Numbered from the stretch's first letter, positions 1 through 45,223 are shown. The stretch: DNA of 45,223 nt from Candidatus Woesearchaeota archaeon CG1_02_57_44 (GCA_001871415.1 MNWW01000042.1:1-45223), one strand, 5' to 3'. The notes: a model not told the origin generated them from the letters alone. Made by a program: numbers and translations.

Positions 1-972
1 CGCTCCGCCCAATGCGATATGTCGCGCGCGCTGGATGGTCTGCGCTGAGCTTTCACAATGCGATGAGAGCGCGATGCCTCTACCCTGCAAATACGCACGT
101 GTCTCAACTATGAGCGCCGCGATGTCCCCGCCGTCCATGGGTGTCTCCTGCAGGCACCAGGCCAGCAGGTCTGTCGCGGTCACGGTCTGGATGGCGCCTA
201 CAGCATCGCGCATCGCTGCAGCGTGCATACCTTCCAGCGCCAGCGGGGCGCCGAAGGTGCAATACACTTCAGAGCTCCTCTGGAAGGGAGCGCGCAGGAG
301 CAGATGGCCGAAATCCAGGCCGATGTAGAGCGCCTTGTTGAGGGCAAGGGCCAGAGGATGCTCGGGCTTGTGGTCCTTTGTCCTCTGGAGCAGGGGGAAC
401 ATGACGCCCTCAGGCACACGCTCATACGAGACGTCGACAGGCACCATGGTCGTGTAGCCCTTGCGGCGGCAGATGTCTGGTATGGTGTCATGGAATCGCA
501 GGAGCTTGCCAGAGTAGCTTCTTCCTGCTTCAGGGAAGATTAGCAGATCGTCGCCGCGGTCAACTATCTGGTTGATGGCCTTCATGAGGAACTTGAGTCC
601 TGCTCTATCGCTATCGCGTGGTATGGGTACGCTGCGCATCTGGCTGATGATATCGCCGAAGGGCCAGAAGTAGAGGTTGTCGCCGGCAATTATCCATGGG
701 GGAGCGCGCGGCTGGTGTCCTGCCTGTCGTTGTTGCTGCGCGTCGGCATGCAGCTCCCTGACGATGAGGCAGTAGTCAAGGTGGCTCGCGTGGCGCGCGG
801 CATAGACCACGGGCTCCTGCGGAATGGTATCCAAGCCGCGGGTCCTCACTGCGCTGAACATACTGTCCAGGAGAGGTCCTGCGCCGCGCACGATGCGCGC
901 GTAACGCTCCTCGTCATGGCCGTTCTCCAGAAGATGCTCAATCCTGGCTTCCAATGATGCGCGCGATGGCAT
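1..972 (-). CDS. Glycerol-3-phosphate/lysophospholipid acyltransferase (PlsB/PlsC family), partial at window edge
   Basis: Not in the ORF track; translated by hand. ATG at 972 with AGGTG SD, open to base 1. Motifs VVYAARHASHLDY (HxxxxD), PWIIAGDNL, LIFPEAGRSYSGKL, VPVDVSYE. Confidence 0.85.
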   Translation of the reverse strand, partial: MPSRASLEARIEHLLENGHDEERYARIVRGAGPLLDSMFSAVRTRGLDTIPQEPVVYAARHASHLDYCLIVRELHADAQQQRQAGHQPRAPPWIIAGDNLYFWPFGDIISQMRSVPIPRDSDRAGLKFLMKAINQIVDRGDDLLIFPEAGRSYSGKLLRFHDTIPDICRRKGYTTMVPVDVSYERVPEGVMFPLLQRTKDHKPEHPLALALNKALYIGLDFGHLLLRAPFQRSSEVYCTFGAPLALEGMHAAAMRDAVGAIQTVTATDLLAWCLQETPMDGGDIAALIVETRAYLQGRGIALSSHCESSAQTIQRARHIALGGA

Positions 973-2287
973 CGGCAACACCTACGGTATCCTCGGTCCC
1001 TGAGGTCATATCTTTGATGCGTACCTTCTTCTGCGCCAACTCCTCCTCCCCAAGGAACAGGACAAAGGGGATGCCCTGGCTCTGCGCGTACTGCAGGCAC
1101 TTGCTCGGGCCTCTGCCCACCAGGTCAAGGTCGGTGTTGATCATCGCTGCGCGCAGCTGCTTGGCTAGGTCAAAGCCCGCCTGTGGATTCTTGAAATGGA
1201 TGATGTACGCTTTCGCGGTCGTCTTCTTGTCCGCGCCGCCCATAGCGTCATAGATGCGGTCGACACCGAAGCTGATACCTACGGCAGGGAATTGCTGGTT
1301 GCCGCCGAGAAAATCCTGGATCATCTTGTCATAGCGACCGCCGCCGCCGACCGAGCTCTTCACTTCGCTGCCGGGCAGGATAATCTCAAATATGGTGCCT
1401 GTGTAGTAGGACAGTCCGCGGGCGAGGGTCGTGTCGATGACGATGGGGTTTGCGAGATGTTTGTTATTGGCGAGATGTTTGTCCTTTGTGGACTGTGTGT
1501 TAATTATGGACTGTTTGTCATTATTGTCCGCGCCTGCGCAATACGCGAGCACCTCGCGCAGCTCGCTGATCCCTTGCTGGAGCAGCTCATTGTCCTGCGG
1601 CAATGCGTCCAGGATCTGCTCGTTGGTCCCCTGCACGGTGAATCTTCCGAGGATGGATTCGGCCTTGTCCTTGCCGGTGATGCCCGCGAGCTCCTCAAGC
1701 ACGTCCTCTCGCTTGAGCTTATCGAGCTTGTCGAGCGCGATGATGACCGCGTCCTTCTTGTCCTCCAGGCCTTCGAGCTGGGCGAGGCCTTCGAGTATCT
1801 TGCGGTTATTGACACGGATGACCGGTACGAGTCCTAGCTTCGTGAAGACGTCCACAGCGAGCATGAGCAGCTCGGCGTCGGCGGTCATAGCGGCGCATCC
1901 GACGATGTCGACGTCCGCCTGCCAGAACTCGCGGTAGCGCGCCTTGCTGATGGGGCCATCGCGCCAGACCTTATCGACCTGATAGCGCTTGAAGGGCATC
2001 TTGAGCTGCGGGTTCATGCCCACAACGCGGGCGAAGGGAACGGTGAGATCATAGCGCAGGCCTAATTCGCGCTGTCCCTGATCATGCACCCTGAATGTCT
2101 CCTTGAGAATCTCATCGCCTCCCGCGTACTTGCTGGAGAGCACGTCAAAGCGCTCGATAGCAGGAGTCTCCAATGGTGAGTATCCGTAGCGCTCGAAAGT
2201 GGCCTTGATGGTGTCCAGGATGCGCTTCCTTGCTATCGCCTCATCCGGCAGGCAGTCGCGTGTTCCTGGGGCGTTGAGGAGCTGCAT
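938..2287 (-). CDS. hisS: Histidyl-tRNA synthetase
   Basis: PGTRD, LRYDLTVPFAR, RYREFWQADVD, ARGLSYYTG, GGGRYD, VGISFGVDR; C-terminal anticodon-binding domain. Confidence 0.97.
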   Translation of the reverse strand: MQLLNAPGTRDCLPDEAIARKRILDTIKATFERYGYSPLETPAIERFDVLSSKYAGGDEILKETFRVHDQGQRELGLRYDLTVPFARVVGMNPQLKMPFKRYQVDKVWRDGPISKARYREFWQADVDIVGCAAMTADAELLMLAVDVFTKLGLVPVIRVNNRKILEGLAQLEGLEDKKDAVIIALDKLDKLKREDVLEELAGITGKDKAESILGRFTVQGTNEQILDALPQDNELLQQGISELREVLAYCAGADNNDKQSIINTQSTKDKHLANNKHLANPIVIDTTLARGLSYYTGTIFEIILPGSEVKSSVGGGGRYDKMIQDFLGGNQQFPAVGISFGVDRIYDAMGGADKKTTAKAYIIHFKNPQAGFDLAKQLRAAMINTDLDLVGRGPSKCLQYAQSQGIPFVLFLGEEELAQKKVRIKDMTSGTEDTVGVADAIARIIGSQD

Positions 2288-2362
2288 TGCTCTGCAGGAT
2301 TGGTGGGCACTTTAAATAACTTTACCGGAGGACATTTATATTGTGTCCTTGTCCCAGAGGAG

Positions 2363-4447
2363 ATGCGCCTGAAGGGACTATTCCTTGGCATTCTCCTGAT
2401 TCTTGTCCTGTATTCGATAGCTCCTCTCTGGCAGCAGGGTGTCCCTGCTACTGACGACTTCCGGCATCACCTGACCAAGTTCTGGTTCCTTAAGGAAGCT
2501 GTCAGTGAGACCGGGCGTACGCAGGAATGGATGCCCTACATCTATTCCGGCTGGCCGTTCTCGCAGTTCTATCACTCGCTTCCCTATTATGGTTCGCTTC
2601 CTCTTATCCTGATGATGAATCCTGTGACAGCACTGAAATGGAGCATCATTCTCAGCATGATCCTGTCTACGCTAGGCATGTACTGGGCCGCGAAAATATT
2701 CACCGGCAGGGATGACGCGGCGCTAGTCGCTTCCTGCCTATATGCGCTCATGCCCATGCGCTTTGAGTTCGCGTATTATTCCGGAAGCATCTCGCGATTG
2801 TGGGGGCTGATATTCCTCGCGCCATCGCTGCTCTTCTTCGCCGCAGCAGTCGTGCAGCGTCGCGGCGAATGGTATCGGCCTGCGGCTGCGGCCTATTCGC
2901 TGCTCATCCTGTCCAATGTCAACATGGCCTATACGGTGGCGTGGTACTGGCTTGCCCTGCTGGTGTACCGCGTCGCTTCTGATGCGCGGGCCGCAAGGCA
3001 GGGGGGCGCGCAGGCCGATGCGGGCAGTAACCATGATGCTGCACAGAATCATCCTGTTGCTCGCGTGGACTGGCGCCCGCTCGCGGGGCAACTGTTCGCT
3101 GTGCTGCTCATCATCGTGTCGCTGACCGCGTATTTCCTCTTGCCGCTCTATGCCGAGAGGACAGAGTCAACGACCTTCAGCATCCAGGGCGCGGGCGTGT
3201 TCGGGGGCGCGCCCATGCCTCTATCCGCAACGATGCTATTGTCACGCGGGTTCGGGCTCGCTGCTGGAGGCGAGCGGCACTTCTACGTCGGGCTCGTAGG
3301 GATGCTGCTGGCGCTTGCCGGTGTCTTGCTCTCGCGCAGGCTCGCGCATCGCTGGATGCTCTTGTTCCTTGGGTTGTTCGGGCTTATGGTGGGGGGGACA
3401 GGGCTGATTACCTTATTGCCCTTCTCCAACATGGCCGTGTTCGCGACCTATCATATCGCCAATGCTCTTGTGTTCGTCTTCGTCCTCGCTGGGTTGTGTG
3501 TCGGGGCTCTTGCCCGCAGCGCCGGCGGCAATCGATGGATCGTCTTCGGTGTGCTGTTGGCAGTGGCACTGCTCGACGTGGCTCCTGCCGCGCGAAGCTT
3601 CTCCTGGGTGAATCAGCCGGATGCGCAATTCACGAATCCTCCTGTGCTCATCGACGCGTGGCAGTGGATAGCCAAGCAGCCAGGAGACTTCCGGGTGTAT
3701 AGTCCCATCGGGCAGGTGCCGTTCATGTATCATCACAAATTCGAGGTCGGGACCGAATGGATGGGCTATCGCGAAGGAGCGCTGCAGCCCATACGCAAGT
3801 GGACCGATGATGTGGAAAAGGCCTTCCGCGCTGATCCGACAAGCGAAGATGTCGCCAGGTTGCTCGGCTATTGGGGCACGCGCTACTATGTGCTGCCGTG
3901 CATGGATGTTCCATCGTATTTTACGTTGGCGTACCAGAACGGACAAGCATGCGTGTATGAGAACGGGTTCTATGCTCCGCTCGTGACCGGCGCGTCGTCG
4001 GTGGTGAAGGCGCAGGTGGCGATAGCTGGTTTTGCCGGGAACGCCAGCACGGTGCTGGTGGATGAGGCCTGCGGTGATGGCGCGAATTGCACACGGTCCT
4101 TGACACCTGCGGTGGTGTCGGATTACAGGTTCGATTTCGGGACCATCACTTTCACGGCCGATTCGCCCGGCTGGGTGCTGGTCCGGTCAGCTGGTTTCAA
4201 AGGGCACTGGAGCGCGATGTCGGGCGGCAAGGAGTATGCCATCGGCCAGGTGTGGCCCAAGTACATGCTGCTCGAGGTTCCTGCTGGTGAGGTGGTAATG
4301 CAGTATCATAAGACTCCCATACAGCTGTTTGCCAGCGGATGGTCCTTCGCCGCGTTGCTGTTCTTACTGCTGCCTTGGCTTCGGATAGTGGCCAAAAGGC
4401 ATAAAAAGAAGGGCAAGGTCGTAGAAGAAGACACGGCTGTGGTCTAG
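2363..4447 (+). CDS. Multi-pass membrane protein, PTPS-related/YfhO-like (probable GT-C glycosyltransferase)
   Basis: N-terminal TM followed by DDFRHH and WMPYIYSGWPFSQFY; many hydrophobic helices, then a soluble C-terminal region. ATG 2363 follows GAGGAG. Confidence 0.7.
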   Translation: MRLKGLFLGILLILVLYSIAPLWQQGVPATDDFRHHLTKFWFLKEAVSETGRTQEWMPYIYSGWPFSQFYHSLPYYGSLPLILMMNPVTALKWSIILSMILSTLGMYWAAKIFTGRDDAALVASCLYALMPMRFEFAYYSGSISRLWGLIFLAPSLLFFAAAVVQRRGEWYRPAAAAYSLLILSNVNMAYTVAWYWLALLVYRVASDARAARQGGAQADAGSNHDAAQNHPVARVDWRPLAGQLFAVLLIIVSLTAYFLLPLYAERTESTTFSIQGAGVFGGAPMPLSATMLLSRGFGLAAGGERHFYVGLVGMLLALAGVLLSRRLAHRWMLLFLGLFGLMVGGTGLITLLPFSNMAVFATYHIANALVFVFVLAGLCVGALARSAGGNRWIVFGVLLAVALLDVAPAARSFSWVNQPDAQFTNPPVLIDAWQWIAKQPGDFRVYSPIGQVPFMYHHKFEVGTEWMGYREGALQPIRKWTDDVEKAFRADPTSEDVARLLGYWGTRYYVLPCMDVPSYFTLAYQNGQACVYENGFYAPLVTGASSVVKAQVAIAGFAGNASTVLVDEACGDGANCTRSLTPAVVSDYRFDFGTITFTADSPGWVLVRSAGFKGHWSAMSGGKEYAIGQVWPKYMLLEVPAGEVVMQYHKTPIQLFASGWSFAALLFLLLPWLRIVAKRHKKKGKVVEEDTAVV

Positions 4448-4650
4448 CGGCATGACCCCACCCTCCCAAGCAACAGTTTCCTTTGTTGGGCCGGAAGCAA
4501 GACCTCGCGGATGCTCGGTCTTGCGGTGATGCTCAATAGGGTCGCTATAGCCGCGGTCGACGTGAATCGACTGCGGTCGCATCTGGTGATAGCGCAAAAT
4601 GGGTGTTGTGGAGCGAGGTGGTGACCCGGGTTCAAATCCCGGCAGCCGTA
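4433..4650 (+). tRNA. tRNA-Gly(CCC) with 147-nt intron at 37/38 (exons 4433-4468 and 4616-4650)
   Basis: Acceptor stem ACGGCTG/CAGCCGT plus A73; D arm GTC..GAC; anticodon stem CCACC/GGTGG with loop CT-CCC-A|A; T arm CCGGG-TTCAAAT-CCCGG. Canonical BHB: helix CTCC/GGAG, bulges CA|A and CG|A, outer helix GCAACA/TGTTGT. Confidence 0.95.
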
Positions 4651-4875
4651 TCCTGTTTTACCTCAATGTCCCTGGAGCCGTAGTATGTGTTTCATCAATG
4701 CCTCTATTCTCTTCATTTTTTAAACCATCTTCTCTTATTGATTGCTTTCACTTATTTTTGATCGCTTGTATTTTTTGATTGCTTTTAATTCGTCCCACTC
4801 CTGTGGCGACTTGGATGGGCTGCTGCAGCTGTTGGGTAAAAAATTATTTAATGCAGGGCTGAAGCCACATGCCAC

Positions 4876-4947
4876 GTATGGCAGCTGGAAGGGGTATGGC
4901 AGCTGGAAGGGGTATGGCAGCTGGAAGGGGTATGGCAGCTGGAAGGG
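4876..4947 (+). repeat. Perfect tandem repeat, 4 x 18 bp (GTATGGCAGCTGGAAGGG)
   Basis: Read directly; no spacers between units. Confidence 0.97.
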
Positions 4948-5006
4948 TAGTTACGTCGTCTCTTCGCATAGCAGGACATCTTACCCTACAGGTGGCTTTC
5001 TCGTGA
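4878..5006 (+). CDS. Candidate uORF/leader peptide, 42 aa, (MAAGRG)x3-MAAGRV...
   Basis: ATG within the first repeat unit; its TGA (5004-5006) overlaps the purL GTG start. An AT-rich TATA-like element lies at about 4838-4851. Confidence 0.3.
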   Translation: MAAGRGMAAGRGMAAGRGMAAGRVVTSSLRIAGHLTLQVAFS

Positions 5007-7489
5007 CGCTCGCAGCGCTCGTCGACCAGTTCAGCGTGCCGACCCTTCCTGCGGTGCGCGGGATGCGGCTCGTCAGTGATCGTGCACCGATTGGCTCCAT
5101 GCCTTCCCTCGAACAGGTGGTGGGGCGGTCGCTGACCCTAACAGAATTCAGCGCAGGGGAATCTGAGCAATCGGAGCACGCGGGCTACGGCTCCACCAAG
5201 TTTCATCTTGGCACCATCCTTCCGGTAGGTGGTCCCAACTACATCCACACCACGGATGCTGAAGCAGCGTCGGTAGTCTTCTATGTTCCCATCGACGGCA
5301 AACTTGTCGCTGTGGTGTTCTCGTCAGAGAGTCATAACGGCCCCTCCTTTGTCGCACCTCGCCCTGGCGCAGCAACGGGAGCCGGTGGGATGTTCCGGGA
5401 CGAGCATGCGGCGGCCATCGCCTATGTCGCTGCGCTCGCCGAAGCCAGGCGGCAAGGGCATCCCTGGTATAACGCGGCGCGCGATCCACTGCTCCAACAT
5501 ACTCTCGAAACCACCATGGGCATTGCCGACTACGGCAATGCCATGGGCGTGCCGCACGGCAATGGTTCCATCTGGTATCACTCCGGCTTCGCCGGCAACA
5601 ACCTTGTCAATGTCTTTGGCGTGTCTGTCGCTAGCATTGATCGGCTCATCCGCAACAAGGTGCCTACCATTGATGTCCCTGGCAAGTACGTCGGCATCTA
5701 CGTCGGCAAAGCATCTGACAGGACGGGCCTTGGCGGGACCAAGTTCGCCTCCAAGGGCATCGACATGAGCGATGCGGCCCTCAATGAGAGCGCGGTGCAG
5801 GACCCGGATCCGCATCTGGAAGAGGCGCTCGCCAGAGGCATCATCATGCTTGGCGAGCTGGCCATCGCGCAGGGCTGGTTCGAGCAGGTAGGATGGAAGG
5901 ACATGGGCGCGGCTGGCCTGCTCTGCAGCAGTCTCGAGCAGCTGCACGGCGTCATCGGCATGACAATCAATGGCAATCTCATCCCTACCAACGAGCCGCG
6001 CACGCCCACCGAGTTCCTGGAGGCTGAGACGCAGGAGCGTTTCTTCCTGACCGTCCATGAGGACTACGCCCCGGCCGTGCTCCATGTCTTCAATGACATC
6101 ATCGGGCTGCCCTTCATCAACAACGGCGCACGGGCAGCTGTCGTCGCCCGCTGCAACGACACGGGACGATACACCTTCGTGCAGGACAACAAGATTCATG
6201 TCAATCTCCCAGCTGATGCCATGATGAATGCTCCTATCGTACCCCGCAAGGTATGTGAGCCGCGGCGCGTCCCTCAGGCCATTCCTACACCGATGCTCTC
6301 GATTGGTGAAGAGGCCGAGCGGGTCCTTGGCTCCATGACCTTCAAGAGCGATGGATTCATCCACGACCACTACGACACGCACGTGAGAAGCACCAACATC
6401 GTCAATCGTGGCAAGGCCGCGGCCACGCTGCGGACGCATCCCTTGTTCGAAGGTCAGGTCGGCTATAGCATGGTCTTTGATTCCAGTCCGGTCTACGGGC
6501 AGTTGGATCCTCTCCATCAAGCGGCAGACTCGCTGGTGCGCGGCGCCTGGAAGATGGCAGCGGTCGGCTGCTCTGTGGTCGGCGTGACCAACAACGCCAA
6601 CTACGGCAGGGCCGACGTGCCAGAGGAGATGTGGGCCTTCGTCAAAGGTCAAGAGGGTGTCGCGCGCGCATGCAACAATTGGCCGCTTGAGCAGCGTTAT
6701 ATCGCGCACATCTGTCAGGACCCTGACACTGCTTCCCGATTCGAAGGCGTGGAGCGGCCCACGGTCGGTGTTGGCGGCGGCAATGTCAGCCTGAACAAAT
6801 GGAACGTCAACACGGGCACGGCTATACCCCCCACGACGATCCTCGGCCTGGTCGGTTGGACGGACGCACCTTCTCGTTATGCTACCTGGGACATCAAGCC
6901 AGTCGAAAGAGGTTCCCTCTATCTTGTAGGTGCACGTCAGGAGTCGCTCGGCGGCACAGAATACCTGCAGGCGCTCTATGGCCCTGACATGCTGGGCGAT
7001 TCGCTCTTCACCATCGACTATGAGACGTCCCATGCAGAGGTCAGCGCCATCATCGACGCGGTCCGCTCTGGCCTCGTGCTTGCGGCCAATGACATCGAGT
7101 CCGGCGGGCTGCTCAATGCCGTGGCCGAGATGATGGTCAACACTGAGGATTCTGTCACGGCCAGGATCAACCTGAATGCGTCGATGGCGCTCACCTTCCT
7201 CACTGCACGACAGAAGCTCTACTCAGAGAGCTATGGTATGGTGCTGCAGGTGGACAGAGCGCAGGAGCACGATTTCCGGGAGGTCATGCAGCGACATGGG
7301 GTCTGCGCCTATCTCATCGGCTCTGCAGGATCTCTCGATCAAGGCTGTGAGGGGCGGCTCTCCTTCAAAGGCCATGAGTTCACCACCTTCAGCATGGAGC
7401 AGCATGCGCTCCAGGACAGCTACCGCAGCAAGATAGAGCACTGTCTCACGGGCGTGCTGCCATGCCCAGAGCACCTGGTGGTCCCATGA
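5003..7489 (+). CDS. purL: Phosphoribosylformylglycinamidine synthase subunit PurL (divergent)
   Basis: SEH, ESHNGPS, GAATGAGGMFRD, GGTKFAS, DMGAAGL, ETQER, GGNVSL motifs. GTG start at 5003 with AGGTGG SD; the track start at 4742 runs through intergenic and repeat sequence. Confidence 0.88.
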   Translation: MTLAALVDQFSVPTLPAVRGMRLVSDRAPIGSMPSLEQVVGRSLTLTEFSAGESEQSEHAGYGSTKFHLGTILPVGGPNYIHTTDAEAASVVFYVPIDGKLVAVVFSSESHNGPSFVAPRPGAATGAGGMFRDEHAAAIAYVAALAEARRQGHPWYNAARDPLLQHTLETTMGIADYGNAMGVPHGNGSIWYHSGFAGNNLVNVFGVSVASIDRLIRNKVPTIDVPGKYVGIYVGKASDRTGLGGTKFASKGIDMSDAALNESAVQDPDPHLEEALARGIIMLGELAIAQGWFEQVGWKDMGAAGLLCSSLEQLHGVIGMTINGNLIPTNEPRTPTEFLEAETQERFFLTVHEDYAPAVLHVFNDIIGLPFINNGARAAVVARCNDTGRYTFVQDNKIHVNLPADAMMNAPIVPRKVCEPRRVPQAIPTPMLSIGEEAERVLGSMTFKSDGFIHDHYDTHVRSTNIVNRGKAAATLRTHPLFEGQVGYSMVFDSSPVYGQLDPLHQAADSLVRGAWKMAAVGCSVVGVTNNANYGRADVPEEMWAFVKGQEGVARACNNWPLEQRYIAHICQDPDTASRFEGVERPTVGVGGGNVSLNKWNVNTGTAIPPTTILGLVGWTDAPSRYATWDIKPVERGSLYLVGARQESLGGTEYLQALYGPDMLGDSLFTIDYETSHAEVSAIIDAVRSGLVLAANDIESGGLLNAVAEMMVNTEDSVTARINLNASMALTFLTARQKLYSESYGMVLQVDRAQEHDFREVMQRHGVCAYLIGSAGSLDQGCEGRLSFKGHEFTTFSMEQHALQDSYRSKIEHCLTGVLPCPEHLVVP

Positions 7490-8859
7490 GCAAGCCAGTC
7501 ATCGCGGTGCCCTATTTTCCCGGCTCAAACGGGGACACCGATGTGATCCGGGAGGTCGGGCGCGCCGGCATGGCCGCGCTTCCGCTCTACTTCCACATCG
7601 GCGATGAGCAGCGCCTGCGGGACAACGGTCAGGCGCTGCGCGAGGCAGACGGCGCCGCGCTTCCCGGAGGCTTTCCCTATGAGGACCGGCTCGGCTTCGG
7701 CCGGATCCCTGCGAGCATCCCTGACTTCGCTGATAACCTGCGCGCTCTCGTCGCTGCTGGCAAGCCGGTCATCGCATTCTGCGCAGGCAACCAGCTCGCG
7801 CAGGAGATGGGTCTCGCCTTTGAGCCTGGCGAGCCCTATCGCGCTTCCATGCTCGGCAATATCTGCGACACGGGCGGGCGCATGGTGCGCAGCAACTTTC
7901 TCGACGCTGAGGTCCACGTCCGCCTGGAGGCTGATCCGGAGCGATGCGCATTCACGCGATTATTCACGCCAGGAGAGGTCCTCCCCAATATCATCGACCA
8001 TGGCGGCGGCAGGTTCTGGACAGACCCTGCGACGCTGGAGCATCTGGTGACGCAGGGCATGGTCGTCACGCGCTACTGCGACCGCGCAGGCAATGTCGTC
8101 GACGACTATCCAATCAATCCCAACGGATCGATGCTCAACATCGAATCCCTCACCAACAGGCGCGGCAACCTCAAGTTGGGCATGTGCCATGATGAGCGGC
8201 ATCTCAACGCGCTTGAAGCCGGACGGGCGCAGCTGGTCTTCGCCTCCATGCGCGAGTACATTGAGGACGGCTGCCCTGATCTCTCAGGGTCCGCAATGTC
8301 TCTGGTAATCCCCCTTCAGACAAAGGACTTTGGCTATCTCACCCATGGGATGGACCCTTTTCGCACGCTCGCCATCTACGTACAGCTGCTCACGCAGGAC
8401 AATGAGCTCAACACGGCACGGCTGTTCCTCGGCGGCTCCTGTCCGCTGGAGCATCGTCGGGTCCTGCTCCTGGAGATGAATCCCGGATACGAGGGAACAG
8501 GCCACGCGCAGGAGGCGATGCGGCAGCTCGCGGGCATGGACTTCCTCGATGGCATCATGCTCAAGAAAGACCTGCCCACGATGGTATCGCCTTCAGGAGA
8601 GATCTTCACCTACAAAGTCCTTCGTACCGAAGGCAAGACCGTTGTCAGGGATTTCGTGCCGCAAGATGGCATTGTTACTGGCTATCCGGTCATGCATCGG
8701 CAAGTGGCCCAGCTCAATCCTGCAGGCTATGGTGTTCGCCAGATGATGCGGCTCAATGATTACCTATCGAAGGCTGTCGCGCATGTGCAGGCAGGGGCTG
8801 CCTGGTTCTTCCCGGACGATGCTGTGAAGGGTCATGCGGTTAGGACGCTCATCGGATAA
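7486..8859 (+). CDS. purQ: PurQ glutamine amidotransferase with C-terminal extension (probable PurS-like fusion)
   Basis: FPGSN, LPGGFPYED, FCAGNQ (catalytic Cys), NPNGS, MCHDER (His/Glu). ATGA overlap with the purL stop; about 190 extra C-terminal residues. Confidence 0.85.
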   Translation: MSKPVIAVPYFPGSNGDTDVIREVGRAGMAALPLYFHIGDEQRLRDNGQALREADGAALPGGFPYEDRLGFGRIPASIPDFADNLRALVAAGKPVIAFCAGNQLAQEMGLAFEPGEPYRASMLGNICDTGGRMVRSNFLDAEVHVRLEADPERCAFTRLFTPGEVLPNIIDHGGGRFWTDPATLEHLVTQGMVVTRYCDRAGNVVDDYPINPNGSMLNIESLTNRRGNLKLGMCHDERHLNALEAGRAQLVFASMREYIEDGCPDLSGSAMSLVIPLQTKDFGYLTHGMDPFRTLAIYVQLLTQDNELNTARLFLGGSCPLEHRRVLLLEMNPGYEGTGHAQEAMRQLAGMDFLDGIMLKKDLPTMVSPSGEIFTYKVLRTEGKTVVRDFVPQDGIVTGYPVMHRQVAQLNPAGYGVRQMMRLNDYLSKAVAHVQAGAAWFFPDDAVKGHAVRTLIG

Positions 8860-8881
8860 GCGGCATACTGGGCCTGGTCGC

Positions 8882-9364
8882 TCAGAACTCCTTACTCCTC
8901 GCCAACGTGTCCATGTCGTCAGCGGTCACTTCCCCGACCTCGTCGAACATGGATTGGAGCCCCATATTCAGGGACTCTGGATCAGCTATCCTGCTGTGCA
9001 TGTGGGGGTTGATGATCCACTTCTCCGCAGGGCTGGAAGGATTGACAAAGATGAGCTGCAGGTCTTTTCGCTTCGCGAACGCGGGCCAGTTCGTCTGCAG
9101 GTGCTTGAGATTATCCTTCGTGTTCGGCACCACCAGGATGACGCGATCAGGGGTGCTCGTGGGCGCCTTGCTGGATCCTTCCTTTGTGGGGCCGGCTGCT
9201 GTCAGATCAAGCCTCTCCTGCGCAATATAGTGCCATGTACCATCGCTTCTGGTCACTATCAAGGTATCTTCGTCCTGGCCGATGTTCTGCACCTTGCGGT
9301 CAAGCAGGTTCCTATGCCGGACAAACCGCTCTGCCCAGGACGTCAAAAGCGCTGTAATAGACAT
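8882..9364 (-). CDS. Hypothetical protein
   Basis: 160-aa ORF with protein-like composition filling the gap between genes; TTTATA upstream. Confidence 0.7.
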   Translation of the reverse strand: MSITALLTSWAERFVRHRNLLDRKVQNIGQDEDTLIVTRSDGTWHYIAQERLDLTAAGPTKEGSSKAPTSTPDRVILVVPNTKDNLKHLQTNWPAFAKRKDLQLIFVNPSSPAEKWIINPHMHSRIADPESLNMGLQSMFDEVGEVTADDMDTLARSKEF

Positions 9365-9407
9365 GAAAAGAAAAAAGAAAGAAAGAGGTATAAATCCTTT
9401 GCTACGG

Positions 9408-9761
9408 TCACTCGTCAGCAGCCAGCGCCATCACGGCCTTGAGGGCCACGATGATGACCGCCGGGACCACGAAGGTCATGAGGCCGCCGAAGATGCCGAC
9501 AATGTATGTGCCGACCACGGGGACGGCCGCCAGGTTCGCGGCGCCCATGGAGGTCACGATGACCAGGGACACGCCCGCGAGCAGGAACATCTGCGTCTCT
9601 TTGCCGGTCACGTTCAGGAGCCCTACAATCAAGCCCAAGATGACGAGGGTCGAAACGACCGCGGTGCTCATGCTGCCCAGCAGCCCTGCGACGATGGCGA
9701 TGAGAGCGCCAATCACAAAGGCCCATCTTCCTATCTTACTACTGTTGTCACTTTTTGCCAT
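9408..9761 (-). CDS. Small multi-TM membrane protein
   Basis: 117 aa, strongly hydrophobic (3-4 TM). GGGGGT SD and TTTAAA upstream; T-rich tract downstream. Confidence 0.8.
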   Translation of the reverse strand: MAKSDNSSKIGRWAFVIGALIAIVAGLLGSMSTAVVSTLVILGLIVGLLNVTGKETQMFLLAGVSLVIVTSMGAANLAAVPVVGTYIVGIFGGLMTFVVPAVIIVALKAVMALAADE

Positions 9762-9845
9762 GGTATTACCCCCCTATGGTTTTTACAGTATCTTGAGCAG
9801 TATGACGAAAAAAGAATTTAAAAACTTATAGGAAGTGTTTATAAA

Positions 9846-10151
9846 CTAATCTTCGGAGGGGTGTTCAGTCATATCGACCTGCTCCTGGCCGTCGTCCTCT
9901 CGGGTGCTGGGCACAGCGGCTTTATTTATTATCATGATATCGCCGATGGACTGCACGAGCTGATGCGGGACGATGACACCCTTGGCATTCTGGATGACGC
10001 GGGTCAGATAGCTCCCCCTGGTCGCCTTGATGCGCCAGCCGGTCACTTTGGTGGCAGTGACCATCGCCTCGTCCACGTCGCCGAAATAAGCGCCCTGGTC
10101 TGTAAACACCTTCATGTCGTAGGTCTCAGAAATGTTTTTCATTTGCAGCAT
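9846..10151 (-). CDS. PRC-barrel domain protein
   Basis: YDMKVFTDQGAYFGDVDE...VIVPHQLVQSIGDIMII pattern; GGAGGT SD. Confidence 0.85.
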   Translation of the reverse strand: MLQMKNISETYDMKVFTDQGAYFGDVDEAMVTATKVTGWRIKATRGSYLTRVIQNAKGVIVPHQLVQSIGDIMIINKAAVPSTREDDGQEQVDMTEHPSED

Positions 10152-10262
10152 TGGTATCTACCTCCGAATACTCACAAGGGTCTGGGCTTTATATTTTTTT
10201 TGGCAGTGCAGGAGCGGTGCGCTGCCAGGTGCTTATATTGGGTTATAAGTCTTATATAGCTT

Positions 10263-10472
10263 TCAAGCGCCTGATGCGGGCTTTTTCATGGCCTTGTTCG
10301 GTCCTGTGGATTGCTGGGGCAGCCGCTGTACGAAGATTCCGGCTGCGGAGAAGAGCACCGCGTCCAGGGCCAAGAACGCCACCAGCTCCCCCAGATGATT
10401 GAGCAGGGCTGCTATGGTCATAAGACAGAAGCACACGCTGGCGGTGAACAGCAGATTCGCGAACATCCTCAT
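10263..10472 (-). CDS. Small 2-TM hypothetical protein
   Basis: ATGA overlap with the stop of the presenilin gene; two hydrophobic segments and a basic tail. Confidence 0.55.
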   Translation of the reverse strand: MRMFANLLFTASVCFCLMTIAALLNHLGELVAFLALDAVLFSAAGIFVQRLPQQSTGPNKAMKKPASGA

Positions 10473-11368
10473 GCCAGGGTCCCCACAGCGGTAAGGGCTG
10501 TTCCTATGGCGAGGCCGAGCAGGCAACCCAGGGTTATCGCGGGCATGGCAGGATAGAACTTGCCGCTCTGGCCTTTGGTCAGCAGGATAAGCAGGCCTGC
10601 GGCTGCCATCACGCTGCAGAGCAGGGCAGTCAGAAGGTTGAATTGGAACATGACCGTCCCGGAGAAAATGAGCGAGAAGCCGATATCGCCACCGCCAAGG
10701 ATGGCGGTCCCCTCGCCTTTCGGCGCTTTGGTGCCTAATGGCTTCATCGCGGGCTGTAGCTTCTGGCCCTTGTAGGGCAGGGCCAGCCCCGCGAAGGTCG
10801 AGGCGTTGCTCTGCATCTTGGCCAGCTTGACCATGTGACCTGAATGGTTGACTGCCCAGAAGTCATAGATAGATATGAGGATGAGCAGGGCAGCGGCGTA
10901 CTGGACTGACAGCAAGGGAACGAATATCGCTGCCAGTCCGCCATACATGAATACCTCGGTCAGGTTATGGACGATGGTCGATGGTTTATAGACCTTGAGG
11001 AAGGCAAGCAGGGCTGCAAGGGCAGTGAGGATACTGCCTGGTAGGGGAAAGAGGCCGATGAATGAGACGCTCAAGGCGAGCCAGATGGCTAGTGCAAACC
11101 AGAGCTTCCAGGCGATGGGCTTGCGAAAGCGCATGAGCCAGAGCGCAAGCAACGTGCCGATGATGACTCCCACGATAATGAAGATGACTGATTCTCCCGG
11201 CGTCGCGTCCGGGCGCTCCAGGCCCATTGGCAGATCCGAGAATACAGGCTTGCCGGCGGCAGCTGACGCAGCAGGCTGCCAGTAGGAGCGCAGCACAACG
11301 AGACCCACGAGATGCGCTGCGAGGAACAGTGCGATGAGGAAGAGCGTGACGCGAAGGGAATGCTTCAT
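10469..11368 (-). CDS. Presenilin/signal peptide peptidase family intramembrane aspartyl protease
   Basis: IYDFWAV (YD), ILGGGD (GxGD) and PAMP (PAL-like) motifs in a polytopic membrane protein. Confidence 0.92.
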   Translation of the reverse strand: MKHSLRVTLFLIALFLAAHLVGLVVLRSYWQPAASAAAGKPVFSDLPMGLERPDATPGESVIFIIVGVIIGTLLALWLMRFRKPIAWKLWFALAIWLALSVSFIGLFPLPGSILTALAALLAFLKVYKPSTIVHNLTEVFMYGGLAAIFVPLLSVQYAAALLILISIYDFWAVNHSGHMVKLAKMQSNASTFAGLALPYKGQKLQPAMKPLGTKAPKGEGTAILGGGDIGFSLIFSGTVMFQFNLLTALLCSVMAAAGLLILLTKGQSGKFYPAMPAITLGCLLGLAIGTALTAVGTLA

Positions 11369-11494
11369 GCGTCAGGTACCAGCAGGCATCCTATTTATAG
11401 CTATGTGTGCGCAGCCGTGAGGCCTTGCGGCTGACCTGTCCTCATCCTGTCCGCATCCGCATCTTTTTTAAGGTCCTTGCAGGTCCTCAACAGC

Positions 11495-11974
11495 ATGAAG
11501 CTCGCGCACCTGGTCAGGGTCACGGTCTTTGTCAAGCCCGAGGAGGATGATGTGGCTGTATGGCAGGCGCTGCTCGGATTGTTCCCTTTCGACCTTGCTG
11601 CGCAGAAGATCGCTGTCTCGCAGAAGACTGTCATCGGATTCGAGGAGAAGAAGATACGCATACTCACGGTCGAGCTGTCAAGGCAGAAGAACATCAATGA
11701 CTTTCTTGCCGCGCTGATGGAGCGGCTGGGGGAAGATGGCAGACGGCTGTTACTGTCACAGGCAGAGTCACGGCTGGATGAGGGCAATCACTTCTTCCTG
11801 CGGCTGCTCAAGCCAGCATTGCTGCGCGGCGAATATCAGCTTACTGACGCGGGCGACTGCTATCACATCAAGATAAGCGTCGCGGCCTATCCCGGGACCC
11901 GGGAGCAGGCGCTGGAGAGCGTGAAGGGGATTGTGGGGTTGGGGTCAGGAGTTGCTGCGGCTTCGTCTGTATGA
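11495..11974 (+). CDS. Archaeal RNA-binding domain protein (DUF54-like)
   Basis: VTVFVKPEED..., SRLDEGNHFFLRLLK, DCYHIKISVAAYP resemble the archaeal DUF54 family. Confidence 0.7.
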   Translation: MKLAHLVRVTVFVKPEEDDVAVWQALLGLFPFDLAAQKIAVSQKTVIGFEEKKIRILTVELSRQKNINDFLAALMERLGEDGRRLLLSQAESRLDEGNHFFLRLLKPALLRGEYQLTDAGDCYHIKISVAAYPGTREQALESVKGIVGLGSGVAAASSV

Positions 11975-12068
11975 TAAGACCGGACAGAGTAAGTCTGGCT
12001 GTCGGGGTCTCATAACAGGCCTGCGGCCCTGCATAAAGCTTTTATAGGTGTGAGGGTGTAAGTGTGCT

Positions 12069-12881
12069 ATGGCGGTTCCTATGTATGTTTACCTTGATGT
12101 CCCACCCATCAAGGGCCACCTCAGCAACGCGCTCAGCTATGCCATGGACGCGGAAGCTGCCGCAAGAAAGTATCCACATCATCCTGACCCCCGAGCCAGG
12201 ATACGCCATCTGCTCCTCAAGCTGCATCGGATGACAGAGTCGCAACGGCTCTTGTCCACGCTCCTGAGCGGTGTCGCGACCACCGAGCGCCATGTCCGAG
12301 GCGAGAGCGAGAAGCTGCATGCCCATATAGTCTCCCTTGCTGAGGAAGAGGAGGAACTAGAAGGGCAGCTGACTGATCATCACCAGAGCAGGGCAGCAAT
12401 GCTGGAGCTCACGGATCAGGCGCTTGCATTGGAGAAGACCTGCGGGGCTGATGAAGAAAGTCTCAAGCGGCTAGAGGAGCATTACGCACAGCTGTATCTA
12501 CGCTTCGCAGATGAGCTGGAGAGCGCTTATCGGCACGTCTCGACCATACGCCATGAACTGCCTGAGCTTGGAGCGCAGCCCGGGCAGGATCCTTCATCGC
12601 TGGCGAGCATTGATCGCGATCTGCTCTACTGCCAGAAGAATCTTGCGTCAGTCATCTCTGTCATGCATACACGGTTCTCAGGCGCCAGGCTTCGCGATAA
12701 CTTCCAGCATGCTGATGACGCTTTGCGCACAGACCTTGAGGCGATGGCAAGGGAGCTTTCTGAGTTGCGTCGTTCACTCGGCGAACCCGCTGATATCATG
12801 GGGTCCGGTGGCACTGGGCCAAAATACTTTGTCCGCCGCCTGAGAGAAGAGCGCCAGAAGCTGCGAGCAGACGCGCCCTGA
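12069..12881 (+). CDS. Hypothetical alpha-helical/coiled-coil protein (paralogue A)
   Basis: 270 aa; TTTTATA upstream; similar to the next gene. Confidence 0.75.
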   Translation: MAVPMYVYLDVPPIKGHLSNALSYAMDAEAAARKYPHHPDPRARIRHLLLKLHRMTESQRLLSTLLSGVATTERHVRGESEKLHAHIVSLAEEEEELEGQLTDHHQSRAAMLELTDQALALEKTCGADEESLKRLEEHYAQLYLRFADELESAYRHVSTIRHELPELGAQPGQDPSSLASIDRDLLYCQKNLASVISVMHTRFSGARLRDNFQHADDALRTDLEAMARELSELRRSLGEPADIMGSGGTGPKYFVRRLREERQKLRADAP

Positions 12882-12976
12882 ATATCTGTTCGTGTTCTTG
12901 GACGCTTGATTGTCTGCTCTGTTGTATGCTGTTATCATCCAAAATTTATTTATAGCCCTCTCCTGACCATACACGG

Positions 12977-13798
12977 ATGGCATCTTCTGTCTCACATCTC
13001 TCCTATGGTACACTGTTCTCGCACATCGAGACTGCTTTGCAGCATGTGCTCTATGCTGAGCGGCTCGGCAGGGAGTGCACTGGCAGCGACGAGCCCCGCG
13101 TCAGGATACGGCATCTGCTGATGCGGCTGCAACGCTTACATGAGACCTTGGAGCTTGCTGACCGGGACGCGAAGGCATCGGGCAAGACCGAGGCGCATAT
13201 CTTGGCGGAGAACCAGAAACTGCATCAGTACGTCACTGCGATAGTCGCTGAGGAAGACGAACTGGGCGGGCAGCTGGCAGACCATCACAAGAAACGCGAG
13301 GAGCTTCTCGCGTCATTGCAGGCCCTGCAGGATACTGAGCGTTCCTGCGAGCGGGAAGAGAGAGATATCAGCTACCTGCAGATACAGCACGCGAAGCTCT
13401 ACAAGCTGCTGCAGATTGAGCTTGGGGGAGCATATACACACCTCGCGCACATCCGCACGCTGTTCGCGCAGCTCGCGGCACAGGGCGGCAATGACGCACC
13501 GCTGTTGGTCCGCATCGAGACTAATCTTCGTATCATCCATGAGGAGATCGTCAGCGCTCTTGACCTGATGCAGCGGGCGCTCAGCTCTGAGGCGATAGAA
13601 GCGTCATTTGATCAGATCGACGATTCAGTGGCGGCCTATCTGAAGAACCTCGGCGATATCTGCGCGGGCATGCGCATATCGCTGCGGGAAGAGCATATGC
13701 TGTCTGATGGATTCTATCAGGATGAGATAGAGGCGGAACGTGAACGACTGGAGCAGGCGGCCGCACGCGGGCGAATATTGGCACGAAAGGCAGCGTGA
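12977..13798 (+). CDS. Hypothetical alpha-helical/coiled-coil protein (paralogue B)
   Basis: 273 aa; TTTATA upstream; shares PRxRIRHLL and EExELxGQLxDHH with paralogue A. Confidence 0.75.
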   Translation: MASSVSHLSYGTLFSHIETALQHVLYAERLGRECTGSDEPRVRIRHLLMRLQRLHETLELADRDAKASGKTEAHILAENQKLHQYVTAIVAEEDELGGQLADHHKKREELLASLQALQDTERSCEREERDISYLQIQHAKLYKLLQIELGGAYTHLAHIRTLFAQLAAQGGNDAPLLVRIETNLRIIHEEIVSALDLMQRALSSEAIEASFDQIDDSVAAYLKNLGDICAGMRISLREEHMLSDGFYQDEIEAERERLEQAAARGRILARKAA

Positions 13799-13927
13799 GC
13801 ACTGGTCTCTGCCGTAGGCGTAGCAGCTGGCGGGAGGTTGTCCTTGCTTCTGCTATCCCGCCCAGCAGGGGGCTCGTTACTCTTGCGCGCAGCAACCCTT
13901 TTATATCCGCAGTGATTCGGGAGTGCT

Positions 13928-15052
13928 ATGGCATTCACGGTCACGCCATGGGAGGTCTCTGGCGCCATCGACTATGACAAGCTCGTGGAGCAGTTCGGCG
14001 TCTCCCGGATAGGTCCTGGCCTGCTCAAGCGCATAGAGGCGCATGCAGCGAAAAAAGGCCTTCCTCTGCATCACATGCTGCGACGCAACATCTTCTTCGC
14101 GCACCGCGACCTGAAGTGGATACTGGACGAATACGAGAAAGGAAACAGATTCTTCCTCTACACTGGCCGAGGGCCTTCAGGTAGCACGCACATAGGGCAC
14201 CTCATCCCCTGGCTGTTCACCAAATGGCTGCAGGATGTCTTTGACGTCGAGCTGTATTTTCAATTGACCGACGACGAGAAGTTCCTGTTCAACCCGAAGC
14301 TTGAGCTTGAGGACACGCAACGCCTCGCCATGGAGAATGCGCTGGACGTCATCGCTGTCGGCTTCAAGCAGGGCAAGACGCATATCTTCTCCAATACGGG
14401 TTATGCCAAGACGCTGTATCCGCAGGCCTGCCGCGTGGCAAAGAAATTGACCTTCTCAACAGCGAAAGCTGTGTTCGGCTTTGGCAATGACAGCAATGTC
14501 GGCCAGATCTTCTTCACCAGCATGCAGGCCGTGCCCGCGTTCCTGCCGTCCGTGCAGGCAGGCAGGAACATCCCCTGCCTGATCCCCCACGCCATCGACC
14601 AGGACCCGCACTTTCGGGTCACGCGTGACATCATGCCGCGCATGGGATACTACAAGCCCGCGTCCGTGCAGTGCCGCTTTTTGCCGGGCCTGACTGAAGA
14701 TGGCAAGATGTCTGCCAGCAAGGCAGATACCGCTATCTACACGACAGATGACGCGAGGACCGTCAGGAAGAAAGTGCTCAAGCACGCGTTCTCGGGCGGG
14801 CAGCCCACGGTGGAGGAGCATCGCGCCAAGGGCGGCGATCCGGATATCGATGTCAGCTACCAGTGGCTCACGTTCCTTGAGGAGAATGACGCGAAGCTCA
14901 CACAGGTGTATCATGATTACAAGTCAGGGAGACTGCTCTCGGGTGAGCTCAAGCTCATGCTCGTCGAGAAGCTGAATGGTCTGCTCACAGGGCATCAGAA
15001 ACGGCGCGAGCAGGCGAGAAAGCGGCTGGATGATTTCTGGGTGAAGGACTGA
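13928..15052 (+). CDS. trpS: Tryptophanyl-tRNA synthetase (archaeal/eukaryotic type)
   Basis: VTPWEV, LYTGRGPS..HIGH, TDDEKF, DQDPHFR, KMSAS. Confidence 0.97.
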   Translation: MAFTVTPWEVSGAIDYDKLVEQFGVSRIGPGLLKRIEAHAAKKGLPLHHMLRRNIFFAHRDLKWILDEYEKGNRFFLYTGRGPSGSTHIGHLIPWLFTKWLQDVFDVELYFQLTDDEKFLFNPKLELEDTQRLAMENALDVIAVGFKQGKTHIFSNTGYAKTLYPQACRVAKKLTFSTAKAVFGFGNDSNVGQIFFTSMQAVPAFLPSVQAGRNIPCLIPHAIDQDPHFRVTRDIMPRMGYYKPASVQCRFLPGLTEDGKMSASKADTAIYTTDDARTVRKKVLKHAFSGGQPTVEEHRAKGGDPDIDVSYQWLTFLEENDAKLTQVYHDYKSGRLLSGELKLMLVEKLNGLLTGHQKRREQARKRLDDFWVKD

Positions 15053-15063
15053 TATGAAAAGTC

Positions 15064-15364
15064 GAGCCCCCCGGTAAGCCGCCTTCTGTTCTCCCCGCCA
15101 TGGGCGTCGGGACATCCTGGCATTCAACTGAGCGGCGCGAAGGCCTTGCACAGGGCCGGCGGCATGGCCGTTTCATCGCTCCCTTTGGAACGTCAGCGGG
15201 TTAGCTTGCAGACGTCGCCGAATGCGTCGCGCGCATCATCCTGCCCAAAGGACGTGTCGTTTCTTCTGCCTGCCGCACACCGTTGCCGATACCCGCTTGC
15301 GCGGGCGGCCGTTGTCTGTGGGCGGACTTTCCCCCGAGTGAACGGTCGCCAGGTCGGGGGGCTC
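15064..15364 (-). ncRNA. rnpB: RNase P RNA
   Basis: Terminal P1 GAGCCCCCCG/CGGGGGGCTC; CR-I GGGGAAAGTCCGCC; AGAAGAAAC and GATGAAACGG internal conserved regions; TGTGCAAGG; CR-V AACAGAAGGCGGCTTA; TTAAATA box about 25 nt upstream. Confidence 0.93.
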
Positions 15365-15727
15365 AAGGCGAAGAATTACTGCAGGGTATTTAAGGGTTGG
15401 GACGGAAACGAATCAGTCTTGCATGTATTGGTCGACAGAGGTTACGGTATGGAGCTTCTGTGCATGAGCATGTTCCTGCTCTACGAGGTGAGGGGTCTGC
15501 CGCCGGATTCTCCGCTGCATTTGGTCGAGCACCTCACGATGCTGCTCATCACATAAGCAGCAGGAAAGACAACGCATTATCGGCAAGAGCGCCTCGCGAT
15601 AAGGGGCGTGTTCAGCAGCTTCCTGGATTGACCTTGCCGCGCGCAAGGCAAACAGGTACAGTGGAATATCCTACTGGTCGCATTCGGGATGTTGCTACAT
15701 CATATCCTACAGAACACGCATCACCTT

Positions 15728-15755
15728 AAAAAAGAAAAAAGGCCGGAAAACCGGC
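15728..15755 (-). terminator. Hairpin plus oligo-T terminator of the two-peptide operon
   Basis: GCCGG-TTTT-CCGGC followed by CTTTTTTCTTTTTT, starting 2 nt after the stop codon at 15758. Confidence 0.8.
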
Positions 15756-15757
15756 AC

Positions 15758-15820
15758 TCAATCATCGTCTCCGTCTGAATCCGAATCGTTGTCGTCGGAA
15801 TCCCAGTCGTCGTCACTCAT
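15758..15820 (-). CDS. 20-aa Asp-rich acidic micropeptide MSDDDWDSDDNDSDSDGDDD
   Basis: ATG 15820, TGA 15758. AGGTG SD 7 nt upstream overlaps the TAG of the preceding peptide gene. Asp codons are mixed GAC/GAT. Confidence 0.72.
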   Translation of the reverse strand: MSDDDWDSDDNDSDSDGDDD

Positions 15821-15830
15821 AGCTGTACAC

Positions 15831-15905
15831 CTACTTCTTCTTAGCTGCCTTCTTGACGGTCTTCTTTGGGGCTGCTTTCTTGACTGCTTTCTTCTTTGCT
15901 GCCAT
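15831..15905 (-). CDS. 24-aa Lys/Ala-rich histone H1-tail-like micropeptide MAAKKKAVKKAAPKKTVKKAAKKK
   Basis: ATG 15905 with a perfect GAGGTGA SD 5 nt upstream; TAG 15831. Synonymous codon variation (AAG/AAA, GCA/GCC/GCT) indicates repetition at the protein level. Confidence 0.82.
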   Translation of the reverse strand: MAAKKKAVKKAAPKKTVKKAAKKK

Positions 15906-15915
15906 AGTTTTCACC

Positions 15916-15937
15916 TCACTGATATTTGATTCAGTGA
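15916..15937. promoter_or_regulatory. Inverted repeat TCACTGA-N8-TCAGTGA overlapping the SD of the basic peptide gene
   Basis: Perfect 7-bp arms read directly; overlaps the first 2 nt of GAGGTGA on the minus strand. Confidence 0.45.
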
Positions 15938-16024
15938 ATAGAACTCATTACCTTGCGGATGGTTGTTTGTCGCCTCCAACAGGGCTTATTCTGCTGTTGT
16001 GGCGAATGGGGTATTTATTTGTTT

Positions 16025-17080
16025 CTATTTGCTGATTTTTTTCAGCACAGAAAGCATGATGGGCCGGCCGCCTTGTTGGATGTGCGTCGCTCTCTGGACA
16101 GAGAAATGGTACTGCCCCAACAGCGCAGGAGGGATGGGCGACTCATGCAGCAACGCCAGCGTCCCTGTCTTGGCTAGGATGTAGTCTGCCTGATAGAGCA
16201 GCTCCTGCTGACGCTTTGCCAGCGCGTCCTTGTCGCGTTCATTAGGCATCCACGTCGCTATGCAGTCCACCTCATGCTCGGTGAACTTGGTGTCCAGCCA
16301 ATCAGGTGATATCCTCGAGAAATTCAGGATGCGCTCGACTCCTGCCAGTTTCGCGTTCTTTCCTGCCGCGACGACGTTTGGCATCACGCCGTCGAGCGCG
16401 TTGATGATGCCCTTGATCTTCTCCTTGCCCTTGCGGTCTATGGCATCCAGGTCAATGGGCCAGGAAGGCAGATCTTTCTTGCGGAAGCGGTTGTGGCTGA
16501 GGCATGCGGCGAACATTGCGGCCTCGATGGGTATGACCCCATCGCCACACATGGGGTCGAGCAGGTTCTGCTTGCCGGTGAATCCTGAGGCGAGCACCGC
16601 ACAGAATCCGAGGGTCGCGCGCAGCGACGAGCGCGAGGCGAAGACCTTGTAGTCGCGCTTGCCGATGTCGCCTGACAGGTCGATGCCCAGGACTTCCCCG
16701 GACGTATCATCTCCTTGCGGCACGATAGTCGCGCGCACCATTGCCTTTGGTGATGAGAGATCGACCTTGGTCTCAACGCCTGCGCTCCTGCACTCCTCGA
16801 GCAGGCGCGCGCCGATGGTCGCTTCTGCCGCGGGCGTAGCAACGTCGTCGCTGAGCACCCGCGCCCTGACGCAGAAGGATCCTTCAAGGTCCTGCAGGTC
16901 AAGGGCCTTGCAGATACGCTCAGACGACTGGGAACGATAGCATGCCCTATAGGTCGTGGCATCATCAGCATCGAAGAACACCAGGCCGTCCTGCTGCCCT
17001 GTCACCGTGCATCCCAGCAGCGTAAGCTCCTGCGCGGCATAGGCCTGCGCGCCTACCAGGACTTCAGCTATCGCCTTCAT
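16025..17080 (-). CDS. THUMP-domain SAM-dependent RNA methyltransferase (Trm14/RlmL-like)
   Basis: KVDLSSP (THUMP end), [27 protein letters not shown]. Confidence 0.85.
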
Positions 17081-19688
17081 GAATCTTCTCCGCGGCGACG
17101 ACCTTGTCGCCTGACTCGAGGCGCATGATGCGCACCCCCTGTGTAGCCCTGCCCAGCACCGGGATGCTGCTCATGGGGACCCTGATGAGAATGCCCTTCT
17201 GGCTGATGACCATCAGCTCATCCGTGTCATCGACGGTCTTGACCGCCGCGACGCGCTCGCTGCGGATATTGATGACCCCTTTGCCCCCGCGCGCGGTCAG
17301 ACGATAGTCCTCGATGCGCGAGCGCTTGCCTGTTCCTGTCTCGGTGACGGACAGTATGGTCTGGCCTGTCTGTGGGATTGCCAGGCCAATGACATGGGAG
17401 TCCTTATCGACCTTGATGCCCTTGACACCGCGGGCGCCGCGTCCCATGGACCGCACATCCTGCTCATTGAAGCGCACGGCCATGCCGTCAGCGCTCGCCA
17501 GCAGCACTTCGTCCTTACCAGAGGTGATGCGAACGTCCACGAGCTCATCGTCGTCATCCAGTCCCAGGGCGATGATTCCTCCCTTGCGGGGCCTGCTGAA
17601 CTCATCCAGTGGTGTTTTTTTCACGATGCCATTTTTTGTGGCGAAAAAGAGGAATCCTGAAAAGTCGCTCGTGGCTATCATGGCTCTGACGCTGCGCGAG
17701 GAATCCAGGGACTCCACGATGTTCACGACAGGCTTTCCTTTCGCGTAGCGACCAAGCACAGGCAGGTCATAGACCTTGACCCAGTGGACTTTTCCTTTAT
17801 TGGTGAACATGAGCAGGTAGCTGTGCGTGTTCGCGATGAAGAGGTGATCGACAAAGTCCTCGTCCTTCATGTCTGTCGCGGTCACGCCCTTGCCGCCGCG
17901 TTGCTGCTGGCGATAGGCGTCCATGGGCATGCGCTTGATGTAGCCCTCATGCGTGCAGGTGACGATGACGTCTTCTTCGTCAATGATGTCCTCGATGTTG
18001 ATGTCCGCAGCAGGGCCCATTATCTTCGTGCGGCGCGGATCGCCGTACTGGTCTGCCAGGGCGACGGTCTCATTGCGTATGATGGTCATGACTTTCGCTT
18101 CTGAGGCCAGGATGGAGCGGTATTCATTGGCCTTGGCCAGCAACTCTGATTGCTCGTCGCGGACCTTTTTCTGCTCGAGCGCCGCCAAGCGCTGCAGGCG
18201 CATGTCCAATATCGCCTTGGCCTGCAGCTCTGACATGGCGAATCGCGTCATGAGGCCTTCCTTGGCATCAGCTCCGTCCTTGCTCTTGCGAATCAGGCTG
18301 ACTATGGCGTCTATCGCGTCCAGCGCCCGGATGAGCCCTTCGAGGATATGTAATCGCTCCTCTGCCTTGCGCAGGTCGTATTGCGTGCGCCTCACCACGA
18401 CCACACGGCGGTGCTCCACGAAATGGTGCAGCATGTCCTTGAGGGGCAGCATCCTGGGCTTGTGATCGACCAGCGCGAGGTTGATGACCCCAAAAGTCGT
18501 CTGCAGCTTGGTCATCTTGAACAGGCGGTTGAGCACCACGTCGCTGTTCGCGTCGCCTTTGAGTTCGATGACAACGCGCATACCTTCCCTGTCAGACTCA
18601 TCACGGATATCGCTGATGCCTGGCAGGCGCTTCTCCTTGACCAGGAATGCCATCTGCTCGAGCAGCAGGGACTTGTTGACCTGATAGGGTATCTCTGCGA
18701 CAATGATTCTCTGGCGGCCCTTGTGCTCTTCGATATGGGTCTTCGCCCTGACGGTCAGATGGCCTCTTCCTCGACGGTAGGCCTGCTTGATGCCGTCGGT
18801 TCCCATGATGATGCCGCCTGTCGGAAAATCAGGGCCAGGGACTATGGCATTGAGCTGTTCCACGGTTATATCAGGATTGTCGATAAGCGCGCCCACGGCC
18901 TTGCATACTTCGGCCATGTTGTGCGGCGGGATGTTGGTGGCCATGCCGACGGCGATGCCGCTTGAGCCATTGACCAGAAGATTAGGTATCGCTGATGGCA
19001 GGACCGTCGGCTCCTTGAGCGTGTTGTCAAAGTTCTCCTGGAAATCGACAGTCTCTTTCTCCAGATCCTTGAGCATCTCTTCTGCTATCCTGGTCATGCG
19101 CGCTTCAGTATAGCGCATCGCCGCGGGATTGTCGCCATCAATGCTGCCGAAGTTTCCCTGGCCATTGACCAGCAGATAACGCAGCGAGAAGTCCTGGGCC
19201 ATGCGCACCAAGGTATCATAGACCGCCATATCACCGTGCGGATGATACTTACCGAGAACCTCGCCTACTATCCTCGCTGATTTCTTGTAGGGCTTGTCGT
19301 GCGTGAGGCTCAGGTCCTGCATGCCGAAGAGCACACGACGGTGCACGGGCTTAAGCCCATCGCGCACATCCGGCAAGGCTCTTCCGACGATGACGGACAT
19401 GGCGTACTCCAGGTATGACTGGCGCATCTCATCCTCGATGACACGAGGTATTATCCTGCCCGCGTCAGGATTATCTGACTGATAGGGCTGTTTTGGTTCT
19501 GGATCGTTATTGGCTGGATCCTCTGATTGTTGGTCTTCCTGCTCTTGGGTCAGGTCAGATGTCTGTTCTGTCGGGGTCTCTTCTGAGCTCTCTTCTCCTT
19601 CTTCTGGCTGGTTTTCGGACTGCTTGTTGGCAGGCGCGTCCTGCTTGTTCCCATCCTCATTTGTCGACGGAGAAATATCATCATCCAT
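17064..19688 (-). CDS. gyrA: DNA gyrase subunit A
   Basis: [37 protein letters not shown] (catalytic Tyr), GyrA-box QQRGGKG, beta-pinwheel repeats. Confidence 0.97.
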
Positions 19689-19808
19689 GGCAGAAACAAA
19701 TAGGGAGGTATTTATAAGGGTTGTGGGTATGATTTGGCAGAAAAACCGAGATTCAATCTGGTTTTACGGGTGTAGGACAGAAACTTTGGCCTTGCTATGC
19801 GGATGCTG

Positions 19809-19967
19809 TCACACCCGCTTGACGATCCGTGTCTTGTTGATGTTGCTGTGCACCTTGAAGAATCTGCCACAGTACACACAACGCTTGATTTTTGTCTGGA
19901 TGTCGCCGCCGCGCATCTCATATTGCATGGTCTGCTTGCATTTAGGGCACTGGACAAGGAATCTCAT
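19809..19967 (-). CDS. 52-aa Zn-ribbon protein (DUF1922-like)
   Basis: Not in the track. MRFLVQCPKCKQ...KRCVYCGRFFKV with two CxxC motifs; TATATAA about 26 nt upstream (leaderless). Confidence 0.8.
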   Translation of the reverse strand: MRFLVQCPKCKQTMQYEMRGGDIQTKIKRCVYCGRFFKVHSNINKTRIVKRV

Positions 19968-20010
19968 AGAAATCGCCACGATGGAGGTTTCTTATATACG
20001 TTGCGGTTTG

Positions 20011-20754
20011 TCAGGACTCATCGCTTTTTAACAGTGACTGCTCTTTTTTTTCAGCATCAGATGGCTGTTTGTCCACGGATTCTGTCAATGGCGCATCTGC
20101 AGCTTCGTCTGCTGTCTGTTCTATTATTTCCTGATCAGGTGCAGGAATTGAGGTGGACTGTTCTTCAGGTTCTTCGCCTTGGTCTGTCTCCTGCACTGCG
20201 GTTTCTTCGTTCGCTTCTCCTTCGCCCAACCTGTCGATGACCTGCTCTATCTTCGCGAAGCTTCCCATAGTCGCCTTGAGCTGGTCCTTGCTCACGTCAA
20301 AATACTCATAGAACTTGTCCGCCAGGTGCAATTCCTTGCTTCGTCCCTTTGGCGATGAACGAATGTAAGAGAGCTCCTCGAGCTCCTTGATGTGGTCGTA
20401 GGCCTTGGTGCTCCTGATGCGCACGATATCGCTCTGCAGCACCGGCGCCTTGTAGGCTATCATAGCCAATGTCTCAATCAGGGACTTTGAGAGTTCGGTC
20501 CCTGATACCACCTGGTCCGCCACCTTGCGGTGCTGGTCCTTGATGGACAATCTCCAGAACGGATGTTCATTAAGCACGTACAGCGATGAATCGTCCTGCT
20601 CGTACTTATTGTGCAATTCCTCAAGCAGACGCTGCACCTGCTCCAGGTCTGTCGCCCTTGCAGCTTTCGCTATCTCGTCTACGTGCATGCGCTTGCCTGA
20701 AGCGAAAAGCAGCGCCTCAATGTCCTTCTTGAGGGTCTCATCCTTTCTTGCCAT
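20011..20754 (-). CDS. scpB: SMC-Scp complex subunit ScpB
   Basis: IEALLFASG, ELSKSLIETLAMIAYKAPVLQSDIVRIR, FYEYF; acidic C-terminal tail. Start moved to ATG 20754. Confidence 0.92.
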   Translation of the reverse strand: MARKDETLKKDIEALLFASGKRMHVDEIAKAARATDLEQVQRLLEELHNKYEQDDSSLYVLNEHPFWRLSIKDQHRKVADQVVSGTELSKSLIETLAMIAYKAPVLQSDIVRIRSTKAYDHIKELEELSYIRSSPKGRSKELHLADKFYEYFDVSKDQLKATMGSFAKIEQVIDRLGEGEANEETAVQETDQGEEPEEQSTSIPAPDQEIIEQTADEAADAPLTESVDKQPSDAEKKEQSLLKSDES

Positions 20755-21400
20755 TGGTCGCGAATTTCCCATCCTGCAGCAGGATGAACTTCTTGCTGAC
20801 CATAAAGTCAAGGACCTGCTTTAAAACTTTTGCCTCTACACCTGTCTTGTGGATCAGTTCGGGCAGGTCTTTTGGCTCCTGTTCGCAGAGCCCGCGCACA
20901 AAGTTCTGCAGAATCTTGCCCATGTTCATCTCAGCGACATCCAGCAGGGCCTTGGTCTGCTTGTACTCCATGTCTACGTGGTGCAGGCGCGTCTGCAGGT
21001 CATTGAGCAGGTCGGTGAAGTCCTGGGCATCCAGGGGGACCTTCTGCGGCTCCATTATCTCCACTGATGACGGCATGTAGTCAAAACAGAATCCCATCAG
21101 GGAAGCGAGGTCTTTTGCCAGCAGCTCAAGCTCGGCAAATGTCGTGAACAGGTTATCTTTCGGCTCGGCCGGCGCTATGCCCTTGCTGATGAACAGGACC
21201 CCTTCTTCCTCGTCTTGTATCTTTTTCAGGTAGTCTGCCAGGGTCTTCTCGATATGTTCCTTTGGCGCTCCTAGTATCTCGATGATGGTGCGAAACTGCA
21301 GCCATCCCTCTTCCACTTTCTCCTTGACCTGCTTTTCGTCCAGGACTACTGTGTGATCCATCTGTATCTTCGCATCCTCATCAATATCAGGTTCAGCCAT
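20738..21400 (-). CDS. Hypothetical protein with possible C-terminal wHTH
   Basis: IEILGAPKEH, FTTFAELE, FCFDYMPSSVEI; overlaps both neighbours in an operon-like arrangement. Confidence 0.8.
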   Translation of the reverse strand: MAEPDIDEDAKIQMDHTVVLDEKQVKEKVEEGWLQFRTIIEILGAPKEHIEKTLADYLKKIQDEEEGVLFISKGIAPAEPKDNLFTTFAELELLAKDLASLMGFCFDYMPSSVEIMEPQKVPLDAQDFTDLLNDLQTRLHHVDMEYKQTKALLDVAEMNMGKILQNFVRGLCEQEPKDLPELIHKTGVEAKVLKQVLDFMVSKKFILLQDGKFATNGKKG

Positions 21401-23360
21401 GGTGATGTAACTGAATCAGGGGTTCTATTATAATGTTTTCGTAGATTGACAACTCAGGCAGCGGGCCTGTGATGAGCGATACGCCTGCCGCGTCGCGCTG
21501 CAAGACCAGGGTCTTGGTGTCCAGTACCGCGGACTCATTGGAGAGCTGGATGAATGCTATCGCGCGCTTGGTCGTTAGTGGGATATCAATATGCATGCTC
21601 GCTTTCGCAGGGCCTCGCCAAAACCAATGGTGAGTCGCTATGCTCAGGTTGAGGATGCCTGGATAGCTGTCAGGGTCGATACCGATGTCAACGGGAATCG
21701 CGTCCATCGGCCTTTTCGCCTTGGTGCTTACTCTCCGTATTGTGGGGCGTGAGGATGGCAGAGGTGCTATGAGTACGCGCTCCTCCTGGTCCAGAAGGGT
21801 CCCCTTCGCTCCTATCGCCATGACGCGAAGCGTGTATTCACCGAGGTCGAGACCTGGCACGCTGATTGGCACGGTGAATGTTGTAGGGTTGTGGGCCTGG
21901 ATGGTGGTGATGCGGTATCCTGGCTCGCAATTGACACACTTGCCGCGCGACGCGAGATAGGAGATGATGGTTATGTTCTCAGGTTCTTCTGCCGAGGCGC
22001 GCAAAAGGAATTCGCCATCGCCCTGCAGGAATGAGGGTGCCTGCAGTGTGATTGTTGGTTTGCTCTCTCGTGGTGGTTTCGGGCACGTTACTTGCTGGAA
22101 AGGAAGGTAGGAGATTGTGCCATCGCGGTCCAGCAGCAGGCGCGTGGTGTTCAGCGAGCAGAGCAGCTTTGGCTCCAGACGTATTTCTGTTGCTCCGTCC
22201 TTCTGCTTTATCTGCAAAATGTCCAGGTTTGTCGCCCCTTGGGCAGTGACTGTCGCTGATTCTGACAGGAGCAGGCGCACTTTGCCGGCCGTCAGGTCAA
22301 ATTCGGCGCCAGGCGGACGGCCGGGTTGCACGGCGAAAAGCTGGCTTGCCTGCTGCTGCGGACAGGACGCAGGATTCTGGATGTCGATGGTGGCTCGTAT
22401 GATAAATGCCTGCTCTTCTGCGCTCTCTGGTGGTGTCCACTGGCGTGTACGATTCGTGCTGCTCGTCACTTTTGTCTTGACTATCTTGCCAGTCAAATCC
22501 TCTATCCAGTAGGTGACGCTGAAATCCTCAGGCAGCGGGTCTGCCAGGGCCCAGAAAATGACAGGCTCGCCTGGCGGCAGGGAATCCTGCCCGACGGTGA
22601 TGCGTAGTGATGGGCATTGGGGTGACGATGCTGGGGCCGCTGCGGTGCTGTCAGCAGTGTCCGTGCCATTGTCAGCGGCCCCCGACTCGTCGCTGTCAGG
22701 AACCTGTGGAGGTCCATGTTCATATAGCGCGAACGGTGTCGGTGTCGCTTCAATGTAGTCAGTGCCATTCCACTGCATGGTGCTGCCCTGCTCAGCGGCG
22801 CTGATGTAGGTCGCATTGGTGAGATGTCCGTTGTTTTGCAGCAGGATTATGGTGTCGCCGGCGTTGCCCAGGCCATTGCCTATCTTCGTGTCGTCCACAC
22901 AGAGCAGCGAGGCATTTTCTGGGATGGTCATGGGGAGCGGCGGGTCCGCGGCGGTCATCTCCGCGCCGAGCTGGACGACCAGCGCAAAGCTGTTGATGGT
23001 GCATACTTCTGGTCCATTTGTCTCATTGGGCGCACTTTCCGCGCTGCTCGCGTGTATCGGCAGCACAGAGCCGTCGTCGCCCACCTCGCAGCATGCTAAC
23101 GCGTCCTCCTGCAGGTTGTCTCTGATTGTCCAATTGATGACTTGCAGGGTCGTATTGCTGTAGAGCTCGAGCCATTCTGTTCCTGCTTTCGGCGCCGCGT
23201 TAATCTCGGTCACCTGCAGGGCAGAGGTGATGGGCAGAGCGGACAGCAACAGCGTGGCAAGAAATAGGGTCGTCAAGAGCAGCGCATCGCTGCTGTCTGT
23301 CGACGGTGTAGCGTCGGTACACGTTCTTTGTGGAAGGTCTCGTTTGCCAATTCTTCGCAT
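21393..23360 (-). CDS. Secreted/surface lamin-tail-domain protein
   Basis: Hydrophobic signal segment, then LQVTEINAAP..EWLELY, GLGNAGDTIIL, TP (LTD pattern), followed by beta-rich regions. Start uncertain. Confidence 0.7.
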   Translation of the reverse strand: MRRIGKRDLPQRTCTDATPSTDSSDALLLTTLFLATLLLSALPITSALQVTEINAAPKAGTEWLELYSNTTLQVINWTIRDNLQEDALACCEVGDDGSVLPIHASSAESAPNETNGPEVCTINSFALVVQLGAEMTAADPPLPMTIPENASLLCVDDTKIGNGLGNAGDTIILLQNNGHLTNATYISAAEQGSTMQWNGTDYIEATPTPFALYEHGPPQVPDSDESGAADNGTDTADSTAAAPASSPQCPSLRITVGQDSLPPGEPVIFWALADPLPEDFSVTYWIEDLTGKIVKTKVTSSTNRTRQWTPPESAEEQAFIIRATIDIQNPASCPQQQASQLFAVQPGRPPGAEFDLTAGKVRLLLSESATVTAQGATNLDILQIKQKDGATEIRLEPKLLCSLNTTRLLLDRDGTISYLPFQQVTCPKPPRESKPTITLQAPSFLQGDGEFLLRASAEEPENITIISYLASRGKCVNCEPGYRITTIQAHNPTTFTVPISVPGLDLGEYTLRVMAIGAKGTLLDQEERVLIAPLPSSRPTIRRVSTKAKRPMDAIPVDIGIDPDSYPGILNLSIATHHWFWRGPAKASMHIDIPLTTKRAIAFIQLSNESAVLDTKTLVLQRDAAGVSLITGPLPELSIYENIIIEPLIQLHHHG

Positions 23361-23486
23361 GTGGTTTCTTCATGAACCTCTGCATAATATGCGTTTGCCT
23401 GTTTTTTTCGCAGGGCTTTCGACCTTGGCGGAACACGGAGGAAAGGTATTAAATGCCGGGGGTATTGCTCTTGTGACGGGGATGTC

Positions 23487-23855
23487 ATGGTTGCTGTGGA
23501 AGACAAGGTATTTGTCGAAGACGCGCTTATGCGCCTGCGCGACTCTGGTATGCTCGTCATCGTCGAAGGGCCCAAGGACGAGGTTGCGCTGCGGGCGCTT
23601 GGCATTGAGCGGGTGGTGCACTTGCGCGGTAACCTGGTGCTGTTTTCTGAGCAGGTCGCTGCGGTGGCGGATGAAGTCGCGCTGCTTACCGACCTTGACG
23701 CTGAGGGCAAGAAGCTCTATGGGCAGCTCTCGCAGCATCTGTCGCGCAATGGTGTGCGCGTCGACAACAAGTTCAGGAATGTTTTATTCCGGCACAGCAC
23801 GCTGCGGCAGATAGAGGGGATGGTAGGATATCTTGGCAGGAACGCTACTGATTGA
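23487..23855 (+). CDS. Stand-alone TOPRIM domain protein
   Basis: VIVEGPKD and LTDLDAEG (E and DxD motifs). Confidence 0.88.
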   Translation: MVAVEDKVFVEDALMRLRDSGMLVIVEGPKDEVALRALGIERVVHLRGNLVLFSEQVAAVADEVALLTDLDAEGKKLYGQLSQHLSRNGVRVDNKFRNVLFRHSTLRQIEGMVGYLGRNATD

Positions 23856-23872
23856 TGGCTGCTGGTTGTTCG

Positions 23873-24631
23873 CTATTGCCTTCTCACTGGCAGCACAGGC
23901 CTTGCAGGGCTCTCAAAAAATGCGTATGGTGCCTTTGGGGGCATAATGGCGGCCAGCACATGCGAGACCTGCAAATCGCCCTGCGCTTCTGCGAGCAGCG
24001 TATCCAGTCGCTTCGCATCTTCGGGCGTTCTCTGCGCGGGTACGAGCACTCCCTGGGTCTGTTGGAAGGGAAATGAGTTGCCTGTAGGCGCGCTCATCAG
24101 CACTGTAGCAATCCTTGCGTCATATGTGCTGCAGAGACTGTGGACTGTCTCGTCAAGGTCGTGCTGCAATTGCTTCACAAAATCATCAGTTGTCGGGTAT
24201 ACCAATACGCTTATCATGCCTGCGTACTGGCCCTGCTCTCTCAAGTGAGCGCCGGGAAGGTGGTTGACGCGAGCATGCGCCATGGGTGGGCTGCTGTCTG
24301 ATCTCTGCATACCACTGCCTTCCGTATGCGTAAGCTGAAGAAAATTGTTCGCGTCCTGCGCGGCCAAGGTGTCATAGCGCGCCCGTACCTGCCAGGGAGC
24401 GCCGCGTCCGTGCTTACCCCCCAGCACATCGTATACTGCCTGACTAAACATCCCTTTCCAGATGTCTCCTATCTGCTCAATGGTGAGTCCATCCCGCTCG
24501 ACTTCCATGCAGGTACGAAGCTCTAGTTCTGTTCTTCTACCTCTTCCCTGTTGGGCGCCTGCTTGTACGCACAGGGAATCCACATGACGATCCAATGGGA
24601 CGCCGAAAAAGACGCTGTAGATGATGTCCAT
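23873..24631 (-). CDS. Hypothetical protein
   Basis: 252-aa ORF filling the gap; ATAAATA upstream; no family recognised. Confidence 0.6.
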   Translation of the reverse strand: MDIIYSVFFGVPLDRHVDSLCVQAGAQQGRGRRTELELRTCMEVERDGLTIEQIGDIWKGMFSQAVYDVLGGKHGRGAPWQVRARYDTLAAQDANNFLQLTHTEGSGMQRSDSSPPMAHARVNHLPGAHLREQGQYAGMISVLVYPTTDDFVKQLQHDLDETVHSLCSTYDARIATVLMSAPTGNSFPFQQTQGVLVPAQRTPEDAKRLDTLLAEAQGDLQVSHVLAAIMPPKAPYAFFESPARPVLPVRRQ

Positions 24632-24807
24632 GCCTGAGGCAAGTATTTATCGGCTTAAGAATGTTGCAGTTCCTTCGCGTCGCAGAGGCGTTTTTTCCGT
24701 CCTTGTTGCGCAGGGTGCTTCACTGTCATGCACCGCAGATTCACAAGGCATATAAGCACGGGATGACTAATAACGACATATATCTGATATTGCATGGGGG
24801 TGAGCGC

Positions 24808-25656
24808 ATGGCAAAGCTTGATTCACAATTGAAGACGGCCGCCTTGCTGGGGCTGCTGTCAGCGCTGTTCTTGCTCGCGGGTTATCTACTGGGCGGCAGC
24901 ACCGGCATGAGCATCGCGCTCGGCATGGCTGTTCTGTTCAACTTCGCAACGTACTACTGGTCCGACTCCTTCGTGCTCTGGATGTATCGTGCGAAGCCGG
25001 CTGCTGAAAAAGATTATCCTCAGTTTCATAGACTTGTCAGGGAACTCGCGGGTTGTGCTCACCTGCCCATGCCGCGGCTCTACATCATCGAGAGCCAGAC
25101 GCCCAACGCGTTCGCCACCGGCAGGAGCCCGCAGCACGCGGCTGTGGCTGTCACGACTGGCATACTATCGCTGCTCAGCGAAAAGCAATTGCGCGGCGTT
25201 CTCGCGCACGAGCTCTCCCATGTCAAGAACCACGACATGCTCATCGCGACCATGGCTGCTACCATCGCCGCCGCCATCAGCTACCTCGCGAGCATGGCGC
25301 GCTGGGGCATGATCTTCGGTGGGGGAAACAATCGCGACGGACCTAATATCCTGGAGTATCTTGTGCTTGCCATTGTCACGCCGCTCATCGCCATGGTGAT
25401 TCAGCTGGCCATCAGCAGGCAGCGCGAGTTTCTCGCCGACGCTTCTGGCGCCAAGCTATCGCATGACCCTGAAGGGTTGGCGTCTGCGCTGGAAGCGCTG
25501 GGCGAGGCGAACAAGAAGCGACCCTTGCGGCACGGCAGCACGGCGACAGCGTCATTGTTCATCGTCAATCCCTTCTCTGGGCAGGCGTTCATCTCCTTGT
25601 TCTCGACGCATCCGCCATTGCAGGAGCGCGTGAAAAGACTGCGGGCGATGCGGTAG
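24808..25656 (+). CDS. htpX: Zinc metalloprotease HtpX (M48)
   Basis: PNAFATG, HELSH, SRQREFLAD, FSTHPP; ATG 24808 with GGGGTGA SD. Confidence 0.95.
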   Translation: MAKLDSQLKTAALLGLLSALFLLAGYLLGGSTGMSIALGMAVLFNFATYYWSDSFVLWMYRAKPAAEKDYPQFHRLVRELAGCAHLPMPRLYIIESQTPNAFATGRSPQHAAVAVTTGILSLLSEKQLRGVLAHELSHVKNHDMLIATMAATIAAAISYLASMARWGMIFGGGNNRDGPNILEYLVLAIVTPLIAMVIQLAISRQREFLADASGAKLSHDPEGLASALEALGEANKKRPLRHGSTATASLFIVNPFSGQAFISLFSTHPPLQERVKRLRAMR

Positions 25657-25752
25657 GACGTCTATTCATAGGGAGACGGGACAGTCGACACGGCGACCGC
25701 TATGATAGCAACATTCATAAGGTCTGCAGTACTCCGGCATCGACGATAGCGT

Positions 25753-26034
25753 ATGCAGCTCCCCTTCCTCATCAGCGGCGTGTTCCTGTTCTTCTTCGGT
25801 ATGTACCTTCAGCGCGACCCGTGGAGGATCGGCGACGGTTCCCGTCTCTCTGAATGGCTGCTCTCCTCCATCCATCCAACGAGCTCTGAGGAGGCGAAGA
25901 ACCTCAAGACATTGGGCGCCACCGGAGGGCCGTTGTTCAGGATGATCTTCTCAGGATGGCGGGCAGTGCTCCGTTTCCTTGGGTGGATACTTGTCATCGC
26001 AGGGTGCGCGTTCGTTTTTGTGGGCGCGATGTAG
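25753..26034 (+). CDS. Small 2-TM hypothetical protein
   Basis: Hydrophobic N- and C-terminal helices; fills the gap between genes. Confidence 0.55.
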   Translation: MQLPFLISGVFLFFFGMYLQRDPWRIGDGSRLSEWLLSSIHPTSSEEAKNLKTLGATGGPLFRMIFSGWRAVLRFLGWILVIAGCAFVFVGAM

Positions 26035-26052
26035 CTTCGGGATAGAGGTCCC

Positions 26053-28497
26053 TCAGCATCTTGTCTCATTCCCTTCGTCATACGCCGCGTCCAGCACCCT
26101 CGTTATCTCCTGCGCCTTCTTCGGGCCTACGAGCTTGGCCAGCTGCAGCTCATGCTCTGACGCGGACATAATCTTTCTGACACTGCCGAATTCCACTAGC
26201 AGCTTGGGCGCGATGCCAGCGCCGATACCTGGCAGCGAGGAGACGATGTATTCCTGCTGCTCCTGCAACGATGTGGGTTTGCCTGCGTGCGGCGAGAAAT
26301 TGCTGCCGGATTCCTGCTGCTCACGCGCAGCGATTATCTGGATGAGCGATGCGGAATCCTGCGCGTCGCGCGTCGTCAGCAAGGGGATGCCCCAGCCGAT
26401 CGTGAGGGCGGCTATCATGCCACGTATCGCTTTCGGGTCCACGCTGCGCTGCGCGTAGAGGTCTTCGGTACCTTCGATGATGATGAGCGGTCTTCTATAC
26501 GCGTAGCGCAGGTTCTTGGCCTGTTCGAGCATCCTGCCGTCTATGAGCGAGTCCACAAAGTCCCTGACGGTCTTGACCTCTATAGCTACACGGTCTGATA
26601 GGATGTAGTCTCCTACTGGCAGGTTCTTGAGCTTGATGAGCGCGTTGAGTTCCGCGAGCTCCTTGACAATCCTGCTCGGTTTCTCGCGCAGGTCAGCGTA
26701 GATGACCACCTGATCCGGCTTTGGCTGGTGCTGGGCCAGTGATTGCTGGCTATTGAAGGATATGTTGGAGGGACATCCTGTATGCATCATGCTGCCATGT
26801 CCGGGGCTGCGGGTGGCGACGCTCATCGACGCCCTGTTGTGGGTAGATGCGCGTTGGACCGTTGCCTTGGTGTTCGCAGGACCTCCTAAGCGCTGGCGCA
26901 ATACCTGCAGGGTCTGTACCATCTTGCGCTCCTTATGGTGCGCGCTCCACCTATAGGCCTCATCGCGCGTTCCCTTGGTCACGAGCACCATGACCTTGCC
27001 CTTATCCTGCCTGCCGGTCCGACCACGGCGCTGGATATGGCGTATCGCACTGGGGATGGGCTCGTAGAAGAGCACCATATCCACCTGCGGGATATCGAGG
27101 CCTTCCTCGCCGACGCTGGACATGCAGAGCACGTTGTACTTGTGCTCCCGGAAATCCTTGATGCGCTGCAGCTGCTCTTTCTGGCTCAGGCCTGTTCCCT
27201 TCTTCTTCTGCTGGCCTACGAACATAGCGGCGCGTATGCCCGGCAGCTTGTTGAGGGAATCGACCAGGCGGCCTATCTGGTCACGGTACTGGTTGAAGAT
27301 GATTATCTTCACGTCAGGGTTCGCCGGCGTCGCATGCTGGGACACGATGTCGCGCACGGCCTGCATCTTGGGATGCTCGACATGCTTCTCTAATAAGGCG
27401 CGGGTCTTGAGCAGCGCGTCCTTGAACTGCGGGTCTGAGACCAGGTTCTTCACGGCCTTGACCTTGCTGGTCACAGCGTCGCGGTTCATCACTTCCATGT
27501 ATTCGAGCAAGGGTTCTAGCCCCTGGCTCTCCACGAGCTCGAGCGCATGCTGCACTTTCATCGCCTCTGCCAGCAGGGAGATGCTTTTGAGTACAGGCAT
27601 GCCTCTGTCGCCTGCGGCCATGGAAGCGTGCAGCTCACGTTGCATGGCGAGAATGTCCTTGCGATTGATGTTGTCTAGAGGCCTATTGAGCATGCCCAGG
27701 TCGCGGATGTCGCGCAGCTTCGCCATGAAGCAGCCGTGCAACGCGTCGCGCACAGCGGCAAGGCCTGTAGGGAATGGAATGCTTACCCATTCAACTTCTA
27801 CTTCCTGCACATATGGGCGGACATCAGGGTCCTGGTCCGTACGTATCTCCACTGCTTCGATGGCGAGATTCTGGCAGACCTCTGTTATCTTCTCGAGCTC
27901 ATGACCGGGGCTCGCGGTCAGGGCGATGACCCGGGGGAATCGAGCGGTCTCGACGTAGCGCTTCGCCAGCCAGACATAGCTGTAGTCGCCGACAGCGCGA
28001 TGCGCCTCGTCAAAGCCTAGCAGGCAGATGTCCTTGAGCTGAATCCTTCCGCCGAGGATGTCATTCTCCAGGCCTTGGGGCGTGCTGAAGATGACGCGAC
28101 ATTCCTGCCATTGCTCAGCGCGCTTCGCGGGGGCGATGCGCCCGGTGAGGGTCGCGATGGCCTCGGGGGCTATGGTCGTCGATTCCTCGAACACGCGACG
28201 ATACTGGTCGATGAGCGGTCTTGTGGGGCCCAGGAAGAGGACCTTGTGGCGTGGGTACAGGTTGAGGCGCTGGACAGCCAGCATGACGAAGATATGGGTC
28301 TTGCCTAGCCCAGTAGGCAGCACGACCAGGGTGTTCTTCTCTGCTGCAGTGCCGAGGATGGATTCCTGATAGACGCGCGGGGTGAAATCTTTGAGTTGGA
28401 TGGGGGAGTTGGGCTGGCCAGGGGATTGTCCCGCGCTTTCTGTCCTGCTGGGTTGGTCTGTTTGCAGGTTGTCCTTTTCTTTCCCATTCTTTTCCAT
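26053..28497 (-). CDS. hef: Hef helicase-nuclease (FANCM-like SF2 helicase plus ERCC4 nuclease)
   Basis: LPTGLGKT, DEAH, LTASPG, EEGLDIP, QRRGRTGR; C-terminal ADLRE, GDY, IEVKT and HhH. Confidence 0.95.
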   Translation of the reverse strand: MEKNGKEKDNLQTDQPSRTESAGQSPGQPNSPIQLKDFTPRVYQESILGTAAEKNTLVVLPTGLGKTHIFVMLAVQRLNLYPRHKVLFLGPTRPLIDQYRRVFEESTTIAPEAIATLTGRIAPAKRAEQWQECRVIFSTPQGLENDILGGRIQLKDICLLGFDEAHRAVGDYSYVWLAKRYVETARFPRVIALTASPGHELEKITEVCQNLAIEAVEIRTDQDPDVRPYVQEVEVEWVSIPFPTGLAAVRDALHGCFMAKLRDIRDLGMLNRPLDNINRKDILAMQRELHASMAAGDRGMPVLKSISLLAEAMKVQHALELVESQGLEPLLEYMEVMNRDAVTSKVKAVKNLVSDPQFKDALLKTRALLEKHVEHPKMQAVRDIVSQHATPANPDVKIIIFNQYRDQIGRLVDSLNKLPGIRAAMFVGQQKKKGTGLSQKEQLQRIKDFREHKYNVLCMSSVGEEGLDIPQVDMVLFYEPIPSAIRHIQRRGRTGRQDKGKVMVLVTKGTRDEAYRWSAHHKERKMVQTLQVLRQRLGGPANTKATVQRASTHNRASMSVATRSPGHGSMMHTGCPSNISFNSQQSLAQHQPKPDQVVIYADLREKPSRIVKELAELNALIKLKNLPVGDYILSDRVAIEVKTVRDFVDSLIDGRMLEQAKNLRYAYRRPLIIIEGTEDLYAQRSVDPKAIRGMIAALTIGWGIPLLTTRDAQDSASLIQIIAAREQQESGSNFSPHAGKPTSLQEQQEYIVSSLPGIGAGIAPKLLVEFGSVRKIMSASEHELQLAKLVGPKKAQEITRVLDAAYDEGNETRC

Positions 28498-28700
28498 TGA
28501 GGCGTGGCAAGGACGGCTGGCTTAAAAAACCCTTTGCGCGGATGGCCAGTGGGATTGTGGTAGGGGTGAGAGGTCAATCATCGCAAGCGCTGAAAGCCAT
28601 CACAAGCGCTGATGGAGGATGATGTATTGTCTCCCGAAAGGAGGCCAGATGCCTGCTTGGTGATGATGTCTTTGTGATAGGGATTTGGCTGCAGGCACAT

Positions 28701-29288
28701 TCAATAATCATGCCCTGGCAGGATCAGGTTGGCTTTCTGGCTGAGCACTGTCGCGATGCTCTGCTGCATGCTTTCAGGAACGCTCTTTGGCAGGTCTACC
28801 CTTCCGTAGCAGCCCTGCCGGAAGAAGGTATCACCGGTGAAGAGAATGTCCTGGTAGCGTATGCATATACTGCCGCGACTATGGCCCGGTGTGGGGATGA
28901 TGGCAAGGTGCCTGAGCGCTGGCAGGCGGGTTAGTCCTATCGGCTGCAGACGGGCGAAACAGGGGTTGCTTGCCATGACCTCATCGAGCATTGTTCCTTC
29001 CGGGTCCTGACGGAAGTCCTCGATGCTCTCGGCGCTGGCCAGGAGCGCGGCCTTGGGGAACAAGGGAGCGTGCCCCACATGATCATAGTGCAGGTGGGTG
29101 AAGATGATGGTCTCAACCGGCATGCCTTGAAAATCATGAGCCAGGAAATCCCTTGCTTTGCCCGCGTCTATGAGCAGGCGCAAGGGACGGATGTAATAGA
29201 AGTCTGACCAGCCCTGCAGCTTCACGATATCGGGTCGTATCTTGTGGATTGTCGCCTTCGCTGCCTGTTTTCCTGCCTTCCTGGTCAC
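28701..29288 (-). CDS. MBL-fold metallo-hydrolase
   Basis: THLHYDH, TPGHSRGS, FTGD, PGH. Probable GTG start at 29288 overlapping the upstream stop. Confidence 0.88.
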   Translation of the reverse strand: MTRKAGKQAAKATIHKIRPDIVKLQGWSDFYYIRPLRLLIDAGKARDFLAHDFQGMPVETIIFTHLHYDHVGHAPLFPKAALLASAESIEDFRQDPEGTMLDEVMASNPCFARLQPIGLTRLPALRHLAIIPTPGHSRGSICIRYQDILFTGDTFFRQGCYGRVDLPKSVPESMQQSIATVLSQKANLILPGHDY

Positions 29289-29650
29289 TTCATGAGCCCC
29301 TTGCTCTGGATTTTCAGACCCACCAGGATGCCGGCGATGAACGAGAGAAGGATGATAAAAGGGTTGCCGTAGATGGCACCAAGGGTGAATCCGACCAGGA
29401 ATCCAAATGTCATAAGGGTGATGGTCAGCTTCATGTTCTTGCGATGGTCCCACCAGGTCTTGCTGGCTACTAGGCCGGCGACAAACACGGTGAGATAACT
29501 CATGACCGCGCTTCCGGCAAGCAGAGCGAGTATGGCTCCTACTATCAGGAAAAAGAATGCCAGTATCTCCGGCCAGTTGACATAGAAGTAGCCCGCGTAC
29601 GCGGCTTTGTGTCCCATGCCTCGTCTGTTCAGGCGATTCATTTTGACCAC
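29285..29650 (-). CDS. Small multi-TM membrane protein
   Basis: About 4 hydrophobic helices; overlaps both neighbours. Confidence 0.75.
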   Translation of the reverse strand: MVKMNRLNRRGMGHKAAYAGYFYVNWPEILAFFFLIVGAILALLAGSAVMSYLTVFVAGLVASKTWWDHRKNMKLTITLMTFGFLVGFTLGAIYGNPFIILLSFIAGILVGLKIQSKGLMK

Positions 29651-30387
29651 GCCGCCCGTTCGAATGACGCGTAGTAGACCAGCGCGAAGACAGCACCCAA
29701 AAAGATTGCGCCAAGGAATGTCACTCCTATGCTTGCGTAGAGCAGGAGTGCTGCCCAGCCAAAGAATGTTCCCAGGAAAAAGAAGTACGATGTGCGCCAG
29801 GCAAAGAACATGCCAGCGCCATCAAGCGGAGGGATGGGGGTCATGGCCCAGAAGGTTATCCAGAGCGTCATCTTCAGGGCCTGCAGGATGAACTCGTTCT
29901 GGGGCATGAGCACATACATGAATTTGAGGATAAGACTGAGGACGAGCGCGCCGAAGACGCCGGCGAAGCTGACGATGGCGATATCGCCCGTGTTGACCCC
30001 ATAGCGGAACTTACCCAGGCGATGGCCGGGTATGTGGACGAGCAGGAATCCTCCGGGCGCCAGGAACCAGAGATGCCCCTTGGTGACGAATGCCAGCAGG
30101 ATGCCGATGCCAAGGCCCATGAACCAACCGCGAAACTTGATGTCATAGCCATTGGCCAGGGCGAAGATGGCCTGGGTGGTGATGCGCACCATCATGATGA
30201 GCGTCGTGACGAGAATGGCCAACAGCAGGTTTCGCAGGCCAACCACGAGACTGAACACATCGTCGCCCCACTGGTTGAAGGAGACGATGAAGGATATGGC
30301 GACAATGGTTATCGCCAGCTCTCGAAGCTCCTGCGGGCTGAAGCGGTAGTAGCGCTTTATCTTGTCCAGCATGTTGACAGCCCACAT
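29638..30387 (-). CDS. M50/S2P-like membrane protein lacking HExxH
   Basis: RFSPQELREL, FLAPGG, IAIVSFAG, PIPPLDG match the M50 layout; no HExxH found. Confidence 0.7.
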   Translation of the reverse strand: MWAVNMLDKIKRYYRFSPQELRELAITIVAISFIVSFNQWGDDVFSLVVGLRNLLLAILVTTLIMMVRITTQAIFALANGYDIKFRGWFMGLGIGILLAFVTKGHLWFLAPGGFLLVHIPGHRLGKFRYGVNTGDIAIVSFAGVFGALVLSLILKFMYVLMPQNEFILQALKMTLWITFWAMTPIPPLDGAGMFFAWRTSYFFFLGTFFGWAALLLYASIGVTFLGAIFLGAVFALVYYASFERAAWSK

Positions 30388-30439
30388 GGGGGCTATTTGG
30401 GGAGTGGGGACTTATAAGCGTTTCCCTGATGGTGCTTGC

Positions 30440-31582
30440 CTATAGTCTTCCTGAAGTGTCCATACAACCTACGCCTGACGCGAGCAAGGATGTATACCAG
30501 GCGGTCCCCCTCTGCAGGCCTGCCTTGGTGATGTATTCATTCGACTGGTGGCACACGTCCAGGGAACCGGGGCCGCACACCAGGGCGGGCAGGTCGGCTT
30601 CGCCATTGAATATGGCCGCATCTGTGGAGAATGGGAGCGTGGTCGCCTCTTTGCCGGTAATGGTCGAGAGATAGGCTATCAAAGGGTGGCTCGGGCTCGT
30701 GAAGAATGAGGGGTAGCTGCAGACCGTGCTGACCTCAATGGAGCATGCTGACCCGGCTTCTTGCAGGGTACGCTGTGCCCCTGTCTGCAGTTCCTCCAGT
30801 GTATCATCCGGCTCGTACCCAGGCGCAAGTCGCAGATCGCCGGTCATGGTGACGCTCTGGCAGATGCGATTATTCGCATCGCCTCCTCGGACCACCCCTG
30901 GATTCATGCTGCCCGCTCCCGGAAACCCATCATACGGCGTCTGCATGAGACGCTCGCTGAGTGCCTTGACCTGCTGCAGCACGCAGGCCATACCATACAT
31001 CGCGTTGCAGCTATTGGATGGATCGCTGCTATGTCCGCCCTTGCCGGTGATGGTCAGCTGCCATTCGGTGTATGATGCATGGGCATAGCCTATCCTGCCT
31101 TGCGTCGGCTCACCGATGATGAGCGTCATCGGGGCGAGGATATCCATCGCATTGGCGGCGAGCAGTCGGGCACCTCCAAAGTCAGTCTCCTCATTGTAGG
31201 TGAGCGCCAATGCTGCCGGCACTGTCTGGTTCTTCTCCAGCGCGTGCATCATGCAGGCGACAGGGCCTTTCATGTCCTGGGCGCCAAGACCGTAATATCG
31301 TGTCTCGCCGTCGACCATTGCCTCTGTCAGCATGAGCGGGTCTGTGTCCCACCCATCAGTCGCAGGCACCGTGTCCAGATGGCCGCACAGGCCAATGTAT
31401 CGCTTGGCCTTCAGCGCTGGCTGCGTGCGGATGATGAGCGCCTCAAAACAGTCGCCGTAGCGCTGCACGTCGAATCCGAGATCAGCGGCCCACATGGCGA
31501 TATGGGTCGCGAGCGGCAGCGTCGGATTGTCTGAGCTGGTGTCAAAGGCGACAAGTTCTGCTAATGTCTCGTCAATGCGCAT
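30440..31582 (-). CDS. M20 family amidohydrolase (ArgE/DapE-like)
   Basis: CGHLDTVP, YGLGAQDMKG, NEE, IIGEPT, GKGGHSS, GPGS..CHQSNE. Start chosen about 26 nt below ATATAAAA. Confidence 0.9.
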   Translation of the reverse strand: MRIDETLAELVAFDTSSDNPTLPLATHIAMWAADLGFDVQRYGDCFEALIIRTQPALKAKRYIGLCGHLDTVPATDGWDTDPLMLTEAMVDGETRYYGLGAQDMKGPVACMMHALEKNQTVPAALALTYNEETDFGGARLLAANAMDILAPMTLIIGEPTQGRIGYAHASYTEWQLTITGKGGHSSDPSNSCNAMYGMACVLQQVKALSERLMQTPYDGFPGAGSMNPGVVRGGDANNRICQSVTMTGDLRLAPGYEPDDTLEELQTGAQRTLQEAGSACSIEVSTVCSYPSFFTSPSHPLIAYLSTITGKEATTLPFSTDAAIFNGEADLPALVCGPGSLDVCHQSNEYITKAGLQRGTAWYTSLLASGVGCMDTSGRL

Positions 31583-31828
31583 GATTACTGGTGGAAACAT
31601 GACCACGTTTTTATATGATGTGGGGGGATGGGTCAGGAAGCTGCTGTGCCTGAGCATATGCATCGCACCCAGGATGCTGCGATGGTCAGGGTAGGGATCG
31701 TTAGTGGATGAGAGCTTGCATACAGGATGGGACTCTGCGATGGTTAACTCCTGAAGCTCCTGTGTATGAATACCTGTGTGCCGGTGCTTGATGCCTCGAG
31801 AAGCGAAGAAACAGTGCTGCGGAAAGCA

Positions 31829-31883
31829 TCAGGCATCATCGGCTTGGCTTACCTATTCAGCAGCTCTTTGACTTACTCCTCAA
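31829..31883 (-). ncRNA. Candidate box C/D guide sRNA
   Basis: TTGAGGA, 16 nt, CTGA, degenerate C', 16 nt, CTGA; TAAATACC promoter-like element about 25 nt upstream. Confidence 0.3.
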
Positions 31884-31921
31884 CGCAACGATGCGATCTT
31901 GCAGGGTATTTACTATCAGCA

Positions 31922-32599
31922 TCACTCAATGACTTCGATGCCGCGCCTCTTCAAGGCAGCGACAACCGCTTTCTTGTGGCCAGCGCCGAGTACAGCGAGG
32001 ATGGTGCCTTCTTCCTGGCTTCTGGCCAGGTGCGCGAGGTTTCTGGTGATGACATTGTTGCGCTCGGTGATGAGCACGCGATAGAATCCCGGATAGCGTT
32101 GCCTGACCTTCTCGAGCATGGTCTCGATGAGCTCCTCATCCGGCACATCGTTGAGGTCGAAATCGAGGTCCTTGTTGAAGCGCCCGAACATGAGGTCGTA
32201 GATGAGCCGCCATTTCTCTGTCCAGGAGAAGGACTTGCTGAATCTTTTCAAGGTGGTGTGGATGTCCTGGTCGATGAGGGCCAATGGGAGGTGGTGCTTG
32301 CGCGCGAGGATGACCGCGTGGCGCATCTCATCGCCCGGCTTCATGCCGACCAGATCGCCCATCTTGCGCTCAGCGTAGCCGCCCAGCAGGGCGAAGACAT
32401 AGCCCTGTACGCCGACCTGCCTGATGGTCTCAAGCGGCCCGGGCTTCTTCGCGTCAGGGTCGGCGAACAATCCTTCCAATCGGTTAGGGTCAAGCTCGAT
32501 TGCGATGACAGAGGGGAGCTGCTCGCTGATTGCGGCGGTGATGGCGCTCACGCTCTTCCTGCTGATGTGCGAGGTTCCGATGATGCGGATGGACATCAT
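31922..32599 (-). CDS. TraB/GumN family protein
   Basis: IIGTSHIS, IELD, PGDEM, IDQ, ERN, VLGAGH; TTATATA upstream. Confidence 0.88.
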   Translation of the reverse strand: MMSIRIIGTSHISRKSVSAITAAISEQLPSVIAIELDPNRLEGLFADPDAKKPGPLETIRQVGVQGYVFALLGGYAERKMGDLVGMKPGDEMRHAVILARKHHLPLALIDQDIHTTLKRFSKSFSWTEKWRLIYDLMFGRFNKDLDFDLNDVPDEELIETMLEKVRQRYPGFYRVLITERNNVITRNLAHLARSQEEGTILAVLGAGHKKAVVAALKRRGIEVIE

Positions 32600-32670
32600 T
32601 GGTGATGGAGCAAGGGGGATGGGTATATAAGGGTGGCGGAGCAACAGTGTTGCCCGTTGTCGTCGCGCTC

Positions 32671-33075
32671 TCACTGCATGGTCGCGCAGAACCTGTTCGG
32701 GCCGATGGGGATTATCTCTATCTTCTTCTTCTCGACATTCTGCGTCAGTTCCTTTGGCACCCTGAATGTGTAATTGTCGCCGTCGAAACTCAGTTTACGC
32801 TTCATAGAGATGCTGTCATTGATTATTCTGTTCAGCACCATGGCTCGGTCCATTTTTTTTGATTCTTCCAGTCCGAGATATTTCTTATGGCATTTCGCAC
32901 ACTCAAAGCCATTCACCTTGACAAAGATGTTGCTATCTATCTGCACTTCCATGGCTGATCTGCTCATCTTTCTCTTGCAGTCCGAGCAGGTCATGCTCTT
33001 GGGACTGAATGCTTCTTTCTCTATCTCGAATGAAACCTCTTCCAAGTTTTCCCAATCAGGATTATCCGATTTCAT
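32671..33075 (-). CDS. Putative antitoxin: Zn-ribbon (YgiT/MqsA-like) plus C-terminal AbrB-like domain
   Basis: CSDC and CAKC; RKLSFDGDNYTFRVPKEL resembles the AbrB swapped hairpin; GAGGTGA SD; lower GC. Confidence 0.65.
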   Translation of the reverse strand: MKSDNPDWENLEEVSFEIEKEAFSPKSMTCSDCKRKMSRSAMEVQIDSNIFVKVNGFECAKCHKKYLGLEESKKMDRAMVLNRIINDSISMKRKLSFDGDNYTFRVPKELTQNVEKKKIEIIPIGPNRFCATMQ

Positions 33076-33079
33076 GCTG

Positions 33080-33352
33080 TCACCTCTTTTTGTAGGCTTT
33101 GATCTGCTTTTCTGAAGACGGGTACGCTGTCGTAATCTCCGCCTCCTTTGTTGATGCATCGTACCTGAAAAATATGGTCAGATGCCTGTCTTTTGCTTTG
33201 CCGATGGCAACATATTGTTCTGCGCCTGCGGTACGGATTCTTGGTCTGCCGTTCCTCAAGGCCTGCTCGATTTCCTCTTGCAGGACATTGTGCTTGTCAA
33301 ACACCTTCAGCACGGTCGCTGGCGTTATCTTGATGATGCGTATGTTCATCAT
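33080..33352 (-). CDS. Putative BrnT/RelE-like ribonuclease toxin
   Basis: 90 aa, basic; KHNV..EEIEQAL, YVAIGK..RHLTIFF, ITTAYP. Confidence 0.7.
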   Translation of the reverse strand: MMNIRIIKITPATVLKVFDKHNVLQEEIEQALRNGRPRIRTAGAEQYVAIGKAKDRHLTIFFRYDASTKEAEITTAYPSSEKQIKAYKKR

Positions 33353-33386
33353 TTACCGTAAGGTAACAGTAAGGTTTGATATATAT
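33353..33386 (-). promoter_or_regulatory. TA promoter: TATA box plus palindrome TTACC-GTAA-GGTAA
   Basis: Palindrome 33353-33366 lies between ATATATAT (33379-33386) and the toxin start codon; GTAAGGT occurs twice. Confidence 0.55.
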
Positions 33387-33463
33387 GTTTTTTGGTGGTG
33401 TTGGTGGTGGCATCGCTTGGCTATGCAACAATCTTTATAAGTGAGGGGCTATTTTCTTCACTT

Positions 33464-34123
33464 ATGAGTGACATTGAAATACGGGATGCATTGGTCTGCG
33501 ACGGGCTGCGGGTCGGGGGACTCACGCTCTGGACGCGACCTTGCCATGCATCGCCGGCCGAGCAGGTGCTGGACGCACTCGCGTCAGCGAAGGGCTATGA
33601 TCTCTTGGTCACGCCGGAATACGCGTTCACTGGCACATTGCCAGGACTTGCGGTCGATGAATGCAGGAATATCCAAGCAGAGATTGCCCGTATGTCCCGT
33701 GGGACCCTGTTCGTCGCGAATTTCCTCTACCAAGACAATGGAATGCTTCGCAATGAGACCATCGCCTGCGCTGGAGGTGATGTCCTGCACACCTATGGGA
33801 AGAAAATGACCGCGGACGAAGGCCGTCTGGCAAAAAAAGCAGGTCTCAGCTGGTTGCCCGGAAATGCCAGCGGCGCATTCGCATGGAATGGCCTGAAGGT
33901 CGGCATAGAGGTCTGCATCGATGCGGGTGTGCTGGCATCTGAGGGGGTCACGGACTGCGACCTGCTCCTGAGCCCCTGCTGCGGCAGCTGGCTCTTCAAT
34001 ACTGATTGCGTGAAGCCAGGCGGTTCCTATGTCATGGTCGATGGCTCTCCTGCATATATGCTGTCGGGTATCGTAGCGTCCAGAGGTGCCGGCGGCCCAG
34101 TGTCTGATATGGGCGCGTTCTGA
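33464..34123 (+). CDS. Carbon-nitrogen hydrolase (nitrilase superfamily)
   Basis: Glu-Lys-Cys triad motifs VTPEY, YGKK, VGIEVCID; TTTATAA upstream. Confidence 0.8.
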   Translation: MSDIEIRDALVCDGLRVGGLTLWTRPCHASPAEQVLDALASAKGYDLLVTPEYAFTGTLPGLAVDECRNIQAEIARMSRGTLFVANFLYQDNGMLRNETIACAGGDVLHTYGKKMTADEGRLAKKAGLSWLPGNASGAFAWNGLKVGIEVCIDAGVLASEGVTDCDLLLSPCCGSWLFNTDCVKPGGSYVMVDGSPAYMLSGIVASRGAGGPVSDMGAF

Positions 34124-34168
34124 TTGGGGCGCGATAACCTCTTCGACTTGCAGTATCTCTCTACATAG

Positions 34169-34603
34169 GCACTTCCTCTGCAGCTCTTGTCCAAAGAAAA
34201 AGAAGAGGCAGAGCTCTTCGAGGGCATCAGAGGCGTGCAGAGCGCGCTCTACGCCCTTATCGCAGATGCCAAGGCGGGGGACGCATTCCTGTTCTTCTCC
34301 GCGGACGCGCAAGAGAGCAATACCGCGATACAGCAATTCTATGAGCGCTTCGACGCAAAGCGGAAGGAAAAGGGACTGAAGGTCAAGGGACTGGCACCCA
34401 AGACGTTGCGGGGTCTCTATGAGAAACGAGCATCTCTTCAGATGAGATTCGTGGATTTTCCTCTGCCAGAGAACACCGGGCTTTGCGGCGATAAGATGGC
34501 CATCATCACCTGGGGGAAGAAGCCGCGGGCAATCCTGATACGCTCGAAAGCCATCGTAGAGAAACAGAAGCGATTCTTCGAGCAGCTGTGGGCCAGGGCT
34601 TGA
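34169..34603 (+). pseudogene. TrmB-like regulator C-terminal fragment lacking the N-terminal HTH
   Basis: AELFEGIRGV, KRKEKGLKVKGL, GDKMAIITW, FFEQLW are TrmB-like. No ATG start; an in-frame TAG at 34166-34168 sits where the HTH would be. Confidence 0.55.
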
Positions 34604-34669
34604 GCAATCGTGATGCTCACTCATAGACCGCGTCGTGGTGCGTGAAGTCCTCGGATGATGCGGAGCTTC

Positions 34670-36160
34670 TCACACCAGCACCTTCTCCAGCAGCCACTGC
34701 CTGAGCTTGGCTATCGGCACACGCACCTGCTCGGTAGAATCCCTGTCGCGCACGGTCACGTCCTTGCTTTCGATACTGTCGAAGTCTATGGTCACGCAGA
34801 AGGGCACACCGGTCTCATCAGCGCGCGCGTACCTTCGGCCGATGCTGCCGGAGCTGTCCAGCTGCGTGGGCATGATTGCGCGCAACTCGTGATGGACCTG
34901 CTCTGCAAGCGCCACGAGCTCGGGCTTGTTCTTGAGCAGCGGGAAGATAGCGGCCTTGATTGGCGCGAGCCTCGGATGCAAAGCCAAGACGACATTGCCG
35001 CGCTCCTTGTCGTCGCGGTACGCTTCATACAGGAAGACCAGGAACGCGCGCTCCACGCCCTGACTGGGCTCGGCAATGACGTGCGGCACGACCTTCTGCT
35101 GGGTCGCCTCATCGAAGATGGCAAGGTCCTTGCCTGATTCCTTCGCGTGCTGGGAGAGGTCAAAATCCGTCCTATTGGCCATGCCCTGCAATTCCTTCCA
35201 GCCGAAGGGGAAGTTATACTCCAGGTCCCAGGTGTCAAGGGCATAGTGGCTCTTCTCATCAGCCAGGTGCTGACGGATGCGCAGGTTCTCCGGCCTGACG
35301 CCGAGAGAGACGAACCACTGGTGCTCCATGGCCAGCCAATAAGCATGCCATTCCGTCTTGATGATACCCTTCTCCAACGCCTCGCCCATGGAGCGCACTA
35401 TCGCGCCGGTCTCCTTGGCCTGTGCGTCAGTGTCGAGAATAAGGAGGCGATAGTCCTTGACTTCCTGCAAGTACGGGCAGGACTGCTCGGTCGGGTGCAC
35501 GAAGTACTCAAGCTCCATCTGCTCAAACTCGCGGCAGCGGAACAGGAAATTCCTCGGGCTTATCTCATTGCGAAAGGCTTTTCCCATCTGTGCGATGCCA
35601 AAGGGCAGCTTCACGCGGCCGATGTCATTGACCGCCTTGAAGTCAGCGAAGATGAGCTGCGCTGTCTCGGGGCGCAGGTAGGCCACGTTCTCGTCCACGG
35701 TAGGACCGATGTGCGTGGTGAACATGAGGTTGAATGGTCTTGCCTTTCCCAGCAGGCCCTTGCACTTGGGGCACACTATTGCATGGTCAGTGATCGCGGC
35801 GTCCAGATCCGCCGGCTTCATGCCGTCAGCGGGCTTCCTGGTCGCGTCCTCGACCAGCGTGTCAGCGCGATGTCTGCTGTGGCATTTTTCGCACTCGACC
35901 AGGACGTCAGTAAATGAGTCCACATGGCCGGACGCCTTCCAGACACGGGGGCTAGCTAGTATCGCGCCATCGATACCCACCACGTCATCGCGCTGCTGCA
36001 CATGATAGCGCCACCAGGCGGCCTTGATATTGCTCTTGAGCTCGACGCCCAGGGGGCCATAGTCAAATACTCCCGCGACGCCGCCGTAGAGTTCTGAATT
36101 CGGGAAGATAAGGCCTTTCTTCTTGCAGAAGGTGGCCATCTCGTCAATGGTGATTGTCAT
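34670..36160 (-). CDS. glyS: Glycyl-tRNA synthetase (alpha2 type)
   Basis: DYGPLG, WKASGH, YLRPETAQ, GKAFRNEISPR, REFEQME, EPSQGVER, GSIGRRYAR. Confidence 0.97.
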   Translation of the reverse strand: MTITIDEMATFCKKKGLIFPNSELYGGVAGVFDYGPLGVELKSNIKAAWWRYHVQQRDDVVGIDGAILASPRVWKASGHVDSFTDVLVECEKCHSRHRADTLVEDATRKPADGMKPADLDAAITDHAIVCPKCKGLLGKARPFNLMFTTHIGPTVDENVAYLRPETAQLIFADFKAVNDIGRVKLPFGIAQMGKAFRNEISPRNFLFRCREFEQMELEYFVHPTEQSCPYLQEVKDYRLLILDTDAQAKETGAIVRSMGEALEKGIIKTEWHAYWLAMEHQWFVSLGVRPENLRIRQHLADEKSHYALDTWDLEYNFPFGWKELQGMANRTDFDLSQHAKESGKDLAIFDEATQQKVVPHVIAEPSQGVERAFLVFLYEAYRDDKERGNVVLALHPRLAPIKAAIFPLLKNKPELVALAEQVHHELRAIMPTQLDSSGSIGRRYARADETGVPFCVTIDFDSIESKDVTVRDRDSTEQVRVPIAKLRQWLLEKVLV

Positions 36161-36186
36161 GGGGATGTCGCATGCTCTGTCTTGTT

Positions 36187-37539
36187 TTAAAGGTTTTTGT
36201 TATTGAGTATCTGTTCCATCTTATTCTCGAACTCCTTGCTCCTGAAAAATACCATCCTCTTCCCTTCGGTCTTGCTCATGAGAAATCCTTCGCGCATCAA
36301 TCCTAACAGATCGGTTCTGGCTGTCTGGTAGACCACAGCAAATATCTCCTGCGCTTCTTTGATTGTCATTATCCGCGATGCATCCTGATAAAACTCTGAG
36401 ACGATGTGTATCTGCCTTGGATTCAGATTCCCCCATTTCCTGATGGCCACTAGTTTCTGTTTCTCCTTCTGCTTCTTTTCTATGTGCTCTTTCAATGCTG
36501 TCATCCCTTTTACTATGGCCTCAAGATGGTATTTTACAAAATAGGTCAGGTCGTTGTCATCCTCTTCTGTGTAGCGATATGCTTTTGCATATCTTGCAGG
36601 GGCATTCTTGAAAATGCGTGATATGGACACATACCTCATGAGCAAGTAGTGCTCCTTGAGCATGTACCAATAGAACAATGCCCGTGCCGTTCTTCCGTTC
36701 CCATCCTCGAATGGATGTATGTAGCCAATGAGAAAATGCAGGATGCACGCTTTTATCACAGGGTGCACGTATGTCTCGTGACTGGTCTTATTCGCGAATG
36801 CGCAAAGATTCTCCATATACGCGGGCACTTCCTTGTATGAGGGGGGGATGTGCGCGATCTCTCCTGTCATCACATCGACGACACGCACTTCATCATTATC
36901 CCGATATCGTCCTGCCCATCCATCGTGGTCCAAAGTGCCTCTTGTTATAGTCTTCTGGATGGTCACAATCTTTTCTGGAGTCATCTCCTCTTTTACCCAC
37001 TCTTGTATCAGCTGTATGGTCTCGTAATTGTTCGCTATCATCTGCTCGTTCTTGTTTCGTGGTTTCCTCTTGGTCCTGAGCATCTCCTTGGCCACTTTTC
37101 TTGTCGTCGCAGCACCTTCTAATTGGCTTGAGGCGATGGCTTCTTCCATCAATGAGCTGAGCAACAGTTGTGTCTGCTCCTGTTTGGGGATGATGCCATC
37201 GCTCTGAAGCGAACCGCCAACATTCAAGTCGATCTCGTGCAATTTCTCCTGTATCCAGCGGGACGCTGACACATTCAATGCAAACCCTCCCTGGGGGTCA
37301 TTCAATGGATTGAGGTGTGTGGCGCTCAAGGCTCTCCCCGTCTTTATCAGCATCCATGCTTCATGAGGTTTGAGGTTCTCAGGAGCTTGCCTATGTTGTA
37401 CTTCTTCCCAATACCAATACTTGTCATTGGCCTCTATCACATACTGCTGAACCTCCCTGTTCTCCAGCAGGGCGCCTAGTCGCTCGATGAAGGACGCGCC
37501 CAGTCTCTCACTACTCAACGACCTTTTTCTTGGCTTCAT
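36187..37539 (-). CDS. Fic family protein (class II, internal inhibitory helix) with C-terminal wHTH
   Basis: HPFEDGNGRTAR; SSQLEG inhibitory motif; YQTARTDLLGL wHTH-like end; visibly lower GC than flanks. Confidence 0.92.
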   Translation of the reverse strand: MKPRKRSLSSERLGASFIERLGALLENREVQQYVIEANDKYWYWEEVQHRQAPENLKPHEAWMLIKTGRALSATHLNPLNDPQGGFALNVSASRWIQEKLHEIDLNVGGSLQSDGIIPKQEQTQLLLSSLMEEAIASSQLEGAATTRKVAKEMLRTKRKPRNKNEQMIANNYETIQLIQEWVKEEMTPEKIVTIQKTITRGTLDHDGWAGRYRDNDEVRVVDVMTGEIAHIPPSYKEVPAYMENLCAFANKTSHETYVHPVIKACILHFLIGYIHPFEDGNGRTARALFYWYMLKEHYLLMRYVSISRIFKNAPARYAKAYRYTEEDDNDLTYFVKYHLEAIVKGMTALKEHIEKKQKEKQKLVAIRKWGNLNPRQIHIVSEFYQDASRIMTIKEAQEIFAVVYQTARTDLLGLMREGFLMSKTEGKRMVFFRSKEFENKMEQILNNKNL

Positions 37540-37571
37540 TCTGTGGGTGGGCGGTCATGCTCCTATATATT

Positions 37572-37643
37572 GATTACTAATTTCGATATAAATTAGTAAT
37601 CTTTTTCCTATGTTTATTACTAATATATGTATTAATTAGTAGT
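37572..37643. promoter_or_regulatory. Two palindromic operators ATTACTAAT-N10-ATTAGTA(A/G)T
   Basis: 37572-37601 (12-bp perfect arms) and 37616-37643, next to the TATATAT at 37564-37570. Confidence 0.75.
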
Positions 37644-37722
37644 TATCATTTGCGATTCTGCTATCTCCTTATGCTCTATCCTTGTGCAAAACCATAAAAA
37701 ACCCCCTGCATTCTGTTTTTCC

Positions 37723-39165
37723 ATGCGCCTCTACAACACCGCCAGCAGAAAACTCGAGGAATTCAAGCCGCTAAAGGAGGGCAAGGTCGCTATCTACAGC
37801 TGCGGGCCAACGGTCTATGATTACGCGCACATCGGCAATTTCCGCGCGTTCCTGTTCGCGGACCTGGTCAGAAGGTGGTTTCGGTTCAACAAGTATCAGG
37901 TCACGCAGGTCATGAATATAACAGACGTGGATGACAAAATCATCAAGAAGGCGACGGCCAAGGGAGTCACGGCGCAGGACATCACCAAGGAATACGAGCA
38001 GGCGTTCTATGATGACCTTGCCACGCTCAACATCGAGCGCTTCGATGTCCATCCGCGCGCCACCGAACATATCGATGAGATGGTCGCCATGATACAATCC
38101 CTGCTGGACAAGGGCATCGCCTATAAGGCAGACGATGGCAGCATCTACTACTCTGTCGCCAAGTTCCCCGGCTATGGTACCTTCGCGCACCTGGACCTAG
38201 CAGGCATGCAGGAAGGCGCCCGGGTCAAGAACGACGAATACACCAAAGACGCTGCCCATGACTTTGCGCTCTGGAAAGCGTGGGATGCCGATGATGGCGA
38301 GGTCTATTGGGAGACGCCATTGGGCAAGGGCAGGCCGGGCTGGCACATCGAATGCAGCGCCATGAGCACCAAGTATCTCGGCAGCACGTTTGATATCCAC
38401 ACGGGCGGCATCGACCTGGTGTTTCCGCACCATCAGAACGAGATAGCGCAGAGCGAGGGCGCGTCCGGCAAGCCATTCGCGCGCTACTGGCTGCACAACG
38501 AGCATCTGCTCGTCGAAGGAAAGAAGATGTCAAAGTCCCTGGGCAATTTCTTCACGCTGCGCGACCTGCTGGGCAAGGGCATCGACCCGCGAGCGCTGCG
38601 GCTCACGCTGCTGTCCGCGCACTACCGCCAGCAGCTCAACTTCACGATGGAAGGGCTGGACGGATGGGAACGCGCTCTGCGACGCATTGATGATGCCTAT
38701 CTGGTCAGTGCCCCTGCTGCTGATGCTGCTGGACCCATTGCTGATGCTATAACAGTTGCTGACGGCGCCGCGCCGCAGGGTGCGGACAGGGCGATCGATG
38801 ATATTCGTTCGCAATTCAAGGACGCGCTCGCCGACGACCTGAATACCTCGGTTGCTCTCGCCGCCGTGTTCGAGATGGTCAAGCTCGCCAACGCGGCCGC
38901 GGGCATGGGCCCTGCCGGCGAAACGTTGCTCGCCGCAGACAAGGCAGCCCTGCATGACGGCCTCGCTGACTTCTATGCGGTCTTCGGTATCAGCCTGCCT
39001 GAAGCGGTGCAGATTCCTCAGGACATCCTGGACCTCGCCGCGCAACGTGAGACGCATCGGGCGCGCAAGGAATGGGCGCAGGCGGACGCTATCAGGCAGC
39101 AGGTCGCTGAGCGGGGCTATCGCATCGATGACACTGACGCAGGACCTTCTGTGGTGCGAGCATGA
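37723..39165 (+). CDS. cysS: Cysteinyl-tRNA synthetase
   Basis: [42 protein letters not shown]. Confidence 0.97.
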
Positions 39166-40211
39166 ATCCGGCGCAGGAGATCATCAATCGCATGAAGTTC
39201 GCGGTAGGCCTCATGCTTGGCCTCATCGGCCTTTCCACCTATGGGTTCATGCATATCATGGACTGGAGCTTGATTGACGCGTTGTGGATGACCGTCATGA
39301 CCATCACTACGGTCGGTTATGCTGAGGTGCATCCCCTCAACACTGTTGGTCGAATCTTCGCCATGTTCGTGATGCTGCTGGGCGTCGGCATCGTGTTCTG
39401 GGCACTCGGTCTCATCGTGCAATTATTCGTCGGAGAGGAAGTCAAGAATATCCTGGAGCTGAAACGCATGGAAAAAAACATCACCAAACTCAAGGGCCAC
39501 TACATCGTCGTCCACTACGGCCTTATCGGTCGGGGTATCGTGGAGGCATTCAGGCGTCGCAATACCCCCTTTGTCGTCATCGAAGACAGGCCAGAGCAGC
39601 TGCGGTTGCTCAAGGAGTCAAAATGCCTCTATATTGACGGCAATCCGCAGAGCGATAAATCCATGCACGCCGCTGGCATAGAACGGGCACGCGCCGTGCT
39701 CATCGCCGGTGATGACATGGCGGACAACCTGGTCGTAGTACTCACGGTCAAGGGACTCAACAAGGATGCCACAGTCATCGCGAAAGCGCACGACGCGGAG
39801 AGCGAGAAGAAGCTGCGCCGCGCGGGAGCTGACATGGTCGTCAGCTCCGCGAGCATCGCGGCCAACAGGATGGCCAGCGTGGCATTGCGGCCCACGGTCG
39901 TGGATTTCCTCGACACGGCCATGCAGGCAGAGGGCGCTGAGCTGGAGATGGAGGAGATCCCTGTTGAAGAGGGAGCCCCTGCAGCGACCAAGACCATCGC
40001 AGATACACGTATCCGGGATGTCACGGGGAGCATCGTCATCGGCATCGTCAAGAAGGACGGGCGCATGCGCACCAACCCCTCCGGGGCGGAGCGCCTGGAC
40101 ATCGGCGACAAGATAGTCGCCATCGGCAGCGAAGAGCAGCTCGACAAGCTCTGGCATATGCTGGCCAAGCAGGAGCGCACCACGTACAATGGCATGCGGA
40201 GGGCCGGCTGA
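39162..40211 (+). CDS. Potassium channel protein (MthK-like pore plus RCK_N and RCK_C)
   Basis: 2 TM with pore loop TITTVGYAE; TrkA-N and TrkA-C domains. Confidence 0.9.
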   Translation: MNPAQEIINRMKFAVGLMLGLIGLSTYGFMHIMDWSLIDALWMTVMTITTVGYAEVHPLNTVGRIFAMFVMLLGVGIVFWALGLIVQLFVGEEVKNILELKRMEKNITKLKGHYIVVHYGLIGRGIVEAFRRRNTPFVVIEDRPEQLRLLKESKCLYIDGNPQSDKSMHAAGIERARAVLIAGDDMADNLVVVLTVKGLNKDATVIAKAHDAESEKKLRRAGADMVVSSASIAANRMASVALRPTVVDFLDTAMQAEGAELEMEEIPVEEGAPAATKTIADTRIRDVTGSIVIGIVKKDGRMRTNPSGAERLDIGDKIVAIGSEEQLDKLWHMLAKQERTTYNGMRRAG

Positions 40212-41380
40212 TGTGGGCGCTGCGGCATCGTCCCTCCCTGGCTGAGCTCCCGGAGAGCAGCGTCAAGGCGCTGTCGCAGGCCATCGACAGGAAGAGGCCC
40301 GTGATCATCGTAGGCAGGACCGGCACGGGCAAGACGACGCTGGTCTATGCGCTCGCTGACGAGCGGGACTGGGAAGTCGTCGAGCTCTCTGCGTCAGATG
40401 TCCGCGGAGCCAAGGCCATCGAAGCCATCCTCGGTCCTGCCAGCACGCAGATGTCATTGTTCTCCAAGAGCAAGCTCATCCTCATCGATGATATCGATGC
40501 GCTCTCTGACAGAGGAGGGCTGCCGCAGATAGAGCGGCTGCTCCAGAGCAGCGCGTTCCCTGTCGTCATGACCGCGCAGTCGCTCACGGACAAGCTGTCC
40601 AAGATCAAGCGAAAGTCAGCGATCATCACCATGCCGGACCTCGGGTTCTCCGGGGTCAAGGCCGTGCTGCTTAGGGTCAGGGATGAGGAGGGCGCAAGCG
40701 TACCTGATGAGGTGGTGGCGGAGATCGCCGCCCAATGCGGCCCGGACCTGCGGGCAGCCATCACGGACCTTGAGGTGGTGGCCGCGCTGTCCAAGCAGCG
40801 TCCCGTGGCGAAGGCGGATGTCATCGGTCTCGGGCAGCGCGGGCAGGCGGAGAGCATCAGTCAGGCGCTGCTCAAGGTGCTCAAGACGACCAATCTGGAT
40901 GTGGCACTGCGAGCATTCGATTCCATCGATGAGGATCCAGATACCATCTTCCTCTGGGTGGAAGAGAACATGCAGCATGAGTACACAGGCGCTGACCTCG
41001 CACGAGGCATGGATGTGCTGAGCAAGGCGGACATCCTGCGCGGTCGGATACGTCGTCGTCAGTACTGGCGGCTGCTCGCCTACATCATGCCGATGCTGTC
41101 CGGAGGAGTAGCTGCCGCCAAGGACGCGAAGCGACCGGGCATGAGCGACTATAAACGCTCGGACAGGATATTGCAGATGTGGATAGCCAAGAACCGGTGG
41201 AAAAAAGCCATCGACATCGCGGCAAAGCTTGGGGCGGCGACGCATTGCAGCAGCCGGGAGGCGCGTCAGGATGCTCTGCCCTATGTGCATGCGACGGCCA
41301 AACGGCAGAAAGCGTTCCGTGAGGCATTGGCCAGTGAGCTGGAGCTCGACGCTGAGCAGACCGCATGGCTCGCGGGGTGA
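40211..41380 (+). CDS. rfcL: Replication factor C large subunit
   Basis: WALRHRP, GRTGTGKT, ELSASD, DLRAAITDLE, WVEEN, GRIRRRQYWRL. Confidence 0.92.
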   Translation: MWALRHRPSLAELPESSVKALSQAIDRKRPVIIVGRTGTGKTTLVYALADERDWEVVELSASDVRGAKAIEAILGPASTQMSLFSKSKLILIDDIDALSDRGGLPQIERLLQSSAFPVVMTAQSLTDKLSKIKRKSAIITMPDLGFSGVKAVLLRVRDEEGASVPDEVVAEIAAQCGPDLRAAITDLEVVAALSKQRPVAKADVIGLGQRGQAESISQALLKVLKTTNLDVALRAFDSIDEDPDTIFLWVEENMQHEYTGADLARGMDVLSKADILRGRIRRRQYWRLLAYIMPMLSGGVAAAKDAKRPGMSDYKRSDRILQMWIAKNRWKKAIDIAAKLGAATHCSSREARQDALPYVHATAKRQKAFREALASELELDAEQTAWLAG

Positions 41381-41482
41381 GGAGGGTATCCTGTTACGGG
41401 TCCTGTGTTTCCCTTGTCAACTGTGCCTTAGGCAGTCCATGCTTGGCGCAAAATATTTATGCCTTGGCGCTGCTCATCATCC

Positions 41483-41827
41483 ATGGGCACTGATGCCGTA
41501 GAACCGGTGCGCTTGCTTTATGCAGGCGCTGATTCCACCTTCCCTTCCGATCTGCATACCATATATCCTAATCTCTTCGTCGACATCTTCGATGCGCATA
41601 CGCCTGTGGATCCTGCGCAGTACACAGGGCTTCTCATCGGGAGGGCAGGCGTCGAGGCCATGTCTCAGGACCATGCTGCGCTCAGGTCAGGAGCGTGGGA
41701 CGGGCTCGCAGGGCGCATCAGCGTGATCGAGATAGATGACAGGTTTGGCGCTGGCTCCTGGCAGCTGCGCCAGCGGCTAGAGCAAGCAGGAATCCCTCTT
41801 GATGCGCCAGGTGATCTGTGGCCGTGA
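41483..41827 (+). CDS. Hypothetical protein
   Basis: About 114 aa; ATATTTAT about 25 nt upstream. Confidence 0.5.
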   Translation: MGTDAVEPVRLLYAGADSTFPSDLHTIYPNLFVDIFDAHTPVDPAQYTGLLIGRAGVEAMSQDHAALRSGAWDGLAGRISVIEIDDRFGAGSWQLRQRLEQAGIPLDAPGDLWP

Positions 41828-41918
41828 TCCACCTTGATTTGCCTTGACTCGCCTTGATCCTGGAGGCATCCACAGGGATATGGTAAATTCTTTATAGATG
41901 TCATAGTTCTATGGGGAT

Positions 41919-42884
41919 ATGGCCAGATTCACTCGCAGGCTCCAGGAGATTGCCGGCTCATTGCTTGTCTCGGTTCCGCGCGAATGGGCGCGTCAGCTGG
42001 GGCTTGATAAGGGAAGTGAAGTGGATGTACGCATCGACTCTGGTGTGCTGCGGGTCGGTCCGAAGGGAAGCATCATCAACAAGGGCGAGGAGGCGACTGT
42101 CTCCGGTCCGCATGCGGAGAGCAAGCTGCTCGCGGCATATCTCTCAGGCGCCTCTGTCATCCGGGTGCGCAAGGCGAGTAAGCCTTCGGTGCTCAGATTT
42201 GTCCGTGAGCGGCTACTGGGTGTGGAGCTCGCAAACGATGGCAAGGCACTCGTGTTCTCGGTCACGCCTCCTTCCCTTGGCATCGACGAGGCGTTCCGTC
42301 GCATGTTCTTCCTCACGCTGGGCATGTTCGATGACCTGCTCTCGCCTGAGGACGAGGTATCTGCGCACGAGAACGCACAGGCCATCGCGGCAAAGGACAT
42401 CGAGGTCACCAGAGTGTATCATCATCTCATCCGTGAGGTTCGACGGTTCCTCGCGTCCGGCGGCTTCGCCGTGCAGGAGCCGGGGTTGCTGCGCGCTGTC
42501 GACTATCGTATGGCGGCGGAGAAGATAGAACGCATCGGTGACGCGCTGAAAGATACGGCGGCAGAACCCAGAGGATGCGTCGCAGAGAAGACCGTCAAGG
42601 AACTTCGCGACGCGTATGAATCAGCGGTCCACGCGTTCCTCAAGAACAGTCTCGCTGATGCCATCGCGGCAAGGCAGAAGGCGGTATTGGTCAGGAAAAA
42701 GATAGCACTGCTGCAAGATGCTGGAAGGGCGACGATGGAGAAGAGACGAGCAGGAGCTCCTGCGGTGCCCAGGGTCGCTAGCGCGCGGGTCTATGCATCA
42801 GGCATCGCCTGCGCAGGCACGCAGCACGCGCTGCATGACATCGCAGGGCACTGCGCGGAGATAGCGAATCTCTGCTCGGGGTGA
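41919..42884 (+). CDS. AbrB-PhoU family phosphate uptake regulator
   Basis: RRLQEIAGSLLVSVPREWA (AbrB), LLAAYLSG, EKIERIGD (PhoU repeat). Confidence 0.85.
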   Translation: MARFTRRLQEIAGSLLVSVPREWARQLGLDKGSEVDVRIDSGVLRVGPKGSIINKGEEATVSGPHAESKLLAAYLSGASVIRVRKASKPSVLRFVRERLLGVELANDGKALVFSVTPPSLGIDEAFRRMFFLTLGMFDDLLSPEDEVSAHENAQAIAAKDIEVTRVYHHLIREVRRFLASGGFAVQEPGLLRAVDYRMAAEKIERIGDALKDTAAEPRGCVAEKTVKELRDAYESAVHAFLKNSLADAIAARQKAVLVRKKIALLQDAGRATMEKRRAGAPAVPRVASARVYASGIACAGTQHALHDIAGHCAEIANLCSG

Positions 42885-42954
42885 TCGCACGTATCTCGCG
42901 TTGCTGTAGAGAAACGCAGTTATCCGCTTCTGGTAGCATGGTATAGATGCTGTG

Positions 42955-43629
42955 CTATAGCTTGCGCATCACATAGAACCGATGGTCCATGGTGAATGGC
43001 CGCAGGTCCAGCTCTTCGAGAATCTGGAACATGCCCTTGAGCTCGCCTCGCACCTGCGCGAAGATATCCGCGGGGTTCCTCGCGACATCGATGCTTCGCG
43101 CCTTGCAGCAGAGGAATGCTGTTCCTCCCTGCTTAAGGAGCATCTGCGCGTTGCGCTTGAGGATGTCCACCTGGTTTCGCTGCGCGACATCCTGATAGAG
43201 TATCTCGGCAGGCCAGACGCGCGGCGCGTAGGTGATGGGCTGATTCGCGTCGGCGATGATCGGAGCGATATTGCCGCGCTTCTTGGCAAGGAGCATGAGC
43301 TGGCGGCCTGTGTCAGGGCTGAATTCCACAGCGAAGATCATGCCCTCCGGGCAGAGGTCTGAAACATGGCTGACGGTCGTGCCTGACGCTGCTCCCAGAT
43401 AGAGCACGGTGGAGTCGTTGTCGAAGGGAAACTGGCGCATGCCTTTCCTGATGGCAGCGCACAGCTTGCTGCGCTTTGGTACCCACTCGCGCCACTGGCC
43501 GTCCTTGCGCGTGAAGGTCTTCTCTCCATAGACAGGCCCTTTCACCAGCGCCTTGGTGAATGTGGCTTTCTTCTCCACAATCAGGAGGGGATTGTCAACC
43601 TTCTCTGCGCCCATGCGATCGCCCTTCAT
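42955..43629 (-). CDS. flpA: Fibrillarin-like rRNA/tRNA 2'-O-methyltransferase
   Basis: VYGE, REWVPKRSKL, VLYLGAASGTTVSHVSD, AVEFS, YQDVAQ, KARSID. Confidence 0.96.
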   Translation of the reverse strand: MKGDRMGAEKVDNPLLIVEKKATFTKALVKGPVYGEKTFTRKDGQWREWVPKRSKLCAAIRKGMRQFPFDNDSTVLYLGAASGTTVSHVSDLCPEGMIFAVEFSPDTGRQLMLLAKKRGNIAPIIADANQPITYAPRVWPAEILYQDVAQRNQVDILKRNAQMLLKQGGTAFLCCKARSIDVARNPADIFAQVRGELKGMFQILEELDLRPFTMDHRFYVMRKL

Positions 43630-44603
43630 CGCTTTCGCCTCGCAAGACGCTGCTGGAGTTGCTCGACGATATCCGCGCCCTTGTAGAAGTCGACGCGCGC
43701 AGCCATGCTGATGGTATCAGCAAGGGCCCTCGCTCTCCTACCATGCTCGCGCGGCGGCGCTTCCTGGATGTATGGATGGTTGACGATGATGCCATGCTTC
43801 GGGGGCCTTGCTCCAGTGCGCAGGTGACGGAACAATGCTTTCTCGGCGCCGAGCATCTGCACGGTGCTGGCCGGCAGTCTCGCCAGATGCTCCATGCCGC
43901 CGGCGAGCGCGATGAGCCGCGCTGCCATGGTAGGTCCAGCTATGGCAGCAAGGTTAGGCGCGTTGGCCTTGAGCGATTCGGCGAGATACGCCTCAAGGTC
44001 CAGGCGTGATTGTTCCAAGGCCTCTGCCTGAGCGGCAAGGGCCTGCAAGGCCTTCTGCTCCCTTGGATGGATTCCTGCGCCCATCTCCTGCTCAGGAGCG
44101 TCATGGGCAAGCTTGGTCAGGATAAGGCTGCCTTTATGCTTCTCGCTCTGCTCCGGGTAATAGAGTGAGAGCCAGTCGCCAAGGCGCTTGAGCTGCGCGT
44201 TGAGCTGACGCTCAAGCTCATCAAGAGCGTGCACGGCCTTCATCGCCTCGGTGTCAAAGGTGACTGAGGCCTTCACGGCCTGCGCAGAGAGCCGGATGTT
44301 TTCCTCACGCAGCTGCTGGGCTCGCTCCTGCAGGGCTGCTGTCAGGAATGAGATCTTTCTGGGGTCTGAGGTGAGTGTGATATTCTCGTGCTTTGTCTCT
44401 TTTGGCGTGAGCATATACACTTTCTGCTTGCCTGTTGTCGAGGCATGCGCCGCTTCGCCGGTGGCCGCAAGGTCCAGCTCCTTCTGGATATACTCGCCTC
44501 TGCAGATGGCCTGCAGCTCCTCTGGATCGAGAGGGATGGTCTCCTGTACCTTGCCTTGGTCATCCATGCGCAGGATGCCCAACGCGGTGCTGGCGAGTAT
44601 CAT
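43626..44603 (-). CDS. nop5: C/D box RNP subunit Nop5 (Nop56/58)
   Basis: APNL, LAGG, LPASTVQMLGAEKALFRHL, PPKHG, AARVDF; start placed at ATG 44603. Confidence 0.93.
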   Translation of the reverse strand: MILASTALGILRMDDQGKVQETIPLDPEELQAICRGEYIQKELDLAATGEAAHASTTGKQKVYMLTPKETKHENITLTSDPRKISFLTAALQERAQQLREENIRLSAQAVKASVTFDTEAMKAVHALDELERQLNAQLKRLGDWLSLYYPEQSEKHKGSLILTKLAHDAPEQEMGAGIHPREQKALQALAAQAEALEQSRLDLEAYLAESLKANAPNLAAIAGPTMAARLIALAGGMEHLARLPASTVQMLGAEKALFRHLRTGARPPKHGIIVNHPYIQEAPPREHGRRARALADTISMAARVDFYKGADIVEQLQQRLARRKR

Positions 44604-44730
44604 TGTTATGACAGGACAATCCGTCTTTTTAAAAGCATTTGGATGTGAGGGGTGTTTATCTGCTGCATTAGGCGGTTCCGGGGTCCTGTTAGGATAATGT
44701 TTAAATAATCCATCCTGCTTTAGTCTCGTT

Positions 44731-45159
44731 ATGGCACGAGCAGCTCCCTCTACATCACGCAGCGCATCCCGCACCAAGGCCTCACCTGTTCAACGCACTT
44801 CCACTTCGCCAAAGCGTGAGCCTCACAAAGAGCTCACGGCATGGACGCACACGGCGCTCATCGTGCCGCTCGTGGCCGCCTTCGCGTGGTTCGTCTCGCT
44901 CACCAGCAACCCTGTCATCAACCCCAGCAGCATGGTCATGGCCTCGCCATCACAGCGCGAGTCCATCATCCTGACCGTGTTCGTGTTCATCGTCAGCTAT
45001 TCCTTGTTCCTGCTCATCTTCTACGCCTTTGTGCTCAAGCGCAGGTATTTCTCCGCAGCGCCTGTGGCTGTAGGCGCTGGCTCAGGATATATGCCGATGA
45101 GCGGATCAGCGGGCAAGGCAAAGGTTTCCGCCAGAAAGGCAAAGACCAAGAAGAAGTAG
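44731..45159 (+). CDS. 2-TM membrane protein with Lys-rich C-terminal tail
   Basis: Two hydrophobic helices; ends KAKVSARKAKTKKK; TTTAAATA upstream. Confidence 0.65.
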   Translation: MARAAPSTSRSASRTKASPVQRTSTSPKREPHKELTAWTHTALIVPLVAAFAWFVSLTSNPVINPSSMVMASPSQRESIILTVFVFIVSYSLFLLIFYAFVLKRRYFSAAPVAVGAGSGYMPMSGSAGKAKVSARKAKTKKK

Positions 45160-45160
45160 G

Positions 45161-45223
45161 ATGGACCTTCTCGTCGCCTACGTGCCATGCCCTTCTGCTG
45201 AAGAAGCTGAGCGGATAGGCAAG
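45161..45223 (+). CDS. cutA: Divalent-cation tolerance protein CutA (partial)
   Basis: MDLLVAYVPCPSAEEAERIGK matches the CutA N-terminus; runs off the window edge. Confidence 0.7.
   Translation, partial: MDLLVAYVPCPSAEEAERIGK

Follow-up and report, generated by a model that had tools for sequence, protein, structure and literature searches.

Two micro-genes in tandem on the minus strand, one encoding a Lys/Ala-rich peptide and the other an Asp-rich peptide, form a self-contained two-cistron unit in this archaeal genome, with one promoter box, two Shine-Dalgarno sites and one terminator. A small Lys-rich ORF with an acidic micro-ORF beside it was found in 10 genomes representing 9 families and 2 orders of the same DPANN class. 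Read at the level of sequence, this recurrence side by side points to an undescribed two-peptide module, the function of which we infer below.

The window, that is, the whole 45,223-nt stretch of DNA that was analysed, is contig C35 of a 1.53-Mb archaeal genome (82% complete, approximately 58% G+C) that also encodes histone and Alba. A metagenome word search matched the window DNA in groundwater and aquifer metagenomes. The micro-gene pair is set among housekeeping genes: gyrA (19688-17064, minus strand) and a THUMP/Trm14-like methyltransferase gene (17080-16025, minus strand), which ends upstream of the pair (stop codon 16027-16025), the archaeal RNase P RNA (15364-15064, minus strand like the pair; Rfam 103.6 bits) and a TrpRS gene, recognised by a profile match, on the opposite strand. 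The methyltransferase-like gene matched Pfam UPF0020 (5e-18) and scored 84 bits with NCBIfam Trm14 for a cut-off of 280. No mobile-element genes were found near the pair in the window. The RNase P RNA was the sole Rfam match in the window, and the loci of six relatives returned none. An independent metagenome contig of 1,783 nt, possibly from the same population as the window genome, contains the pair stretch with zero differences, indicating that it is not a local assembly error. Using the neighbouring methyltransferase as a query, only this identical contig and distant bacterial genes were matched. Six metatranscriptome runs contained 7-12% of the sequence words of 15000-17100; the contigs (not the reads) of four metatranscriptomes gave one match each, over the RNase P RNA only (15063-15355), which is uninformative on transcription of the pair.

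The two minus-strand ORFs described in the first-pass annotation were recovered at 15905-15831 (12 Lys) and 15820-15758 (12 Asp). An A/T-rich, TATA-like box representing a putative promoter (16011-16020, minus strand) comes directly after the methyltransferase stop codon. Judged by eye, it has close lookalikes upstream of the homologous micro-genes in relatives and also resembles the box before a second acidic micro-ORF of this genome, in agreement with the promoter-like element reported earlier. The leader between this box and the first Shine-Dalgarno match is about 90 nt long. Its centroid structure contains a possible 8-bp hairpin (15915-15938, minus strand), the 3' arm of which overlaps the first Shine-Dalgarno bases; since the full leader shows no significant structure (z -1.2), this hairpin is a possible feature only, and the transcript of the whole pair is no more structured than shuffles (z -0.14). 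The Shine-Dalgarno site of the Lys-rich ORF (15911-15917, minus strand) is a seven-base match located 5 nt before the ATG. An ORF listing placed the start of this gene at an upstream GTG (15914, 27 aa); we consider the ATG at 15905 a better start because of the Shine-Dalgarno site 5 nt ahead of it and of first residues common to relatives. Started there, the Lys/Ala-rich micro-gene (15831-15905, minus strand) comprises 24 codons and a stop, with a net charge of +12. The acidic ORF has its own Shine-Dalgarno site (15828-15832, minus strand), a five-base match that shares bases with the stop of the Lys-rich ORF and precedes the second ATG by 7 nt. Both sites claimed in the first-pass annotation were confirmed, including this overlap. 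The Asp-rich micro-gene (15758-15820, minus strand), with 20 codons and a stop, one Trp and a net charge of -12, is separated from the first by 10 nt and read in a different frame. The terminator (15728-15755, minus strand) consists of a 5-bp G+C hairpin (15755-15742) followed by a 13-nt T-run (15740-15728). It lies directly behind the pair as previously proposed, and T-runs follow the pair in all relatives; the terminator scan alone gave 2 hits for 1.6 expected from shuffles, which is not above background.

The Lys-rich peptide is made of 24 residues, 12 of them Lys, 8 Ala and 1 Pro, with zero acidic residues; by eye, it displays no hydrophobic face and no export signal. The Asp-rich peptide has 20 residues, including 12 Asp and 1 Trp, and zero basic residues. 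Lys and Asp codons alternate between synonyms in both ORFs, and the synonymous variation already pointed out for them was therefore found again. A census of the genome, in which every ORF of at least 15 codons was listed, showed how rare such compositions are. Among the 18,484 ORFs of 15-60 aa in the whole genome, the acidic ORF of the window was the only one with at least 50% Asp/Glu and no Lys/Arg. At least 35% Lys in an ORF of up to 130 aa was found only twice genome-wide, in the window ORF and in a 75-aa ORF on contig C22. That the single acidic ORF of this kind begins 10 nt behind one of these two Lys-rich ORFs excludes chance. Contig C7 of this genome carries a stand-alone acidic ORF of 44 aa with a Trp, its own box and its own Shine-Dalgarno site.

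Database searches returned no family for these peptides. Neither Pfam (E up to 1) nor NCBIfam had one for the 24-aa and 20-aa peptides of the window; a 33-aa acidic relative had none in Pfam or NCBIfam, nor had a 54-aa acidic relative in Pfam. PADLOC and PHROGs gave 0 families for six peptides (the window pair, the pair of relative G016 and the acidic ORFs of G460 and contig C7). As a protein query, the 20-aa acidic peptide produced no candidates in 300 genomes and no usable match among the Atlas clusters. In protein searches, where composition filters probably suppress such low-complexity queries, the 75-aa Lys-rich paralogue had no match at E 0.001 and the 54-aa acidic relative none at E 1. 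The earlier statement that no counterpart had been described held for Pfam, NCBIfam, PADLOC, PHROGs and the literature searched. Complex prediction on the G016 pair (76 aa and 33 aa) gave a score of 0.00 for a mark of 0.34 in a control-free run that is uninformative on binding.

Tiny Lys-rich genes are numerous in this DPANN class, and the Lys peptide is the product of one member of this loosely defined group. A DNA search of 40 relatives of the same order, one per family, matched its Lys-coding part in 12, and nearly all of these matches were small Lys-rich ORFs that begin with the same residues, have a strong Shine-Dalgarno site and are followed by a T-run. A start pattern made of the Shine-Dalgarno core, a spacer of 5-14 nt and the first five codons had 62 occurrences, spread over 54 of 401 genomes of the order, and the reversed control gave 0. 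It was also found in 39 of 301 genomes from a phylum-wide draw, which overlaps with the 401-genome draw, including 9 of the 84 from other orders of the class. All matches were fetched except those of two genomes flagged unpublished. The set was defined by the start pattern, followed by an ORF of up to 125 aa with at least 35% Lys/Arg and a T-run behind it. From 77 distinct matches, 54 were ORFs of 8-114 aa with at least 35% Lys/Arg, among them the window ORF; the remaining 23 were mostly ordinary proteins merely starting with the same residues, a few being Lys-rich ORFs partly masked or just under the threshold. Some relatives have Lys-rich ORFs of only 11-13 codons.

Of the 54 start-pattern Lys-rich genes, 9 have an acidic partner next to them, an ORF 15-54 aa long in which Asp/Glu make up 45% or more. 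It is located downstream in eight genomes (G000, G005, G016, G105, G176, G279, G319 and G455); G279 and G319 are congeners, hence not independent, and were counted once. Gene order is reversed in G460, with the acidic ORF upstream, and adjacency, the shared promoter box and the terminator are kept. The tenth pair, in G253, has a Lys-rich ORF that starts differently and was found via a junction-spanning pattern, which gave 42 matches, most of them noise, compared with 9 for its reversed control. The tandem search in DPANN relatives suggested by the first-pass annotation recovered the pair itself in 10 genomes and 9 families, with its order reversed in one of them. With the G016 acidic ORF as a DNA query, 301 genomes yielded low-complexity matches only, and no acidic micro-ORF was found in the loci fetched with it from 29 other genomes.

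The two ORFs are separated by 10-13 nt in six of the ten pairs and by 26 nt in another two; the remaining gaps, of 83 and 94 nt, each contain a T-run. In the six pairs with a gap of 10-13 nt, a second Shine-Dalgarno site lies at the first stop codon, an arrangement that is as expected for coupled translation. A Shine-Dalgarno-type site was seen by eye 5-9 nt before the acidic ATG in all ten pairs. Frame offsets between the two ORFs were 1, 2, 1, 1, 1 and 2 in the six pairs checked. Since the frames differ, the ORFs are two cistrons, and a single gene split by a stop codon was ruled out. Alignment of six acidic peptides revealed little in common beyond an aromatic residue followed by an Asp run; each of the ten has 1-3 Trp/Tyr/Phe residues, and Trp is present in seven. 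As a control, acidic neighbours were sought in 249 kb of the relatives' loci, where not one of 436 ORFs of at least 80 aa was followed by an acidic micro-ORF with its start in the next 150 nt. Among the 3,559 ORFs of 12-40 aa in the same 249 kb, only 7 contained at least 50% Asp/Glu, and six of these seven were partners.

Acidic micro-ORFs with their own promoter box and Shine-Dalgarno site also stand alone in the congeners G139 and G269. Between these two genomes the micro-ORF is identical at 57 of 60 positions and the neighbouring protein gene at 197 of 205, compared with 76 of 97 for the intergenic DNA before the micro-ORF and 137 of 229 for the DNA after it. These alignments show that purifying selection acts on the stand-alone acidic micro-ORF. 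Comparing the pairs of G279 and G319, the Lys ORF is approximately 86% identical and the acidic ORF 60-74%; the latter has acquired substitutions and indels, yet stays open, acidic and nearly the same length. No acidic neighbour was found within 200-250 nt on either side of 45 of the 54 small Lys-rich genes, indicating that the polycation needs no partner in general. The first-pass annotation had counted relatives keeping one ORF only against its proposal; such relatives do exist for both ORFs, as 45 of 54 Lys-rich genes are unpaired and acidic micro-ORFs also occur alone (G139, G269 and contig C7 of the window genome), in addition to the pairs described above.

Where G105 carries its cassette, the flanks are 22 nt apart in the congener G191, and G252 has other DNA in its place; congeners of G253 are likewise without the cassette at the syntenic site. 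On this evidence the module is accessory and often gained or lost. The 24 proteins flanking the pairs at nine relatives' loci belong to unrelated families, and the neighbours vary per genome (phosphatase, thymidylate synthase, M17 peptidase, MetRS, DEAD-box helicase and others). Among these 24, neither a recurring neighbour nor any very basic protein was detected. The position after gyrA is common only to G037, and the G016 pair has different neighbours.

Equal and opposite charge, as proposed from the window alone, did not extend to the relatives as a rule. Net charges cancel exactly in two of the ten pairs only, G000 (+12/-12) and G105 (+13/-13). The ten charge sums are 0, +35, +4, +4, -3, -1, 0, -11, -21 and -2, that is, within 4 units in seven pairs and off by 11, 21 and 35 units in three. 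The sizes of the two charges are uncorrelated across the ten pairs (Spearman 0.30, p 0.41), and strict charge matching was ruled out by this charge table.

We propose that the Lys peptide is a nucleic-acid-binding polycation and that the co-translated acidic peptide is a disordered partner buffering it. This reading, drawn by analogy with known charge-driven complexes, is held at somewhat less than an even chance. One short transcript would give rise to both peptides side by side in similar amounts. The Lys peptide would most likely bind DNA or RNA by charge, in the manner of a linker-histone tail. The acidic peptide is most likely disordered and would bind the Lys peptide, or a similar basic surface, through charge, its aromatic residue adding contacts; it would buffer or chaperone the polycation, or compete it off nucleic acid. 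Whereas the ORFs, their signals, their recurrence as a pair and purifying selection on an acidic micro-ORF are observed, we infer that the peptides are translated, bind each other and nucleic acid, and have a physiological role. Products of one transcript that are translationally coupled and kept adjacent through order flips usually work together, and a Lys/Ala/Pro composition is typical of linker-histone tails and of bacterial H1-like proteins, which bind nucleic acids by charge. Coupling, kept adjacency and H1-like composition, together with the precedents of H1/prothymosin-alpha and of the HU mimics, lead us to the polycation with a polyanionic buffer. Against it speak the unpaired Lys-rich genes and stand-alone acidic micro-ORFs, the uncorrelated charges and the accessory distribution. 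From the general behaviour of polyelectrolytes, moreover, peptides with twelve charges each are expected to bind only weakly at physiological salt, with nucleic acid displacing the acidic partner.

The main rival, unlikely in our view though well short of negligible, is that the peptides act separately. The acidic-aromatic peptide would be a free linear motif docking onto a folded protein that offers a hydrophobic pocket and a basic surface, the Lys peptide would bind nucleic acid alone, and adjacency would reflect shared regulation only. The 1-3 Trp/Tyr/Phe residues in every acidic peptide fit this scheme, as do acidic micro-ORFs without a Lys gene and the lack of an acidic neighbour at most Lys genes; the acidic-Trp motif of eIF3j, which sits in a Lys-flanked pocket (PMC2824034), provides a model. 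Mere co-regulation, however, needs neither the tight coupling seen in six of ten pairs nor adjacency after an inversion, and none of the 24 flanking proteins at the nine relatives' loci is recurrent or very basic. Buffering of the polycation by the acidic peptide was preferred over it. Patchy, cassette-like distribution keeps alive another scheme, an addiction-like or antagonistic cassette in which the polycation is harmful to its own, a host or a competitor cell and the polyanion is a co-made antidote. Charge-neutralised precursors of cationic peptides are known, pair-bearing genomes number only 10 in draws of 401 and 301, and the cassette, absent from the syntenic site in congeners, is a self-contained unit that brings its own promoter and terminator and is flanked by unrelated genes in each genome. 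We nevertheless regard a toxin with its antidote as improbable: 45 of 54 Lys-rich genes have no antidote-like neighbour, PADLOC and PHROGs returned zero matches, the window cassette lies among housekeeping genes with no mobile-element genes nearby, and the Lys peptide lacks a hydrophobic face or an export signal.

Two further explanations deny one or both peptides a role. The ORFs could act as translated regulatory elements or as an RNA, for example sensing Lys- or Asp-tRNA supply or ribosome load. Their very small size (11-13 Lys-rich codons in some relatives), the long leaders, the highly skewed codon content and the possible hairpin touching the Shine-Dalgarno site would suit such elements. 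But a terminator lies directly behind the pair here and in relatives, there is no constant downstream gene, the transcript folds no better than shuffled sequence (z -0.14), the RNase P RNA is the only Rfam match, and amino-acid composition and frame are kept while the DNA diverges; a purely regulatory role is therefore highly improbable. The explanation to which we attach the least probability is that the acidic ORF arose by chance or only recently, as a low-complexity frame with no function. It is short, of low complexity and absent from most relatives and congeners, but it is present in 9 families, preceded by a Shine-Dalgarno site in 10 of 10 cases, compared with a control rate of 0 in 436 and a genome-wide rarity of 1 in 18,484, and a related acidic ORF is conserved at 57 of 60 positions when flanking DNA is at 76 of 97.

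The literature, covered mostly at the level of abstracts, yielded no account of oppositely charged micropeptides encoded in one operon, whether archaeal or not. Genes of 20-24 codons fall under the size cut-off of gene callers, so that current annotation misses a recurrent module composed only of them. If the peptides bind each other, they would constitute the smallest natural polycation/polyanion pair encoded as an operon and the first such pair reported for archaea. This could bear on how small-genome DPANN cells handle nucleic-acid charge, chromatin or the ribosome, and on whether complexes like that of H1 and prothymosin, disordered and driven by charge, are older than the eukaryotes. Because both peptides are accessible by chemical synthesis, the central claim is directly testable at the bench.

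Among known systems, the closest in kind is the pair formed by linker histone H1 and prothymosin-alpha. H1-type polycations form tight complexes with oppositely charged disordered proteins that compete with nucleic acid, and the acidic prothymosin-alpha chaperones the H1 polycation and competes it off nucleic acid, as outlined in PMC7661507, PMC10576128 and bioRxiv 10.1101/2020.04.17.046243. The C-terminal tail of H1 with prothymosin-alpha and the window pair have in common an unstructured Lys/Ala/Pro-rich polycation and an Asp/Glu-rich polyanion. H1 tail and prothymosin-alpha bear more than 40 charges a side, whereas the window peptides are 5-10 times smaller, with 12 charges a side, and are products of separate micro-genes in one operon whose binding is putative. 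The Lys peptide does have the Lys/Ala/Pro-rich make-up of a linker-histone tail, a likeness of composition only, and the globular winged-helix domain of linker histone H1/H5 (PF00538) was not found in its 24 residues (Pfam, E up to 1). The acidic peptides tested had no match to the Pfam families of prothymosin-alpha, DSS1 (Sem1) or eIF3j. Bacterial Lys-rich proteins of the Hc2/HctB histone H1-like type (PF07382) share the repetitive Lys/Ala-rich composition. The 75-aa paralogue reached 13.4 bits with PF07382 (E 0.086), far under the 40-bit cut-off, and the Lys peptide of the window did not match it; the nearest Atlas clusters of the paralogue are bacterial Lys-rich hypothetical proteins, one cluster having PF07382 on 21% of its members. 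To our knowledge, Hc2 has no acidic partner gene.

Acidic DNA mimics offer a second comparison. DMP12, DMP19 and phage Gp46 bind the nucleoid protein HU, according to PMC3643605, PMC5722371 and PMC8892312. They resemble our proposal in that an acidic protein covers the surface with which an abundant basic protein binds DNA. They differ in being folded proteins of about 100 residues with a DNA-like charge pattern, encoded by genes uncoupled from that of their target, whereas the acidic peptide of the window has 20 residues and is presumably disordered. LysW/ArgW carriers are characterised by the cysteines of a zinc ribbon and by a conserved Glu at the C-terminus, which carries the substrate; a LysW-like carrier was ruled out for the acidic peptides, which have no Cys and vary in their last residue across the ten pairs (Asp, Ile, Glu, Trp or Tyr).

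The N-terminal acidic motif of eIF3j has a conserved central Trp, which fits into a hydrophobic pocket of an RRM with Lys residues at its flanks; the acidic residues contact Lys residues, and binding is lost upon mutation of the Trp or of the acidic residues, as described in PMC2824034. Like the motif of eIF3j/Hcr1, the DPANN acidic peptides are short acidic stretches with a Trp (7 of 10) or at least an aromatic residue (10 of 10); the eukaryotic motif is part of a 30-kDa factor and the DPANN peptides are free-standing micro-ORFs. We know of no archaeal eIF3b RRM, the partner domain of eIF3j. Small acidic cofactors of the DSS1/Sem1 type belong to the same comparison. What the ten genomes share is a pair of adjacent same-strand micro-ORFs, one with at least 45% Asp/Glu and an aromatic residue and one Lys-rich, each with a Shine-Dalgarno site. 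A broader and rather doubtful proposal is that the cassette may be the DPANN branch of an ancient, undescribed archaeal module in which a free acidic-aromatic and a free Lys-rich peptide form a putative minimal polyelectrolyte pair acting on chromatin or the ribosome, a prokaryotic counterpart of H1/prothymosin-alpha or of eIF3j-type interactions between an acidic-Trp and a Lys-rich partner.

An archaeal RNase P RNA gene was identified on the minus strand at 15064-15364 (Rfam RF00373, 103.6 bits). RNA contigs from four metatranscriptome runs matched 15063-15355 exactly, with zero differences; therefore, the organism from which the window derives is active in those samples. Approximately 360 nt (15365-15727) separate this gene from the terminator of the pair, and this stretch contained no convincing gene. 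It must hold the RNase P promoter, and it harbours a 77-aa frame with a TTG start on the minus strand and a 110-aa frame on the plus strand, neither of which was assigned to a Pfam family.

The gene encoding a THUMP/Trm14-like methyltransferase is found at 16025-17080 on the minus strand. Its product falls well short of the NCBIfam equivalog cut-offs, reaching 84 bits where 280 are required, and its closest relatives in scans of public contigs were bacterial, with 23-40% identity. In a relative's genome (G037), an 18-aa Lys-rich micro-gene (L007) lies immediately 3' of gyrA; the pair is likewise downstream of gyrA, with the methyltransferase gene intervening. This position was the only synteny in common among the loci compared.

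In the two pair-bearing congeners (L060 in G279 and L061 in G319), a short inverted repeat lies directly 5' of the Lys gene's Shine-Dalgarno site. The repeat is kept between both genomes and is similar to a possible hairpin at 15938-15915 of the window. At other loci matching the start pattern (L105, L066-L068, L100 and further ones), the Lys-rich first residues of the micro-peptides are shared by ordinary proteins: a translation GTPase-like protein, aminopeptidase-like proteins of 465 aa and a glycosyltransferase-like protein. A Lys-rich start may represent a favoured initiation context in this DPANN class.

Some of the tiny Lys-rich peptides end in a cysteine motif (L063 in G282, L085 in G300, L154 in G434, and L071, L088, L094 and L081). 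Within this subset, an identical Cys-x-x-Cys ending is common to three genomes, and other peptides finish in 4-5 consecutive Cys or in a cluster of His and Cys. These endings could indicate metal binding, metal-bridged dimers or lipidation.

The genome of the window also encodes a second, stand-alone acidic micro-ORF of 44 aa (L164, contig C7:1345-1479, minus strand), located right behind a metallophosphoesterase-like gene and preceded by a promoter box of the same type as that of the pair and a strong Shine-Dalgarno site. Its product has a Trp near the start, followed by a Glu run and then Asp/Phe. The only further small Lys-rich ORF in this genome (L014, contig C22:13816-14043, minus strand) has no acidic neighbour; its 75-aa product is rich in Lys, Ala and Val and contains internal repeats. 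Another protein (L019, contig C6:1261-1605; also L004 and L006; 105-144 aa) consists of a ~35-residue unit of unknown family, present twice, followed by a Lys-rich tail resembling the micro-peptide. Pfam and NCBIfam searches returned no significant match; it may be a lineage-specific DNA-binding protein.
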